Assembly: GCA_963727805.1 (NCBI GenBank) | Contig: CAVSHF010000003.1 | Span: 2,397,327 to 2,461,326 of the forward strand | Length of the DNA stretch: 64,000 nt | Reading direction: 5' to 3' | DNA from: an uncultured Nitrospiraceae bacterium | GTDB lineage: Bacteria; Nitrospirota; Thermodesulfovibrionia; Thermodesulfovibrionales; Dissulfurispiraceae | In this document: piece by piece, positions 1 through 64,000 of the stretch | How the letters are laid out: each line of letters starts with the position of its first letter | How positions within the stretch are numbered: the first letter of the stretch is position 1 | The notes under the pieces: model-generated | Database searches by the model: none | Seen by the model: the letters and a program-made list of their open reading frames with translations, nothing else | Told to the model about the DNA's origin: nothing | Position numbers and translations under genes: made by a program

Positions 1-1
1 G

Positions 2-976
2 GGATACTGTCGAGTGTGCCCCGTATGCAATGGCGTTGCATGCGCAGGAGAAGTCCCGGGAATGGGGGGCGTGGGGACTGGGAGCGCCTTTGGGGGAAAT
101 CTGGAGGCCTTGGCGAAACGCCGCTTGAACATGAAGACTATCCATGATGTTAAGACCGCAGATACTTCGTTTCCCCTGTGGGGAGAGACGCTCGCCATGC
201 CGGTGCTGGGTGCTCCGTTGACGGGGGTTTCATACAACATGGGCGGACAGATGTCGGAATCGGAATTTTCTGAAATGCTCATTAGTGGGGCCCTCCTCGC
301 GGGGACTATCGGAATGATCGGCGACGGTGCAGATCCCGAGATGTACAACGGCGGGATAGCTGCGATTGCCAACCACATGGGTAAGGGTATCCCGATCATA
401 AAACCGAGGCAACAGAATGAGGTCATAAAGCGTATCCGTCAGGCCGAAGAAGCGGGGGCCATTGCAGTTGGTATCGACATCGACGGGGCTGGGCTCGTGA
501 CGATGGCGATGAAAGGGCAGCCTGTTGGACCAAAGACATTAAGAGAGCTTTCTGAAATTATCAAGGCTACACGGTTACCCTTTATCCTTAAAGGGATCAT
601 GACTCCGGTCGAAGCTGATCTAGCGGTCGAAGCAGGTGCGGCGGCGATCGTCGTCTCCAACCACGGAGGTAGGGTGCTAGATTACACCCCGGGCGTTGCC
701 GATGTCCTCTCCAAGATAGCTGATCATGTCAGGGGCAAAGTGGTAATCTTTGCTGATGGGGGAGTCAGGGCGGGCACCGATGTACTCAAACTACTTTCAT
801 TGGGCGCAGATGGGGTTTTAGTGGGAAGACCGCTTACGACCGGGGCCTTCGGCGGAGGGGGAGATGGCGTCGCGTTCTTGCTAAGAAAAATGATGAACGA
901 GCTGGTTCAGGCTATGCTTCTAACCGGAACCGCGGATATAAAGAATGTGAACCGGGACATTATCTATCAATACTAA
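2..976 (+). CDS. FMN-dependent alpha-hydroxy-acid oxidase/dehydrogenase family protein (5' end outside window)
   Basis: ILKGIMT, VSNHGGR, DGGVRAG and VGRP motifs; frame is open from the window edge (GYCRVCPVCNGVAC). Confidence 0.85.
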   Translation, partial: GYCRVCPVCNGVACAGEVPGMGGVGTGSAFGGNLEALAKRRLNMKTIHDVKTADTSFPLWGETLAMPVLGAPLTGVSYNMGGQMSESEFSEMLISGALLAGTIGMIGDGADPEMYNGGIAAIANHMGKGIPIIKPRQQNEVIKRIRQAEEAGAIAVGIDIDGAGLVTMAMKGQPVGPKTLRELSEIIKATRLPFILKGIMTPVEADLAVEAGAAAIVVSNHGGRVLDYTPGVADVLSKIADHVRGKVVIFADGGVRAGTDVLKLLSLGADGVLVGRPLTTGAFGGGGDGVAFLLRKMMNELVQAMLLTGTADIKNVNRDIIYQY

Positions 977-1454
977 GAAGGAGCCATGATAACATGTGTT
1001 TATAAAAGATGATATGCTTCAGGTCATGTTCTGTGGATTATGTCGTCACGCGATCTCATATGTTGAAAAAATAAAATGGAAGATATTGTCCCTTTAAAAA
1101 CCGAGAAAATCAGTGGTGTAATTTTAAATGCAGTCGATGGCTGATACGTGGACAGAGATTTATGAAAGTCCCAGGAGAAAGATATTTGAACCATTCTTTA
1201 CAATAAAATAAATGGGTAAATGGACTCGGGCTGGCGATGGTATAGGGATAATCAGACAGCACAACGGATTTGTCATGTCTATAGCGAGCCCGATAAAGGC
1301 ATGACATTCATGATATATACATCCCGTCAATGTAGCGAGAAGAGGATGAATCGGAACGGGGAAGCCGGTTTCAGTGAAAGGGAGAACGGAGACGATCCTG
1401 CTGGCAGAACACTAAACAGAAGTGTCCCGTTGAAGCTACCGGGATTGCGTAGCA

Positions 1455-2006
1455 TCACTTGATCCTCTTCGAGATCGCCTTGAACTCTTCGGTCCCCGCG
1501 ACTTTCAGCAATTGAAAAAGCACCGTTTCGGTGCAGGAGATGACTGCCCCCGCGTTGCGCATGTACTCAACTCCCGTATTCCAGTTCTCTTTTGTTCTTG
1601 AGCAGACAGCATCTTTTACAATATGAACGTTGAAACCCTCGTTCAGGAGATGGACGCATGTCTGGAGCACGCATACGTGTGTTTCCATGCCGGTCATGAT
1701 GATGGTTTTTCGCTTCAATGCACGGAGTTTGTTGACGAATCCCTGTTCGCCGCAGCAACTAAAACTGACTTTCTCAATGGGCTGATAATCGGGCACGGCT
1801 TTTTTGATAGCCTCGATGGTTCGGCCAAGACCTTTGGGATACTGTTCAGTAACGAGAACAGGCATTGCGATCATCTTTGCCAGCTCGATGAGGTGAAGGC
1901 AGTTTCCGATCACAGAATCTTTTACTCGCATGGCATTCACCAGCCGTTCCTGGATATCGATGATGATCAGAATAGATTCGTCGGTCGAGGGAAAGAACTT
2001 GTCCAT
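1455..2006 (-). CDS. Isochorismatase-like cysteine hydrolase
   Basis: IIDIQERL, TEQYPKGLG, EKVSFSC, GMETHVCV motifs; GGAGG RBS precedes ATG at 2006. Confidence 0.9.
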   Translation of the reverse strand: MDKFFPSTDESILIIIDIQERLVNAMRVKDSVIGNCLHLIELAKMIAMPVLVTEQYPKGLGRTIEAIKKAVPDYQPIEKVSFSCCGEQGFVNKLRALKRKTIIMTGMETHVCVLQTCVHLLNEGFNVHIVKDAVCSRTKENWNTGVEYMRNAGAVISCTETVLFQLLKVAGTEEFKAISKRIK

Positions 2007-2119
2007 GCAACCTCCAATAATCCGAAGTAATAGATCATTTAAACACATCTCAAGGATGTTTTCAATACGGACTTTTCCTAAGTGTCAATTTAGATATAAT
2101 CAAGGGTGGTGCCCACAGA

Positions 2120-2275
2120 GAGTATGCCATTGAAAGCGCCAAAACCCATTTATTGCGGCTCATCAGGCTCAAGGAGCAGATTGAGAAGGGGACAATCGAT
2201 ACGATCAATGGCTGTCAGCAATCGAGGGTCAGAACAACATTTCCCCTCAATATCGTCTACAGGCTTTTTCCCTGA
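2120..2275 (+). pseudogene. Remnant resembling the C-terminus of a GH57 (DUF1957) branching enzyme
   Basis: Reads EYAIESAKTHLLRLIRLKEQIEKGTID, then by frameshifts QWLSAIEGQNNI and IVYRLF; recognised by eye only. Confidence 0.35.
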
Positions 2276-2321
2276 CTAGGCATGGTCATGCATGGCGTAT
2301 TTCGGATTATATTTGGCAGAT

Positions 2322-2486
2322 AATAAAAAAGTGGTGCTTGCTTCCTTTCTCTACTCAGCGGTTTGCAACATCTTGAGACATTCGACATGAGACTCTTTGT
2401 GTCTGACATCTTACGTCCTGCGACTTTACAACCATTCGCTGAGTTCTGAAAGGAGCAAGACCACCACTTGGTGAGCGCATCCTCTT
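2322..2486 (-). ncRNA. Candidate stand-alone rod-shaped small RNA of unknown family
   Basis: Extended imperfect inverted repeat 2329-2469 ending in TTTTTT on the minus strand, just downstream of TTGACA-17-TATAAA. Confidence 0.55.
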
Positions 2487-2492
2487 AATTCA

Positions 2493-2521
2493 TTTATACA
2501 CCCATTTCGGGTCATTGTCAA
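2493..2521 (-). promoter_or_regulatory. Sigma70-type promoter
   Basis: TTGACA (2521-2516), 17-nt spacer, TATAAA (2498-2493). Confidence 0.7.
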
Positions 2522-2586
2522 GTTAATTTTTATGCAAACTTTTTAAAGGGAAAAGAACTCAGATTTAATCGACAAAATACCACAAT

Positions 2587-3255
2587 TTATCGCATATACC
2601 CGCTCACCAGTATATGCCTGTCGCTTATTTCTTTCACATCGAGGAATTCGATATTTTCTTCTCTGAGCTGAGATTTGATCTCTTCGAATTCGTATGCTGC
2701 AAGAAGAGAGTTAAAAAAATCGTTTTTTAAAATTTCCGGCTCGTTTTTTGAATAGACCTCGACCAGCTTGTGAGCTTCTTCAGGCGATCCAGGTCGTTTG
2801 AGGTCGACAATAAAGACTGGCGCACCCACGGTCGTGTAACGCTTTACCGTTTTCCAGAGCACATCTGGGGTCTTGAGATGATGAAGAAGGCTGTTGCTGA
2901 TTACGGTATCGTATTTCAAACGGGGTAGCGCGGCAGTGGGAAGAAAGCCATGAATCAGTTCAACTCGCCCTCTGATGTCTGGGGCGGCCGCTAAAAGCTC
3001 TCTCCCGCACCTGAGCATCGCTTCGGCCCCATCTATTCCATGGACCAGGCAGTCAGGATAGGCACGCGCAAAACGAAAGGCTATGTCCCCAGGGCCGCAG
3101 CCGAGGTCGAGGACATATCCGCTTATTCTCGTGGTTTCAAATGTCTTCTGAAAAAATCCTATAACCCGATTGTGAGGCTCGGTGAAATCGGCCTGCGTAT
3201 AAGCAATGGCCTGGGCAACATCGTTCATCAGTTCGGGTTCGGGGATGCGTTTCAT
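2587..3255 (-). CDS. Class I SAM-dependent methyltransferase
   Basis: VLDLGCGPG motif I, GIDGAEAML, VISNSLLHH. Confidence 0.88.
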   Translation of the reverse strand: MKRIPEPELMNDVAQAIAYTQADFTEPHNRVIGFFQKTFETTRISGYVLDLGCGPGDIAFRFARAYPDCLVHGIDGAEAMLRCGRELLAAAPDIRGRVELIHGFLPTAALPRLKYDTVISNSLLHHLKTPDVLWKTVKRYTTVGAPVFIVDLKRPGSPEEAHKLVEVYSKNEPEILKNDFFNSLLAAYEFEEIKSQLREENIEFLDVKEISDRHILVSGYMR

Positions 3256-3264
3256 AAAATAGTA

Positions 3265-3641
3265 TCAACTCCACTTCTTATCAATTTTGAGGATATGGTT
3301 CTTAAGCCAATTTGCTAGAAAGTTTAGCAGTTCATCGCAGGTGTCTTCCTTGTTACCCTGTTGAATATTGACGAGATGAAAAATCTTGTCTATAAATATC
3401 AGATGCTCGTCTTAGTGCTGATTGTATTCCATATAATGACACTTTCCCATAGCTTTTTCCTCCGCAAAAAATGATAGAGGCTATAGTTTGAGAGCTCAGC
3501 CAGGGCTTCCCGTGTGACTTTCCGGGCGTCACCGGTTTTCAAAAAGGCATCAAGTCTGTTGATGAGATCGATGATAGGTTTGTGGTGTGGATCGAACTCT
3601 TCTATTTCGACAGACATGTCATTCTTCTATTCAATCATCAT
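3265..3641 (-). pseudogene. Bacteriohemerythrin pseudogene
   Basis: MMIE*KNDMSVEIEEFDPHHK...YHF, frameshift, AEEKAM...QH*DEH...NWLKNHILKIDKK; hemerythrin H/E/D pattern with two stops and one frameshift. Confidence 0.8.
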
Positions 3642-3867
3642 TCAAGAGTGCCACAGTTCCTTTAATTATTCTGCTAAAAGCATAGTTTATCATCCGTGTT
3701 CTGTCAACTCCTGATTCTTCTTTCAGTCTCCTTTCTGCCCTAAGGTGTGGTATGTGCTGGCCTCTGTGATCGCATTTGTATTTTTACAGGCTGGTGGTAA
3801 AATGATATTTAGTTTAAAATCCACGGAAGCATGCCGATTCCTTCGGCATTAAAGAAAGAGAGAGGCC

Positions 3868-5256
3868 ATGATCTTTAAGCAATTTCATGATGAAAGTTTG
3901 GGCCATGCATCATATTTCATTGGATCAGAGACGACCGGGGAAGCCCTTGTACTCGATACGAGAAGAGATGTCGATATCTATTTCACTGAGGCCCGCAATC
4001 AGGGGATGCGCATCAGATATGCCGCTGATACCCACCAGCACAACGATTATATATCGGGCATACTCGAGATTTCTGTTCGTGCTGACGTCCAGCTCCTGGC
4101 GGGTGACCGAGCAGTGGTCGGATATAATGTGCTGAGGTTAAACGAGGGTAACAGGCTCACGATGGGTGAGGTGGTGTTCGAAGTGCTCCATACGCCCGGA
4201 CACACTCCAGAACATATCTGTCTCCTTGTGAAGGACCTTTCCCGGGGAGAAGAGCCTGTTCTGATTTTATCAGGTGGATGTCTGCTTGTGGGCGATGTCG
4301 GGAGACCCGATCTTCTTGGAGGGAACGAGGCAGCCGAGGCCAATGCACGAGATCTTTATCGCTCGCTACAGGAAAAGATTTTGAAGCTCCCCGATCATGT
4401 AGAAATCTATCCAACGCATGTGGCCGGCTCGCTCTGCGGAGGGAGCATCGGGAGTCGCCTTTCTACGACCGTTGGTTACGAGCGGAGGGTGAATAGATGG
4501 CTTAAAGATGGGGATATGGGGAGGTTTGTCAAGAAATGCACTGAGACAGAGAATCTTCCCGCTATGCCGCCTTACTGGAAGCATATGAGGACAATCAATC
4601 AGGAAGGACCGCCTGTCTTAGGCACTCTCGGGGAGCCTCTGGCGTTAGACGTTAGCGCATTCGATCGTCTCCGAAAAGAAGGAATATTTGTTCTCGACTG
4701 CCGATCACCTGAGGCATTCTCCGCCCACATACCCGAAGCTCTTAACGCTGGTGCCGGACCGAGTTTTCCGACCTGGGCTGGCACCGTCCTCCCTTTTGGG
4801 AAGCCTTATGTCCTTGTGCTGGAGGATGCGCAACAAGTATGGAATATATGCTGGCATATGCTTAGCATCGGTTATGATCTGCCGAAAGGGTGGCTTGCTG
4901 GGGGGATGATGGCATGGCGCCATGCAGGCATGGAACTTGAAATGATGCCTCTGTGGACGGTTTGGCGCCTGAAAGATGAGCTGCAGCGGAGAAAAGATCT
5001 TCTTGTACTTGACGTGCGTCAGCCGCGAGAATGGGCCTCTGGTCATATCGAAGGGGCCTGTCATATTACCGGGGCTGAGATAACGGAGCGAATTGTAGAT
5101 ATCCCCCATGACAGACCCGTAGCTGTCATATGCGGAAGCGGTTACAGATCCTCTGCGGTTGCAAGCATACTTAAGAATAAAGGGTACAGTGAAATCTCCA
5201 GTGTCATCGGAGGAATGGGGGCCTGGAAAAGAGCTGGATTTGAGATTGTGAGGTAG
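3868..5256 (+). CDS. MBL-fold metallo-hydrolase (persulfide dioxygenase-like) fused to two rhodanese domains
   Basis: DTHQHNDY, HTPGHTPEH, GDVGRPDL, GSLCG; C-terminal rhodanese DVRQPREW..GHI..CGSGYRS. Confidence 0.88.
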   Translation: MIFKQFHDESLGHASYFIGSETTGEALVLDTRRDVDIYFTEARNQGMRIRYAADTHQHNDYISGILEISVRADVQLLAGDRAVVGYNVLRLNEGNRLTMGEVVFEVLHTPGHTPEHICLLVKDLSRGEEPVLILSGGCLLVGDVGRPDLLGGNEAAEANARDLYRSLQEKILKLPDHVEIYPTHVAGSLCGGSIGSRLSTTVGYERRVNRWLKDGDMGRFVKKCTETENLPAMPPYWKHMRTINQEGPPVLGTLGEPLALDVSAFDRLRKEGIFVLDCRSPEAFSAHIPEALNAGAGPSFPTWAGTVLPFGKPYVLVLEDAQQVWNICWHMLSIGYDLPKGWLAGGMMAWRHAGMELEMMPLWTVWRLKDELQRRKDLLVLDVRQPREWASGHIEGACHITGAEITERIVDIPHDRPVAVICGSGYRSSAVASILKNKGYSEISSVIGGMGAWKRAGFEIVR

Positions 5257-5268
5257 TGACCTGATCGT

Positions 5269-6060
5269 ATGCTCAAGTATGTATTACTGAGAACGGGAAT
5301 TAAGCTTCACTATGCAGAAAAGGGTTATTGGTCCGGAGAGCCTGTTGTTTTATTGCATGGCTACGCCGACTCATGGCAATCGTTTGCACCTATGTTATCA
5401 GAGTTCTCATCTTCCTTCCGAACATTCTCTCTAGATCTCAGAGGCCACGGTAACTCTGATAAACCTGCAGGTGGGTATAAGTTGGATGACTTTGTGGCGG
5501 ATTTAGCCGCGTTCATGGATTCTATGAGCTTAGAAAGGGCCAACATTGTCGGGCATTCATTAGGCAGTTTTATCGCACAGTTGTTTGCCGCGTGTCATCC
5601 TGATCGCATCAGGCGACTCCTTCTTGTCAGTTCGGCCCCGTCAGCAACGCGTAATGCCGTTCTTCAAAGCCTAAAGACGGAGGTTGATGCACTTAGCGAC
5701 CCCATTGACAAAGCCTTTGTCGTGACATTTCAGGAACCTTCAGCGCCTATTGCGCAAGACTTTATGGATAGGATCATTTCGGAGAGTATGAAAGTACCCG
5801 CGCATGTTTGGCAAAATACTCTTTCAGGCCTGCTGCAAGCTGATAATAGTTCTATCCTTGGTTGCATAAAAGCTCCAACCTTCATTGCCTGGGGTTGCAA
5901 GGATGCAATATTCACGCGTGAGGACCAGAACAAGCTTATTGCGAAAATTCCTCATGCTCTATTGAGAGAGTACGATGCTGGTCACGCCATTCACTGGGAA
6001 AAGCCAAAGGAACTTGCTTTGGATATGATTAAATTCATGACCCGACCGTTTTCAACATAG
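5269..6060 (+). CDS. Alpha/beta hydrolase
   Basis: LLHGY, DLRGHG, GHSLG nucleophile elbow, AGHAIH. Confidence 0.88.
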   Translation: MLKYVLLRTGIKLHYAEKGYWSGEPVVLLHGYADSWQSFAPMLSEFSSSFRTFSLDLRGHGNSDKPAGGYKLDDFVADLAAFMDSMSLERANIVGHSLGSFIAQLFAACHPDRIRRLLLVSSAPSATRNAVLQSLKTEVDALSDPIDKAFVVTFQEPSAPIAQDFMDRIISESMKVPAHVWQNTLSGLLQADNSSILGCIKAPTFIAWGCKDAIFTREDQNKLIAKIPHALLREYDAGHAIHWEKPKELALDMIKFMTRPFST

Positions 6061-6440
6061 TCAGAAGCCGCCCCTTTAACCTTCAGTGAATTAGTAACCT
6101 TCAATAAGATCGTCGACAAACGTTATCAGGCTAGCGTTGTAAAACGCGGGCTTAAATAAGGTATCCGTTTAATCTCCCAATTTTGCTTCTCATATGCATC
6201 CTCAATATTGTATATTTCACTTGTAAATGTGCGAGGGTATATTTAAGGCTATGATAAAATTACATACAATAGTTGCGGGTTAATTTTATGACAATATTCT
6301 TTTGAGGCCCAATAGACCAATAATGAGTACTACGGGAAACATAAACAGGATGCGAATTAATAATAAAGGATTTGTAGGTATCATAAGTTTCTTGTCACGC
6401 AATCATTGTTAAAAAATATTATCGGGGAAATTCAGCACAA

Positions 6441-7739
6441 ATGAACAATTCCAATGTAGAAGCAGCCGCAAAACGCAAAGCGTATATAAACATCATGCTG
6501 CCACTTTTTCTTACCTCGGTCATCGCATATCTCGACCGCGTCAATATTGGCTATGCGGCACTAACCATGAACAAGGACCTTGGCCTTACAGCGGAAAAGT
6601 TCGGTATGGGAGCAGGCATTTTCTTTGCCGGTTACATATTGTTTGAGGTACCCGGGGCTTTGATAGCTGAAAAGTATAGCCCCAAAATCTGGCTGGCGCG
6701 AATCATGTTCACTTGGGGATTGGTATCAGGATCGATGGCTTTTATGACTAACGAATGGCATTTCTATATCGCTCGATTTCTCCTGGGTGCATCGGAGGCT
6801 AGTCTTTATCCGGTTATCTATGCCTCTTGCATCCCACGTTGGTTTAGCGCTAAGGATCGGGCGAGGGCGCTTGCCCTACTGCTGACTTCGCTGCAGATTT
6901 CAGGCATTTTCGGTGGACCGCTGGCAGGGTGGTTGCTCGACGTGCCACTGTATGGATTTAAAGGCTGGCAAGGCTTGTTTATTCTTGAGTCCATTCCGGC
7001 AATCTTTTTCGCATTTGTTATTATCTTTTGGATGGAGGACCGGCCGAGTGAAGCTAGGTGGTTAACAGCAGACGAGAAACAATACCTCACCGAACGGTAT
7101 GAAAAAGAGGTTGCCACAAAACAAGCGGTTAAACACTATACGGTTTGGAAAGCGTTTAAAGAGCCGGAAGTTCTTAAACTTTGCACCGCCTATTTCTTGT
7201 GGATTACCGGATTTTGGGGATTCAACTACTGGATGCCACAAGTGCTTAAAGCCTCATCAGGTTGGTCCAACCTGGCGATCGGCTGGATGATGGCCATACC
7301 GATGACTATTTCACTCTTTACGATGTTGTATATCGGGCATTCTTCCTCGAAAAGGGGGGAAAAGCGGTGGCATGGCGCGATTGGTTTGTTTATCGGCGCA
7401 ATCGGTATGGGCGTGGGAGTCTTTATCAAAGAGCCTTCTATGGCATTTTTCTTTGTGATTTTAGCGGCAATTGGCACCTATGCGCCCTTTGGCGTATGGT
7501 GGTCTTACCCGACAACGTTCCTGTCGGGGACTGCTGCTGCCGGTGCTATCGGGCTTATAAACTCCTGTGGTAATGTTGGCGGATTTGTAGGTCCTTATCT
7601 GACTGGCTGGATGAAGCAGGCTACTGGATCGTTCGAAGGTGCCTGGGTATACCTCGCGATTTCATTGACGATATCCGGACTGATTATACTAACCTTTAAA
7701 AAGAATCCTCCTGGTGATGGAGTAGCACCTTACAATTAA
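6441..7739 (+). CDS. MFS transporter, anion:cation symporter (TtuB/tartrate-like) family
   Basis: AYLDRVNIGYA, GIFFAGYILFEVP, ARFLLGASEA, INSCGNVGGFVGP; about 12 hydrophobic segments. Confidence 0.9.
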   Translation: MNNSNVEAAAKRKAYINIMLPLFLTSVIAYLDRVNIGYAALTMNKDLGLTAEKFGMGAGIFFAGYILFEVPGALIAEKYSPKIWLARIMFTWGLVSGSMAFMTNEWHFYIARFLLGASEASLYPVIYASCIPRWFSAKDRARALALLLTSLQISGIFGGPLAGWLLDVPLYGFKGWQGLFILESIPAIFFAFVIIFWMEDRPSEARWLTADEKQYLTERYEKEVATKQAVKHYTVWKAFKEPEVLKLCTAYFLWITGFWGFNYWMPQVLKASSGWSNLAIGWMMAIPMTISLFTMLYIGHSSSKRGEKRWHGAIGLFIGAIGMGVGVFIKEPSMAFFFVILAAIGTYAPFGVWWSYPTTFLSGTAAAGAIGLINSCGNVGGFVGPYLTGWMKQATGSFEGAWVYLAISLTISGLIILTFKKNPPGDGVAPYN

Positions 7740-8626
7740 GCGTGAATAGCAACATTCATAACCATAACTTTTTAAAAGGTGACCAGAATAACTATTCTGG
7801 GACGTAGAAGGTGAATTTGCGAAGTCCTGAAACGCGTGAAGACTGCGGGGCATCTTCCAAATGCTCACTTGGTATATTTCGTAGTTAATAAGCGTCTCGT
7901 TCGAAAACAATCACTTGCGCAGACTCACTGCGATTGGTAAATGCTGGATGTTCATCAGATGCAACTGAACAAGGAAAAGGACTGGGAGATGAAGGTCATG
8001 AAAACAAGAGACGTGTTTACTATGCAGTTGACGACGGCCAACCCGGTGGATTTTAACCGCATGCGTGGACTTGGGTATATAGGTGCCATGGCATTGGGAG
8101 AGAATCACCAAATTCATCGTTGAGGACTGGGAGGAGTGAAAATACGCAGCATGAGGTTGGCCGCTTAATATAAAACTGGAACAGATAACATCAGTAATGT
8201 TGAAGAGGGATTTTAGCGACGGCTCGAAAAAATATTCCTGGGGATGGAAAATGCATTCGAAACAACCTGTCCAAAGCGTGGGAGCAAGTGTTGTGTTATT
8301 CTAATAGATATTTTCTTGATCGTAATGGTAGCCAGCGTTTCGCATAATGACCGAGTTTGTCCGGTAATTTCACCAATTGTTCTCGACATATTTTCTGCGC
8401 CAGATCTTCTTTATTTATATGGAACAACTGCTAGAAAGTTGTGGCAGAGTTATTGCATATAATTTGTCAGGTAAATGCATCGCAATCAGTTGGATTAATA
8501 TTACAGTCTTTATAAGGCAAGACAAGGATGAGGAATAATCGTCTTAAAGTATCGGAAAAGGCACTGGCGTGGCCAAGAAAATATTTCATCTCTTCCGGCC
8601 CAAGCTGATACATTCATTCCACAATT

Positions 8627-8941
8627 ATGAGTGATATTCTAACGAAAATAATCTTACTCATCGGACTTATTATCATACTTATCCCCTTCACATATCTATG
8701 GCACTTCTTCATAGAGCATCTTCCGCAGAAATATGGATATTTTAAATTTGTCCTGATGGTGATTTGTTATTTATCGATAATGGCGATGAGCACGTTTCTC
8801 ATATCCGAAGGGATGATTGGCTTGATAATATTCTTTACAATACCAATTCTAATGCTGCTTATCGGCGCTTTGTTTTTCAAAGACGAAATAAAGCATGAAT
8901 TAAAATGGGAGCTGAAGGGACTCATCAATAATAACGATTGA
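8627..8941 (+). CDS. Hypothetical small membrane protein
   Basis: 104-aa AT-rich ORF with about three hydrophobic segments. Confidence 0.5.
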   Translation: MSDILTKIILLIGLIIILIPFTYLWHFFIEHLPQKYGYFKFVLMVICYLSIMAMSTFLISEGMIGLIIFFTIPILMLLIGALFFKDEIKHELKWELKGLINNND

Positions 8942-9645
8942 TCACGTCATCGATATCATAATATATAAAAATCAGAACCTTCCCTATCAGTCATTGTCAG
9001 AAAAAGTAATGATTTGGCCTGGCATCTTGATTCGTCAGAACTAAACCGTCAGAACATATTTTTTCTGGAACCCATTAGGTCACCTGCACTACTAGATTCG
9101 GAGGATTTCAATCGGCTAATGGATAATCCTGAATTCCGGCAAATGCTCGTCGGGGCAAAGACCTATCCTCTTTTGAGGGACGTGATTTATAGCATTGCAA
9201 GAGTTGATTCACTGCTGTAAGCACCGCCAACAATAAATAGCAACAGGTAAGTCTGATCCTATCCCTCTAGCCTTATTCGTTGATCCCGAGTATGTTGTCT
9301 CATGGGAAAATGGTTTTCATCAACTATCTCTCACTTTATTCATCCCATGAAGAGATTTTCAACGTCTGTTAGAGCATGTGAGGAGCTTTCTCAAACTTAT
9401 AGCGACCTTTGAGTTATGTCATTTACGTATTTGTCCACTCAGTCCTTAGAACTTTTCTAATTGTCGCCGGTTCATCAATCTTTTTCATTCCTCTGCACAA
9501 TATAACGGCATATAAAAAACTATCTGGCAACCGCAAAGTTTTTGCCTTCAAGTGTCTACTGTCGACGGCAATGCGTTGTAACCTCTTACGGATCATTTCC
9601 GTCTTTAGTTTATATGGGGCATTTAATTTTAAAGGAGGGAGTGCA

Positions 9646-10188
9646 ATGAGAGGGATTAGACGTTTTTCGGTGTTGGCTGCAGCCGTTTCGCTCGCTATGT
9701 TGCTTGGAGGAAGCATGGGGTCCAATGTGTATGCGGAAAGTGGACATAACGGCAACCAGAAGCAGTTTATGAATAAAGAGAAGGCCGAGCACGGTAAACA
9801 GGGGAGGCACTGCGGGCATCACAAATGGGACCTGTTTAAGGGGCTCAACCTTAACGCAGCTCAAAAAGAACAGATCAAAGGCATCATGAAGGGGCATCAC
9901 AAAGAGTTCATCGAGGGCAAGATTGCAGTTCTGCAGGCAAAACAGAATCTGATGACGGCAACGACCAGCGCCACATTTGCTCAAACGGCTGTGCAGAGGG
10001 CATTCGGCGATGTTTCAGCGGCACAGGAGAAGACGATAATTTTACGCGCAAAAGTCTTCAGTGAGGTGATGCCGATATTAACGCCTGACCAGAAGGCTGT
10101 AGTGTCTGGCCGGCTAGCGAAGTCCAAGCTTCGCATGCAAAAGGTCATCTCAAAGCTTGAATCAAAGCTAAAATCACCGACTGAATAA
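9646..10188 (+). CDS. Spy/CpxP-family periplasmic protein
   Basis: Signal peptide after AAGGAGG RBS; LNAAQKEQI and ILTPDQK LTxxQ motifs. Confidence 0.8.
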   Translation: MRGIRRFSVLAAAVSLAMLLGGSMGSNVYAESGHNGNQKQFMNKEKAEHGKQGRHCGHHKWDLFKGLNLNAAQKEQIKGIMKGHHKEFIEGKIAVLQAKQNLMTATTSATFAQTAVQRAFGDVSAAQEKTIILRAKVFSEVMPILTPDQKAVVSGRLAKSKLRMQKVISKLESKLKSPTE

Positions 10189-10335
10189 CCCACAGCCATT
10201 GAGTATGCCGGGGGAATAAGGTCACAACAAGGGGATGTCAGATACAACCATCCCCTTGTACTCAATATCGTCTGGTAGCTTGCAAGGATCATAAAAGGCA
10301 TGGAAATGAAAGGAGCTGAAGGATCATAAACGCAG

Positions 10336-10758
10336 ATGGACAAACACAAGAGCAATACTTCGCATTTTGCAGCAGCTGTTATCCTTGTTGTGGAGGATGA
10401 TCCAGTGCAGAGAGATATCCTCCAGATAATCCTTGCTGATGAGGGGTACCAGACGCATGTTGCGTCATCGGCTGAGGAGGCGCTAAAGGTGGCGAAAGCG
10501 TTAAAGCCGGATGTCGTTTTGACAGATCTTCGCATGCACAAAATGAATGGTATAGAACTCATGGAAGAACTCAGATCACAAGGGGATGCGCCGGAGGTGA
10601 TTATAATGTCCGCCTCTGGCACCCCCCTCATAATAGAGGAATCGGTAGGAAAGGGGGCGTTCAGTTTTATACAAAAACCTCTTGATATACCTCAAGTTTT
10701 ATTGAACATAAATCGGGCCTTAGGGATAAGTGCTAAATTCAAAAATCAGGATTATTGA
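10336..10758 (+). CDS. Single-domain response regulator (receiver)
   Basis: LVVEDD, VLTDLRM, IMSA, FIQKP. Confidence 0.85.
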   Translation: MDKHKSNTSHFAAAVILVVEDDPVQRDILQIILADEGYQTHVASSAEEALKVAKALKPDVVLTDLRMHKMNGIELMEELRSQGDAPEVIIMSASGTPLIIEESVGKGAFSFIQKPLDIPQVLLNINRALGISAKFKNQDY

Positions 10759-11032
10759 AACATCCTGGTAGCTTGGGGCAATGATCCAAAACTTATCGGG
10801 ACAAGTTATAGCAGAAGCGAGATGATCATCTTGTAGTTCTTGTTATAACCGTTACTGAAGAATCAATTCGCAAACAGCTGGCAATTGTCATTATTTCTCA
10901 GTCCCATTAGTCTGGTGACTATTCCTTTGATGAATTTAGGCAGAATCAAGAATTGTCATCACTGAGGCGAGATATTATTGTTACCTGCATGTTGAATGGT
11001 TATGCTTGTAGATAGGTTACAGGAGATGTCAG

Positions 11033-12169
11033 GTGAAAGGAATTCTGAGAATCGCTTTTAAGCTTCTGATTAATGACAAGGGGAAGTTTGCCGCTTTACT
11101 TGTCGGTATAACCTTTGCGGTCTTTTTGATGGTCATGATGACATCGATGTTTGCTGGTATTCTCCACAGGTCATCATCTACCGTATTAAACATCGGGGCC
11201 AAAATCTGGGTGATGGACCCCGCAGTAAACACCGTTGCGAGTAGCATCCCGATGCCAGATTATATCTTGGACGCGGTACGGAGCATCGACGGGGTCAAAT
11301 ATGCTGTCCCTTTGTATTCTGGAGCGGCTCTTGTTAAGCTTCGAAGCGGCGTCTATCAGGCCGCAACAGTCATTGGTCTCGACGATGCCAGTCTGTTCGG
11401 TAGACCAGAGTTGATTGAAGGACGAATTGAGGACATCTATGTTGAAAACGCATTTATCGTTGTTAAGGATTCTGAATTCCCGAAACTTGACAATCCAAAA
11501 TTGGGTTCGGAATTTGAGATAAATGACCACAAGGCAGTCATCCTCGGCATTGCAAAAGTCACTTCCAGCGGACTGTTCGGGATTCCAACCCTTTATACAA
11601 CATATAACAGGGCCATCCAGTATATACCTTCCACGAGGTATACCATCTCATATATCCTCATCGAGCCTAAGAGTGCAGCCGCAGTTCAGAACATTAAACT
11701 GCAGGTAAAGAATCTCGGTTACGAAGCGCTAACCAAAGGCGAATTTATCAATAAAATCTCGATGTTCTATAAATACCAGACAGGACTCGGCATCAATGTT
11801 CTGTTAATGACGGTAATAAGTTTTATAGTGGGCCTCTCCATTTCGGGGCAAACTTTTTATACGTTCATACTGGAAAACCTCGAAAAGTTCGGGGCCTTGA
11901 AAGCTATAGGGGCCAAGGGACGCGAACTCGTATACATGATAATGTTTCAGGCAACCTTTACCTGTTTGACAGGCTATGGCCTTGGCATCGGCCTAAGCTC
12001 CCTCATAATAGCCTTTGCAAAACTCAGGCTTCCGAGCTACGCAGCCCAGATAACCTACGGGAATCTCGCGTTTGCATTTATCATGGTACTCATAATAGCG
12101 GGTATTTCGAGTTATATTGGAATAAGAAAGGTCATCAAAATAGAACCTTTCGATATCTTCAGAGGGTGA
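11033..12169 (+). CDS. ABC transporter permease (FtsX/MacB-like)
   Basis: N-terminal TM, periplasmic domain, FGALKAIGA and three C-terminal TMs. Confidence 0.85.
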   Translation: MKGILRIAFKLLINDKGKFAALLVGITFAVFLMVMMTSMFAGILHRSSSTVLNIGAKIWVMDPAVNTVASSIPMPDYILDAVRSIDGVKYAVPLYSGAALVKLRSGVYQAATVIGLDDASLFGRPELIEGRIEDIYVENAFIVVKDSEFPKLDNPKLGSEFEINDHKAVILGIAKVTSSGLFGIPTLYTTYNRAIQYIPSTRYTISYILIEPKSAAAVQNIKLQVKNLGYEALTKGEFINKISMFYKYQTGLGINVLLMTVISFIVGLSISGQTFYTFILENLEKFGALKAIGAKGRELVYMIMFQATFTCLTGYGLGIGLSSLIIAFAKLRLPSYAAQITYGNLAFAFIMVLIIAGISSYIGIRKVIKIEPFDIFRG

Positions 12170-12170
12170 T

Positions 12171-12875
12171 ATGGCCGATCTCGCTATAAAAGCTGACGAA
12201 CTCGTCAAATGGTTTGGAGAAGGGGACACAAAGACCGTCGCTGTAAAAGACGTCAGCTTTGAAGCCTACTTCGGGGAGATGCTCTATATAGAAGGTCCGT
12301 CCGGCAGCGGCAAGACAACTTTGCTCAGCATGATTTCCGGGATTCTTCGGCCCAATTCAGGCAGAGTGACAGTGGAAGGCAAGGATATTTGGAGTTTGCC
12401 CGCCGACCAGATTGCGGATTTCAGATTGAATACGGTCGGATTCGTTTTTCAGGACTATCACCTCTTTCCAAGACTGACCACGGTTGAAAACGTTGCAATT
12501 CCCCTGATCCTGAAAAAAGTCGACTGGAATGAATCTCTCAGGATGTCTCTACAATATCTTGAAGTAGTAGGGTTGAAGGACAGGGCCCAACTTACTCCGA
12601 CCAAATTAAGCGGAGGGGAGCAGCAACGTGTGGCCATCGCACGAGCAATCGTCAGCAGTCCCGATATACTCATATTTGACGAACCGACCGCTTCGCTTGA
12701 CGGGGATACGGGAAGAAGAATCGTAGATTTCGTAAAGAAAAACATATTAAATGAGAAGAGGTGCATTTTGATCGTCACTCATGACAGCCGAATATTCGAA
12801 TACGCTGACAGGATAATGAAGATGGAGGACGGTAAGATTACGGGGGTCGTCAAAGGAGGGGTACGTGAGGAATAA
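12171..12875 (+). CDS. ABC transporter ATP-binding protein
   Basis: GPSGSGKT, LSGGEQQRV, IFDEPT, VTHD. Confidence 0.93.
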   Translation: MADLAIKADELVKWFGEGDTKTVAVKDVSFEAYFGEMLYIEGPSGSGKTTLLSMISGILRPNSGRVTVEGKDIWSLPADQIADFRLNTVGFVFQDYHLFPRLTTVENVAIPLILKKVDWNESLRMSLQYLEVVGLKDRAQLTPTKLSGGEQQRVAIARAIVSSPDILIFDEPTASLDGDTGRRIVDFVKKNILNEKRCILIVTHDSRIFEYADRIMKMEDGKITGVVKGGVREE

Positions 12876-13950
12876 GGTTTTATTCACCCTTGCAATCATA
12901 GGACTCATAGCCGGGATAATCAGCGCTTATATCTATGGCCTACAAAAAAAACCGCAGCCCCCGGTCTTCAATCCGGCTTCCAATCCTTATGAGAAGGGAA
13001 TTTATGCGAGTTGTATAACCGAAAGCTATCAAAACAATGGGGCGAATATCAATATTTATCCTGAAGTGACCGGAACGATTCTTAAGATCCCCGTTGCTGA
13101 AGGCGATAGTATATCCAAGGGAACACCGTTGCTCATCATGGATGATTCCGTTCAAAGGGCGACCACCGAGCAGCAGAAATCACAGGCGGAAGCTGCTGGT
13201 GCCTTGCTCGAAGAACTTAAGGCCCAACCTAGAAAAGAAAGTCTGGAGGTAGCAAAGGCACAGGTTGAGTCGACCAACGCAAGCCTCAGGACCGCTCAGG
13301 ACCAGTTGGACAAGCAAAGAAAGTCATATGAATTGAATCCGAAGTCTGTGAGTAAAGACACCTTGGACAATGCGGAAAATGCTGTCAGGGTGACGAAGGC
13401 TAACCTCGAAGTAGCCAGGAAGCAGTACGAACTTACCCAGGCGGGCGCCTGGATTTATGATATAAGAAACCAGGAGAAGCAGTACAATGCATTGTCAAAG
13501 GCTTACACGGCTTCGAATTCCCTGCTCGCTAAATACACCATAAAGGCTCCTGTTAATGGAGTTATCCTTTCGATTAGTGCCGCTGTTGGCAGCTACATAT
13601 CCCCGCAAGGTATATATGACACGTATACCCAGGGATTCAGCCCCGTTATTGTCATGGGAAGTGCTCAGGATTACATTGGCGTCAGATGTTATGTTGATGA
13701 AATCCTCATACACAAAATGCCTCAGGCATCGCATATGAATGCGCAGATGTCGATTAGAGGCACGGATATTCATATCCCTCTGGAATATGTGCGAGTTCAG
13801 CCTTATGTTTCTCCCAAGATTGAATTGTCTAATCAAAGGACCGAAAGGGTGGATGTAAGAGTATTGCCGGTAATATTCAGGTTTGAGCGGTCAAAGGACT
13901 TAAACATTTACCCCGGGCAACTGGTAGATGTTTATATAGGGGAGAAATAA
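12865..13950 (+). CDS. HlyD-family periplasmic adaptor
   Basis: N-terminal anchor, lipoyl half-motifs (VAEGDSISKG, IKAPVNG), coiled coil, RVDVRVLPV. Confidence 0.85.
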   Translation: MRNKVLFTLAIIGLIAGIISAYIYGLQKKPQPPVFNPASNPYEKGIYASCITESYQNNGANINIYPEVTGTILKIPVAEGDSISKGTPLLIMDDSVQRATTEQQKSQAEAAGALLEELKAQPRKESLEVAKAQVESTNASLRTAQDQLDKQRKSYELNPKSVSKDTLDNAENAVRVTKANLEVARKQYELTQAGAWIYDIRNQEKQYNALSKAYTASNSLLAKYTIKAPVNGVILSISAAVGSYISPQGIYDTYTQGFSPVIVMGSAQDYIGVRCYVDEILIHKMPQASHMNAQMSIRGTDIHIPLEYVRVQPYVSPKIELSNQRTERVDVRVLPVIFRFERSKDLNIYPGQLVDVYIGEK

Positions 13951-13978
13951 GCAGGAAGACTCTGGAAGGGAATAGAAA

Positions 13979-15505
13979 ATGTTATCTTATCGACAAAGCG
14001 GGGACCGCCGGAAATGGAAGTATTCAGCTGGCGCCAATGTAGCTGCACGATTGGCATTGGCCGGAATGTGCACGTTCTTCTTTTTCTGGATTTTCGGTTG
14101 TGCCGTGGGGCCTAACTTTGTCCGTCCTGAATCTCCATCGGTTTCGCGGTATACTCATGAGACACAGCCCACTTCAACAGTCACGGCAGACGGTCAGGCG
14201 CAGCAATTTATCGAGGGCGGGGAGATTGCCTCAGACTGGTGGCGTTTTTTCAACTCAACCAAGCTTGACACCCTTATGAGGGCGGCCTTTGCCAACAATC
14301 AAACTCTGCAGGCTGCCCAGGCAAGCCTGCGCCAAAGCCAGGAGAACCTGAGGGCCGGTTACGGGGTTTTCTTTCCGCAGGTTGATGCCAGTTTTGATGC
14401 TGTACGTCAAAAGTCCTCATTGGCCCGGTTCGGCGAAGGTTCCACAAGTAAAATCTTTAATCTCTTCACCCTATCGGCTACTGTCAGTTATGCCCTTGAT
14501 GTATTTGGCGGCGAGCGGCGTGCCGTAGAGAGCCTGCAGGCACAGGTTGACTATCAGCACTCTACAGGTCTGGGCACTTATCTGACGCTGTCAGGTAATA
14601 TTGTGAACGCCGTTATTGCGCAAGCGGCTTACCGCGAACAGATTAAGGCTACCGAGCAAATGATCGAATTGCTCAGGGAGCAAGCCTGTATTACAGAAAC
14701 GCAGGCTCAAACAGGCATCATTCCTTACTCAAACGTGCTAAGCATTCAAAGCCAGCTTGCTGCTACAGAAGCGACACTTCCACCGCTCCGGCAAAAGTTC
14801 AGTCAAACCGAACACTTACTTGCCGTCCTGGAAGGGCTAACACCAGCTGAATTTATTCCGCCACAGTTTACTTTGGCAGAGCTCACTCTTCCCAGCAATC
14901 TGCCGGTAATCGTGCCATCTGAGTTAGTACGCCGACGGCCTGATATTCTTGCAACGGAGGCGGAGCTCCATAGTGCCAGCGCCGATATCGGCGTGGCTAC
15001 AGCGGCTTTATACCCGAGTTTCACTTTAAATGGCACTTACGGGCAGACTAACACATCACTTAATAACTTTTTCAAACATACCAATAGTTTTTGGAGCGTA
15101 GGCCCAGACGTTACGGCTCCGTTGTTTCATGGCGGAACTTTGTGGTTTAAGCGGCGTGCGGCCATTGAAGGCTACAACCAGGCTCTAGCCAACTATCGTC
15201 AAACCGTCCTCAGTGCCTTTGCTCAGGTTGCCGATACACTGCGAGCATTGGAACACGACGCGGAAGCTGTGCAAGCACAGTCACGGGCCCTTATCGCAGC
15301 AGAAGATGCGCTGTCGTTAATACAGGCAAATTACGAGGCCGGCACCGTCAACTATCTGCAAGTCCTTATTGCGGATGGTCAATACCATCAGGCAAAGATA
15401 GGCTATATCCAGGCACAGGCCCTTCGGCTTCAGGACACTGTTGCGCTTTTCGTTGCTATTGGAGGTGGATGGTGGAATGACGAGGAAAAAGTCCCAGGGA
15501 CCTAA
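13979..15505 (+). CDS. Outer-membrane efflux lipoprotein (NodT/OprM family)
   Basis: GCAVGPNF lipobox, PSELVRRRPDI, LFVAIGGGW. Confidence 0.9.
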   Translation: MLSYRQSGDRRKWKYSAGANVAARLALAGMCTFFFFWIFGCAVGPNFVRPESPSVSRYTHETQPTSTVTADGQAQQFIEGGEIASDWWRFFNSTKLDTLMRAAFANNQTLQAAQASLRQSQENLRAGYGVFFPQVDASFDAVRQKSSLARFGEGSTSKIFNLFTLSATVSYALDVFGGERRAVESLQAQVDYQHSTGLGTYLTLSGNIVNAVIAQAAYREQIKATEQMIELLREQACITETQAQTGIIPYSNVLSIQSQLAATEATLPPLRQKFSQTEHLLAVLEGLTPAEFIPPQFTLAELTLPSNLPVIVPSELVRRRPDILATEAELHSASADIGVATAALYPSFTLNGTYGQTNTSLNNFFKHTNSFWSVGPDVTAPLFHGGTLWFKRRAAIEGYNQALANYRQTVLSAFAQVADTLRALEHDAEAVQAQSRALIAAEDALSLIQANYEAGTVNYLQVLIADGQYHQAKIGYIQAQALRLQDTVALFVAIGGGWWNDEEKVPGT

Positions 15506-15769
15506 TGGGCCAGGGCCTGCAGTTTGTAATTAGACGAACTGTGGGTAGAGCGAAGAGAAGCGAATTTTAATGCTGTGGACAGTGCATGGATACTACGGGA
15601 ATGAACGGGTAAATACTATTCTTGAATAAAGCGTGGTCATTCCGCTCTATGTCTACAGGTATATAAGATCGGTTCCAAAGGGATAGATCCGGAACGATCT
15701 TGAAACCAGCTAATTTTAAGAAGAACTATTGCAAAAGCTGATGCCAGTTTCGCATAAGCACGGGACCAA

Positions 15770-16669
15770 ATGAAAATATTACTTACAACGGATGGTTCAA
15801 AATATTCGGAATATGTGGCAGAGTTTCTTACTCGTCTCAATTGGTCTGCAGATGATACTATTATTGTTTTTCATGCCATATTTTGGATGCCCTTTGGATA
15901 TAATCAGGCTGCCTATCTCAGTACTCTCAGGGAAATCAAAAATGAGATTGCGCCAAGAATTATTGATTCTGCACTTGATATTCTAAAACCAGTTCAAGCA
16001 TTAAAAAGCGTGGTGCTTGAAGATGGAGCTCCTGAGCAATGCATTGTTGAAGTGGCTCTCAAGTTGGAAGTTGATATGATAGTTATTGGAGCTAGAGGTC
16101 TAAAAGCTATTGAGGCTCTCTTCATCGGTAGCGTAACAAGCTCACTTGCAGTCAGTGCACCGAAACCTGTTCTCATCGTAAAGCGTCCGACATATTCAAG
16201 CTTAGGCCCGATGAAAATTCTCTTTGCCACCGATGGATCTGAACATTCTCTTGCTACTGAAGAATTTTTATCTTCCGTTCCGTTTACGGATAATACAGAA
16301 GTAACGATATTGAATGTGACGTGGTCTACCGGCAGTGATATTCCAGATCGCTTTATCAAAGGAAGTGATGAATTGATGAAGGTCGCAGCAGACATGCTAT
16401 CAGTTGAAATTACAGAAGCTGAAAAGATCATCCAGGGAGCTGCTGAGCGCCTAATGAAACGATTTAAGAATATACATTTGATATCTAAGAGGGGAGATCC
16501 ACCAAGCGAGATACTGAAAACAGCCGAGGAGACAGAGGCAGACATAATAGCTGTCGGCTGCAGAGGCCTAAGGGGAATTAAGAGTATATTGGGTAGCGTG
16601 TCGAGAAATGTCCTTACACACTCGAAATGTTCTGTTTTAGTCGGGAAGATGTGCACAGTAAAGGATTGA
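15770..16669 (+). CDS. Universal stress protein (tandem USP domains)
   Basis: Two KILxxTDGS...GxRG...GSVS/T repeats. Confidence 0.88.
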   Translation: MKILLTTDGSKYSEYVAEFLTRLNWSADDTIIVFHAIFWMPFGYNQAAYLSTLREIKNEIAPRIIDSALDILKPVQALKSVVLEDGAPEQCIVEVALKLEVDMIVIGARGLKAIEALFIGSVTSSLAVSAPKPVLIVKRPTYSSLGPMKILFATDGSEHSLATEEFLSSVPFTDNTEVTILNVTWSTGSDIPDRFIKGSDELMKVAADMLSVEITEAEKIIQGAAERLMKRFKNIHLISKRGDPPSEILKTAEETEADIIAVGCRGLRGIKSILGSVSRNVLTHSKCSVLVGKMCTVKD

Positions 16670-17064
16670 TACTGTCAAGTTTTTTCAGAGATTCAGGGGG
16701 CTCTTCAATGTTGCTGCACGAGATCTGAAACAGGGCTGCTACATTATCCTTAGGCTTGCCCCAGGGATTCGTCGATGCAGCCCATATAGGAAGGAAAATG
16801 GTTCGAGTTGGAACCCACAGGGGTATAATTTACGATTAATAATCCCCCAAAGTCGGCAGTCGCGAGAGAAGAAGCAAGTTGTTTTACTATTATCCATGAT
16901 TATGCTCGTGGGTGCTTGCGATTATTCCAAGGAGAAGGACGCCGTAAAAAGACTTGAGCTTGCAGAGAAATGCGGCAAAAACTTTGTTGTTTACAAAAGA
17001 CTTCCACCCCCCTGAAAAATTAAGAACTATATTGTTAAGCGAAACTTTATTATTCGCGGACAAA

Positions 17065-17149
17065 TGGTGCCGAAGGCGGGACTCGAACCCGCATAGGTTT
17101 CCCCACACGCCCCTCAAACGTGCGTGTCTACCAGTTCCACCACTTCGGC
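17065..17149 (-). tRNA. tRNA-Leu(GAG)
   Basis: GCCGAAG..CTTCGGC acceptor stem, anticodon loop TTGAGGG, long variable arm, GTTCGAGTCCC, encoded CCA. Confidence 0.95.
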
Positions 17150-17985
17150 ATGAATGAGCAGATATGAATAATACCAGTAATTGCGAAAGGTTTTCAAGTA
17201 GTATGATTATTAATAATTGATGCGGGAATCGAGAGGGAGAGGACAAGGACCTCGACAGTCGACACTCCAGCACGTTTTACGGTTGCTGCATACTTCCGAG
17301 TTATTGCTTCGGTAATTATCACGCCATACACCTGCAGCAGTCGCTTTCCGCTGATGCCTCCATAAATGGGTTAGCCTTTTTGAGGTGGGTGCTGCGATCC
17401 TTTTAGCTCATTTCCGTTTGGAGTTTTGTCTCGCTCGTGCATTTCAGTGAAGTCAAAAGCAGTGGCGTCTTCGATGCCTTCGATAAAGAAGCCAAGAAGG
17501 GCTGACTGGTTGAATTTGCGTTGTTTAAGTTTGTTCGAATGAAGCGGAATGGATGCAAACCAATCTCAGAGGTCGAGAGGAATATCACCAGAAGATCGTT
17601 CAAGGCCTGTTAGAGGCATTTGATGCCGACGAATTTGAGAAGATAGCCCGATTTCAACGGCCCATCGAAGATGCCATATTAAATGATTTTCAAAAAGGGT
17701 GACTCTGATCTGAGGTTCTCTGCACATATGCTGGTGTGCTGAGACGTAGTTGGTAAACCGCAGATCTAACAGCAGGGGCCCTTATATCAATCAATTGACG
17801 CTCATAACTAATTACAAAGCGCATTTTGATGGTGGCTATCGGAATGGGAATTGCAGACAAGACATTGTGACGAGAAGTTGACTTTGCGGACGAGTCATAA
17901 TAAGTGCAGAAGGGGGTAGACAGGATGAACATAAAAGAGTATCCACCTCTTCATACTCTTGAATTCTGACTTCTGTAGTCTTAAA

Positions 17986-19290
<1,305 letters not shown>

Positions 19291-19340
19291 TCATAAACGT
19301 GCAAGCTCCCCTGTCTGTCCCCCTGAAAATACATTGCGTA

Positions 19341-20918
19341 TTACATGCCGATTACCTTAACGTCAAGGATATTGGGTAGTTTCTGGATCTCTTTGAGCAC
19401 CTTGTCAGTGACAGGCGAATCGATATTGACCACCGAGATCGCCATCCCACCAGCTAACTCCCTGCCGAAGTGCATCCGCGCGATATTAATATTGTTTCTG
19501 CCCATTACAGTGCCGATATTGCCGATAACACCTGGCTTGTCATTATTGTGCATAAGGAGCATGTTGCCCTCGGGGACAATCTCGACATTAAAGTTGTTTA
19601 TCCTCACGATCCAGGGGTCTCGCTTGCTGAAGAGAGTACCGGCGACATAAAGCTCCTTCTTTGGGGCTTTAATGGTAAGTGATATAAGACTCTGATAGTC
19701 CCCCGAATCCTTGCTCTTTGTCTCTTTGACCTCAATGCCGCGTTCCTTTGCGATCAAGGGGGCATTGACGAAGTTGACCGTCTCCTGGAGGATTGGTGCT
19801 AGGAGCCCTTTTATCGCGGCGATGGTTACAGGCGAGGTGTTCAACTCCGATGCCTCTCCTCCATACTCGATATTTACCCCGGTTATACCACCTTCGAATA
19901 TTTGAGAGGCGAATGCCCCGAGCTTTTCTGCAAGTGATATATACGGCTGCAGCACTGCAACCTGGTCCGCCGGAATTGAGGGGAAGTTGACGGCATTCCT
20001 TATAGTATTGAAGACGAGATAGTCTCGGATCTGTTCGGCGACTGCAACGGCGACATTCTCCTGCGCCTCAGTCGTTGATGCGCCGAGGTGTGGTGTGCAG
20101 ACGACCTTTTCATGTCCTACGAGAGGATTGTTCTCGGGGGGTTCTTTTTCGAAGACATCGAGAGCAGCCCCTGCAACCTTTCCATCGTTGAGGGCATCGA
20201 GTAGGTCCTTCTCGTTAATGATGCCGCCGCGGGCGCAGTTGATGAGGTAAACGCCGTCTTTCATCGTTTTAATTGTTTTGGAGTTGATGAGGCTTTTCGT
20301 CTCAGCAGTCAATGGGGTATGGACGGTGATAAAATCGGCTTTCCTCATGACTTCAGCGATTTCGCCCTTTTGAATACCAATACTTTTCGCCTTCCCTTCG
20401 CTGAGGAAAGGATCATATGCGATAACACTCATCCCCATGCACAAGGCCCTGCGTGCAACCTCGCCGCCAATATTGCCCAGACCGATAACGCCGAGTGTTT
20501 TATTGTAAAGCTCGACTCCCATGAATTTCTTCTTCTCCCACTTGCCAGACGCCATGGACGCATTAGCCTGGGGGGTCTTGCGGGCTATCGAGAACATCAG
20601 CGCTATGGCGTGTTCGGCTGTCGTTACCGTATTGCCGCCAGGAGTGTTCATAACGACGATCCCTTTTTTTGAAGCGGTGACCTTATCCACATTGTCCAGA
20701 CCGGAGCCGGCCCTCCCGACAACCTTCAGATTCGTTGCTGCGCCAATTATCTCAGCCGTAACCTTTGTCGCGCTCCTGATCACAAGACCGTGATATTTAC
20801 CAATGATTGCCTTGAGTTCCTCGGGTTTGAGGCCAGTCTTGACATCAACCTCAAGCCCCGCAACCCTAAGGATTTCTATGCATTTTGGCGATATGCTATC
20901 GCTTATCAGGACTTTCAT
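19341..20918 (-). CDS. serA: D-3-phosphoglycerate dehydrogenase (long form with ASB/ACT domains)
   Basis: MKVLISD start after AAGGAG; GRAGSGLDNVD, GLGNIG, TPHLGAST, C-terminal ACT DKPGVIG. Confidence 0.95.
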   Translation of the reverse strand: MKVLISDSISPKCIEILRVAGLEVDVKTGLKPEELKAIIGKYHGLVIRSATKVTAEIIGAATNLKVVGRAGSGLDNVDKVTASKKGIVVMNTPGGNTVTTAEHAIALMFSIARKTPQANASMASGKWEKKKFMGVELYNKTLGVIGLGNIGGEVARRALCMGMSVIAYDPFLSEGKAKSIGIQKGEIAEVMRKADFITVHTPLTAETKSLINSKTIKTMKDGVYLINCARGGIINEKDLLDALNDGKVAGAALDVFEKEPPENNPLVGHEKVVCTPHLGASTTEAQENVAVAVAEQIRDYLVFNTIRNAVNFPSIPADQVAVLQPYISLAEKLGAFASQIFEGGITGVNIEYGGEASELNTSPVTIAAIKGLLAPILQETVNFVNAPLIAKERGIEVKETKSKDSGDYQSLISLTIKAPKKELYVAGTLFSKRDPWIVRINNFNVEIVPEGNMLLMHNNDKPGVIGNIGTVMGRNNINIARMHFGRELAGGMAISVVNIDSPVTDKVLKEIQKLPNILDVKVIGM

Positions 20919-21007
20919 CTGCACTGTCTCCTTTATACAGAGTTTGGCCATAAAGATTCGCGATAAACAGGATGCCTTCAGCCGCGAATCCTGTGGCCGT
21001 GAATATT

Positions 21008-22147
21008 TTATTTCATTAAAAGCTCTTGGGCAATTGCGACGCCTGTGCCGAGCTTGACCGCGTACCCGAGGTCCTTGAGCACCATCTCGATGGCCGCGAT
21101 GCCGGTGATAACATCGAAAGTGTCCGCATAGCCTAAATGGGCGAGCCTGAATATCTTGCCTTTTGCCTTGTCCTGCCCGCCGGCACCCGTGATGCCGTAT
21201 TTTTCTCTGAGGTTTTTGTAGATCATCTGACCATCGATGCCATGAGGTGCCTCGATTGCGGTTACCGAGTTGCTTGGGGATTCTTTTGAATAGATTCCGC
21301 ACCCGATTGCCTTTACCGCCTCCCGTGTGGCATGGGCCAACCTGGCATGCCGTGCGAAGACATTTTCGAGACCCTCCTTCTGGAGCATCTTGATCGCCTC
21401 ATTGAGGCCGATGATCAGGGTGACGGCGGAAGTAAAATTAGTCTGGTTCTTTGCTAGGTTCTCCCGTTCCTTCTTGAAGTTGAAATAGAACCTCGGCATC
21501 TTTGACGATTCGTTTCTCTTCCATGCCTTTTCGCTTACGGCGACAAAGGCGAGGCCGGGCGGAAGCATTAAACCCTTCTGCGAGCCTCCGATCATAATGT
21601 CGATACCCCACGCGTCGGTCTTGATATCTTGCGCGACAAGGGCACTGATTGCATCGACGACGAAGAGCGTATTATCAAAATTTTTGATGACCTTGGCAAG
21701 GCCTTCAATGTCATGGTAGACTCCGGTTGAAGTTTCTGTCGCCTGAACAAAGACTCCCTTAATTTCAGGATTTTTTTTCAAAGTTGCTTCGACCACTGCA
21801 GGTTTTACCGAATACCCCCATTCGACAACGATCTCTTGAACGTTCAGTCCGTAAGCCTGACAGATCTTCGTCCATCTCTCGCCAAACTTGCCGCCATTAA
21901 CAACGAGCACCTTGTCGCCGGGATTGAAGAAATTATTGACTGAGCCGACCATTCCGCCTGTGCCGGTAGAGCAAAGGATAAGGACATCGTTTTTCGTTTG
22001 GAAGATCCACTGAAGCCCCTTTTTGGCCGAGTCGATGATCGGCAGGAAATCGGGTGAGCGGTGGTGGATCATCGGCATTGCCATGGAAAGAAGGACCTCT
22101 GCGGGGACCGGCGTCGGACCCGGGGCCAATAGGTATTTTTTCAACAT
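21008..22147 (-). CDS. Class V PLP aminotransferase (serine-pyruvate/alanine-glyoxylate type; likely phosphoserine aminotransferase role)
   Basis: LLAPGPTPVP, ETSTGV, VDAIS, GSQKGLMLPPG; directly upstream of serA. Confidence 0.88.
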   Translation of the reverse strand: MLKKYLLAPGPTPVPAEVLLSMAMPMIHHRSPDFLPIIDSAKKGLQWIFQTKNDVLILCSTGTGGMVGSVNNFFNPGDKVLVVNGGKFGERWTKICQAYGLNVQEIVVEWGYSVKPAVVEATLKKNPEIKGVFVQATETSTGVYHDIEGLAKVIKNFDNTLFVVDAISALVAQDIKTDAWGIDIMIGGSQKGLMLPPGLAFVAVSEKAWKRNESSKMPRFYFNFKKERENLAKNQTNFTSAVTLIIGLNEAIKMLQKEGLENVFARHARLAHATREAVKAIGCGIYSKESPSNSVTAIEAPHGIDGQMIYKNLREKYGITGAGGQDKAKGKIFRLAHLGYADTFDVITGIAAIEMVLKDLGYAVKLGTGVAIAQELLMK

Positions 22148-22311
22148 AAAGCTAACCTCCGGAACAGTATTAGTATGCAAGTTTCCTTTAGTGCAAGATA
22201 GTATAATAATACAAACGGCCAGTCTTTGAAAAGACTACGATAAAGGAGTAAAATAGCGGGCATGGAAACATATCACAAAAATTAAGTTTAAATAAATCAG
22301 GAGCTATCATT

Positions 22312-23715
22312 ATGGACAAGCAAAAGCTTCTATCAGACCTACCCTCCGTTGACGAGATTGTGAAGTCAAAAGATGGTATCGAGTGGCAGCAGAAATTTCC
22401 ACGAGTCTATGTTGTCCGGGCGATCCGTGAAATAATCCAGCGGCAGCGTGACGCCATTCTCGATGGCAGGTTTGAAGAAGCAGGTATTGATGACCTTCTG
22501 CCTGAGATCGAGAGGCAGATTGAAAAGCTGTCACGGTGCAGCCTAACCCCGCTTATCAATGCTACCGGGATCGTGATACATACGAACCTGGGAAGATCGA
22601 TCCTATCCGATGCGGTCCTCGAACAGGCAACCAAAATCGCCGGAGGCTATTCAAACCTCGAATATGATCTCAAGAAGGGCGAGAGGGGCAAGCGATACTC
22701 CCATGTCCAGAGGCTGCTTAAGGAACTCACCGGCGCGGAGGCCGGCATTGTCGTCAACAATAATGCCGCTGCCGTCTTCGTGTGTCTGACCGCTCTTGCC
22801 CGAGGCCGGGAGGTCATAGTTTCGCGGGGAGAGTTGGTCGAGATCGGAGGTTCATTCAGGATACCGGATGTGATGGCGAGCAGTGGTGCCATACTAAACG
22901 AAGTGGGAACTACTAACAAAACGCATGGCTATGATTACGAAAATGCACTAAACGATAATACGGCGCTTATGCTTAAAGTACACCAGGCTAATTTTAGGAT
23001 GATAGGCTTTACCGAGGCGCTGTCCATTGGGGAGCTAGTTGCCATCGGCAAGAAATATAGCGTGCCCGTTATGTATGACCTCGGGAGCGGCTGTTTCGTC
23101 GATCTTAAGCCCTATGGCATTCATATCGAGCCGACTGTTCAGGAAATCGTAAAAGCCGACGCCGACATCGTTACCTTTAGCGGAGATAAACTTCTGGGTG
23201 GACCGCAGGCAGGCGTTATCGTTGGTAAGAGGAAACTAATTGATATAATAGCAAAAAATCCACTTATGCGTGCAGTCAGGGTCGATAAGATGACGCTCGC
23301 TGCCCTTGAAGTGACCCTCAGGTGCTATCTTGATCAAGAGACAGCAATTGAGAAGATACCTACCCTGTCGATGCTGCTCCAGGCTCCGGAAAAAATCATG
23401 GAACGGGCTAAGAAGATCTTGAAATTACTCAAACGAGGACTGAGCGCAGACGACGGCGCTACGGTGGAGATTGATGTGGTCGAGGATCTATCGCAGTCAG
23501 GTGGTGGTGCATTGGCCGAGGTGCCGTTCAAAACCTATGCGATTTCGATTATGCCGTCGAAATTGTCCGTTAATGCACTCGAAGACAGGTTGAGGCATGG
23601 GAATCCTCCTGTGATTGCGCGGATAAAGGATGATGCCCTTATACTCGATGCCCGCACCGTGCGAAACGAAGAGATCAAGATGCTAGTGAACGCGGTTAGG
23701 GCGGCCCTGATTTAG
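22312..23715 (+). CDS. selA: L-seryl-tRNA(Sec) selenium transferase
   Basis: INATGIVIHTNLGRS, VNNNAAAV, RGELVEIGGSFRIPDVM, FSGDKLLGGPQAG. Confidence 0.97.
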   Translation: MDKQKLLSDLPSVDEIVKSKDGIEWQQKFPRVYVVRAIREIIQRQRDAILDGRFEEAGIDDLLPEIERQIEKLSRCSLTPLINATGIVIHTNLGRSILSDAVLEQATKIAGGYSNLEYDLKKGERGKRYSHVQRLLKELTGAEAGIVVNNNAAAVFVCLTALARGREVIVSRGELVEIGGSFRIPDVMASSGAILNEVGTTNKTHGYDYENALNDNTALMLKVHQANFRMIGFTEALSIGELVAIGKKYSVPVMYDLGSGCFVDLKPYGIHIEPTVQEIVKADADIVTFSGDKLLGGPQAGVIVGKRKLIDIIAKNPLMRAVRVDKMTLAALEVTLRCYLDQETAIEKIPTLSMLLQAPEKIMERAKKILKLLKRGLSADDGATVEIDVVEDLSQSGGGALAEVPFKTYAISIMPSKLSVNALEDRLRHGNPPVIARIKDDALILDARTVRNEEIKMLVNAVRAALI

Positions 23716-23738
23716 GTTATCTGAGACTCTCGTATGAT

Positions 23739-23754
23739 TGTTCCACGTGGAACA
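23739..23754. promoter_or_regulatory. parS centromere site
   Basis: Perfect palindrome TGTTCCACGTGGAACA, intergenic. Confidence 0.9.
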
Positions 23755-23785
23755 ACCAGGCTAATTCTGAGGTGATATAAGAGAT

Positions 23786-24754
23786 ATGAATATCGTCGTA
23801 GTGGGACTTGGGGCATTGGGGACTACCTTTGCGACACTTTTAAAGAAGGAGGGTCATAGAGTATTTGCGATCACCAAAGAGAAATACCTTGCCGATTTGG
23901 CCGACAGAAAAATAGCGATCTGCGGTATATTGGGATATTATGAAGCTGTGCTCGATGGTATATACGCCGGCATCGGGCCTTTACTCAATGAAAAGATCGA
24001 TCTTGTCCTCCTGACGGTCAAGTCATTCGACACGGAAATGGCTACGCATATGATTGCTCCCTTGGTTGGAGACAATGTCATTATTGTTTCAGCGCAAAAC
24101 GGATATGGCAATTATGAAGCGGTTGCCCGTATCGTGGGAAAGGCGCACGCCTTGCTCGCACGGATCATCTTCGGGGCGCGCCTTGTTAAAACAGGATATT
24201 CCGAGGTTACCGTTATCGCAGACGATGTCAGGATCGGCCAGCCCGAGGACGCTATTCCCGAGGATGCAATTATCAAGATAGCTTCGGAAATCAATAAGGC
24301 TGGAGTTCCAACATCCTATGCCGTAGACGTCAATGAGATACTTTGGGACAAGATACTCTACAACTGCGCCCTGAACCCGCTCGGGGCACTCCTGGAATGC
24401 AATTACGGCGGGCTTGCCGGGCATGAAGAGACAAAGCGAGTAATGGATGCACTCATTAAAGAGATATTTCAGGTTACCCAGTCCCACTCTATAAAGCTGC
24501 ACTGGGAAGATGCAGAAAGCTATATCGATTACTTTTATAAGAAACTTGTTCCACCTACACAAGAACACTATCCTTCTATGTATCATGATCTCAAGGCGGG
24601 CAAGAGGCTCGAAATAGATGCCCTCAACGGTGCAATCGTCAGGCTCGCCGCTGAGAAGGGGGTACCGGTGCCAGTAAACGAGACGATTCTCGATCTCATT
24701 ACAGTAAAAGAAAAATTATCTCAAGATAAGAGGCCTTTAAGCATGGCATTATGA
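23786..24754 (+). CDS. panE: 2-dehydropantoate 2-reductase (ketopantoate reductase family)
   Basis: GLGALG, TVKS, QNG, WDKILYNCALNPL, SMYHD..EIDALNG. Confidence 0.85.
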   Translation: MNIVVVGLGALGTTFATLLKKEGHRVFAITKEKYLADLADRKIAICGILGYYEAVLDGIYAGIGPLLNEKIDLVLLTVKSFDTEMATHMIAPLVGDNVIIVSAQNGYGNYEAVARIVGKAHALLARIIFGARLVKTGYSEVTVIADDVRIGQPEDAIPEDAIIKIASEINKAGVPTSYAVDVNEILWDKILYNCALNPLGALLECNYGGLAGHEETKRVMDALIKEIFQVTQSHSIKLHWEDAESYIDYFYKKLVPPTQEHYPSMYHDLKAGKRLEIDALNGAIVRLAAEKGVPVPVNETILDLITVKEKLSQDKRPLSMAL

Positions 24755-24767
24755 TAATGATGATTGA

Positions 24768-24783
24768 TGTTCCACGTGGAACA
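24768..24783. promoter_or_regulatory. parS centromere site
   Basis: Second perfect TGTTCCACGTGGAACA, intergenic. Confidence 0.9.
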
Positions 24784-24836
24784 TTGCAGTAGCTGCAGTT
24801 TACATGTGTTCAATAAAGAATAGCGAGGTTATATTT

Positions 24837-25250
24837 ATGAAGGGTGTCGAGCAGGGAGATAAAGTCAAATTGTCATATAAGCTTAAGCTGGAAGATGGAT
24901 CGATCTTTGAATCCTCGGAGACATCGGGCCCGCTGGATTTTGTCGTAGGCGAAGGGAATGTCTTGGGGCCGATTGAAACAGGAGTGCTCGGCATGATGGC
25001 CGGCGAGTCAAAGGTTATTCATGTTTCTGTAGACCAAGGTTATGGGGCAAGGAAGGAAGAGCGTATTTTCCAGATGAGCAAGACCAAGGCGCCGGCCTCA
25101 TATGAGGTGGGGAAATCGATAGTGCTCTACCGTGCCGATGGCAAACCCGTACCGGCGAAGGTAATCGGCGAGAATGAAGAGGCCTTTATCATCGATGGCA
25201 ATCACCCATTGGTGGGGCATGAGTTGACTTTCGAGATTACACTTCTCTAA
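24837..25250 (+). CDS. FKBP-type peptidyl-prolyl isomerase (SlyD/SlpA-like, no His tail)
   Basis: GDKVKLSY, FVVGEG, GYG, IDGNHPLVGHELTFEI. Confidence 0.88.
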   Translation: MKGVEQGDKVKLSYKLKLEDGSIFESSETSGPLDFVVGEGNVLGPIETGVLGMMAGESKVIHVSVDQGYGARKEERIFQMSKTKAPASYEVGKSIVLYRADGKPVPAKVIGENEEAFIIDGNHPLVGHELTFEITLL

Positions 25251-25523
25251 GCAATAGAAAAGTAGCAGGGAATAACTTTCTGATAAATATAGCTATATTT
25301 TAACTCTGAGGAAGCCGCCCTGTGATATAGCATTGCTACTAATATACAAAGTCTAGAAAGGTAGAGGTCAGATAGCAATAAATTTTTCTCCGCCAATTTT
25401 TGATTGTTGGATGAACTCCTTCTACTGATGATTTCAATCGCGAAATGCCTTTGCCAGAGCAATTAATCACTATCCACGGCTGTGTTAGGCAGGAGTTTTT
25501 CAGAGAGAAGCGAAGAAATCTTG

Positions 25524-25552
25524 TTGACAAAAAATATGTTAATAATTAATAT
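25524..25552 (+). promoter_or_regulatory. Probable sigma70 promoter of the HTH-EIIA/Ehr operon
   Basis: TTGACA-17 nt-TAATAT. Confidence 0.5.
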
Positions 25553-25599
25553 ATCCATTTGCTATCAAATTTGCTCATTATTGGACAATTATAGACACT

Positions 25600-26298
25600 A
25601 TGAATCTTAGCGTAAAAGATGTAGCGGAACTTCTAAATGTCTCTGACAAGACGATTTATCGCATGATACAGAATGAGACAATCCCTTGTTTCAAGGTGGG
25701 AGGCCAATGGCGTTTTGACAGAAAAGAAATTGCCTCCTGGATAGAAGACACAAGGGCGTTTTCCTATCAGACTGCAATTGAGAACACCGTTATGGATGAG
25801 GAATCCATATCGATTTCGGAATTTCTGCAAAGAGGCGGCATTTATGTCAATATGGCTGGCACTGCGAAAGAAACCGTAGTTCAGTCCTGCCTGGAACACA
25901 TCAAAACACGCGTATGTGAGATTGATATAAACAAGCTTTTTTCTTCTCTGATGGACCGGGAGGCGTTATGCACTACCGCAGTAGGTAATGGTATCGCGCT
26001 TCCCCATCCAAGCTCATTTGGGAAGTTCACGTCAGCATCGTACATTTCACTTTGCCGCCTTGAAATGCCGGTTCCTTTCGGAGCAGTTGACAACGAGGAT
26101 GTGGATACTCTGTTTTTCATTTTTCCAAAGAGCGAAAGACGTTTTTTGAGGATACAGGCAAAACTGTTACGACTTTTACGGGATGAAGAGGTAATTTCAG
26201 TCGTGAAAAAAATTCCTTGTGATGATCTTTACATGGATGAAGTCTATAAAGTCCTTTCGCAAAAAGAGGAGAAGATTATCAGGGGGCCGGCGAAATGA
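25600..26298 (+). CDS. Excisionase-type HTH fused to PTS EIIA(Ntr-like) domain
   Basis: LSVKDVAELLNVSDKTIYR..KVGGQWRF; REALCTTAVGNGIALPHP with phosphorylatable His. Confidence 0.88.
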   Translation: MNLSVKDVAELLNVSDKTIYRMIQNETIPCFKVGGQWRFDRKEIASWIEDTRAFSYQTAIENTVMDEESISISEFLQRGGIYVNMAGTAKETVVQSCLEHIKTRVCEIDINKLFSSLMDREALCTTAVGNGIALPHPSSFGKFTSASYISLCRLEMPVPFGAVDNEDVDTLFFIFPKSERRFLRIQAKLLRLLRDEEVISVVKKIPCDDLYMDEVYKVLSQKEEKIIRGPAK

Positions 26299-28340
26299 AC
26301 TTCGGCCCCATGGATACAGCTGTCTTAGCGGTCTGTCTGCTGTTGCTGACGGCACTAACAGCGCCCCTTTTCAGAAGCTACCAGCGATTTTTGATCACTA
26401 TTTGTTTTATACTCGCAGCGTCGGCATCTTTTCTGGGCACTGCCACGGGCATTTGGACGGTAAGCGGTGAAATCATAAATCAGGTAACCCTGCCCATCGG
26501 ACTTTCTGACTTGCCGTTCCACCTGAGGCTTGATGCTCTTTCGGGCTTTTTTCTAACGGTTATCGGGCTGCTCTCCTTTTTTGTATCGATCTACTCTGTA
26601 GGTTATGTGAAAGGTTATCTGGGCCACAGGCCTGTAACGAGCCTTATCATCTTTTATTGCCTCTTTCTAGCCGGGATGTTCATGGTAGTCTTGGCCGATG
26701 ATGCCTTCTGTTTTCTGGTCTCGTGGGAAATTATGGCGATGGCGTCGTACTTCCTGGTAATTTTCGAAAATGAACGGGTGGAGAACCGGCGGGCAGCATT
26801 TCTTTATCTGGTCATTGCCCACGTTGGGGCTATCGCCATCCTTCTGTCCTTCGGGGTTATGGCGAGTTTTACCACACGCTCCGGAAGTTTCATCGGTTAT
26901 ACTTTCGACGCCATGAGGCAGGCTCAAATTCCCCTCGAATGGGCCACGATCGCCTTCTTCCTGTCGTTTGGCGGATTTGCTGCAAAGGCCGGGGTCGTGC
27001 CTCTGCACGTCTGGTTGCCCGAGGCACATCCGGCTGCACCCTCGAATGTATCCGCTCTTATGAGCGGAGTAATGCTTAAGACTGCCATATACGGTATCGT
27101 GCGTATAACCTTCGATCTCATCCATGCCTTCCCGTGGTGGTGGGGAGCCATCGTGTTGATATTCGGCCTCATATCGGCCCTCCTGGGGGTGCTTTATGCT
27201 CTTATGCAACACGATCTAAAAAGGTTGCTCGCTTATCATTCAGTTGAGAATATTGGGATAATTCTAATCGGCATCGGGCTTGCCATGATATTCACATCAT
27301 TCAAGCTTCCCTTGCTGGCAGCTCTCGCCCTCATCGCCGGTCTTTACCATACTATGAACCACGCAATATTTAAAGGGCTGTTGTTTATGGGTGCAGGGGC
27401 GGTGTTCCACGCCACCGGTGAGCGGAATATGGAGGAGATGGGCGGGCTGATACACTGCATGCCGTGGACTGCTACCCTCTTTCTTGTTGGGTGTATTTCC
27501 ATATCGGCGCTGCCGCCATTTAATGGTTTTGTGTCCGAATGGCTCACGTTTCAGGCTTTTTTGCTCTCTCCCGCTCTACCCAATCAGTTAATCAGACTCC
27601 TTATCCCGATGGGTGCCGCCTTGCTGGCATTGACAGGGGCGCTTGCCGCCGCATGCTTTGTAAAAGCTTTCGGAGTTACCTTTCTCGGACACTGGAGGGG
27701 GCCCCATACTCTGCACGCCCATGAAGTAGACTGGCCCATGCGCATCGGTATGATACTGGCGGCTCTTACCTGTTTTGGCCTTGGTGTTCTCCCCACTCTC
27801 TTCATTGACTGGATGGACGTTATTGCAGCGCAGCTCGTGGGCACAACGATCGCCACGTCCGCATCGGCCTATGGCTGGATGTGGCTAACGCCCGTATCCT
27901 ACGAGCGGGCATCGTATTCGGGATCGATCGTTTTTTTTGGAATACTCATAGTTATTTTTGCAGCTTATGCGCTGCTTCATGTCCGTCCCAGTGCGATACA
28001 CAGGGTGCCGATCTGGGATTGCGGGTTCGAAAAAATCAATCAGCGGATGCAGTATAATGCCACGTCCTTTTCGATGCCGATACGGAGGATATTTGGCTAT
28101 CTTTTCAGAATCAAAGAGAGCGTGGAATTGGCGCCCCAGGCCGGACACAAAGCTTTTCCTAAAAAGATACAATATCACCTCATTATAAGAGACCGTTTCT
28201 GGGGCTGGCTCTACAGGCCGGTCGTCGAGATCAGCTTCTGGGTATCGCGCCAGGCCGGAAAGCTTCAGCAGGGCCGCGTGCAGGCCTATCTTATATATTC
28301 TTTTATAACGATCATCGTACTGCTGGTATTTTTACGATGA
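26295..28340 (+). CDS. hyfB: Ehr/hydrogenase-4 antiporter-like subunit B
   Basis: AKAGVVPLHVWLPEAHPAAPS, LKRLLAYHSVENIG, many TMs. Confidence 0.88.
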   Translation: MNFGPMDTAVLAVCLLLLTALTAPLFRSYQRFLITICFILAASASFLGTATGIWTVSGEIINQVTLPIGLSDLPFHLRLDALSGFFLTVIGLLSFFVSIYSVGYVKGYLGHRPVTSLIIFYCLFLAGMFMVVLADDAFCFLVSWEIMAMASYFLVIFENERVENRRAAFLYLVIAHVGAIAILLSFGVMASFTTRSGSFIGYTFDAMRQAQIPLEWATIAFFLSFGGFAAKAGVVPLHVWLPEAHPAAPSNVSALMSGVMLKTAIYGIVRITFDLIHAFPWWWGAIVLIFGLISALLGVLYALMQHDLKRLLAYHSVENIGIILIGIGLAMIFTSFKLPLLAALALIAGLYHTMNHAIFKGLLFMGAGAVFHATGERNMEEMGGLIHCMPWTATLFLVGCISISALPPFNGFVSEWLTFQAFLLSPALPNQLIRLLIPMGAALLALTGALAAACFVKAFGVTFLGHWRGPHTLHAHEVDWPMRIGMILAALTCFGLGVLPTLFIDWMDVIAAQLVGTTIATSASAYGWMWLTPVSYERASYSGSIVFFGILIVIFAAYALLHVRPSAIHRVPIWDCGFEKINQRMQYNATSFSMPIRRIFGYLFRIKESVELAPQAGHKAFPKKIQYHLIIRDRFWGWLYRPVVEISFWVSRQAGKLQQGRVQAYLIYSFITIIVLLVFLR

Positions 28341-29281
28341 ACTTGATTCCCTACATCATCGAACTATTGCAGGTCATAACACTCCTTGCTGTGGCGCCCG
28401 CTTTGGTCGGGTGGATTCGGATGCTGAAATGTTGGTCGCAGGGGCGCACGTCGGCAGGGCTGTTGCAGCCTTATCGGGACCTTTTTAAGCTCTTTGCGAA
28501 GGACATAGTATTGGCTGAGAACGCATCGTGGATATTCCGTTTCACCCCATATCTCGTCTTCGGCATCGCTATCCTTGCGGGAGGGATAATACCGATACTC
28601 TCGATCGATCTTCCCCTGGCGCCGACAGCTGATGTAATCGTGATTGTCGCGCTTTTTGCCATTGCGCGTTTCTTTACGGCGCTGGCGGGAATGGACATAG
28701 GGACAGCGTTCGGCGGAATGGGTTCAAGCCGCGAGATGATGATCGCCTCTCTGGCCGAACCCGCAATACTCATGGCGATTTTTACCGTATCACTGACGAA
28801 TAAATCCACATCACTTTCTCAAATAGTGCATGTCATCTACAGCGGCCAGTCTGTGCTGCGACCGTCCCTTGCCTTCGCGTTTCTGGCCTTTATCCTGATC
28901 GCCCTTGCTGAGACAGGCAGGATACCGGTCGATAATCCCGCAACGCATCTGGAGCTTACCATGATACACGAGGCGATGATACTTGAGTATTCGGGCAGGC
29001 ATCTTGCACTCGTTGAATGGGCTGGGATGATGAAGCTTTCCTTATTTGTCATGCTAGGGATTGCATCCTTTGCGCCATGGGGTATCGCTGCGAGGGGAAG
29101 CTTTATAGCGATCCCTTCCGCATTACTATTTATGGTGCTTAAATTAGGCATTGTCGGAGTTATTATTGTATTGATCGAGACCGGACTTGCAAAGATGCGC
29201 TTATTCCGATTGACCGAATTCCTCGGTGCGGCCTTCCTGCTTGCAACACTCGGTATGCTCTCTTATTTCATGTTGGATTGA
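28337..29281 (+). CDS. hyfC: Ehr/hydrogenase-4 membrane subunit C (NuoH-like)
   Basis: FGGMGSSRE, ETGRIPVDNPATHLELTMIHEAM. Confidence 0.88.
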   Translation: MNLIPYIIELLQVITLLAVAPALVGWIRMLKCWSQGRTSAGLLQPYRDLFKLFAKDIVLAENASWIFRFTPYLVFGIAILAGGIIPILSIDLPLAPTADVIVIVALFAIARFFTALAGMDIGTAFGGMGSSREMMIASLAEPAILMAIFTVSLTNKSTSLSQIVHVIYSGQSVLRPSLAFAFLAFILIALAETGRIPVDNPATHLELTMIHEAMILEYSGRHLALVEWAGMMKLSLFVMLGIASFAPWGIAARGSFIAIPSALLFMVLKLGIVGVIIVLIETGLAKMRLFRLTEFLGAAFLLATLGMLSYFMLD

Positions 29282-29282
29282 T

Positions 29283-29957
29283 ATGGACCTGACTACTGCG
29301 GCACAGATTAACAGTTTTTTAGCGGCACTTGTGCTCCTGACCGCCTTTGGCATGCTTGTGCAAAAGAGGATATACGGGCTAATACACCTTTTTGCCTGGC
29401 AGGGCTTTTTCCTTGCGATCAATACCGCCATAGTCGGCTACGTTGCGGATAAGCATCATCTCTATATATCCTCTCTCCTGACCCTCTCTTTGAAAGTAGG
29501 GCTCCTGCCTTATATCCTCCATCTGCTCATCCATCGACTCAAGATCCACAAAGAGGTCGAGACCGTCATCAATATCCCCATGACGATGCTGATCGGCATA
29601 GCGCTGGTTATATTTTCATATCACCTGATGGCGCCTGTCACAGAGCTTTCGACCCTGATAACGCGTTCAACTCTTGCGATCGCGCTTGCAACGGTGATGA
29701 TCGGTCTTCTGATGATGATCACACGAAGACATGCCGTTACGCAGATTATCGGCTTTCTCGCTCTGGAGAACGGACTTTTTTTCGCTGCGACAAGTGCAAC
29801 GTATGGCATGCCCCTTGTAGTTGAACTCGGTGTTGCCCTCGATGTTTTGATCGCGGCCTTCATCTTCGGCATATTCTTTTTCCATATACATACCACCTTT
29901 GACAGTCTGGATGTCGAGCAAATGGTGCGACTGAGGGAGGAAGATGTCGACGACTAG
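29283..29957 (+). CDS. hyfE: Ehr/hydrogenase-4 membrane subunit E
   Basis: QIIGFLALENG, MPLVVELG; position in operon. Confidence 0.82.
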   Translation: MDLTTAAQINSFLAALVLLTAFGMLVQKRIYGLIHLFAWQGFFLAINTAIVGYVADKHHLYISSLLTLSLKVGLLPYILHLLIHRLKIHKEVETVINIPMTMLIGIALVIFSYHLMAPVTELSTLITRSTLAIALATVMIGLLMMITRRHAVTQIIGFLALENGLFFAATSATYGMPLVVELGVALDVLIAAFIFGIFFFHIHTTFDSLDVEQMVRLREEDVDD

Positions 29958-31410
29958 CAGTATCATGCTTCTCATCCTATTGGGCGTTCCCCTTTTTGGC
30001 GCGGTTGCCCTGGCCTTTTTGGGCGACAGGAAGTATGCACCGGAGATAAATATTGTTGGCTCCGCTTCCACATTTACAGCGGGCCTTGGGCTCGCCCTTG
30101 AAGTCTATTTCCAGGGGCCCATGCTTGCTGGGGGGAAATTCTTTTTTGTCGATGCATTCAATCTCTACCTGGCAGTATTGACTTCTTTTGTCTCGATGAC
30201 TACTGCGATCTTCAGTCGTAGGTACATGAGGAGGGAGCGCGAACATGGCCGCGTCGGCCACAGACGCATGCGCTTCTACCACGCCATGTTTCAGCTCTTC
30301 ATATTCGCGATGCTCCTCTGCCTCCTTACTAACAATGTCGGTGTTTTGTGGATCGCGATGGAGTTGGCCACATTATCCACTGTACTGCTTGTCTCGCTCT
30401 ATCGCACGCCTACCGCTATTGAAGCGGCCTGGAAATATTTCCTCCTCTGTGGTGTGGGAATCGCGCAGGCACTTTTCGGGACGGTCCTGCTCTATTTTGC
30501 TGCTGAAAAAGTTCTGGGCGAAGGAGGTGAGGCGCTCCTTTGGACCAACCTCAATGCGGTCAGCGGTAAGCTCGAGCCGACAGTGCTATCCCTCGCCTTT
30601 GTCTTTTTGATGGTTGGGTACGGAACAAAAGTGGGACTGGTGCCGCTTCACAACTGGCTGCCCGACGCGCATAGTGAAGGTCCCACACCTATCTCCGCCG
30701 TCCTTTCCGGCCTGCTTCTGAACATTGCGCTCTATGCTCTGGTACGATGTAAAGTGCTTGTTGACGGATCTACTCAGACGCATCATGCCGGCGATATTAT
30801 GATGGGCTTCGGACTTATGTCGCTCCTCGTAGCAGCCTTTTCGCTACTCAGACAGAAGGATATAAAGCGCATGTTCTCATACTCGTCGATCGAGCATATG
30901 GGGATTGCGACCTTTGCTTTTGGCTTGGGCGGTCCTATAGCAACCTTTGGCGCACTTCTGCATATGTTGGTGCACAGCCTTGCAAAATCAGCGATATTCT
31001 TCACCGTGGGCCATGCCTCACAGATGCATCGCACACAGGAGATGGCGAAGATTAAAGGATTGTTCAAGGGCAATCCCCTGGTCGGATGGGGTCTGATGTT
31101 CGGCGTCCTGGCTATTGTTGGAATGCCGCCATTCGGCATATTCACGAGTGAGTTCCTGATATTGACGGCGACTATCAAGGACGCGCCTTTATGGACTCCT
31201 TTTCTCCTGTTGGGACTGGGAGTTGCATTTGCCGCACTACTTAGCAGAGTACAACCTATGGTTTCAGGTGATGTGCCTCTGAACCAAAAGCCCATGAAAG
31301 TAGCGAATATTCCGGTAATGCTCCACATGGCGCTTGTCTTCATCATCGGTATTTATATTCCTGATTTTCTGAATCAGTGGTTTCATACTGCAGTGGAGTT
31401 GCTGAAATGA
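29944..31410 (+). CDS. hyfF: Ehr/hydrogenase-4 antiporter-like subunit F
   Basis: EAAWKY, GYGTKVGLVPLHNWLPDAHSEGPTP, YSSIEHMG. Confidence 0.88.
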   Translation: MSTTSSIMLLILLGVPLFGAVALAFLGDRKYAPEINIVGSASTFTAGLGLALEVYFQGPMLAGGKFFFVDAFNLYLAVLTSFVSMTTAIFSRRYMRREREHGRVGHRRMRFYHAMFQLFIFAMLLCLLTNNVGVLWIAMELATLSTVLLVSLYRTPTAIEAAWKYFLLCGVGIAQALFGTVLLYFAAEKVLGEGGEALLWTNLNAVSGKLEPTVLSLAFVFLMVGYGTKVGLVPLHNWLPDAHSEGPTPISAVLSGLLLNIALYALVRCKVLVDGSTQTHHAGDIMMGFGLMSLLVAAFSLLRQKDIKRMFSYSSIEHMGIATFAFGLGGPIATFGALLHMLVHSLAKSAIFFTVGHASQMHRTQEMAKIKGLFKGNPLVGWGLMFGVLAIVGMPPFGIFTSEFLILTATIKDAPLWTPFLLLGLGVAFAALLSRVQPMVSGDVPLNQKPMKVANIPVMLHMALVFIIGIYIPDFLNQWFHTAVELLK

Positions 31411-32984
31411 GTCTACTGGAAAAAACAATAATTGCAGCCCTTGGAGAGGATGCAAGGTTTCGTCCGGGCCACTACCCCGCTTCCGTCCCCCTATGCGTCG
31501 TACCGAGGATGAGATTCGTCGAGGTGGCAAAGGAGTTAAAAAAAGCCTATGCCCTGCTTGCCGCTGAATGGGCCACGGATGAGATCGCGTTTGGAATCGC
31601 AAGGGGATACGGCATTTATGCCTGTTACCGATACGGCCCTGAATATATTATCGTTAAAGCTGAAGTGCCCGCCGATTTCACGGTGTTTCCAAGCCTTACT
31701 AAGAAATTCGTTTCCGCCTACCGGTTTGAGCGTCAGATTGAAAGCCTGATGGGGCTAACGCCTGACAAGCATCCAGATCGGAGACCCTGGATAAAATTCG
31801 AGGACTGGCCCGTCGATGCATGGCCCTTGAGAAAATTATTCGACGCATCGAAACCGCTACCAAGGATGAAAGGGGCCTACAAATGGGTAAGGGCAGTCGG
31901 AGAAGGGGTCTACGAAATTCCAGTAGGCCCTGTTCACGCAGGAATCATCGAACCAGGGCATTTCAGGTTTCAGGCGGTCGGAGAGACCATAATCAACCTT
32001 GAAGAGCGGTTGGGATATGTTCATAAGGGAATAGAAAAGAGGTTTGAGTCGCTATCCTGGATCGAGGGGGCTCGGCTTGCAGGGCGTGTATCGGGTGACA
32101 CCACGGTAGCGCATTGCCTCACCTATTGCATGGCGCTGGAATCCATGACCGGATGCAATCCTCCATCGCGAGCACAGTGGCTGAGGGCCTTGTTCCTCGA
32201 AAGAGAGCGCATAGCAAACCACCTCGGCGATATCGGCGCCATCTGCAATGATGTCGCATTCGCATTTATGCTTTATCAAACGATGAGGCTGAAGGAGATG
32301 CTTCTTCGCACCAATCAAAGGCTTTTCAATCACCGGCTGATGATGGACAAGATCATACCGGGCGGCGTTATCGCAGATATCAATTCAAAAGGGATAAAAG
32401 ATATATTGGACGAAATGGATTATCTCACGAACGAATTTGAGAGGCTTATCATCATTTATGATGAGAATTCATCCCTTGAGGACAGAACGAGAGAGACCGG
32501 TATTCTTACCCCCGAGAAGGCGAGGGACCTTGGTGTCGTTGGAATAGTGGCGCGGGCAAGCGGTTTGAACCTCGATTGCCGCATACAAAATCCATTCCCC
32601 CCATATGACAGAATTGAGGTGCACGTACCTGTTCTTCTTTCCGGCGATGTGCACGCAAGGGTCTGGGTGAGGATAGAGGAGGTACGGGAATCTATCCGTC
32701 TCATACGGGAAATACTCTATAGCTTGCCGGACGGAGAGATCGCGGCAGCAGTACCCCCCCCTTTCCCTGACACAGCCGGGTTTGCCGCTGTCGAGGGATG
32801 GCGCGGCGAGATAATTTACTGGCTTCAGACCGGACCGAAAGGGGAAGTAAACAGGTGCATGGTGAGGGACCCTTCGAGCCTCTGCTGGCTGGGGCTCGAA
32901 CAGGCGATAACGGGCAATATCGTCCCTGATTTCCCTGTCTGCAACAAGAGCTTTAATCAATCCTATTCGGGGCATGATTTATGA
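31407..32984 (+). CDS. Ehr large subunit (NuoCD/HyfG-like, lacking NiFe-binding CxxC motifs)
   Basis: VGPVHAGIIEPGHFRF, YVHKGIEK, RVSGD in place of RxCGxC, C-terminal PDFPVCNKSFNQSYSGHDL. Confidence 0.88.
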   Translation: MSLLEKTIIAALGEDARFRPGHYPASVPLCVVPRMRFVEVAKELKKAYALLAAEWATDEIAFGIARGYGIYACYRYGPEYIIVKAEVPADFTVFPSLTKKFVSAYRFERQIESLMGLTPDKHPDRRPWIKFEDWPVDAWPLRKLFDASKPLPRMKGAYKWVRAVGEGVYEIPVGPVHAGIIEPGHFRFQAVGETIINLEERLGYVHKGIEKRFESLSWIEGARLAGRVSGDTTVAHCLTYCMALESMTGCNPPSRAQWLRALFLERERIANHLGDIGAICNDVAFAFMLYQTMRLKEMLLRTNQRLFNHRLMMDKIIPGGVIADINSKGIKDILDEMDYLTNEFERLIIIYDENSSLEDRTRETGILTPEKARDLGVVGIVARASGLNLDCRIQNPFPPYDRIEVHVPVLLSGDVHARVWVRIEEVRESIRLIREILYSLPDGEIAAAVPPPFPDTAGFAAVEGWRGEIIYWLQTGPKGEVNRCMVRDPSSLCWLGLEQAITGNIVPDFPVCNKSFNQSYSGHDL

Positions 32985-33499
32985 TAAGAATACTGTATCA
33001 GATATTTCGCACCGGCATTGTAACCGAGCCTCGTCCGAAAGAAATTCAGGCTAAAATCAAGGAAGTCGGCACCCACCTAGAAAAAGCAGTCTGGAAGCGC
33101 TTTAAGCGGAGCCTTACGATACGGCAGGTGGACGCAGGCTCGTGCAACGGTTGCGAACTTGAGATCCATGCCATGAACAACGCGATCTACAACTGTGAGA
33201 AATACGGTATTCACTTCACCGCTTCTCCCCGGGCAGCAGATGTACTTCTCGTAACAGGGCCTGTAACGCGAAATATGGAAATAGCCCTCCGCAGGACCTA
33301 TAATTCAACTCCCGCTCCGAAGCTTGTTGTGGCGGCTGGAGATTGTGGTTGCAATGGAGGTATATTCGGGGAAACCTATGCATCTCTCGGCGGCGTAGAT
33401 AAAGTCATCCCAGTTGATCTTTATATACCAGGATGTCCTCCGACGCCGACGGACTTGCTTTCGGGACTGCTTAGGCTGATGGAGGCGATGGACGAGTAG
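32981..33499 (+). CDS. Ehr small Fe-S subunit (NuoB/HyfI-like)
   Basis: GSCNGCELE, SPRAAD, GDC, IPGCPP. Confidence 0.9.
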   Translation: MIRILYQIFRTGIVTEPRPKEIQAKIKEVGTHLEKAVWKRFKRSLTIRQVDAGSCNGCELEIHAMNNAIYNCEKYGIHFTASPRAADVLLVTGPVTRNMEIALRRTYNSTPAPKLVVAAGDCGCNGGIFGETYASLGGVDKVIPVDLYIPGCPPTPTDLLSGLLRLMEAMDE

Positions 33500-34052
33500 G
33501 GCTGTGACAATGCAATTTGCCGCAAATAGAAGCACCGAACAATCAGATAAAGCACCGCAAAATTGCACACAGTTCATTTGGCGAGGTATGGTTCTGAAGA
33601 AATTAATAAATAAGAGACGGGGAAAGGCATAGTATGACGATAGATTCAGCGGAGATGAGACATTCGTCCACGGGGATAATTATCAAGCAATAGGGCCAAT
33701 TAGCACGATCATACAGAAAGGGCCAATCAGAGAGAGTTTGTTGCAGATGGACACCCGCAGCGACACTTGAATTGTCAGTATAACCTTTTGAAGAATATGG
33801 CTACTCGAGCATCACTTTTGTTTGCGGCAATAAGTGTTAGATTTAGTATATCTTGGCTTATATGCACACTATCATAATTAACAAGGACAACTTTATAGAT
33901 CGAATCCTCTAGTTTCCTCTTAGAGATAGTGAGCGGTGACGGGGAGGGCTACAACTTTAACCATCAATAGTAGTCAGGGTCATTGACACGAAGTTAAGCG
34001 TTGCGGTTGAATAAATCGATATGATTCGAACCAGCCCTTCTGAGATACTCTA

Positions 34053-36182
34053 ATGGATCTAAACGCTCTCGATGCAAAGCTCTTTCATTTGATCAACCAG
34101 GGCACCGCAAACGGTGTCTTCGATGTTACTATGCCCTTTCTGAGCGCCAAGGGATATTTGCTCATTGTTCCTTACATATTTTTCATTCTTTGGTGCGCCC
34201 ATCAGAAGAAGAATGACGGACGGAATGCGACGCTGGTCCTCGCACTCTGGACAGTATCTGTTTCGATATGTTCCTTTTTGTTAGCAGATTGGATGGGAAA
34301 CGAGTTGAAGCATATCCTTGGAAGGACTCGGCCCTGTAAAGTTCTTGAAGGGGTTAGGCTCCTTGTCGGCTGCTCAAATTCTTTTTCAATGCCTTCGAAC
34401 CATGCGACGAATTCGTTTGCTTATGCCGTCCCGCTTTTTTTCATGACACGGGGATACGTGCGCCTGAGGTGGAGGCTGTATCCATTGTTATTAGCCGGTC
34501 TCGTCGCCTATTCACGCCCCTATACGGGCGTTCATTATCCGGGTGATATTGCAGCGGGTGCGGTCCTCGGGATCTCTGTGGCCGCCCTGTTAATGTACCT
34601 CTTCAGTTATGCACGATCAAGATTTCAATCCCAGCCGTATACGACGTTGCTTTACGGAGGCCTCTTCGTTATAAGCGTGTTCAGAATATTTTATATCCTC
34701 AATGGCCCCCTCGATCTCGGCCCCGATGAGGCGCACTATTGGGAATGGTCGCGCCATCTAGATTTAAGCTATTACTCGAAGGGTCCCATGATCGCTTATC
34801 TCATCGCCATCGGCACTTTGATCTTCAGTGATACTATTTTTGGCATACGTTTTTTAGCCGTCGTCCTCTCGGTCTTGTCGAGCTTAATACTATTCAGGCT
34901 GGTTACTGACATGTATAAGGATGAAGCTGCTGCACTCGGTGCAGCCCTGATCTTTCAGGTCATCCCTCTATTTGCTGCCTATGGGGTGGTCTTTTCCATA
35001 GATTCTCCTTTCATGTTTTTTTGGATACTGTCGCTCTATCTTTTTTATAGGCTGGTGAACTCAGAAGATCTAGCGATTCGGCATCACAGCGCTAGGCAAG
35101 TGTTCCTGCAGTGGATTCTCCTGGGTGTCTCTGTCGGCTTCGGAATGCTCACCAAGTATACGATGGTCTTCTTTCTCGCCGGAATGTTTCTCTTTTTTAT
35201 TATGTCAGACAGACGTTATCTGCTTAAAACAATCAAGCCATACACAACCGCGTTGATAAGTCTCATCGTTTTCAGTCCCGTCATCATTTGGAATCAGCAA
35301 CACGACTGGGTCACCGTGCGGCACACTGCGGGACAAGCACACATCTCAGAGGGGGTTACGCTTTCGCTCAAGAGCTTCGGCGAGTTCTTGGGTTCCCAGC
35401 TAGGTATCGTCACCCCGGTTATCTTTGTGCTGATATTTTATGCGCTCCATAGGCTGTATCATTCAGAGAAGGGTTACCGGTCGATTTATCTTTTTGCTTT
35501 TTCAATCCCGATCATTGCCTTTTTCTTTCTTAAGAGCCTACAGGGAAAGGTCCAGGCCAACTGGGCTATGACAGGGTATATCACCGGAATTATTGCCATA
35601 GCATGGTATTTTCTGAGGCAAGATGACTCGGCAGCCCCCAGCAAGAGAAAAATGCTGATCGGATCAGGTGTCACAATCGCGCTATTGGTGACCGTAGTGA
35701 GCCATTACCCTTCGCTAATAAATCTGCCTCCCAAGCTTGACCCTTCATCGCGCCTTCGGGGATGGCACGAGTTAAGAGGGGAGGTCAGTCCCATATACAA
35801 AGCACTCACAGAGATCGGACATGTCTTTGTCTTTTCAGACCGCTACCAGATATCGAGCGAACTCGCTTTTTACATCGACGGTCATCCGAAGACCTATTGC
35901 ATCAATCTCGGTAGGCGTATGGATCAGTATGACTTATGGCCCAGCATGAACGATGAGGCCGAACGGTTACGCAGGGAGGCAGGAACTGCGACAAAGCCAA
36001 TCAATGGTATTTACGTGGCACTGGGCGATAGCGAGATGCCTTCTGCTGTAGCAATAGCTTTTGACCGGTTTGAGAAAAAAGTCATAAAAGTATACGATAG
36101 AGGATATGAGTTGAGAGTATATTCCGTATTCCTTTGTTATAATTTCAAAGGCCTCCCGGCGGGGGTGATAGAAACCTATTAG
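34053..36182 (+). CDS. PAP2 phosphatase fused to ArnT/PMT-like (GT-C) glycosyltransferase
   Basis: KHILGRTRP, SMPSNH, SRPYTGVHYPGD; then PDEAHYWEWS..SYYSKGP and LTKYT. Confidence 0.82.
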   Translation: MDLNALDAKLFHLINQGTANGVFDVTMPFLSAKGYLLIVPYIFFILWCAHQKKNDGRNATLVLALWTVSVSICSFLLADWMGNELKHILGRTRPCKVLEGVRLLVGCSNSFSMPSNHATNSFAYAVPLFFMTRGYVRLRWRLYPLLLAGLVAYSRPYTGVHYPGDIAAGAVLGISVAALLMYLFSYARSRFQSQPYTTLLYGGLFVISVFRIFYILNGPLDLGPDEAHYWEWSRHLDLSYYSKGPMIAYLIAIGTLIFSDTIFGIRFLAVVLSVLSSLILFRLVTDMYKDEAAALGAALIFQVIPLFAAYGVVFSIDSPFMFFWILSLYLFYRLVNSEDLAIRHHSARQVFLQWILLGVSVGFGMLTKYTMVFFLAGMFLFFIMSDRRYLLKTIKPYTTALISLIVFSPVIIWNQQHDWVTVRHTAGQAHISEGVTLSLKSFGEFLGSQLGIVTPVIFVLIFYALHRLYHSEKGYRSIYLFAFSIPIIAFFFLKSLQGKVQANWAMTGYITGIIAIAWYFLRQDDSAAPSKRKMLIGSGVTIALLVTVVSHYPSLINLPPKLDPSSRLRGWHELRGEVSPIYKALTEIGHVFVFSDRYQISSELAFYIDGHPKTYCINLGRRMDQYDLWPSMNDEAERLRREAGTATKPINGIYVALGDSEMPSAVAIAFDRFEKKVIKVYDRGYELRVYSVFLCYNFKGLPAGVIETY

Positions 36183-36190
36183 GAGTGGTG

Positions 36191-37132
36191 ATGACCGTTT
36201 CAGTAGTAATTCCGTTATACAATGAAGAAGAAAATGTCGAAATACTCAACGAACGCCTGAGCGAAACTATGAAAGCCCTCGATAGCGACTATGAGATTGT
36301 CTATGTCGATGATGGCAGTACTGACGGGACACTCCGGTTGCTCGAAGAACTCCAGAAGAAGGATGACAATATTGTTGTGTTGAGCCTCAGGAGGAATTTC
36401 GGCCAGACCGCAGCCTTTGCTGCGGGCTTTGATTTTGCGCGAGGAGATGTTGTGGTCACTATGGACGGAGATCTGCAGAACGATCCCACGGATATCCCGA
36501 GGCTCCTCGCATTAATTAAGGATTACGATCTGGTGAGTGGATGGCGAAGGAAGCGCCAGGACAGTTTTTCGAGAACGTTTCCGTCGAAGATGGCTAACTG
36601 GCTTATAAGTAAGGTTACTGGTGTACGGCTCCACGACTATGGATGCTCACTCAAGGCGTATCGACGTGAGGTGGTCAAGAACCTAAAGCTCTATGGTGAG
36701 ATGCACCGTTTCATCCCGGCGGTCGCGAGCTGGTATGGTGTCAGTATCGCCGAGGTCGAAACGACACACCACCCTCGATTAAGGGGAAAGTCGAAATATG
36801 GTATTTCGAGGACCATCAAGGTGCTGCTCGATCTTGTGACGGTAAAATTTCTCCAGAGTTTTTCAACAAAGCCTATACAGTTTTTCGGTCCGCTGGGGGT
36901 CTTTTTCGGCCTTGCAGGCCTTGCAGTATCGTTTTATCTAACCGTCGCAAAGGTGTTTAAAGGAATCGATATCGGCGGCAGGCCTCTCCTCCTCCTCGGC
37001 GCCCTCCTGATCATCGTAGGCATCCAGTTTATCGGCATGGGACTTTTGGGCGAGATGATCGTAAGGGTCTATCACGAGAGTCAGAAAAAACCTATTTATA
37101 CCTTAAAGAAGATCCTTGGTCCCGGTAAATAA
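36191..37132 (+). CDS. GT2 polyprenyl-phosphate glycosyltransferase (ArnC/GtrB-like)
   Basis: VVIPLYNEEE, VDDGSTD, RNFGQ, MDGDLQNDP, two C-terminal TMs. Confidence 0.9.
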   Translation: MTVSVVIPLYNEEENVEILNERLSETMKALDSDYEIVYVDDGSTDGTLRLLEELQKKDDNIVVLSLRRNFGQTAAFAAGFDFARGDVVVTMDGDLQNDPTDIPRLLALIKDYDLVSGWRRKRQDSFSRTFPSKMANWLISKVTGVRLHDYGCSLKAYRREVVKNLKLYGEMHRFIPAVASWYGVSIAEVETTHHPRLRGKSKYGISRTIKVLLDLVTVKFLQSFSTKPIQFFGPLGVFFGLAGLAVSFYLTVAKVFKGIDIGGRPLLLLGALLIIVGIQFIGMGLLGEMIVRVYHESQKKPIYTLKKILGPGK

Positions 37133-38105
37133 GAGAATCCAAAAGGCCGCCTTTCTTGTTCTCAAAATAGCGGTGAGTTCAGCTCTTCTTATCTTTCTAC
37201 TCTCGAAGGTCGGGGGCATGACGGTCATCGAGAACGCCGTCCTTCTGTCGCCGGTGCACTTTGCTACAGCTGTTGCTCTTTATCTTTTCTCTGTCTATCT
37301 GTCCTCGCTACGTTGGAGACTGCTCATTCCTTATCCAGTTGGTATGAGACGGCTTTTTTCAATGTATATGGTAGGCTCATTTTTCAATACCTGTCTTCCG
37401 GGTATCATCGGCGGAGATGCGGTCAAGGCATATTATCTGAGCAGGGAGCTTAAGCACCGCACGCCCGGTACTGCGGGTCCCTTCGGATCCGGTAAGAGCG
37501 CGATCGCCGTCGCATCGGTCTTTATGGATCGATATATAGGGTTAGCAGCCCTTCTGGTGATAGGGTTGGCGGTCTTCCCAGCAGGGTTCGATCTTCTCAG
37601 AAAGACCCCCGTGCTGTGGGCTATGCCACTGCTGTTCGGCGGCTTTGTAGCGGCAAGTATTCTTCTTTTCAGATTCCGCCTCGGTGAACGGTTCAAGTTT
37701 CTTGTCGCGGTCTATGACTATTTTAATTACTATTTCACTAAACGACACGCGCTCATAAAGGCTTTTTTTTATTCTATAGCGATACAGCTCTCAGTTATTG
37801 TCTCGGTTTACGTTCTCGCTATGGGGATGGGTATCGATATCTCGTTGCTCTCGCTGATCGTTTTTCTGCCTTTGATTACACTGATTGCCATGATTCCTGT
37901 ATCGATCTCGGGGATAGGGATCAGGGAAGGGGCATTCGTGTTCTTTCTCGGAACCATGGGAATCCCGCCGGACAAGGCGATGACCCTTTCGATACTCTGG
38001 TTTCTCTCGCTTGTCATTGCCGGTACTTGGGGACTCTATGAATACCTAAGATTTAAGCATCTTTTTGGCGGCGGAATAGAACAGGAGCCTTTTGAGGTCC
38101 GATAG
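37116..38105 (+). CDS. UPF0104/lysylphosphatidylglycerol synthase TM (flippase-like) protein
   Basis: RWRLL, FFNTCLPGIIGGD, DRYIG, PVSISGIGIREG. Confidence 0.82.
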   Translation: MVPVNKRIQKAAFLVLKIAVSSALLIFLLSKVGGMTVIENAVLLSPVHFATAVALYLFSVYLSSLRWRLLIPYPVGMRRLFSMYMVGSFFNTCLPGIIGGDAVKAYYLSRELKHRTPGTAGPFGSGKSAIAVASVFMDRYIGLAALLVIGLAVFPAGFDLLRKTPVLWAMPLLFGGFVAASILLFRFRLGERFKFLVAVYDYFNYYFTKRHALIKAFFYSIAIQLSVIVSVYVLAMGMGIDISLLSLIVFLPLITLIAMIPVSISGIGIREGAFVFFLGTMGIPPDKAMTLSILWFLSLVIAGTWGLYEYLRFKHLFGGGIEQEPFEVR

Positions 38106-39629
38106 ATTCTCCTTGAAGGCATAAGTATCGTAAAACTCCTGAAGACTCAGGAGGGACACAGTATCGGTCAGAGGCAGGCAGTATTTTCTGATAATGCCAT
38201 CTGCAATTAGCGCAATATCATCACGTCTCTCGCGCAGCGGGGGAATGTAAATGCTAACAGGGTTAAGAGCTCTAAGAAGCATCTTCGAAAATCGACCCTC
38301 CTTCACTTCTTCCTGGAGGTCCTTGCGTGACGTTAGAATAAAAAGAATGTCCGTCTGGGAACTGGGGATTTTTCGAGACCGGAAGTAATCGATGCGGGAG
38401 ATGATATCTGCAAGCCGGTCCTGCAATGGCAAAGGCATCTTATCGATATTTTTGAGCAGGATGGTGCCGCCGTTGGCCATGTCGAAGGCGCCTTTGTGCT
38501 GGTCAGTGCCCCAAAACCCTCCCCTGGAGCCGAAGAGCTCTTCTTCAAGGGTCTCTTTTTCAATAGTATCGCAATGAAAGGAGAGAAAGGGTTTGGACTT
38601 GCGCTTGTTTTCGGGATGGTAATGAAGCGCAAAGGCCAGCAGCCGTTTACCTACGCCAGCCTCACCCCAGATAAGCATGTTTTGTTCCTGTTGGTTTTTG
38701 TTAAAGAGTTCATTGAGAACGCGCAGCAGCGGGGCCGTTGTAGTCAGAAACTTGATCTCAGTCTCGTGGACTTGACCTGCCTGAGCAAGAAGCCTAGATG
38801 ACATCTCCTGGATCCCAAAATCACTGCAGACGGACTCGAATTTCTCGACGACATCGGACAGCAATTCCTCGGTCACATTTTCAGGGATATTCAAGAAGCG
38901 CTTGTTGAGCTGCTTGAAATTCTCCTGTGCCATGACGATAGAGGGGAAGAGGATCGCCTGTGCGATATACTCTGCTGCCATCGCCAGATGATACAACTGT
39001 GAAGAGCTGTGAGCAGTCGATAGACGCGCTGGCGATAGACGCACATCCTCGTTTGATGACCTCGCGGTATGCTTCTTTTGTATGAGTTCAATGATGTCTT
39101 TATACATTTGAGGCAAATTCAGTGTCTCGTCAAGCATTGATATGTGGTTCTTCTTGAAAAGAAGGTCCTCGAGAAATACCCTGTCTTCGATAGGCAGCTT
39201 TACCAGCAGAGGAAAGAGGAGCTGGTATTCAGGTCTTTGCTCTAGCAGAAGCAGCATCCCAACAGTCGGCAGAAGGGCCGAGAAAAAGGCCTCCTCAGAC
39301 TCGGCAACCGGTGACCGCTGATTGACGAGAACAGCAGCTTCACCTGCCAGAATCGCGCAGCACCACAACATCACAGAGTTTTCATCATCAAGTATATGGT
39401 CGTGACGGATGATGTCTTGTTCGATCGCATTTGACCCAATAAGAGAAGCCGCCTGCGATATCGTTGTGACTTCACCCTTGAATACAGAAAACGCAAGTTT
39501 GTGAATAAATATAAAATACAATCCTGGATCGTATTTTATGAGGGACGCTATCGTCTGGAGGGGTTCCTTTTCGTCGTGGAGTGCCGCTCTGATTTTCTCT
39601 ATTGTATGCTTGAAAACGGGCACTTTCAT
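38046..39629 (-). CDS. HDOD domain fused to a degenerate sigma54-activator-type AAA domain
   Basis: IASLIKYDPGL..VTTISQAASLIG (HDOD); GEAGVGK, PFLSFHC, EEELFG, IPPLRERRDDI. Confidence 0.75.
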   Translation of the reverse strand: MKVPVFKHTIEKIRAALHDEKEPLQTIASLIKYDPGLYFIFIHKLAFSVFKGEVTTISQAASLIGSNAIEQDIIRHDHILDDENSVMLWCCAILAGEAAVLVNQRSPVAESEEAFFSALLPTVGMLLLLEQRPEYQLLFPLLVKLPIEDRVFLEDLLFKKNHISMLDETLNLPQMYKDIIELIQKKHTARSSNEDVRLSPARLSTAHSSSQLYHLAMAAEYIAQAILFPSIVMAQENFKQLNKRFLNIPENVTEELLSDVVEKFESVCSDFGIQEMSSRLLAQAGQVHETEIKFLTTTAPLLRVLNELFNKNQQEQNMLIWGEAGVGKRLLAFALHYHPENKRKSKPFLSFHCDTIEKETLEEELFGSRGGFWGTDQHKGAFDMANGGTILLKNIDKMPLPLQDRLADIISRIDYFRSRKIPSSQTDILFILTSRKDLQEEVKEGRFSKMLLRALNPVSIYIPPLRERRDDIALIADGIIRKYCLPLTDTVSLLSLQEFYDTYAFKENLSDLKRLLFYSAAKKMLKS

Positions 39630-39647
39630 TAATGCTATAATAATATA
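39630..39647. promoter_or_regulatory. Candidate bidirectional promoter with overlapping -10 elements
   Basis: TGcTATAAT (39633-39641) 6 nt before the mnmG ATG; TATTAT on the minus strand (39642-39637) 7 nt before the HDOD ATG. Confidence 0.55.
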
Positions 39648-41534
39648 ATGCAGTTTAAAGAGCAAGATTACGACGTCATTGTCGTCGGCGCAGGCCATGC
39701 CGGATGCGAGGCAGCCCTGGCGGCCGATCGTCTCGGCCTGGCAACCTGCCTCTTTACGATCAACATTGATACCATCGCTCAACTTTCCTGCAACCCGGCA
39801 ATTGGGGGCCTTGCGAAGGGGCATCTTGTACGCGAAATAGATGCCTTGGGTGGGGAAATGGCTAGGGTGACGGACAAATCGGGCATTCAATTCAGGATGC
39901 TGAATCTCTCAAAGGGGCCCGCGGTCTGGGCCTTGAGGGCGCAAGCCGACAGAGTCCTCTACCGGGGTGTCATGAGGAATACACTTGAGGCACGAAAGAA
40001 CCTTGCCATAAAGCAGGGGATGGTAGAAAAAATCATAACCGAAAACGGCAGGGTAAAGGGGATCATGACTTCCCTCGGTGTTATGTATGGCGCAAGGGCG
40101 GTCATTGTGACAACCGGCACTTTCCTAAAGGGGCTTATCCATATAGGTCTTGACAATTTTCAGGCTGGAAGAGCGGGCGAATTCGCCTCTCTTGGTCTCT
40201 CCGACTCCCTAAGGGAACTGGGGCTAAGGCTTGGAAGGCTCAAGACCGGCACTCCGCCGAGGCTCGATGCGCGAAGCATTGATTTTTCAAAAACAATGCC
40301 GCAATGGGGGGATGATCCTCCGCTGCCTTTTTCACATTTTACGGAGAAGATAACGAACGCCCAATTACCGTGTTACATAACTTACACGAATGCTGCTACC
40401 CACGAAATCATCCGTGGCGGACTCGACCGTTCCCCGCTTTACAGCGGAAAGATACAAGGTATAGGGCCGAGATATTGCCCTTCGATCGAAGACAAGGTGG
40501 TGCGATTTGCTGAAAAGGAGAGGCACCAGGTATTTCTTGAGCCGGAAGGGCTTGAGACTGCCGAATATTATGCAAACGGAATCTCGACGAGCCTGCCGTA
40601 TGATATTCAGGTCAACATGGTCAGGACCATCCCCGGACTCGAGGAAGCTGTGATAATGAGGCCAGCCTATGCCATCGAATACGATTTTGTCTATCCGACC
40701 CAGATCAGGCATAGTCTCGAAACCAAGGCAATAGACGGGCTTTTTCTTGCAGGGCAGATTAACGGCACCTCGGGGTATGAGGAGGCAGCGGCGCAGGGCC
40801 TGATGGCGGGGATTAATGCAGTCATGAAGTTGCAGGGCAAGCAACCGGTTGTTCTTGGCAGGGACGAGGCATATATCGGCGTACTGATCGATGACCTGGT
40901 GACAAAGGGAACGCGTGAGCCCTATCGAATGTTCACATCGAGGGCCGAATACCGACTCCTCCTGCGACACGACAATGCCGATTTCAGGCTGATGGAAAAA
41001 GGATATGACATAGGATTGATATCTGCACAGATGATCAAGGAGTTCAGGCAGAAGAAGCGGCTCTTTGAATCGGAAATTGCAAGGCTCAAGACGGACCGTG
41101 TAAAGCCGTCTTCTGACCTCAATGCGTCTCTCACGGAAATGGGAACGACGCCTATTACGGAAGACACATCACTGGATAAACTTCTCAAAAGGCCTGAGAT
41201 CAAGTATCACTTCATAAATGAGAGGGCACCGGCGCCTCACCAACTTTCGCGTGAAGTCGAGGGCCTTGTCGAGATCAACATAAAATACGAAGGGTACATC
41301 CAGAGGCAAAGCGAGGCAGCGGCGAAACTTAAGAAATTCGAAACGAAGAAGATCCCTGGCGGATTTGATTACACAGCGACCCCGGGTCTATCCCGCGAGA
41401 TCGTCGAAAAGCTTACCGAAGTGCGGCCCGAAACCCTCGGACAGGCCTTGCGAATACCGGGTATCACGCCTGCAGCGGTTTCGATAATCCTTGTGGCTGT
41501 GGAGGGATTTTGGCGGAAGAGCGCGAAATCCTGA
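39648..41534 (+). CDS. mnmG: tRNA uridine-5-carboxymethylaminomethyl modification enzyme
   Basis: GAGHAGCEAA, SCNPAIGG, RLKTGTPPR, GPRYCPSIEDK, GQINGTSGYEEAAAQG. Confidence 0.98.
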   Translation: MQFKEQDYDVIVVGAGHAGCEAALAADRLGLATCLFTINIDTIAQLSCNPAIGGLAKGHLVREIDALGGEMARVTDKSGIQFRMLNLSKGPAVWALRAQADRVLYRGVMRNTLEARKNLAIKQGMVEKIITENGRVKGIMTSLGVMYGARAVIVTTGTFLKGLIHIGLDNFQAGRAGEFASLGLSDSLRELGLRLGRLKTGTPPRLDARSIDFSKTMPQWGDDPPLPFSHFTEKITNAQLPCYITYTNAATHEIIRGGLDRSPLYSGKIQGIGPRYCPSIEDKVVRFAEKERHQVFLEPEGLETAEYYANGISTSLPYDIQVNMVRTIPGLEEAVIMRPAYAIEYDFVYPTQIRHSLETKAIDGLFLAGQINGTSGYEEAAAQGLMAGINAVMKLQGKQPVVLGRDEAYIGVLIDDLVTKGTREPYRMFTSRAEYRLLLRHDNADFRLMEKGYDIGLISAQMIKEFRQKKRLFESEIARLKTDRVKPSSDLNASLTEMGTTPITEDTSLDKLLKRPEIKYHFINERAPAPHQLSREVEGLVEINIKYEGYIQRQSEAAAKLKKFETKKIPGGFDYTATPGLSREIVEKLTEVRPETLGQALRIPGITPAAVSIILVAVEGFWRKSAKS

Positions 41535-42136
41535 CAGATGGACTGCTTGAACTCGGCATGGAACCGAGGGTGGAGACCCTTGCAGCCTTTGATCTTTATC
41601 GTCAGGAATTGAAGAAGTGGAACAAGGTGCATAATATCACCTCAATCACCGACGACAAGGAGATCGTTGTCAAGCATTTCCTCGATTCACTTCTCTATCT
41701 CAAGGCAATACCTGTGGGCACACTCACGCTATGCGACGTCGGTAGCGGGGGTGGTTTCCCGGGTCTACCAATCGCAATTGTCAGAGCCGATATTGATGTT
41801 ACGCTTCTTGAACCGTCGAGAAAAAAAATGGCCTTTCTCAGGCAGATAAGAAGACTTCTCTCTCTCAAGAATGTGGAAATCATCGATGCCCGTGCAGAAG
41901 AAGTTACGGACCGGCAATTCGATGTGGTAGTGACTCGTGCACTCTTTACCGTTTCAGACATGATCATAAAGGCCGGTCATCTTGTAAGGAAGGGTGGCTT
42001 TTTAGTCCTAAACAAAGGACCAAAATTTGAAGAGGAGGTCCGAAAGGTACCGCCGTCAGTTCCCGCTGAAGTCATGAGTGTCTCACTTGAGAAAGCACAT
42101 TTGACCAGAAACCTAATCACGATTGCAAGTCCCTGA
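41510..42136 (+). CDS. rsmG: 16S rRNA m7G527 methyltransferase
   Basis: KWNKVHNITS, KHFLDSL, DVGSGGGFPG, VVTRA; follows mnmG. Confidence 0.95.
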   Translation: MAEEREILTDGLLELGMEPRVETLAAFDLYRQELKKWNKVHNITSITDDKEIVVKHFLDSLLYLKAIPVGTLTLCDVGSGGGFPGLPIAIVRADIDVTLLEPSRKKMAFLRQIRRLLSLKNVEIIDARAEEVTDRQFDVVVTRALFTVSDMIIKAGHLVRKGGFLVLNKGPKFEEEVRKVPPSVPAEVMSVSLEKAHLTRNLITIASP

Positions 42137-42179
42137 AAAATTGACTTTCCTCTGAAAAGTTTAGTATTTTAAAAGTTCA

Positions 42180-42256
42180 CGGGGCGTAGCGCAGCCTGGT
42201 AGCGCACCTGCCTTGGGCGCAGGGGGCCGGAGGTTCGAATCCTCTCGCCCCGACCA
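42180..42256 (+). tRNA. tRNA-Pro(TGG)
   Basis: CGGGGCG..CGCCCCG acceptor, CCTGC-CTTGGGC-GCAGG anticodon arm, CCA. Confidence 0.95.
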
Positions 42257-42341
42257 AAACAACAGTTCAAAGCTCTTAGTTTTCACCATTAGAAAGGCCC
42301 AAGGAAAGGGAAACTATGAGCTTTGAAGAATACTTGGAATT

Positions 42342-42415
42342 GCGCCTGTAGCTCAGCTGGATAGAGCAACTGCCTTCTAAGCAGTAGGTCGCCCGTTCGA
42401 GTCGGGCCAGGCGCG
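42342..42415 (+). tRNA. tRNA-Arg(TCT)
   Basis: GCGCCTG..CAGGCGC acceptor, ACTGC-CTTCTAA-GCAGT; CCA not encoded. Confidence 0.95.
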
Positions 42416-42493
42416 TTTAAACATGCAATGGGACATTCGGGCAGTATGGAAATGATCGGTATGGATGCGTTATACTGCGTATGTCCCGTCAAT

Positions 42494-42570
42494 GGTGGAT
42501 GTAGCTCAACTGGCAGAGCACTGGACTGTGGCTCCAGTGGTTGCGGGTTCAAGACCCGTCATCCACCCCA
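42494..42570 (+). tRNA. tRNA-His(GTG)
   Basis: G-1 plus GTGGATG..CATCCAC, CTGGA-CTGTGGC-TCCAG, CCA. Confidence 0.95.
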
Positions 42571-42781
42571 TTCCTTATTCGTAACAATATCATGTAACCG
42601 TTCTATTTCACGTCTGCCAGGAGCGGGGGGGAATTTTATGCCGGCTGCAAGCACCACTTTATCTTGCACAACATGATAAAGGAGTTGGGCGGCATTTGCG
42701 GATATTAAATATCTTGTGTATGATTGATCTGAATATATTGAGAGCGTTGCCCAGTTAAAATCGTGTATATAGAAGTGAAAG

Positions 42782-43387
42782 ATGAACTGTCCTAAAAAAG
42801 TAGCCATTCTGATCTATGACGAAGTAGAATTGCTCGATTTCTGTGGCCCCTACGAGGTTTTTTCTATTGCTGGGAAGAGGGATAATGTTAATCCATTCAA
42901 GGTTTATACTGTCTCGGAAAAAGCAGAACCGAATGTGACGAGCAACAAATTGAGTATCAATCCACATTATATTTTTTCAGATTGCCCAGAACCTGACATT
43001 CTCGTCATCCCGGGCGGGCTTGGCTCGCGAAGGGAAATGAACAATAGTGTTGTTTTGGATTGGGTCGTTCGCTCTGCACAAAACGCCGAGCTTGTGCTCT
43101 CGGTATGTACCGGTGCGCTTATACTGGCCAGGGCAGGACTGCTAAAGGGTCTGTCGGCGACTACGCACCATAACGCGATCAATCTATTAAGAGAGATAGC
43201 TCCTGATACGACCGTTTATGACGACAAGCGGTTTATAGACAATGGCAAGATAATTCTATCAGCCGGCATCTCCGCTGGTATCGACATGTCGTTTTATGTC
43301 CTTGCGAAACTCCTCGGCGAAAAACAGGCGCAGGAAACTGCAGATCATATGGAATATGACTGGAAGCCAGAGTTTAATGCTCCTTAA
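42782..43387 (+). CDS. DJ-1/PfpI family protein (isonitrile hydratase-like)
   Basis: ELLDFCGPYEVF, VIPGG, SVCTGA, ATTH, SAGISAGID. Confidence 0.9.
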   Translation: MNCPKKVAILIYDEVELLDFCGPYEVFSIAGKRDNVNPFKVYTVSEKAEPNVTSNKLSINPHYIFSDCPEPDILVIPGGLGSRREMNNSVVLDWVVRSAQNAELVLSVCTGALILARAGLLKGLSATTHHNAINLLREIAPDTTVYDDKRFIDNGKIILSAGISAGIDMSFYVLAKLLGEKQAQETADHMEYDWKPEFNAP

Positions 43388-44032
43388 CGTGTATTGTCTT
43401 CCGTGTGATTATTGCGACGTTCAGTGCGAGTTGGTCTGAAAATCTTCAAAGCGTGTGACGAAGCTTTCGGTACGTCCGTCCACCCCGATTAAAGAAGTTT
43501 TAATGCAACCTTAATGTTAAGTGTTCAGCACCTCCTCAATGAAGTACTCTTTCATGCTGGCAATATGTTTCCCCGGATTTGGTCCATAGAATGACACGTG
43601 TCCGAATCGAAGTAGATTCGGTCACGATTTTCTGGCAAACTTGGGTCAGTCATAACCCATTATCGAGACAAACTGGTTTATCGCAGCGATAGTCTTGTCA
43701 CTAGGATTTTGACACCTAGCTTTTCACGGAGTGGGCGTAAAAATCATGTTATGCTATTGCGAACTGACACAGCGTTCTTCTGTTGATTGTAAATATCCGA
43801 CGCAATATAATCAGATATTTCCCGTCCTTGAATTTTGAATATCTGAAGCATATGTAACCTTTTGTAGGGGCTGATCGTCTCCTATGAAGGGTAGCGATGC
43901 GGGGAAAAAGACTTGAGTTGGTAAAGAATTATGAATGAAAATTGTCGACGGGACTAATCACGCGAGTGAGAAGGAGAGTCATGAACACTATGTTGATTGC
44001 GGGATGGTATTAAAGTGGGTATTCTGTTGAAT

Positions 44033-44350
44033 CATGGCTACTGGCGAAGTTCCTTAAGAAGGACGATGGAGCAGCGCAAGATCCTTCAATGGGCCGTGGG
44101 GCTATATACACAGCAAAAGGGTCCATCGAGGGATCATTGCGCTGCCGGCAGCTAGCCGTCATGTATCACACGGCCATGAACAGTAACTTACGGTTAATGG
44201 AAAAAGTATTGGAGCAGATGGAAAAGAGACAAAAATTGAGACAGGTTTAAGGAAAGACGCGAGGATCTAAGAGAGAGGCATGATCGCGAAGAACACCGAG
44301 CATCACAATCGTGGAGAAGGACAAAACATGAGGAAGCAGGCACTGTGATA
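44033..44350 (+). pseudogene. Decayed remnant of a hypothetical Trp/Tyr-rich protein
   Basis: Fragments HGYWRS, EGRWSSARSFNGPWGYIHSKRVHRGIIALP, TYG*WKKYWSRWKRDKN*DR interrupted by frameshifts and stops. Confidence 0.35.
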
Positions 44351-44436
44351 ACAGTTGAGGCTGCTCTGTGTTCAATTGACAAGAGTTCAAAGAAAGCTAT
44401 TAAATTAATGACACTACTCAATGCGAGGTCGGCACG

Positions 44437-45660
44437 ATGACTCTTGGTCAAGAAAGCGAAAAGGGCGAAAAGCAGTTACTATTAGGGTACACCCCATTAC
44501 GACGACGTCGATGGTGGATAGTGCTGGTGGCAGTGTGCCTTCTGGCCGTTGGCGCCTATTTCTACTTTACCTCGAGCAGCAAGTCTCAGCAGGCCAAGCA
44601 GACGGTTGTCCGCGCAGCACCGGTAGTGACTGCGGTTGCAAAAAAGAGCGATGTTAGTATTTATGTCGTAGGACTGGGCTCTGTTACGCCGCTCGCTACC
44701 GTTACAGTGAAGAGCCGAGTCGACGGAGCGTTGATGAAGGTTCTTTACAAAGAAGGGCAGATTGTCTCTAGCGGACAGCTGCTGGCCGAGATAGACCCCC
44801 GACCCTACGAAGCTCAGGTAACCCAAGCGAGTGGTCAGCTGATCCGCGACCAGGCTCTGCTCGATAATGCCATGCTGGATCTGAAGCGTTACCAACTGCT
44901 GACTGAACAGGATTCAGTGGCGAAGCAGCAACTCGATACACAGGCAGCGCTGGTTCGCCAAGATGAGGGTATTGTAAAGTTCGATCAGGGACTTCTGGAC
45001 AACGCCAAACTCCAGGTGATTTACTCGCGGATTACCGCGCCGGTGAGCGGGCGGATCGGGCTACGTCTAGTTGATCCAGGCAACATAGTTCATGCAACTG
45101 ATGCCAACGGGTTGGCGGTGATAACTCAACTGCAGCCAATTACCGTAGTATTCCCGATCCCCGAGGATAATGTCCCTGCAGTGCTCGCAAAAATGAAATC
45201 TGGTGGGCGCATTCAAGTCGATGCGTTCAACAGGGATCAGAGCCAGAAACTATCGACCGGATATCTGCTGACGATCGATAACCAGATCGATCCCACCTCA
45301 GGTACTGTGAAACTCAAGGCAGTGTTTGAGAACAAGGACAACTCACTGTTCCCCAGCCAGTTCGTCAATGCCCGCCTGCTCCTGGATACCATGCGCAATA
45401 TCACTACAGTACCGGCATCCGCCATACAAAGAAGCCCGCAGGGAACGTTTGTGTTTATAGTGAAGGAGGACAAGACAGCGTCGATGCGTGCCGTGCGAGT
45501 CGGCCCAGGTGAAGCAGATATTGTGTCGATTGAAGAGGGTCTGACACCCGGAGATGTCGTAGTGGTCGAGGGTGCGGAAAGGTTGCGGGATGGCAGCAAG
45601 GTCGAACTACCGACACAAGGGCAGGATGCCAAGGCCAACCGCAAGAGCCAGCAAAAATAG
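44437..45660 (+). CDS. mdtA: RND efflux membrane fusion protein
   Basis: [51 protein letters not shown]. Confidence 0.9.
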
Positions 45661-45663
45661 ACG

Positions 45664-48600
45664 ATGAATCCTTCGCGCACATTTATCCTGCGCCCAGTTG
45701 CGACCGCACTGCTGATGGCGGCCCTACTGCTTGCTGGCTTTGTGGCGTATTACTTGTTGCCGGTATCCGCACTGCCCCAAGTAGATTACCCGACTATACA
45801 GGTTGCCACATTTTATCCGGGTGCAAGCCCGGATGTCACCGCATCTGCAATCACTGCTCCGCTTGAGCGACAGTTCGGCCAGATGCCGGGCCTCCGGCAG
45901 ATGACGTCTACAAGCTCCGGAGGCAGCTCGGTAATCACACTCCAATTTAGTTTGGACCTCAGTCTCGATGTCGCGGAACAGGAGGTTCAGGCCTCGATTA
46001 ATGCGGGGTCGAATCTCCTGCCCCCGGATCTTCCGAATCCGCCAGTATATAGCAAGGTGAACCCGGCCGATGCGCCAGTCTTGACTCTTGCACTGACCTC
46101 AAAGACCCTTCCCCTTCCACAGATTGAAGATCTTGCCGATACACGGCTTGCGCAGAAGATATCACAGCTTTCAGGTGTCGGGCTTGTCAGTATCAGCGGA
46201 GGGCAGCGACCTGCAGTAAGAATACAAGCTAATCCAACCGCTCTGGCAGCTTATGGCCTTACACTTGAAGACCTGCGTGCAGCTCTTGCCGCCGCCAACG
46301 TCAACCGAGCCAAGGGCGGATTCGACGGCCCGCGGCAGGCGTCCATCATAGGCGCTAACGATCAGCTCCTCTCGAGCAAGGAATATCGACCCATGGTTGT
46401 CACCTACCGCAATAACGCTCCGGTGTTTGTGTCGGATGTGGCTGACGTGATCGATGATGCCGAAAATGTGCAACAGGCGGCCTGGATGAATGACTCCCCT
46501 GCGGTAATCGTCAACATACAGCGTCAGCCCGGATCAAATGTCATAGAGGTTGTTGACCGTATCAAGAAACTGTTACCTCAGCTTCAAAGTACTCTGCCGG
46601 CTGCAGTGAATGTTACGATACTGACAGACCGTACTACGACCATTCGCTCCTCTGTCAATGACGTGCAGTTCGAAATGCTGTTGGCGATCGCGCTGGTGGT
46701 GATGGTAATATTTTTGTTCCTTCGCACCTTGTCGGCAACAGTAATTCCGAGTATTGCTGTCCCGTTGTCCCTCGTCGGGACCTTCGGGATAATGTATCTG
46801 GCCGGGTTCAGCCTGAATAATCTCACGCTTATGGCACTCACCATAGCGACTGGCTTCGTAGTCGATGACGCAATAGTAATGATAGAAAATATTGTACGGT
46901 ACATCGAACAGGGGGAAACCCCACTTAAGGCCGCCCTGAAAGGCTCCGAACAGATTGCCTTTACGATTCTGTCACTTACGGTCTCCCTGATTGCGGTACT
47001 TATCCCATTGCTGTTCATGAGCGATGTGGTGGGGAGATTATTCCGCGAATTCGCCATCACACTCGGTGTCACTATCGTCATTTCGGCATTTGTTTCCCTC
47101 ACCCTTACGCCAATGATGTGCGCAAGACTACTGAAACACAAGCCCGAGGAGAAACAGAAAAAGCTCTTCAAGGCGTCCCAGCGTGTGTTTGATGATGTCA
47201 TCGCGTTCTACGGAAGAACCCTTAAATGGGTACTGAACCATCAGAAGGCAACGTTGCTGGTGGCTGCTGCGACGCTTGTTTTTACGGTGCTGCTGTACAT
47301 CATAATTCCTAAAGGATTTTTCCCTGTGCAGGACACAGGGCTTATTATGGGGATTTCGGAGGCGCCTCAGTGGAGCTCATTCACTGCCATGGCCGAGAAA
47401 CAGCAGGCTCTGGCCAGTGTCATCTTGAAAGACCCCGCGGTCCAGAGCCTCTCGACGTTCATCGGAGTGGACGGCACTAACACAACTCTCAACAGCGGGC
47501 GAGTTCTCATCAATCTGAAGCCGATGAAAGAGCGGCATCTAAGCGCCAGTGAGGTGATCCGCCGCCTCCAGCCTGAAGTCGCCAAACTCCAGGGAATCAC
47601 GCTCTTCATGCAGCCTGTGCAGGACCTCAGCGTGGAGAGCCGTGTGAGCCGCACGCAGTATCAGTATAGTCTCGAGGACCCCGATCCGGAAGAGCTAAAC
47701 AGCTGGACCCCGCGGCTGGTCGAGACTTTGAGTTCACTTCCGGAACTCCGGGACGTGAGCAGCGACCTGCAGAGCAGGGGGCTGCAGGCCATGATAACGA
47801 TCGACCGCCTTACGGCATCTCGGCTGGGGATAACACCGCAGCTAATCGACGACACTCTATATGACGCGTTCGGCCAGCGTCAAGTTTCGACTATATTTAC
47901 GCAACTAAACCAGTACCGGGTCGTCCAGGAGGTCAAACCCGAGTTCAAACTGAATCCCAGTAAACTGAAGAATCTCTACGTCCGCAGTACTAGCGGCGGG
48001 CAGGTACCTTTGAGCGCTTTTACGCAGATCAGCGAAACGACGGCGCCGCTCATCATCAGTCACCAAGGGCAGTTCCCGGCGGCGAACCTGTCTTTCAATT
48101 TAGCGCCCGATGCATCACTCGGAGAGGCTGTAAAAGCGATCGAAGCATCAAGTCAAAAAATCGGGATGCCGGCAAGCATTAGAGGCAGCTTCCAGGGCAC
48201 AGCACAGGCTTTTCGCTCCTCGCTGGCCAACGAGCCAATTCTGATCCTGGCAGCCTTGATCACAGTCTATATCGTGCTCGGCGTTCTGTATGAAAGCTAT
48301 ATACACCCCATTACAATCCTCTCCACTTTGCCCTCTGCGGGTGTAGGGGCTCTGCTTGCACTGATCATCTGCAGGACAGAATTCAGCGTCATCGCCCTAA
48401 TCGGCATCATCCTGCTGATCGGCATAGTCAAAAAGAACGGCATTATGATGGTAGATTTTGCTCTGGACGCCGAGCGCAGGGAGGGGAAGAGCCCGGTCGA
48501 TGCGATCTATCAGGCCTGCCTGTTGAGGTTCAGACCTATCATGATGACGACCATGTCGGCAATGCTGGCTGCGGTGCCTCTTGCACTGGGTTCGGGAGTC

Positions 48601-48816
48601 GGCTCGGAACTTCGTCGTCCGATGGGAATCTCGATCATAGGCGGACTTGTCTTCAGCCAGGTACTCACGCTCTATACGACCCCGGTCATTTATCTTTGGT
48701 TCGACCGATTGGCGCAACGCTTTGGCAAACAGCGTTCCACAATGAATTCAGATAATGCGAACGATCAAGAAAATTCATCATCGGAATCTGCACCGGAGTC
48801 GACAGGGGTGGAATGA
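45664..48816 (+). CDS. mdtB: RND efflux transporter subunit
   Basis: [42 protein letters not shown]. Confidence 0.92.
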
Positions 48817-51800
48817 ACATCTCTAAGCCTTTTATCAACAGGCCCGTAGCGACAACGCTCCTGACGTTAGGGATGACCTTGGCTGGGCTGGTTGCGATGC
48901 GGATGCTTCCAGTGTCTCCCCTGCCTCAGGTCGACTTTCCTACCATTTCGGTGCAGGCTTCCTTGCCTGGAGCAAGCCCCGAGACAATGGCGACTTCGGT
49001 CGCTGCACCTCTAGAACGTCAATTCGGCCACATCGCCGGGGTGACGGAAATGACTTCGTCCAGTTCCCTCGGAGCGACATCTATTACACTTCAATTTGAC
49101 CTTGATCGGAATATCGACGGGGCTGCTCGTGATGTCCAGGCGGCTATCAATGCGGCACGGAGTAACCTACCTGCGGCACTTCCGTCCAATCCGACCTACC
49201 GGAAGGTAAATCCGGCTGATGCACCCATCCTTATTGCGGCGCTCCAATCAGACACTATGAGCAAAGCACAGATATACGACGTGGCTTCGACCGTTCTGGC
49301 ACAGAAACTTTCACAGATAGAGGGAGTTGGTCAGGTAATCGTCGGGGGAAGTTCCCTGCCTGCCGTCCGCGTAGAAATAAATCCTACTGCGCTGAATAAG
49401 TACGGCATAGGACTTGAGGATGTTCGCACCATGCTTGGTAAAACGAATGTGCGGCGGCCTAAAGGTCAGCTGGCGGATCGAACAAGAACCTGGGAGGTCA
49501 TGACGAATGATCAACTCTACAAGGCCGAAAAGTACAGTCCTCTTATTGTAACCTACCAAAACGGGGCGCCAGTCAGACTCTCCGACGTGGCCAGCGTCGA
49601 AGACTCGGTGGAGGATGTGCGCAACGCGGGACTTGTCAATGGCAAGCCGGCGATACCGCTGATAATTTTCAGGTCACCCGGGGCCAATATAATCGAGACG
49701 GTAGATCGGATTCGCAGCATGCTGCCGCAGCTGCAGGCGTCGATTCCCGCAGCTATTAACATGTCTATAGTCTTGGACCGGACATCGACAATCCGGAGCT
49801 CGTTGTCGCATGTTGAGCGCAATCTGGTCATATCAAGTATCCTAGTCATCCTTGTTGTCTTTGCCTTTCTGCGTAATGTCCGGGCGACCATCATTCCAAG
49901 TATCGCTGTGCCGGTTTCACTAATAAGCACTTTCGGTATTATGTATCTCTTCGGATACAGTCTGGATAATCTATCACTTATGGCGTTGACTATCGCTACC
50001 GGGTTCGTTGTCGATGACGCAATAGTAGTTCTTGAGAATATTACCCGGCACCTGGAAAATGGGGTGCCCGCCAAGCAAGCAGCTATGATGGGAGCGCGTG
50101 AGATAGGATTTACGGTTCTTTCGATCAGCATTTCACTGGTGGCGGTGTTTATTCCTATTCTGCTTATGGGCGGGATGCTAGGGCGCCTTTTCCGCGAGTT
50201 TGCGGTGACATTGTCGGCAGCCATAATGGTTTCTCTCATTATTTCTCTTACCACAACTCCGATGATGTGCGCTGCTCTACTGAGACCGGAAAAGGGTAGA
50301 TCTCATGGACGGTTCTTCAGAGCTGGAGAGCGTGTATTCGACTGGATGCACCAGCACTATGAGGTACTCCTTTCCTGGGCGTTGAGACATCCGAGACTTA
50401 TGCTAAGCGTGACACTTACAACTCTTGTGACAAGCATATGCCTGTTCATAGTGATCCCGAAGGGTTTTTTCCCTCAGCAGGATACCGGACGGCTTGTCGG
50501 GACCATTCAGGCGTCGCAGGACATCTCCTTCCAGGCCATGAAAAATAAACTTGCGGCGATCGTGGATACGATCATGCGAGATCCAGCTGTAGATACTGTA
50601 ACAGCATTCACTGGCGGAGGAGGCTCTACCAGGAATACGGGACGGATGTTCATCGCGCTTAAACCGCTCGAAGAGCGGAAACTCTCTGCAGATCAGGTGA
50701 TCGGAAGGCTGCGCAAGGGACTCGGCAGCGTGCCAGGTGCCCCCGCATATCTCCAGTCGGTACAGGACGTGCGTGTCGGAGGGAGATTGAGCGGTGCGCA
50801 ATATCAGTATACACTCCGGGGCGACAACCTTGATGAGCTTATGGCCTGGGCCCCGCGTGTAGAAGGGCAGCTTCGTTCACTGCCGGGAGTGGTCGATGTG
50901 AGCAGTGACCAGCAGGTCAAGGGACTACAGTCTATGATAGCTATAGACCGCAGCACAGCTTCCCGCCTGGGCATTAATCAACAGCTTATTGATGACACTC
51001 TTTACGATGCCTTCGGCCAGCGCCAGGTTTCGATAATATATACGCAGCTCAATCAGTACCGTGTTGTCATGGAGGTCGCCCCGGCCTACTGGCAGAGGCC
51101 TGAAACGTTGCGCGATATCTATGTCCGCACGCCTGCCGGGGTCCAAGTACCTCTGAGTGCATTCACACATTACGAGCCGACTGCCACCTCTTTGTCTATC
51201 CCACACCAAGGCCAGTTTCCCGCGGTGACGCTATCATTCAACCTAGTCCCAGGGCTGGCCCTCGGGGATGCCGTGAAAGCAATAGACGCTGCAACCCGCA
51301 AGATTGGATTGCCGACAAGCATCGGGGGTAGCTTTCAGGGTACGGCCCAGGCATTTCAGTCATCTCTTGCCAATCAGTGGCTCCTGATCCTGGCAGCCCT
51401 TCTGGCGGTGTATATCGTGCTCGGCATCCTTTATGAGAGCTATATACACCCGATAACGATTCTCTCCACGCTGCCCTCCGCAGGTGTGGGTGCGCTGCTG
51501 GCGCTTCTTGTAACTGGCACCGATCTCAGCATCATCGCCCTGATCGGTATCATCCTGCTGATCGGCATCGTGAAGAAGAACGGAATCATGATGGTCGATT
51601 TTGCACTTGAGGCCGAGCGGAAGGATGGTAAAAGCCCGCTCGATGCGATCTATCAAGCCTGCCTACTGAGGTTCCGGCCGATCATGATGACTACTATGGC
51701 AGCACTGCTCGGCGCACTGCCGCTCGCAATCGGAGGCGGGGTGGGAGCTGAACTCCGAAGGCCGCTCGGCATCGCTATCGTGGGAGGTTTGATATTCAGC

Positions 51801-51926
51801 CAGATGCTCACTTTGTTCACTACACCGGTGGTGTATCTTTATATGGACCGTTTCAGGCTTTGGGTAGATGCAAGAAAGTCGGGGAAAAGAAGGTTGATTC
51901 TAGAATCGGGAAGGAATAATTTATGA
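48813..51926 (+). CDS. mdtC: RND efflux transporter subunit
   Basis: [33 protein letters not shown]; tandem with mdtB. Confidence 0.92.
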
Positions 51927-53416
51927 CTCGAGTAATTGAAATTTATGGAGTGAGGGTAATGTGGAATGTTCTCACAAAAAGTATTACTGTTGGAGCCATC
52001 ATGTTTCTGACTGGGTGTACTGTAGGGCCCAATTATGTAAGACCTTCGGTCGAGATGCCACCTGCATACAAGGAAATGGAGGGTGGCGCAAGCTGGCAGA
52101 TCGCTCAGCCTAAGGATGACGTCATCCGGGGGGCATGGTGGGAGATATTTGAAGATGCGCAACTGAACGCCCTCGAAGAACAGGTCGCGATATCGAACCA
52201 GAACATTGCGGGGGCTGAAGCCCAGTACCGGCAGGCGAGTGCATTGGTCCAGGCTGCACAAGCAGCCTTCTTCCCAGTGGTAACTGCTGATGCTTCTTAT
52301 AACCGCTCCCGCACGCCGGCCTTTGGAGGAACAACTTCCGGAGTCTCTGCAAAGTCTCAGGCGACCGTATCGAATTATTTGCTAAGCGGTAATGCTTCCT
52401 GGGAGCCCGATATCTGGGGCAAGATCCGACGTTCGGTGGAGGCAAGCGAGGCGAATGCACAGGCAAGCGCAGCAGACCTTGAAGCGGTCCGCCTGAGCGT
52501 GCAGGCTCAGCTTGCGCAGGACTACTTTCAATTACGTGCATTGGATGCACAGAGACAGCTTTTCGATTCCACGGTTAAGGCCTATCAAACATTTCTTGAA
52601 CTGACAAAGAACCGATATGCTAGTGGCGTAGCATCCAGGGCGGACGTGCTACAGGCAGAGACCCAGCTGAAGACTGCAAAAGCACAGGCAATCGATATCG
52701 GCGTGCAGCGTGCGCAGCTTGAGCATGCAATAGCATTACTCGTTGGGAAACCGGCATCGGTGTTCTCAATTCAGGTCTGTCCGCTAGCGGCCTACCCACC
52801 GCCCGTGCCTTTGGGCGTACCATCCCGTCTCCTGGAACGCAGACCCGATATCGCCGCGGCAGAGAGACTTGCTGCATCTGCGAACGCCCAGATAGGGGTT
52901 GCCGAGGCAGCCTATTATCCAAACATCACCTTGACCGCGTCTGGCGGATTTGAAAGCTCAGAGCTGGCCAAGTGGCTTACATGGCCGAACCGGTTGTGGT
53001 CGGTAGGAACATCCGTTCTCGAAACCGTGTTTGATGCCGGACTGAGGGGTGCACAGACGCAACAGGCACGCGCGGCTTACGACGCCAGTGTTGCGTCCTA
53101 TCGACAGACGGTGCTCACCGGGTTTCAAGAGGTGGAAGACAACCTGGCGGCGCTGCGCATTCTTGATGAGGAAGCTATGATGCAGGATGAAGCGGTAAAG
53201 GCGGCGAGACAATCTGTCACGGTGAGTACCAACCAGTATAAGGCTGGCACCGTCAGCTACCTCGATGTCGTGACAGTTCAGACGATAGCTCTGAATAACG
53301 AAAGGACGGCCATCGATATCCTCGGGCGGCGCATGACCGCCAGCGTACTTCTTATTAAGGCTTTGGGTGGTGGATGGGACGCATCTGGGCTAAACACAAC
53401 CAGAGGCGGAAGATAA
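51923..53416 (+). CDS. Outer-membrane efflux lipoprotein (NodT/OprM family)
   Basis: [10 protein letters not shown] lipobox, [20 protein letters not shown]. Confidence 0.9.
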
Positions 53417-53733
53417 ATAATAAACTTGGTAAATCTGTATTGGAGTCATGCCCCAAAGTTTTATGATACGAGAAGATACCTTGATTAGAAGAAAATTATT
53501 GTAGTTGATCAGGATGCAATCCTGTTTATAGAAGATGACCAGAAAACCGCAAGTTTTCAACCCCAGTGATGAATGGCCGTCACCGCTTGCACAAAGAAAC
53601 TCAACGCTAAAGCCCCGATAATTTCTACTATTGAGGAGGCGGGTACTGACATCTCTCACGGTATCGCAATGAACCTTTGTGGTAAAACCATCCTATCCAG
53701 AGTTAAGAGGTTTTATGCAGCCGTAAGGTTAAA

Positions 53734-54564
53734 TTATTTTTTCGATTCCCACAGGAGGATGGCGGTCTTCTTCACGCTGCCCCAGTGATAGCCGCCGATT
53801 GCTCCTGTTTTCCGGATGACCCTGTGGCATGGGATCAGGAAGGCGACAGGGTTGTGTGCAACGGCGTTCGCGACAGCGCGGACGGCCTTTGATTTGCCTA
53901 TAGAATCGGCTAGTTCCTCATATGAAACGACAGCACCTCGAGGAATCCTCAGGAGCGCCTCCCAGACCTTGATCTGAAAATTTGTCCCTTGCACGTGCAA
54001 GGGAAAGCGAGGACTATCTGCACGACGGATGAATATCTTATCGACATACGCTTTCGTGACCTTCCGGTCACAGACGATCCGCGCATTTTTCCATTGTTTT
54101 ACTAAGTCGGCGACAGCTTTATCACCCTCCCTGCTCCCAAGAAATTCGAGGCTGCATATCCCCTTATCCGTAACTGCTATAAAGCACTCACCGAAGGGAG
54201 TCGGATGAAAACCGTAACGGATGGTGATGGTATCTCCCCGCCTCCGAAATTCACTAGGTGTGGCCGCTACCATATTGATGAACAGCTCATGAAGGCGGCT
54301 TATGCTCGAAAGGCCGCTCTCATAGGCCACTTCGACAAGGCTCTGGGGATTTTTCAGAAGTTCTTTTGCATAAACGGCCGTGACGAATTGAAGAAAGCGC
54401 TTTGGACTTATCCCGGCCCAGCGTTTAAAAAGCCGTTGAAAATGGTACTCGCTAAGGCCCGCATCAGCGGAGATTTCTTTTAGAGTTGGCTGCTTCTGGA
54501 ATTTATTTTCGATGAAGAGAATCGCCCGTTCAATACGCTTATAATCATTATGAAGAGCTTTCAT
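53734..54564 (-). CDS. AraC-HTH / methylated-DNA-protein-cysteine methyltransferase fusion (Ada-like, no Zn domain)
   Basis: LSEYHFQRLFKRWAGISPK; GTNFQIKVW, IPCHRV; AGGAGG RBS before ATG 54564. Confidence 0.9.
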   Translation of the reverse strand: MKALHNDYKRIERAILFIENKFQKQPTLKEISADAGLSEYHFQRLFKRWAGISPKRFLQFVTAVYAKELLKNPQSLVEVAYESGLSSISRLHELFINMVAATPSEFRRRGDTITIRYGFHPTPFGECFIAVTDKGICSLEFLGSREGDKAVADLVKQWKNARIVCDRKVTKAYVDKIFIRRADSPRFPLHVQGTNFQIKVWEALLRIPRGAVVSYEELADSIGKSKAVRAVANAVAHNPVAFLIPCHRVIRKTGAIGGYHWGSVKKTAILLWESKK

Positions 54565-54653
54565 TGAGCACCTCCTGCTGTCATCATACCCGATGACGAA
54601 AAGAGGATCAATCCGATTCTTGCTGTGTTGCGTGCTAAGGTGTGACAGAGAGA

Positions 54654-55307
54654 CTATAATCCCATGTCCTGATTGATCAGGACTACCTTGATCCTGTTTT
54701 TCGGGAACGACTTCTCTGTAATAGTCCAAACATTGCAAATTCTGTCAGGGCTCTTACAGTTCTGGCAGAAGGAGGTTGTCACGCAGGGCGTTTTCTTGTC
54801 TAGCCTCATTGCGTTCACGGGTGCCGAATAATTCTTGATGCGAGTCATGGCACTTTCCAAATCGGTAACGAGTTTATTCCGGCCAACAAGGACAACCACG
54901 TTCTTCGGACCGAAGTTCAGGGCACCCACCCTGTTGCCCATCATGTCGAGATTGACCAACTGCCCATCTTCGGTTATAGCATTGGTCCCAGTAAAATAGA
55001 CATCGACCAATAGGGCTTGTCTGCGCCGCTCGTAAGCCTCCGCAGGCGATATAGTGGGCTCATAGGGATTGATTATCATCAGAGAAGGGTCATTCGACAG
55101 GACCTTCCCGATACCGCAAGCACCAAACGTCATTGAGCCGCCCCAGGAAATGCTCTTGGGAGCAAGCGGCGGAACGATAGTATTCAAAACAACGTCCCTG
55201 GCCTCATCAGACGACGCGACAAGAAAGACTTCGAAATTATTCGCCACAAGTTCTTCTTTGAGATCTCCCAGTCTGATGTGCCAGTAATTTTCGCCGGGGT
55301 TCTGCAT
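54654..55307 (-). CDS. LUD-domain (lactate utilization LutC-like) protein
   Basis: WGGSMT, TNAITEDGQLVNLD..GNRV, GRNK, C-terminal PC..C..C....C. Confidence 0.82.
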   Translation of the reverse strand: MQNPGENYWHIRLGDLKEELVANNFEVFLVASSDEARDVVLNTIVPPLAPKSISWGGSMTFGACGIGKVLSNDPSLMIINPYEPTISPAEAYERRRQALLVDVYFTGTNAITEDGQLVNLDMMGNRVGALNFGPKNVVVLVGRNKLVTDLESAMTRIKNYSAPVNAMRLDKKTPCVTTSFCQNCKSPDRICNVWTITEKSFPKNRIKVVLINQDMGL

Positions 55308-55560
55308 TTGACCCTCCCTTACTGTTTATTAGCTAAACGCACTGGTGGCGTAAAGCGGAGTCGGTAATCTTTCTGCAAATCCGTGTATCTGCAATCCTAT
55401 CACACTGCAAGTGAGTTTGCAATCATAGAGAATTCATCATAGAGAATTCGATCATATATTTAATATGAATTATAATTGCAACGTGATTTCAGGGGAAACT
55501 CATGTCGATTCTCCCTGCCAATATGTGGATGTTTCATACGGCGAGAGATGAGATGTAAAC

Positions 55561-56157
55561 TCAAAGTCGAGTAACTAGTTTCCCGAGCACTCTTTCGTAA
55601 TCTTCTCTGGTATCTATATCGATTATGACGCCTTCGTCTATAACCTCGACCGTTCTAACCCTTTCAGGATTTCTGTTGACAAGATCTTTTAACGTGCCTC
55701 CTTTGAAGATCTCATCGACAACATGCCTGGGGAAGAGAGTCGGATGACCGCGTTTTCCCTTATATGCGGGGATGATAATCTTGGCTGGGGCCTCGTAGTG
55801 CAGCCTGAGCAGGTTTTTTAATGTCTCCTCAGAAATCAGCGGATGATCGGAAAGGCTGACAAGGATACCGGATGTAAAAGGATTAACGGCTCTAAGGCCA
55901 ATTCTCACCGAGTTCGCCATTTCGCTGCCGAGGTCTTCGTTAAAAACAGCTTTTACCGGTAGTCCCTGCAGTGTCTTCAACAATTTCTCGCTGTTGCGTC
56001 CGAGGACTACGACAATCTCATCAATGTCCGTAGCGATAATGCTGTCGATGCAATGCCTGATGAGCGGTTTGCCGTCAAGAGGAAGAAGCTGTTTCGACTG
56101 CCCCATTCTTCTCGATGATCCCGCTGCAAGAAGAATGGCCGATACTGCTAAATGCAT
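55561..56157 (-). CDS. mocA: Molybdenum cofactor cytidylyltransferase-like protein
   Basis: LAAGSSRRMG..KQLL, DHP, GHPTLF, DIDT; next to xdhC. Confidence 0.8.
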   Translation of the reverse strand: MHLAVSAILLAAGSSRRMGQSKQLLPLDGKPLIRHCIDSIIATDIDEIVVVLGRNSEKLLKTLQGLPVKAVFNEDLGSEMANSVRIGLRAVNPFTSGILVSLSDHPLISEETLKNLLRLHYEAPAKIIIPAYKGKRGHPTLFPRHVVDEIFKGGTLKDLVNRNPERVRTVEVIDEGVIIDIDTREDYERVLGKLVTRL

Positions 56158-56914
56158 CTTTCCTCCTCTGTTCGATGATCTGCGCCATGATACTTATTGC
56201 GATCTCCCCGGGCGTTACAGAACCTATCGGGAGTCCGACGGGAGTGATAATCCTGCCGATATCATCATCCGTAAATCCAGCATCCTTAAGAAAACGAAAA
56301 AGGACTGCCATTTTGCGCTTGCTTCCAACGAGGCCCACATATCTTGCCTTAGTCGACAATGCCGCCTTGACGGCGTCGAGGTCGTGATTGTGCCCCCTTG
56401 TGGCGATAACGATATACGAATTGCGGTCGATCCTGATTCCTGAAAAGGCCTCGCCGAATTCAGCCACGACTACATTGTCTGCATGCGGAAGATTCTCCTT
56501 GTTTGAGAACTCTGCCCTGTCATCCACCACCGTGACGCGGAAACCTGAGATACTTGCAACCTGGGAGAGTGCCTTTCCTACGTGCCCCGCGCCGAGGATT
56601 GCAAGATGCGGTTCGGGGATTATCGGTTCGATAAAGACAAAGACTTTCCCTCCGCACACAAGCCCGCCATGTTTCTCAGTAAGATTGAAGGGGACAGTTT
56701 TAGGAAAGCCCTCTTTAATGGCAAGCGAGGCAAGCTCAATCACTTCCGCCTCGATGCATCCACCTCCAAGTGTCCCAGTGATTAAGCCGTCGTCCCGAAT
56801 GAGCATCTTCGCCCCTTCCTTTTGCGGCGAAGAGCCGATTGACTGTACAATAGTGGCGAGGGCACATGGTCTGCCCTCTTTTTTGAGCCTCACGATTTCC
56901 TCGTAGACGTCCAT
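56075..56914 (-). CDS. xdhC: XdhC/CoxI molybdoenzyme maturation factor
   Basis: GTLGGGCIE, GLVCGG, GAGHVG, YVGLVGSKRK, PVGL..TPGEIAISI. Confidence 0.88.
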   Translation of the reverse strand: MDVYEEIVRLKKEGRPCALATIVQSIGSSPQKEGAKMLIRDDGLITGTLGGGCIEAEVIELASLAIKEGFPKTVPFNLTEKHGGLVCGGKVFVFIEPIIPEPHLAILGAGHVGKALSQVASISGFRVTVVDDRAEFSNKENLPHADNVVVAEFGEAFSGIRIDRNSYIVIATRGHNHDLDAVKAALSTKARYVGLVGSKRKMAVLFRFLKDAGFTDDDIGRIITPVGLPIGSVTPGEIAISIMAQIIEQRRKDAFSSIGHSSCSGIIEKNGAVETASSS

Positions 56915-56917
56915 TGG

Positions 56918-59098
56918 CTAATCCGCTTTCAAGTCTCCGGCTCGGATCGGCAGCCGCCGTATGCGTTTGTCTGTTGCCGCAAATATCGCATTACCCACGG
57001 CTGGAGCGATAGGCGGTACTCCGGGTTCACCCACTCCGCCAGGTGGCTCTGTATTCGACACTATAAAGACATCGACGATAGGCATTTCGTTCAAGCGCAG
57101 TACGGGGTAGTCGTGGAAATTGCTCTGCTCGACACGACCGTTCTTCAATGTAATCTCACCATGTAGCGCAGCGGAAAGCCCAAATACAATCCCTGATTCC
57201 ATCTGCGCCCTTATGGTGTCGGGATTTACGATCTTGCCGCAATCGATGGCGCATACTACTTTATGCACCCGGACAGTTCCATCTGGTTTTACAGACACTT
57301 CGGCAACATGCGAAATGAAGCTGCCGAAGGACTCATGGACCGCTATACCCCGGGCACGTCCCGCTTTCAATGGTTCGCTCCAATCTGACTTTTCAGCAGC
57401 GAGTTTCAATACACCAAGATGGCGCGGATGATTTTTGAGGAGTGTAAGACGGTATTCGTACGGATCTTTGCCGGCGGCGTGCGCAAGCTCATCGATGAAA
57501 CTTTCAACGACAAAAGCCGTGTGAGAGTGGCCGACAGAGCGCCACCACTGCACCGGCACTCCTATTCTCGGACTGTGTAAGTCAACATGGATATTCGGGA
57601 TTGCATAAGGAATATCCTGCGCGCCTTCCACAGAGGTCTGGTCGACACCTTCCTTTATCATGCGGGTGAAGGGTGTTCCCTCTAAAATCGATTGGCCGAC
57701 GATTGTATGGCGCCAGGCAACGGGATTCCCCTCTTTATCCAGCCCAGCGGCGATACGGTCATACCACATTGGACGATAATATCCTCCCCCGGTATCGTCC
57801 TCTCGTGTCCAGATAACCTTGATTGGCTGCTTTACACCGACTGTTCGTGCCGCTTTTGCGACATGTGCTGCCTCCGAAACGAAGTCCGTTTGAGGATTTG
57901 CCTTGCGACCAAAACCGCCCCCTAGATAGGTGGTATGAAGTTTCACTTGCTCCGGCTTGAGGTCTAATATGCGCGCGGCAGAGTTGCGGTCGGCTGTCTG
58001 GAACTGCGTGCCAGTCCAGATTTCGCAGCTGTCGCTCCGATAGTCAACAAGGCAGCTCAGGGTTTCCATGGTTGCATGTGCGAGATAGGGGACAGTGTAT
58101 TCGGCGCTGATCTGTTTTGCCGCCTGCTTTAGCGCATGATCGGCATCTCCCTCCTTACGGGCAACTGCCCCCGGAGTTTTAGCGAGAGCTGCATACTCTT
58201 CAAGTTGCTTCTGGGTGTCGAATGTGGCAAGTGGGCCTTCGTCCCATATGATTTCGAGGGCGTCGCGGCCCCGATGTGCAGACCAGCAGTCATCGGCGAT
58301 AACGGAGACCCCTGAATTGATCTGAGCCACCGCCGTGACACCTGCCATCGCCTTTGCCTTGTCCGCGTTGAAGGTTTTCACCTTTCCGCCAAAGACAGGA
58401 GGGCGTGCAACCAGTGCGATGAGCATTCCCGGGACCTTTACATCAATACTAAAGACAGCCTTTCCGTTCACCTTGTCGGGAGTATCGAGGCGCTTTATGG
58501 GTTTGCCAAGAAACTTATCATATGAAGGCTTTTTCAGGGGAATATCGCTGGGAGCTTCAAGAGTGGCAGCCTTCTCTGCCAATTCTCCATATGAAAGGCG
58601 TTGCCCCGCCGGGCCTAGCACGATACTGTTCTCTGCCCGACAATTGTTGGGACTGACCTTCCATATGTCCGCTGCCGCGGCGATTAACATCATTCGCGCT
58701 GCGGCCCCCGCCTTGCTTAGGCGCTCCCACTCACTCCTGATGCTTGTGCTTCCGCCGGTCCCTTGCAAAGTCCCCCATTGAGCATGGTTGTACGCTGGGT
58801 CAACTGGAGCAGGCTCGACACGAATCTTCGACCAGTCGACTTCGAGTTCCTCTGCGACGAGCATCGGAAGGGATGTGTACACCCCTTGTCCCATCTCCGA
58901 CTTGTTGACGACGATCGTTACAGAGTTGTCCGTGCTGATGCGGATGAAGGCATTTGGGGCGAAGGAAGCTGACTTCTCGGATGCTTCAACTGGGGATTTG
59001 CAGGGATCAAGAGAGAAGCCGAGAACCAATCCCCCCCCGATAAGGGCCCCAGTCTTGAGAAAGTCGCGGCGGCTTATGTTAATGATGTTGTTCATCAT
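56918..59098 (-). CDS. Xanthine-oxidase-family molybdopterin subunit (IorB/aldehyde dehydrogenase type)
   Basis: [37 protein letters not shown]. Confidence 0.9.
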
Positions 59099-59571
59099 TT
59101 ACCTCCTTCCGCGATCACGTTGGTCGCCATAGTGCCAGAGGCGCGATGTATCGCGCGCCTGATTCGCTGATATGTGCCACAACGGCATATGTTACCTGAT
59201 AGGGCATTGTCGATATCAACGTCGCTCGGTGCAGGATTATCTTTGAGCAAGGCCACCGCTGACATGATCTGCCCCGGGTGGCAATATCCGCACTGAGGAA
59301 CGTCATCTTCGATCCAGGCTTTTTTGACGGGATGAGTTTCGGGGATGCCTTCTATCGTGGTGATTTTCTTGCCCTGAGCTGCGTTCACAGGGACCTGGCA
59401 GGAGCGCTCGGGCTTCCCATCGATATGAACGGTACATGCGCCACACTGCGCGATACCACATCCATACTTCGTTCCGATAAGTCCAAGATGCTCCCTGATC
59501 ACCCAGAGCAGGGGCATATCGGAGCTCACATCCACTTCATACTTCTTGCCGTTCACATTGAGAGAGATCAT
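59095..59571 (-). CDS. 2Fe-2S subunit (IorA-type)
   Basis: [27 protein letters not shown]. Confidence 0.92.
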
Positions 59572-59704
59572 GGATACCTCCTTTAATTACGGAGTGCATT
59601 TATTTGATTTGTCTCTTTCTAAATATACAAAAAGTGTAACAGGATTTTAGGGCAGATGCTATGGCGTTGAGAGGGAGTTATTCCGAACGTGATCTTATTT
59701 GGAT

Positions 59705-59734
59705 TGTATTCAGGATGGCTGTATTCAGGATGGC
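59705..59734. repeat. 15-bp tandem duplication
   Basis: TGTATTCAGGATGGC x2. Confidence 0.85.
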
Positions 59735-59770
59735 TTGACATGAATATTAAAGTATCATAATATTATGATA
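59735..59770 (+). promoter_or_regulatory. arsR operon promoter with overlapping palindromic operator
   Basis: TTGACA-17-TAATAT; perfect 18-bp palindrome TATCATAATATTATGATA at 59753-59770. Confidence 0.65.
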
Positions 59771-59791
59771 TAAAAATCTTTAGGATGGATT

Positions 59792-60133
59792 ATGAGATCA
59801 TATGGCAGACAGGCGGATATTTTACGGGTAATCGCTCATCCGGTGAGGATCAGGATATTAGGTGAGCTCATCAAAGGGGTTAAATGTGTAAGCGACATCG
59901 AGAAATTTCTTGAGCTGCCGCAGTCAAATGTATCACAGCACCTATCCCTCCTGCGAAACACCGGCATGATCGACTATTACACGGACGGCAGGCTTAGGTG
60001 TTATTACCTCAGGGACCCCATAGTCCCTGACATTTTGAATGTATTGAGCAAAGAATACAGTGAGGAGCTTCCGGCTCCAGCATGTTGTCCGGTAACAAAG
60101 AAAGGCACTTATCCAGGAAGGAGCCCGCAATGA
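59792..60133 (+). CDS. ArsR/SmtB family transcriptional regulator
   Basis: AHPVRIRIL, KCVSDI, QSNVSQHLSLLR; C-terminal PACCP. Confidence 0.9.
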   Translation: MRSYGRQADILRVIAHPVRIRILGELIKGVKCVSDIEKFLELPQSNVSQHLSLLRNTGMIDYYTDGRLRCYYLRDPIVPDILNVLSKEYSEELPAPACCPVTKKGTYPGRSPQ

Positions 60134-60480
60134 AGATCAACAAAGAAATTACTATGTTTTTTACCACCACACCTTACAGCTCTGAAAACACCCATACTAT
60201 TATCAAGTTTGCCGACGCAGCGCTGAGGAAAGGCCACAAGGTGCGCCTTATTGCATCGGGAGACGGCGTCTTTTCCGTAGTGAAAGGGCAGGTCCCCGCC
60301 GCCTTCTCAGCCCTTGAAGACCTGGTAAGTAGAGGGCTTAAAGTGGATATATGAACAGGCTGCATGCAAGCCCGCGGTCTTGCGGGTGAGGATTCGGTTG
60401 AGGGGGGAGAAATGAGCTCACTGAAAGGGCTTTTCAACACAATCAAGACACGCCCGATTTTCTTGAGTGTTGGCTCGTAA
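60130..60480 (+). CDS. DsrE/TusD-like protein, probable selenoprotein (U75)
   Basis: TTPYSSE, GDGV; in-frame TGA 60352-60354 in VDI-U-TGCMQARG; frame continues 41 codons to TAA 60480. Confidence 0.82.
60371..60386 (+). promoter_or_regulatory. Putative bacterial SECIS hairpin
   Basis: CCCGCG-GTCT-TGCGGG, stem starting 16 nt after the UGA, loop begins with GU. Confidence 0.65.
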
Positions 60481-60490
60481 CGAGGACGAG

Positions 60491-60844
60491 ATGGGAATCA
60501 TAAGCATCCTATTGAGGAAAAGTCCTTACGGTACCGTTGATGCGGCAGAGGCAGTACGGCATGCGCTGGGCGGGATTACCGAAGATATGGAAACGCATCT
60601 TGTGCTGGTTGATGGAGGAGTCAATGCAGCAAGAAGAGGGCAGGATCTCGTCTCTACTGGATATGCGAGCATCGAGGAAGGCATAAGGGATTGTATCGAT
60701 ATGGGCATTACTGTCTCTGTCGACAAAGAATCAGTGACGGTGTCCGGCATGGAGCCGCAAGACCTCGTCGAGGGCGTGAACATTCTGAGCGGTCCCGAAA
60801 TAGTCGGACTAATACAAAAAGCCGATACAACCATGATATTTTAA
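60491..60844 (+). CDS. DsrF/TusC-like protein
   Basis: LLRKSPYGT..AAEAVR, VDGGV, VDKES, KADTTMIF. Confidence 0.75.
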   Translation: MGIISILLRKSPYGTVDAAEAVRHALGGITEDMETHLVLVDGGVNAARRGQDLVSTGYASIEEGIRDCIDMGITVSVDKESVTVSGMEPQDLVEGVNILSGPEIVGLIQKADTTMIF

Positions 60845-60854
60845 TGGAGGAGAA

Positions 60855-61136
60855 ATGCTCGTACTTGTCAAGAGCGGTCCGGACACTGCGGAAGGGAACC
60901 GCGGTATTAGTATGGCGAGGGAGATGACTGCCGACTTGGTCCTGATTCAAAATGGCGTCTATTTTGCTATCGCAGAGAGACTTGAAGGGTTCCCGGGGAC
61001 CATCTATATTCTCGATGAGGACAGCAAACTGAGGGGACTCAGGGATGAAGCACTCAGAAAGGATGCTAGCAAGCTTGATTATGACGGGCTGGTTGATGCC
61101 ATAACCGAAGAGGATAAAGTCGTTGGTATGTTTTGA
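60855..61136 (+). CDS. DsrH/TusB-like protein
   Basis: LIQNGVY, LDEDSKLRGL, LDYDGLVD. Confidence 0.8.
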   Translation: MLVLVKSGPDTAEGNRGISMAREMTADLVLIQNGVYFAIAERLEGFPGTIYILDEDSKLRGLRDEALRKDASKLDYDGLVDAITEEDKVVGMF

Positions 61137-61153
61137 ACGATCGGGGGGGGGGA

Positions 61154-62296
61154 ATGGTAAAGCCTATCTATCTTGATTACAACGCAACGACACCGCATGA
61201 TCCTGAAGTGATTGCAGCCATGAAGCCGTACCTGGAAGAACACTTCGGAAATCCATCGAGCTTGCATTGGTATGGTCAAAAAACGAGAGGGGCGGTCGAA
61301 ACCGCGCGTGCGCAAGTCGCGTTCCTTGTCGGGTGTGAGCCTGAAGAAATCATTTTTACAAGCGGCGGTACCGAATCCAACAATCATGCGATAATGGGCA
61401 CCACCGCCGCGCTCAGAGCTAAAGGCAATCATATCATAACATCCCAAATCGAGCACCCTGCCGTGATCGAAGTATGCAAATTTCTTGAGATGCAGGGGAT
61501 TGAGGTGACTTATCTTCCCGTTGACGAATACGGGCTTGTTGATATCGTGAGTGTTGAGAAGGCCATTACGCCGAAGACGATTCTGATTACGGTAATGCAC
61601 GCCAATAATGAAGTCGGAACGATCCAGCACATAGAAGAAATTGGCACGTTAGCTCGCAAGAAGGGGATTGTCTTGCATACCGATGCCGCTCAATCCGCAG
61701 GCAAGATTTGCGTTGATGTCAATGCCTTAGGCGTCGACCTTCTCTCTATTGCGGGGCATAAGCTGTATGCCCCAAAAGGTATCGGTGCCCTTTACATTCG
61801 CCGTGGCCTCGAACTTGGAAAATTCATGCACGGCGCTGGACAGGAAAGCGGGAAAAGGGCAGGGACCGAAAACGTCCTTGAAATCGTCGGACTCGGAACA
61901 GCCTGCGAAATCGCCGCACGTGATCTCAACCTGAACATACCGCACTTTCGGGAAACAAGAGATCAGCTCTACGATGGGCTCAAGCAAAAAGTGAAAGACA
62001 TCAGACTGAATGGGCATCCTGAGCTCCGACTACCGAATACCCTGAGTGTCTGCTTCAGGGGGATTGAAGCACAGGACCTCCTTTCTGCCATTCAGGATCG
62101 CGTCGCTGCATCGGCGGGCGCGGCATGCCATTCGGGAGAGTGCAGACTATCGTCCGTGCTTACTGCAATGCGTGTGCCGGAGGAATGGGGCCGTGGGACG
62201 CTCAGACTATCAACAGGCAAGATGACGACAAGCTCAGAAATTGAAAAGGCGCTCGCCGTCATCTCGAATGCAGCCTTGCAAATCGTTAAAGGTTGA
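61154..62296 (+). CDS. Group I cysteine desulfurase / selenocysteine lyase-like PLP enzyme
   Basis: YLDYNATTP, GNPSS, TSGGTE, ANNEVG, HTDAAQ, GHKLYAPKG, SAGAACHS. Confidence 0.9.
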   Translation: MVKPIYLDYNATTPHDPEVIAAMKPYLEEHFGNPSSLHWYGQKTRGAVETARAQVAFLVGCEPEEIIFTSGGTESNNHAIMGTTAALRAKGNHIITSQIEHPAVIEVCKFLEMQGIEVTYLPVDEYGLVDIVSVEKAITPKTILITVMHANNEVGTIQHIEEIGTLARKKGIVLHTDAAQSAGKICVDVNALGVDLLSIAGHKLYAPKGIGALYIRRGLELGKFMHGAGQESGKRAGTENVLEIVGLGTACEIAARDLNLNIPHFRETRDQLYDGLKQKVKDIRLNGHPELRLPNTLSVCFRGIEAQDLLSAIQDRVAASAGAACHSGECRLSSVLTAMRVPEEWGRGTLRLSTGKMTTSSEIEKALAVISNAALQIVKG

Positions 62297-62303
62297 TGGG
62301 GGG

Positions 62304-62870
62304 TCAGATCGTCTTTCCGATTGAGAAGGCCTTACCGATAGAAGTGCCGATTCCATAATAGCCGGTATTGCCCGGATCAAAAACGAGCGGTTTTATTTTC
62401 AGAATGTCGGGCATTCTGTTGTCTCCCAGCACCGACTCGTCTACCTTTACGTCGATGATCTCGCCGATGAACTGCGTATGCATCCCGATCTCAATGGTAT
62501 GGAGCAGCCTGCATTCGAGCACGACGGGGAATTCTTTCACATAAGGGGCGTCGACAAGGTCGCTTCGCACAGGGGTAAGCCCTGTTGCCATGAATTTGTC
62601 GGTATTCTTTCCTGATACGATGCCAGAATAATCGGCTTCTCTTGCGTGCGCTTCAGACGGCATGCTGATCGTATAGGCCTGGCGGTTCACGATGCAGTCA
62701 TATGTATAGGTCGCTTTGCGTAGCGATACCGCGACGCATGGTGGCTTCGAACAACAAATCCCGCCCCATGCTGCGGTCATAATATTCGGTTTTCCAGTGC
62801 GGTCATACGTTCCGATGACCCATACCGGGGTCGGATATGCCAGAGTCTTTGCTCCCAAAGGGATTTTCAT
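62304..62870 (-). CDS. Flavin reductase / flavoredoxin family protein
   Basis: [45 protein letters not shown]. Confidence 0.88.
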
Positions 62871-62994
62871 ATAATCCTCCCTGCAATTATTCCGGGGATC
62901 CGGTTGCTTATTGCTATTACTTTAATTGTATGCATTAAGACCGGATGAATAAAGTACAATAAATAGGTATTTGAAATAAGCGAGGGGCCGGATT

Positions 62995-63867
62995 ATGTCG
63001 CATGAGGATTCTACCGGAGAGTACTCTTCTTTCCGATTAGCAGATAAGCAAGGGTTAACCCCTGAAGACGAATGCGCATTCCGCAAGATTATCTATGATT
63101 ATTACAAAAAGCATCGCCGTGATTTCCCCTGGAGAAAGCAGCGCAGTCCTTATCGCATTCTCGTTTCAGAAATAATGCTCCAGCAAACCCAAACGCAGAG
63201 GGTCTGGGAGAAATACGGAGCTTTTATCAGGCATTTCCCTGATTTTCCTTCTCTTAAGCAGTCTTCGCTTCGGGAGGTGCTGACGCAGTGGCAGGGGCTC
63301 GGATACAATCGACGTGCTATCGCCTTAAAAAGCTGCGCAGAAGCAGTTATCCAAAAATACGGGGGGAGACTTCCCTCCTCAGTCGACGAATTGATAAAGC
63401 TCCCCGGGATCGGCAAAGCGACAGCCTCGTCCATAAGAGCATTCGCCTTCAATAAACCGGCGGTTTTTATCGAGACGAATATCCGTGCCGTCTTTATTCA
63501 CTTCTTTTTCAGGGAGAGAGAGCGTGTCAGCGACACCGATATTATGCCGTTGGTTGAAAAAACCCTCGACGACTCGAATCCCCGGGAATGGTACTATGCA
63601 CTCATGGACTATGGAGTCATGCTCAAAAAGAACTTCCAAAACCCGGCAAGGAAGAGCATTCATCATAAAAAACAGAGTCAATTTGAGGGATCGAACCGTC
63701 AACTGCGCGGAAGAATTCTCAAGGCTCTCCTGATTCACCCCGATATGACGGAAAAGGATTTGACAAAGAAAATCGAGGCGAATTCTGAGAGACTCGGCGA
63801 GAATCTCCTGCGGATGGAAAAGGAGGGTTTGATTCAGCGGAAGAGGGGGAGACTATCGATAGCGTAA
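62995..63867 (+). CDS. MutY-like HhH-GPD DNA glycosylase, short form without Fe-S cluster
   Basis: RDFPWR, VSEIMLQQT, WQGLGYNRR, LPGIG, IETNIR; no CX6CX2CX5C. Confidence 0.85.
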   Translation: MSHEDSTGEYSSFRLADKQGLTPEDECAFRKIIYDYYKKHRRDFPWRKQRSPYRILVSEIMLQQTQTQRVWEKYGAFIRHFPDFPSLKQSSLREVLTQWQGLGYNRRAIALKSCAEAVIQKYGGRLPSSVDELIKLPGIGKATASSIRAFAFNKPAVFIETNIRAVFIHFFFRERERVSDTDIMPLVEKTLDDSNPREWYYALMDYGVMLKKNFQNPARKSIHHKKQSQFEGSNRQLRGRILKALLIHPDMTEKDLTKKIEANSERLGENLLRMEKEGLIQRKRGRLSIA

Positions 63868-63920
63868 CGGCGGCAATCTTTTTTGGATTAAGAGGTGCGA
63901 TATGGTAGAATATCTTTGCC

Positions 63921-63994
63921 GCGCCTGTAGCTCAGTGGATTAGAGCATCAGCCTCCGGAGCTGAGGGTCGGAGGTTCGAATCCTCTCAGGCGCG
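63921..63994 (+). tRNA. tRNA-Arg(CCG)
   Basis: GCGCCTG..CAGGCGC, TCAGC-CTCCGGA-GCTGA, GTTCGAATC; TGGTAGAAT extended -10 upstream. Confidence 0.95.
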
Positions 63995-64000
63995 TTAAAC

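What the first reader, a model, noticed from the sequence alone, without database searches (positions are those of the whole stretch)
59735..62296. arsR-dsrE(Sec)-dsrF-dsrH-desulfurase operon: candidate self-contained selenium/sulfur relay
Seen: five co-oriented genes with gaps of -4, 10, 10 and 17 nt follow one promoter and operator. The operon has no dsrAB, dsrC/tusE, tusA or mnmA. Known: DsrEFH (sulfur oxidation) and TusBCD (tRNA 2-thiolation) are heterohexameric persulfide carriers using one Cys on DsrE/TusD and handing sulfur to DsrC/TusE. Inference: a complete EFH-type complex with a Sec active site, fed directly by a co-encoded PLP desulfurase/deselenase and controlled by a Cys-rich ArsR, may be an undescribed inducible Se/S trafficking or detoxification system. 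It might supply SelD or sulfurate the cofactor of the divergently transcribed molybdoenzyme. I cannot confirm novelty without a literature and database search.
Basis: partly seen in the sequence, partly recalled or inferred. Interest (0 to 1): 0.85.

Follow-up and report, generated by a model that had tools for sequence, protein, structure and literature searches.

The report
Selenocysteine sulfur-carrier operon with desulfurase
This five-gene row in a sulfate-reducing-type Nitrospirota genome encodes a repressor, a three-protein sulfur-carrier set predicted to use selenocysteine at its active site, and a desulfurase of the kind often fused to the selenium-activating enzyme SelD, and it likely shuttles selenium (or sulfur) to acceptors encoded elsewhere; it is a rare local form of a widespread operon that usually has a sulfide-oxidising enzyme in place of the desulfurase.

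Summary
Observation confirmed: arsR, dsrE (in-frame TGA, UxxC, SECIS hairpin), dsrF, dsrH, nifS-like, gaps -4/10/10/17, one promoter with a conserved palindromic operator. The host is a dsrAB-bearing Nitrospirota with selA, tRNA-Sec and two selD. The exact five-gene order was found in no other locus. The conserved unit is arsR-dsrE(Sec)-F-H, followed by sulfide:quinone reductase in 51 of 67 loci and by this desulfurase in 3 of 67. The desulfurase groups with NifS-SelD fusion enzymes, not with IscS or the host's other desulfurases, but lacks the Asp that makes human Sec lyase selenium-specific. selD lies in or beside the operon in 8 of 75 relatives, in 7 genomes as the only copy found. Best reading (0.42): a repressor-controlled selenium relay, with the desulfurase loading the Sec carrier and SelD accepting in trans; main rival (0.3): sulfane-sulfur stress handling. 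Not self-contained: no acceptor is in the operon. Moco sulfuration is weakly supported. Sec-DsrE proteins were predicted in 2005, and this scan already found the Sec-DsrE and the SQR form on other DNA. New variant of a known kind; no function tested.

The parts
59735..59763 (+). sigma70-type promoter, -35 and -10 hexamers
   Evidence: the same -35 hexamer precedes the operator in most relatives
59744..59771 (.). 12-4-12 palindromic operator over the -10 element; predicted ArsR site; only site of its kind in the genome
   Evidence: matrix from 42 relatives' sites, single genome hit above 17 bits (23.3); no such site before dsrE in the 7 nifS-linked loci without arsR
59792..60133 (+). ArsR/SmtB repressor, 113 aa, Cys32, Cys70, Cys98-Cys99
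   Evidence: the three Cys motifs in 54, 55 and 54 of 55 relatives; below the BigR and TsoR cut-offs
60130..60480 (+). DsrE/TusD-like subunit, 116 aa, predicted Sec75 in UxxC, aligned with TusD Cys78
60370..60387 (+). upper stem and GU-starting apical loop of the predicted bacterial SECIS, loop 22 nt after the UGA
   Evidence: fold; z-score alone not significant; 90.6% of cells paired, 18 two-sided changes, 0/500 shuffles; slid controls 28-51%
60491..60844 (+). DsrF/TusC-like subunit, 117 aa, Cys68 invariant in 27 aligned close relatives
60855..61136 (+). DsrH/TusB-like subunit, 93 aa, no cysteine
61154..62296 (+). group I PLP desulfurase / candidate Sec lyase, 380 aa, Lys203 and Cys325, Pro102-Ala200-His326 signature shared with NifS-SelD fusions

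Best explanation
The operon encodes an ArsR predicted to repress it, a DsrEFH-type carrier predicted to use Sec75 as its loading site, and a SelD-partner-type PLP enzyme that likely strips selenium from free selenocysteine (and sulfur from cysteine), would load it onto the carrier, and would so feed selenophosphate synthetase encoded elsewhere. Shown: gene order, conserved TGA and hairpin, Sec machinery in the genome, the operator and its co-loss with arsR, the desulfurase's grouping with NifS-SelD fusions, the recurring selD and sqr in relatives' operons. Inferred: Sec incorporation, hexamer assembly, release of ArsR by a reactive Se/S species through its four cysteines, direct enzyme-to-DsrE transfer, SelD as acceptor. 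In most relatives SqrA would be the loader (from selenide or sulfide); here sqr is missing and the desulfurase stands in its place.
For: Desulfurase: 62-68% identical to the NifS part of NifS-SelD fusions (all 120 listed long homologues carry SelD domains) against 43-49% to the host's three other desulfurases; 22 of 80 metagenomic relatives are SelD fusions; signature Pro/Ala/His in 37 of 37 fusions and 7 of 7 dsrH-adjacent copies, not in IscS or the paralogues, which fall outside the group at support 0.998. selD in 8 of 75 relatives' loci, between arsR and dsrE in 3; the operon copy is the only selD match in 7 genomes, one of three in an eighth. Two loci hold carrier, sqr, this desulfurase and selD in one run (L035, L151). 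Desulfurases from three subclades sit in such operons. This desulfurase occurs in 7 of 20 Sec-DsrE genomes lacking a close SqrA and 1 of 62 having one. Precedents: IscS plus cysteine persulfurates DsrE-Cys78 in vitro without TusA (PMC3397948, passages); NifS-like proteins deliver Se to SelD (PMC4561486, passages); mammalian SQOR oxidises selenide (10.1101/2023.04.13.535674, listing and start of abstract).
Against: The Asp146 determinant of Se specificity (PMC3266270, passages) is Pro here, so the enzyme is not predicted to be Se-specific. 67 of 75 loci have no selD within about 10 kb; the host's two selD genes are unlinked. The dominant partner is a sulfide oxidase (51 of 67), and TauE, DsrE2 and RND neighbours fit sulfur stress. 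The desulfurase follows dsrH in only 3 of 67 loci, and 56 of 80 metagenomic relatives have neither selD nor dsrEFH nearby. The SqrA/desulfurase exclusion lies within one family, so it is not independent; L035 and G151 have both. In the same-genus genome G208 the desulfurase lies beside iorAB without the carrier genes. The tree sampled only relatives of the query and four outgroups. No structure or expression evidence was obtained.
Confidence: 0.42

Rival explanations
1. Reactive-sulfur stress operon: Sec only makes DsrE a better sulfane acceptor; the carrier takes sulfane sulfur (from SqrA in most relatives, from cysteine or outside polysulfide here) and passes it to TusA/DsrC, while selD and the desulfurase, where present, merely supply selenium for making the induced selenoprotein.
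For: sqr follows dsrH in 51 of 67 loci, RND in 34, DsrE2 in 22, TauE in 8 of 75; the Sqr is closest to Aquifex and Acidithiobacillus sulfide:quinone reductases; 78 of 82 Sec-DsrE genomes have dsrA; ArsR-sqr-tauE operons are typical of persulfide detoxification (recalled).
Against: The host has no Sqr match; the ArsR fails the BigR model (39.9 against 155); a genome's only selD inside the operon (7 genomes) is more than supply for one protein would need; tusA in 0 of 75 loci.
Confidence: 0.3
2. Chance fusion of two units: an sqr-less remnant of the arsR-EFH operon came to lie upstream of an unrelated desulfurase, and the two do not work together.
For: Exact five-gene order in no other locus; G208 has the desulfurase without the carrier; an sqr fragment in L065 shows that the operon decays; most relatives of the desulfurase stand alone.
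Against: dsrH-nifS adjacency in 7 other distinct loci (L029, L033/L070, L053, L082, L094, L158, L223) from two desulfurase subclades, a third subclade further down the same operon; all five genes intact and tightly spaced.
Confidence: 0.11
3. The desulfurase, with or without the carrier, sulfurates (or selenates) the molybdenum cofactor of the divergent IorAB enzyme through XdhC.
For: iorAB, xdhC and a MocA-like gene are divergent from the operon; iorA(B) flanks the desulfurase or carrier in L029, L033, L041, L158, L223 and G208; XdhC-desulfurase sulfuration is known (PMC2997495, search listing only).
Against: The ior-linked desulfurases that entered the tree form one clade (support 0.999), i.e. 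one inheritance; 5 of 9 genomes with this desulfurase lack IorB and 4 with IorB lack it; iorA in 1 of 75 carrier loci; no YqeB, the marker of Se-dependent Mo hydroxylases.
Confidence: 0.09
4. An ordinary TusBCD/DsrEFH working in tRNA 2-thiolation or the Dsr pathway with TusA, DsrC and MnmA encoded in trans.
For: Same three folds and active-site position; the genome has dsrABC, three TusA-domain genes and mnmA.
Against: Scores 22/89, 23/94 and 41/49 against the TusD, TusC and TusB cut-offs; 19% identity to TusD, separate clade; no DsrH cysteine; the genome has a second, Cys-type dsrH-E-F-tusA cluster beside its dsr operon; no Sec-type DsrE among the listed matches for about half of the selA-positive genomes sampled (78 of 151 have it).
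Confidence: 0.08

Closest known systems
'DsrE-like protein' predicted selenoprotein family (PF02635, UxxC; PMC1088965, PMC1794560, PMC13188914; passages read)
   Same: PF02635 fold, UxxC motif, in-frame UGA with SECIS
   Different: The passages read list the family only; no DsrF/DsrH partners, ArsR, Sqr, SelD or desulfurase context and no function are given there
DsrEFH of Allochromatium vinosum and TusBCD of E. coli (PMC3397948; passages read)
   Same: E-F-H gene trio; loading residue at the Cys78 position; direct loading by a desulfurase shown in vitro for DsrE
   Different: Sec for Cys, second Cys at +3, no DsrH Cys20, below all three curated cut-offs, not linked to dsrC/dsrAB or tusE, own repressor
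NifS-SelD (NifS-SPS) fusion proteins (PMC4561486, PMC3916229; passages read)
   Same: 62-68% identity and the same three signature residues in the PLP domain
   Different: Stand-alone, behind dsrH; SelD in trans
YTD-cluster DsrEFH-like complex of Desulfobulbales and sulfur disproportionators (PMC13047784; passages read)
   Same: Divergent DsrEFH-like trio in reductive-Dsr organisms, DsrH without Cys20
   Different: YTD has YeeE and TusA and a Cys active site; here no TusA in 75 loci, Sec, ArsR and Sqr or desulfurase. The host's dsr-linked H-E-F-tusA cluster resembles it more
SelD-YedF-Sec lyase neighbourhood (TIGR03527, TIGR01977; PMC2276186, PMC5322559; passages read)
   Same: A DsrE-domain carrier and a PLP lyase tied to SelD: the functional logic of the best explanation
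   Different: YedF is a TusA-DsrE fusion with Cys (the host has one elsewhere); the lyase here scores 175 against 377 for TIGR01977

Membership tests
DsrE-like selenoprotein | PF02635 match with UxxC at the active site | tested here: met
DsrE-like selenoprotein | conserved UGA, SECIS and Sec machinery in the host | tested here: met
   33 of 33 loci; covariation; selA, selD, tRNA-Sec; selA in 78 of 82 Sec-DsrE genomes. selB not searched
DsrE-like selenoprotein | Sec incorporated in the protein | not testable with these tools
   needs proteomics or selenium labelling
Canonical DsrEFH/TusBCD | three adjacent genes of E, F and H type | tested here: met
   F in 73 and H in 69 of 75 loci
Canonical DsrEFH/TusBCD | scores above TIGR03012/03010/03011 cut-offs | tested here: not met
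   22/89.25, 23.1/94.15, 40.7/49.2
Canonical DsrEFH/TusBCD | DsrH Cys20 (DsrEFH) and linkage to dsrC/dsrAB or a TusA-TusE-MnmA relay | tested here: not met
   no Cys in DsrH; dsr genes on another contig; tusA 0 of 75 loci
Canonical DsrEFH/TusBCD | alpha2beta2gamma2 hexamer | not tested
   no model of the complex was obtained; left open
NifS-SelD fusion proteins | PLP domain of the fusion group | tested here: met
NifS-SelD fusion proteins | SelD domain on the same chain | tested here: not met
   ORF ends at 62296 after 380 aa
Se-specific selenocysteine lyase (human type) | Asp at the 146 position (necessary for Se specificity) | tested here: not met
   Pro102; His326 matches the accessory H389; Ala200 stands for V256
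BigR/SqrR persulfide sensors; TsoR | NF040642 and NF045707 cut-offs | tested here: not met
   39.9/155 and 30.5/115; inducer not testable
Se-dependent molybdenum hydroxylase system | YqeB (TIGR03309) in the genome | tested here: not met
   0 matches in a 100%-complete genome; E. coli control over the cut-off

The most novel reading that the evidence does not exclude
Sec-DsrEFH is a dedicated selenium chaperone: sulfide-making Nitrospirota use an ArsR-controlled operon to capture selenium (from selenide by SqrA, or from selenocysteine by this lyase) on a selenocysteine, keep it apart from a large excess of sulfur, and hand it to SelD. It would be the first DsrEFH-fold complex assigned to selenium rather than sulfur traffic, and the window's operon is its smallest donor-plus-carrier form.
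Probability: 0.3. Interest if true: 0.75.

Novelty: new variant of a known kind. Interest (0 to 1): 0.5.

Why it matters
How anaerobes deliver selenium to SelD against a high sulfide background is an open question; this operon offers a small, soluble, testable donor-carrier pair with its own repressor and a single operator. It also corrects annotation: the active subunit is called as a 72-aa fragment in databases, so a carrier present in 82 of 301 sampled Nitrospirota genomes is easily missed in sulfur-cycle surveys that treat DsrEFH as a sulfur-oxidiser marker. The parts are each known; the combination and its function are not described in the papers searched.

Tried and rejected
Single-sequence folding of the SECIS was not significant (z -0.82 to 0.38); support comes from the alignment. 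PDB sequence search with DsrE gave only weak hits (YchN 5e-4, DsrE 2hy5 0.058) under spurious repeat-protein hits; pairwise profile comparison with TusD and TusC was weak (E 0.12, 0.007), with TusB 5e-6. RNA runs: two wetland metatranscriptomes held 0.05 of the words; laid contigs were mostly under 90% alike, short and unstranded, so no evidence on expression. First neighbourhood clustering was swamped by shadow ORFs and replaced by a query panel. Profile search of 1.84 billion representatives gave 216 hits without context; used only for the tree, which is poorly resolved. A tRNA selenouridine synthase-like query found only a 30-residue match in the host. No structure or complex model was obtained. 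No supplements were read; they may list this operon.

Full report
Observation. The five ORFs, their spacing, the promoter and the in-frame TGA are as described. With TGA read as Sec, dsrE gives 116 aa with U75-T-G-C78, and U75 aligns with Cys78 of E. coli TusD. The TGA is present in 33 of 33 related loci that cover it; the 120 listed protein homologues stop there. The hairpin after it has 90.6% of cells paired and 18 two-sided changes over 38 distinct sequences, against 28-51% for slid controls; kin are related and the changes also alter codons, so this is support, not proof. The genome (3.9 Mb, 100% complete) has selA, tRNA-Sec and two Sec-type selD.

Host and setting. The titled relatives are Nitrospirota, mainly Thermodesulfovibrionia (one of 34 titled Chloroflexota, two unclassified). 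The genome has dsrAB, dsrC, three TusA-domain genes, mnmA, three other desulfurases and a second, Cys-type dsrH-E-F-tusA cluster beside the dsr operon. It has no match to the relatives' Sqr and no YqeB.

What is conserved. In 301 sampled genomes of the phylum, 82 have a TGA-bearing DsrE of this family and 2 a Cys form; 78 of the 82 have selA, 78 dsrA, 62 a close SqrA (I counted only the 69 Sqr genomes at 61% identity or more and left out 25 at about 50%). I fetched 75 of the 92 strong non-own matches. arsR lies upstream in 51 of 69 loci with room; the gene after dsrH is sqr in 51 (one broken), this desulfurase in 3, something else in 13 of 67; selD is present in 8 of 75, tusA in 0. The partly overlapping set of 34 loci gives 23 of 30, and 17/3/8 of 28. 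No locus has both arsR and nifS directly after dsrH; L041 could, but its contig ends in dsrH. L035 has arsR-E-F-H-sqr-nifS-x-selD and G151 a longer run ending nifS-selD-tauE. The Sqr is closest to solved Aquifex and Acidithiobacillus enzymes (the organisms are recalled from the PDB codes).

Regulation. A 12-4-12 palindrome follows the -35 hexamer in 44 of 53 relatives' upstream regions; a matrix from 42 distinct sites finds one site in the host genome, at 59744-59771, and none before dsrE in the seven nifS-linked loci that lack arsR. The ArsR is thus predicted to control only this operon. Its four cysteines are near-invariant; it fails the BigR and TsoR models, so the inducer is unknown. Close relatives L223, L158 and L029 keep the iorA-side intergenic DNA but lack arsR and operator.

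The desulfurase. It keeps Lys203 and Cys325 and falls below the NifS, IscS and DndA cut-offs, just above the broad IscS-subfamily model NF002806 (314.9 against 304). All 120 listed longer homologues are SelD fusions at 62-68% identity (fusions are probably the commonest long forms, so identity, not rank, carries the point). Of 80 metagenomic relatives, 22 are SelD fusions, 2 (the two closest, 75% and 85%) follow dsrE-F-H, and 56 show neither. In a tree of 107 sequences the window's enzyme lies in a sister group of the fusions, apart from IscS and the host paralogues, with a shared Pro/Ala/His signature (8 short sequences left out, 15 of 120 fusion proteins used). Of the three residues that mark human Sec lyase only the accessory His is present; the decisive Asp is not (PMC3266270, passages). 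It was found in 8 of 301 genomes at E <= 1e-125 (at most 6 candidates scored per genome, and G175's cut copy was missed); all 8 have Sec-DsrE, 7 lack SqrA, but those 7 are one family.

SelD link. selD sits between arsR and dsrE in three loci and downstream in the same orientation in others. In G178, G136, G069, G131, G151, G212 and G194 the operon copy is the only selD match (two look damaged); in G191 it is one of three; G209's is split at contig ends (these are MAGs, 86-100% complete). This is the strongest sign that the unit handles selenium itself.

Molybdoenzyme link. iorAB-xdhC-mocA are divergent, and in G208 the desulfurase adjoins iorAB without the carrier. But 5 of 9 genomes with the desulfurase lack IorB and 4 with IorB lack it.

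Mechanism. Most likely the PLP enzyme forms a perselenide or persulfide on Cys325, passes it to Sec75 of DsrE in an EFH complex, and the carrier hands selenium to SelD in trans; ArsR would release the promoter when reactive Se/S species modify its cysteines. Direct loading of DsrE by a desulfurase is shown for A. vinosum DsrEFH with IscS (PMC3397948, passages). Every transfer step here is inferred. The sulfur-stress reading is close behind.

Known and new. DsrE-like UxxC selenoproteins are listed since 2005 (PMC1088965, PMC1794560, PMC13188914; passages), NifS-SelD fusions are described (PMC4561486, PMC3916229; passages), and divergent DsrEFH-like trios are known from the YTD cluster (PMC13047784; passages). 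Five full-text searches returned no paper whose listing or read passages describe an ArsR-Sec-DsrEFH operon with sqr, selD or a desulfurase; the library lacks most subscription papers and Haft and Tolstoy 2025, and no supplements were read. Earlier notes of this scan found the Sec-DsrE and the sqr form in other genomes; what this locus adds is the desulfurase form and the selD evidence. Verdict: real, a new variant of a known kind, interest 0.5.

Noticed in passing
window 59705-59734: Exact tandem duplication of a 15-mer directly before the -35 hexamer, with a third partial copy at 59779-59791; not seen in the aligned relatives.
   Followed up: partly
G000:C5:1177138-1178491 (L015): Second, Cys-type dsrH-dsrE-dsrF-tusA cluster convergent with the end of the reductive dsr operon; weak DsrE matches lie about 5 kb from dsrA in many family f21 genomes, suggesting a conserved dsr-linked carrier in reducers.
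   Followed up: partly
L099-L135: A second Sec-DsrE subfamily (about 43% identical, U-G-G-C) with a different hairpin sequence at the same spacing, in the same arsR-EFH-sqr-dsrE2-RND order.
   Followed up: partly
window 53734-59571 (-): iorA-iorB (TAT signal)-xdhC-mocA-like-LUD-ada cluster divergent from the operon.
   Followed up: partly
window 22312-23715: selA lies in the same window, 36 kb upstream.
   Followed up: no
G000:C5:260548-260910: DsrC-like paralogue without the C-terminal cysteines.
   Followed up: no
L020:6859-9149 (G000:C3 near 483 kb): One of the two selD copies lies next to two transposase-like ORFs and near a TauE gene, possibly a later arrival (transposase call by eye).
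   Followed up: no
L065 (G013): sqr and the RND gene behind dsrH are reduced to fragments in a closed genome.
   Followed up: no
window 62304-62870 (-): Flavin reductase-like gene convergent with the desulfurase; a relative is also near it in L158.
   Followed up: no

Follow-up and report, generated by a model that had tools for sequence, protein, structure and literature searches.

A predicted DsrE-like selenoprotein in a DsrEFH-like operon of Nitrospirota

Background

In the DsrEFH complex of Allochromatium vinosum, Cys78 of DsrE is described as the only DsrEFH residue that binds sulfur; it carries a persulfide and hands the sulfur on to DsrC, and Cys20 of DsrH is required in vivo (PMC3397948, in the excerpts covered here). 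A 'DsrE-like protein' (PF02635, with a UxxC motif) has also been listed as a predicted prokaryotic selenoprotein family since 2005, in PMC1088965 (2005), PMC1794560 (2006) and a 2026 review (PMC13188914). Excerpts of these three sources list two Sargasso Sea sequences and one in Desulfovibrio vulgaris and describe the function as uncharacterised. The first-pass annotation of the DNA studied here had stated that DsrE-like selenoproteins were predicted before, and these listings bear it out. Here we analyse a locus at which such a gene, dsrE(U), lies in an operon of the order arsR - dsrE(U) - dsrF - dsrH - nifS, a setting that the first-pass annotation had missed.

Results and discussion

A dsrE gene with a conserved in-frame UGA

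The window, that is, the whole stretch of 64,000 nucleotides that was analysed, belongs to a genome of 3.9 Mb in 5 contigs (100% complete). The gene (60130..60480, plus strand) starts at the ATG at 60130, and its translation under table 11 stops at the TGA at 60352-60354. With this TGA read as selenocysteine (U), the frame encodes 116 amino acids with the motif U75-T-G-C78, ends at the TAA at 60478-60480 and leaves a gap of 10 nt before the next ATG (60491), which confirms the earlier proposal that the frame runs past the TGA to a DsrE of normal length. We classify it as a predicted DsrE-like selenoprotein gene based on its match to PF02635 (51.9 bits against a cut-off of 22.7), a phylum-wide alignment and a match in fold. 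The predicted selenocysteine codon (60352..60354, plus strand) falls at the position of DsrE-Cys78 among the aligned homologs.

The UGA is widely conserved. All 27 best matches to dsrE(U) among 41 related genomes carry a single TGA, and in the phylum as a whole matches at E 1e-12 or better occur in 87/301 genomes. Of 95 such matches, 90 carry one TGA, one is a fragment that starts after the TGA, and the four that have no stop show TGC or TGT at the UGA position; since the genomes compared are related, these locus counts overstate independence. A set of 126 distant representatives includes 101 that are full length at this site, and 92 of those have Cys in the UGA column and none has Trp. Position 75 is thus occupied by TGA or Cys in the way expected of a selenoprotein. 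Conservation does not end at the TGA, as about 40 further residues are conserved up to the true stop, and the presence of TGA at the same site in many other genomes excludes an assembly error. In addition, the UGA codon is spanned by a metagenome contig whose sequence is identical to that of the window; the codon lies near the end of that contig, and the source sample of the contig is possibly the same. Two RNA runs yielded contigs of relatives only, none of them 99% alike to this locus. Most of the named related loci are from Nitrospirota, and the nearest in the tree belong to Dissulfurispiraceae.

Of the 120 database homologs listed, 118 have as their last residue the one that precedes the UGA, which indicates that the dsrE(U) gene is routinely cut short in annotation. 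The isoleucine codon that precedes the UGA (60349-60351) is also biased: it is ATA in 45/62 loci, compared with 40/188 of the other upstream isoleucine codons of the same genes, perhaps an effect of decoding context.

The genome contains selA, selB, tRNA-Sec (selC) and two selD genes, all over cut-off, so that the components whose presence the first-pass annotation had asked to see confirmed (selB, selC and selD) are in place. The selA gene that it had placed in the window was found at 22333..23700 (plus strand; TIGR00474, 608 bits against a cut-off of 268), outside the dsrE(U) operon and 37 kb from it. Both selD genes contain an in-frame TGA. The genomes of two Cys-form orthologs retain selB and a match to selA (partial in one), and loss of the machinery therefore does not account for the cysteine in those orthologs. 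Taken with the alignment of TGA and Cys, the conserved tail and the selected hairpin described below, the machinery supports the prediction of a U75-x-x-C78 selenoprotein, against which none of the refuting conditions named in the first-pass annotation held, and we consider insertion of selenocysteine at this UGA almost certain from the comparative evidence.

Other selenoprotein candidates with SECIS-like hairpins occur in the same genome, on contig C3 near 1552120 (+), 2177468 (+), 1354203 (-) and 1808335 (-), and on C5 near 158390 (-). We take their families to be DsbG/DsbA-like (UPYC and UPHC), HdrA-like (CAMU) and SelD, and a further candidate, whose N-terminal nickel motif reads RICGVU, presumably resembles the large subunit of NiFe hydrogenases. 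One selD is immediately preceded by two open reading frames (L004:2521-3668) that resemble what we assume to be an insertion-sequence transposase pair.

A SECIS hairpin under selection

The putative upper stem-loop of a bacterial SECIS element (60370..60387, plus strand), identified by comparison across genomes, contains the GC-rich hairpin CCCGCG-GTCT-TGCGGG at 60371-60386. It begins 16 nt past the UGA and has a 4-nt loop with G first (60377) and then U, as the first-pass annotation had described it. Rules published for such elements specify a loop of 3-9 nt, a stem of 4-16 bp, a G in the first two loop positions, a spacing of 16-37 nt and an energy of at most -7.5 (PMC13188914, excerpts). 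A scripted version of these rules is passed here, with loop 4, stem 7, spacing 22 and -10.7 kcal/mol.

Taken alone, the hairpin is unremarkable. Its stability does not differ significantly from that of shuffled sequences (z -1.27 to +0.13 in four folds), and the scripted rules are also passed by 52/1951 TGA, 59/1859 TAA and 36/1228 TAG stops of the genome, or about 3%. The case for a SECIS element therefore rests on the comparison across genomes, which is strong. The rules are passed by 52/75 distinct UGA loci and by 0/10 Cys loci, and the four core stem pairs are intact in 71/75 of the former and 0/10 of the latter, two true orthologs included. In 39 distinct close homologs, the codons at +7 to +10 after the UGA, which make up the stem and loop, are nearly frozen (CGC 39/39, GGT 37/39, CTT 36/39 and GCG 37/38), compared with 28-77% for the commonest codon at twelve 4- to 6-fold control sites in the 20 upstream codons; codon +2 is likewise biased (GGC, 34/39). 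The stem recurs, flanked by other pairs, in a second clade at 40-50% identity. In a set of 44 sequences the stem cells are paired in 92.4% of cases (34-50% in slid controls) and the covariation of the stem is 0.396 against 0.157 when shuffled, both scores being inflated by the relatedness of the sequences. Within the close clade alone, one stem pair is altered on both sides in 13/33 rows. We conclude from these patterns that the hairpin is under selection.

Organization of the operon

The operon is preceded by a sigma-70-like promoter (TTGACA-17/18-TAATAT/AATATT; 59735..59770, plus strand), a candidate by consensus match only, which overlaps a perfect palindrome at 59753-59770 that is a possible ArsR operator. 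Just upstream of this promoter-like site lies an exact 15-nt tandem duplication (59705-59734), with a third, partial copy at 59779-59791. The first gene encodes an ArsR/SmtB-family repressor of 113 aa (59792..60133, plus strand; PF01022 and NF033788 over cut-off), and its stop overlaps the start of dsrE(U) in the sequence ATGA. An arsR gene is found upstream of dsrE(U) in 49/66 loci. The repressor falls below the cut-offs of the BigR persulfide-sensing model NF040642 (39.9 vs 155) and of the TsoR model (30.5 vs 115).

Downstream of dsrE(U) are a DsrF/TusC-like gene of 117 aa (60491..60844, plus strand; PF02635 over cut-off, TIGR03010 below at 23.1 vs 94.15) and a DsrH/TusB-like gene of 93 aa (60855..61136, plus strand; PF04077 over cut-off, TIGR03011 below at 40.7 vs 49.2). 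Both are nearly constant companions of the Sec gene: dsrF and dsrH each follow it in 67 of the 68 UGA loci with enough DNA for the count. DsrE(U) scores 22 against the 89.25 of TIGR03012, so that all three subunits are under the curated TusD/C/B cut-offs. The DsrH of this operon has no Cys, and no invariant Cys column was found among 65 DsrH homologs. A DsrC/TusE-type acceptor was not found in the dsrE(U) operon. The two Cys-form orthologs keep dsrE-F-H together with an SQR-like gene, which suggests that the module works with plain cysteine.

Most Thermodesulfovibrionia have been described, by DRAM annotation, as having dsrFH but no dsrE (PMC11033732, excerpts). Truncation at the UGA may contribute to this remark, and divergence from the marker models could explain it too. 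We do not accept truncation as the sole cause, as the read-through protein (22 bits) and a full-length Cys paralog (19.8) both miss TIGR03012.

A divergent cluster of xanthine-dehydrogenase type occupies 55561-59571 (-), with a 2Fe-2S subunit recognized by Pfam; we assume that it also encodes a molybdopterin subunit and XdhC-like and MocA-like proteins. At four related loci (L128, L129, L130 and L131) the operon extends past sqr with a second ArsR, a small DsrE-like protein and an MMPL/RND transporter, and presumably with rhodanese-, YeeE- or TauE-like genes. One of them (L128) additionally has an Fe-S oxidoreductase gene with an in-frame TGA, plus nifS-selD.

A possible carrier of sulfane sulfur

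In the family profile, U75 is aligned with Cys78 of A. vinosum DsrE (2HY5 chain A), and the U-x-x-C motif with the CxxC of YchN; of the two, YchN is the closer match to the profile (E 3.5e-12, against E 6.6e-5 for DsrE). The predicted structure of DsrE(U) (mean pLDDT 84) superposes on MTH1491 and on YchN, DsrEFH and TusBCD chains with Z 15.6-17.1 (YchN 16.5, DsrEFH chain C 16.5, TusBCD chain A 15.6) and an rmsd of 1.4-1.9 over 101-112 residues. A single-protein phmmer search against solved structures was discarded in favour of the alignment search, since its top five hits, designed PPR repeats, are an artefact. The Tso selenoprotein models of NCBIfam gave no match to DsrE(U) at E up to 0.01.

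Our preferred reading, held with a little more belief than doubt, is that the operon encodes, under the control of a repressor, a carrier of sulfane sulfur that resembles DsrEFH. Selenocysteine would be inserted at position 75 in a SelB-dependent manner, and DsrE(U), DsrF and DsrH would assemble into a DsrEFH-like complex, a step that we consider probable in its own right. The persulfide-forming enzyme of the operon would then load sulfane sulfur onto U75, C78 would aid its release or hand-over, and ArsR would repress at the palindrome over the promoter. The position of U75 at Cys78, the match in fold and the constancy of dsrF and dsrH count for the carrier; the sub-cut-off subunits, the profile closer to YchN, the Cys-less DsrH and the lack of an acceptor in the operon count against it, as does the absence of either type of fifth gene from 20/66 loci.

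The fifth gene and selenium as an alternative cargo

The fifth gene of the operon (61154..62296, plus strand) encodes a group I NifS-like PLP enzyme with the motif GAACH, of a subfamily that is fused to SelD elsewhere. In most relatives this slot is filled by SQR, with counts of 40/66 loci for SQR, 6/66 for NifS and 20/66 for neither, and one additional NifS locus lies beyond these six. Both enzyme types form protein persulfides and would suit the role of sulfur donor to the carrier. A run of 10 G (61143-61152) immediately precedes the nifS start codon.

The SQR that was tested is of type I by comparison with solved enzymes (E 1e-97) and has both Cys of the catalytic motif; an assignment to type III, from a weak NCBIfam match, was rejected because the solved structures show type I. 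No SQR match was found in this genome, nor in any of the 7 NifS-type genomes that include it, with a positive control in two others (G012 and G015). SQR was equally not found in two genomes that have no fifth gene, and one locus (L046) carries both SQR and NifS. In the closed genome G015, an sqr behind the trio appears broken (G015:C1:751942-752295; a partial match with one TGA). This type of NifS meets the trio in three arrangements, namely after dsrH, after sqr (L046) and divergently upstream (L070 and L098). In a tree of the joined DsrE-F-H proteins (61 rows, quick method), the 6 NifS loci require 2 changes within one weakly supported subtree, which suggests one or a few swaps of the fifth gene.

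The kind of NifS found here favours selenium as the cargo in this lineage and gives rise to the main rival of the sulfur-carrier reading. According to this rival, which we regard as unlikely, NifS is a selenocysteine lyase from which the Sec-DsrE trio receives selenium, to be passed on to SelD for recycling or protected delivery. The best 120 relatives of this NifS in the length range of 665-2000 residues are without exception NifS-SelD fusions (62-68% identity), in a search that could return long proteins and fusions only; the three other NifS paralogs of the genome have a median identity of 44-48% to the same set, and the GAACH motif is common to 116/120 of the fusions. In one relative (G025) a related nifS adjoins selD at the far end of a cluster opened by the Sec-dsrE operon, about 9 kb away. 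The genome studied here has two SelD, and a DsrE-domain protein, YedF, has been tied to SelD (PMC5322559, excerpts). Against the relay, the usual partner of the trio is the sulfide-oxidising SQR (40/66 loci), and neither selD of the genome studied here lies near the dsrE(U) operon. Furthermore, the NifS scores 139 bits against the cut-off of 525 of the Sec-lyase model SclA (NF040779), and among solved structures cysteine desulfurases (E 1e-101 to 1e-97) match it better than Sec lyases do (E 1e-68).

The link between NifS and the trio may be partly positional, since in three genomes of the same genus (L110, L111 and L113) NifS faces xanthine-dehydrogenase-type genes with no trio in between. The enzyme could serve in molybdenum-cofactor sulfuration, for which XdhC-NifS offers a precedent. 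The query used for YqeB, which marks selenium-dependent molybdenum hydroxylases, gave no match in the genome, and this likewise weighs against the relay.

A bolder combination of the two cargoes, which we think improbable, is that a selenium-tipped, DsrEFH-type carrier is a modular chalcogen shuttle of sulfate-reducing Nitrospirota, coupled to SQR in most lineages and rewired here to a SelD-type NifS as a selenium relay (Sec lyase to DsrE-U75 to SelD). If true, this would be a selenoprotein-based selenium relay that has no description in the literature searched.

Oxidoreductase, Dsr pathway and genuine stop

A reading that we hold quite unlikely is that DsrE(U), instead of carrying sulfur, acts as a YchN-type UxxC oxidoreductase for the reduction of persulfides, polysulfides or a metalloid, and that the operon is a detoxification unit for sulfide or arsenite-like stress. 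U-x-x-C is found in all aligned Sec members, with C78 invariant in 38/38 rows, and YchN is the best solved match of the profile. ArsR has four conserved Cys (Cys32, Cys70, Cys98 and Cys99, each in 51/52 homologs), of which Cys98-Cys99 form a vicinal pair, and ArsR with type I SQR has been tied to arsenic resistance in Synechocystis (PMC4307280, excerpts). The constant dsrF and dsrH partners, however, suggest a DsrEFH-like complex, and the motif itself cannot separate a carrier from a reductase because a second trio of this genome, which has cysteine in place of selenocysteine, also has CxxC in its DsrE.

Located on another contig, this second set (dsrH-dsrE(Cys)-dsrF-tusA) is separated from dsrC by about 6 kb and from dsrA by about 12 kb. 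It bears on the proposal that the Sec trio is the organism's Dsr-pathway DsrEFH and donates sulfur to DsrC, which we consider very unlikely. Both dsrA and dsrC are present in the genome, on a contig other than that of the Sec trio, and carriers can act in trans. The genes beside the Cys trio, however, are presumably of dsrMKJOP type, and in another genome (G210) such a Cys trio lies inside the dsr cluster. The Cys trio, rather than the Sec trio, would thus be the better candidate for the Dsr pathway. At one related locus (L132:2463-2840, G011:C42) the second motif position of a DsrE paralog on the dsr side is an in-frame TGA (C-E-A-TGA); the frame beyond it is open and conserved, and there is a GC-rich hairpin. 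This variant is known from one genome only and is possibly a CxxU form or a nonsense change.

That the UGA is a real stop, in a truncated protein, pseudogene or assembly error, is hardly credible: the hairpin by itself is not unusually stable, but the UGA and the tail of about 40 residues are conserved, the stem is frozen and covaries, and it is lost in the Cys forms.

Comparison with known systems

The dsrE(U) gene is systematically mis-called, and a module of 87/301 sampled genomes of the phylum is therefore invisible in annotations. The Sec and Cys forms offer a natural pair of putative DsrEFH-like carriers, together with two natural donor enzymes, and could be used to study the effect of selenium at a sulfur-carrying residue and the separation of sulfur and selenium traffic in cells.

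The selenoprotein shares with the predicted DsrE-like family its PF02635 domain, the UxxC motif, a single Sec and an in-frame SECIS element; the entries of that family, in the excerpts cited above, give no DsrF/DsrH, SQR, NifS or Nitrospirota context. With DsrEFH of A. vinosum (2HY5) and TusBCD of Escherichia coli (2D1P) the operon has in common three adjacent genes of E, F and H type, the fold and a reactive residue at the Cys78 position. It differs from them in having Sec for Cys with a second Cys three residues on, in subunits below the equivalog cut-offs, in a Cys-less DsrH and in being unlinked to dsrC/tusE, headed by ArsR and associated with SQR or NifS. The Sec trio may be DsrEFH/TusBCD-like in its working, yet these differences argue against classing it as one. 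E. coli YchN (1JX7), deposited as a hypothetical protein, is the best profile match, with CxxC aligned over UxxC, whereas the protein studied here belongs to a three-subunit set.

The NifS of the operon is 62-68% identical to the NifS half of NifS-SelD fusions and shares their GAACH motif, but it is a free-standing protein encoded after a DsrEFH-like trio, and SelD is encoded at other places in the genome. Synechocystis suoR-suoS combines an ArsR with a type I SQR, as do most relatives of this operon; excerpts of its description mention no DsrEFH or selenoprotein (PMC4307280), and the present genome has no SQR match. A term search of the available text of PMC5812927, PMC13326102 and PMC5029168 returned no passage on DsrE, and no description of a Sec-DsrEFH operon was found in the literature searched. 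The selenoprotein appears to belong to an already predicted family, and its DsrEFH-like operon appears to be undescribed in print within that literature. The particular contribution of this locus is the NifS variant, the less common form of the operon, in which the NifS is of the SelD-associated type.
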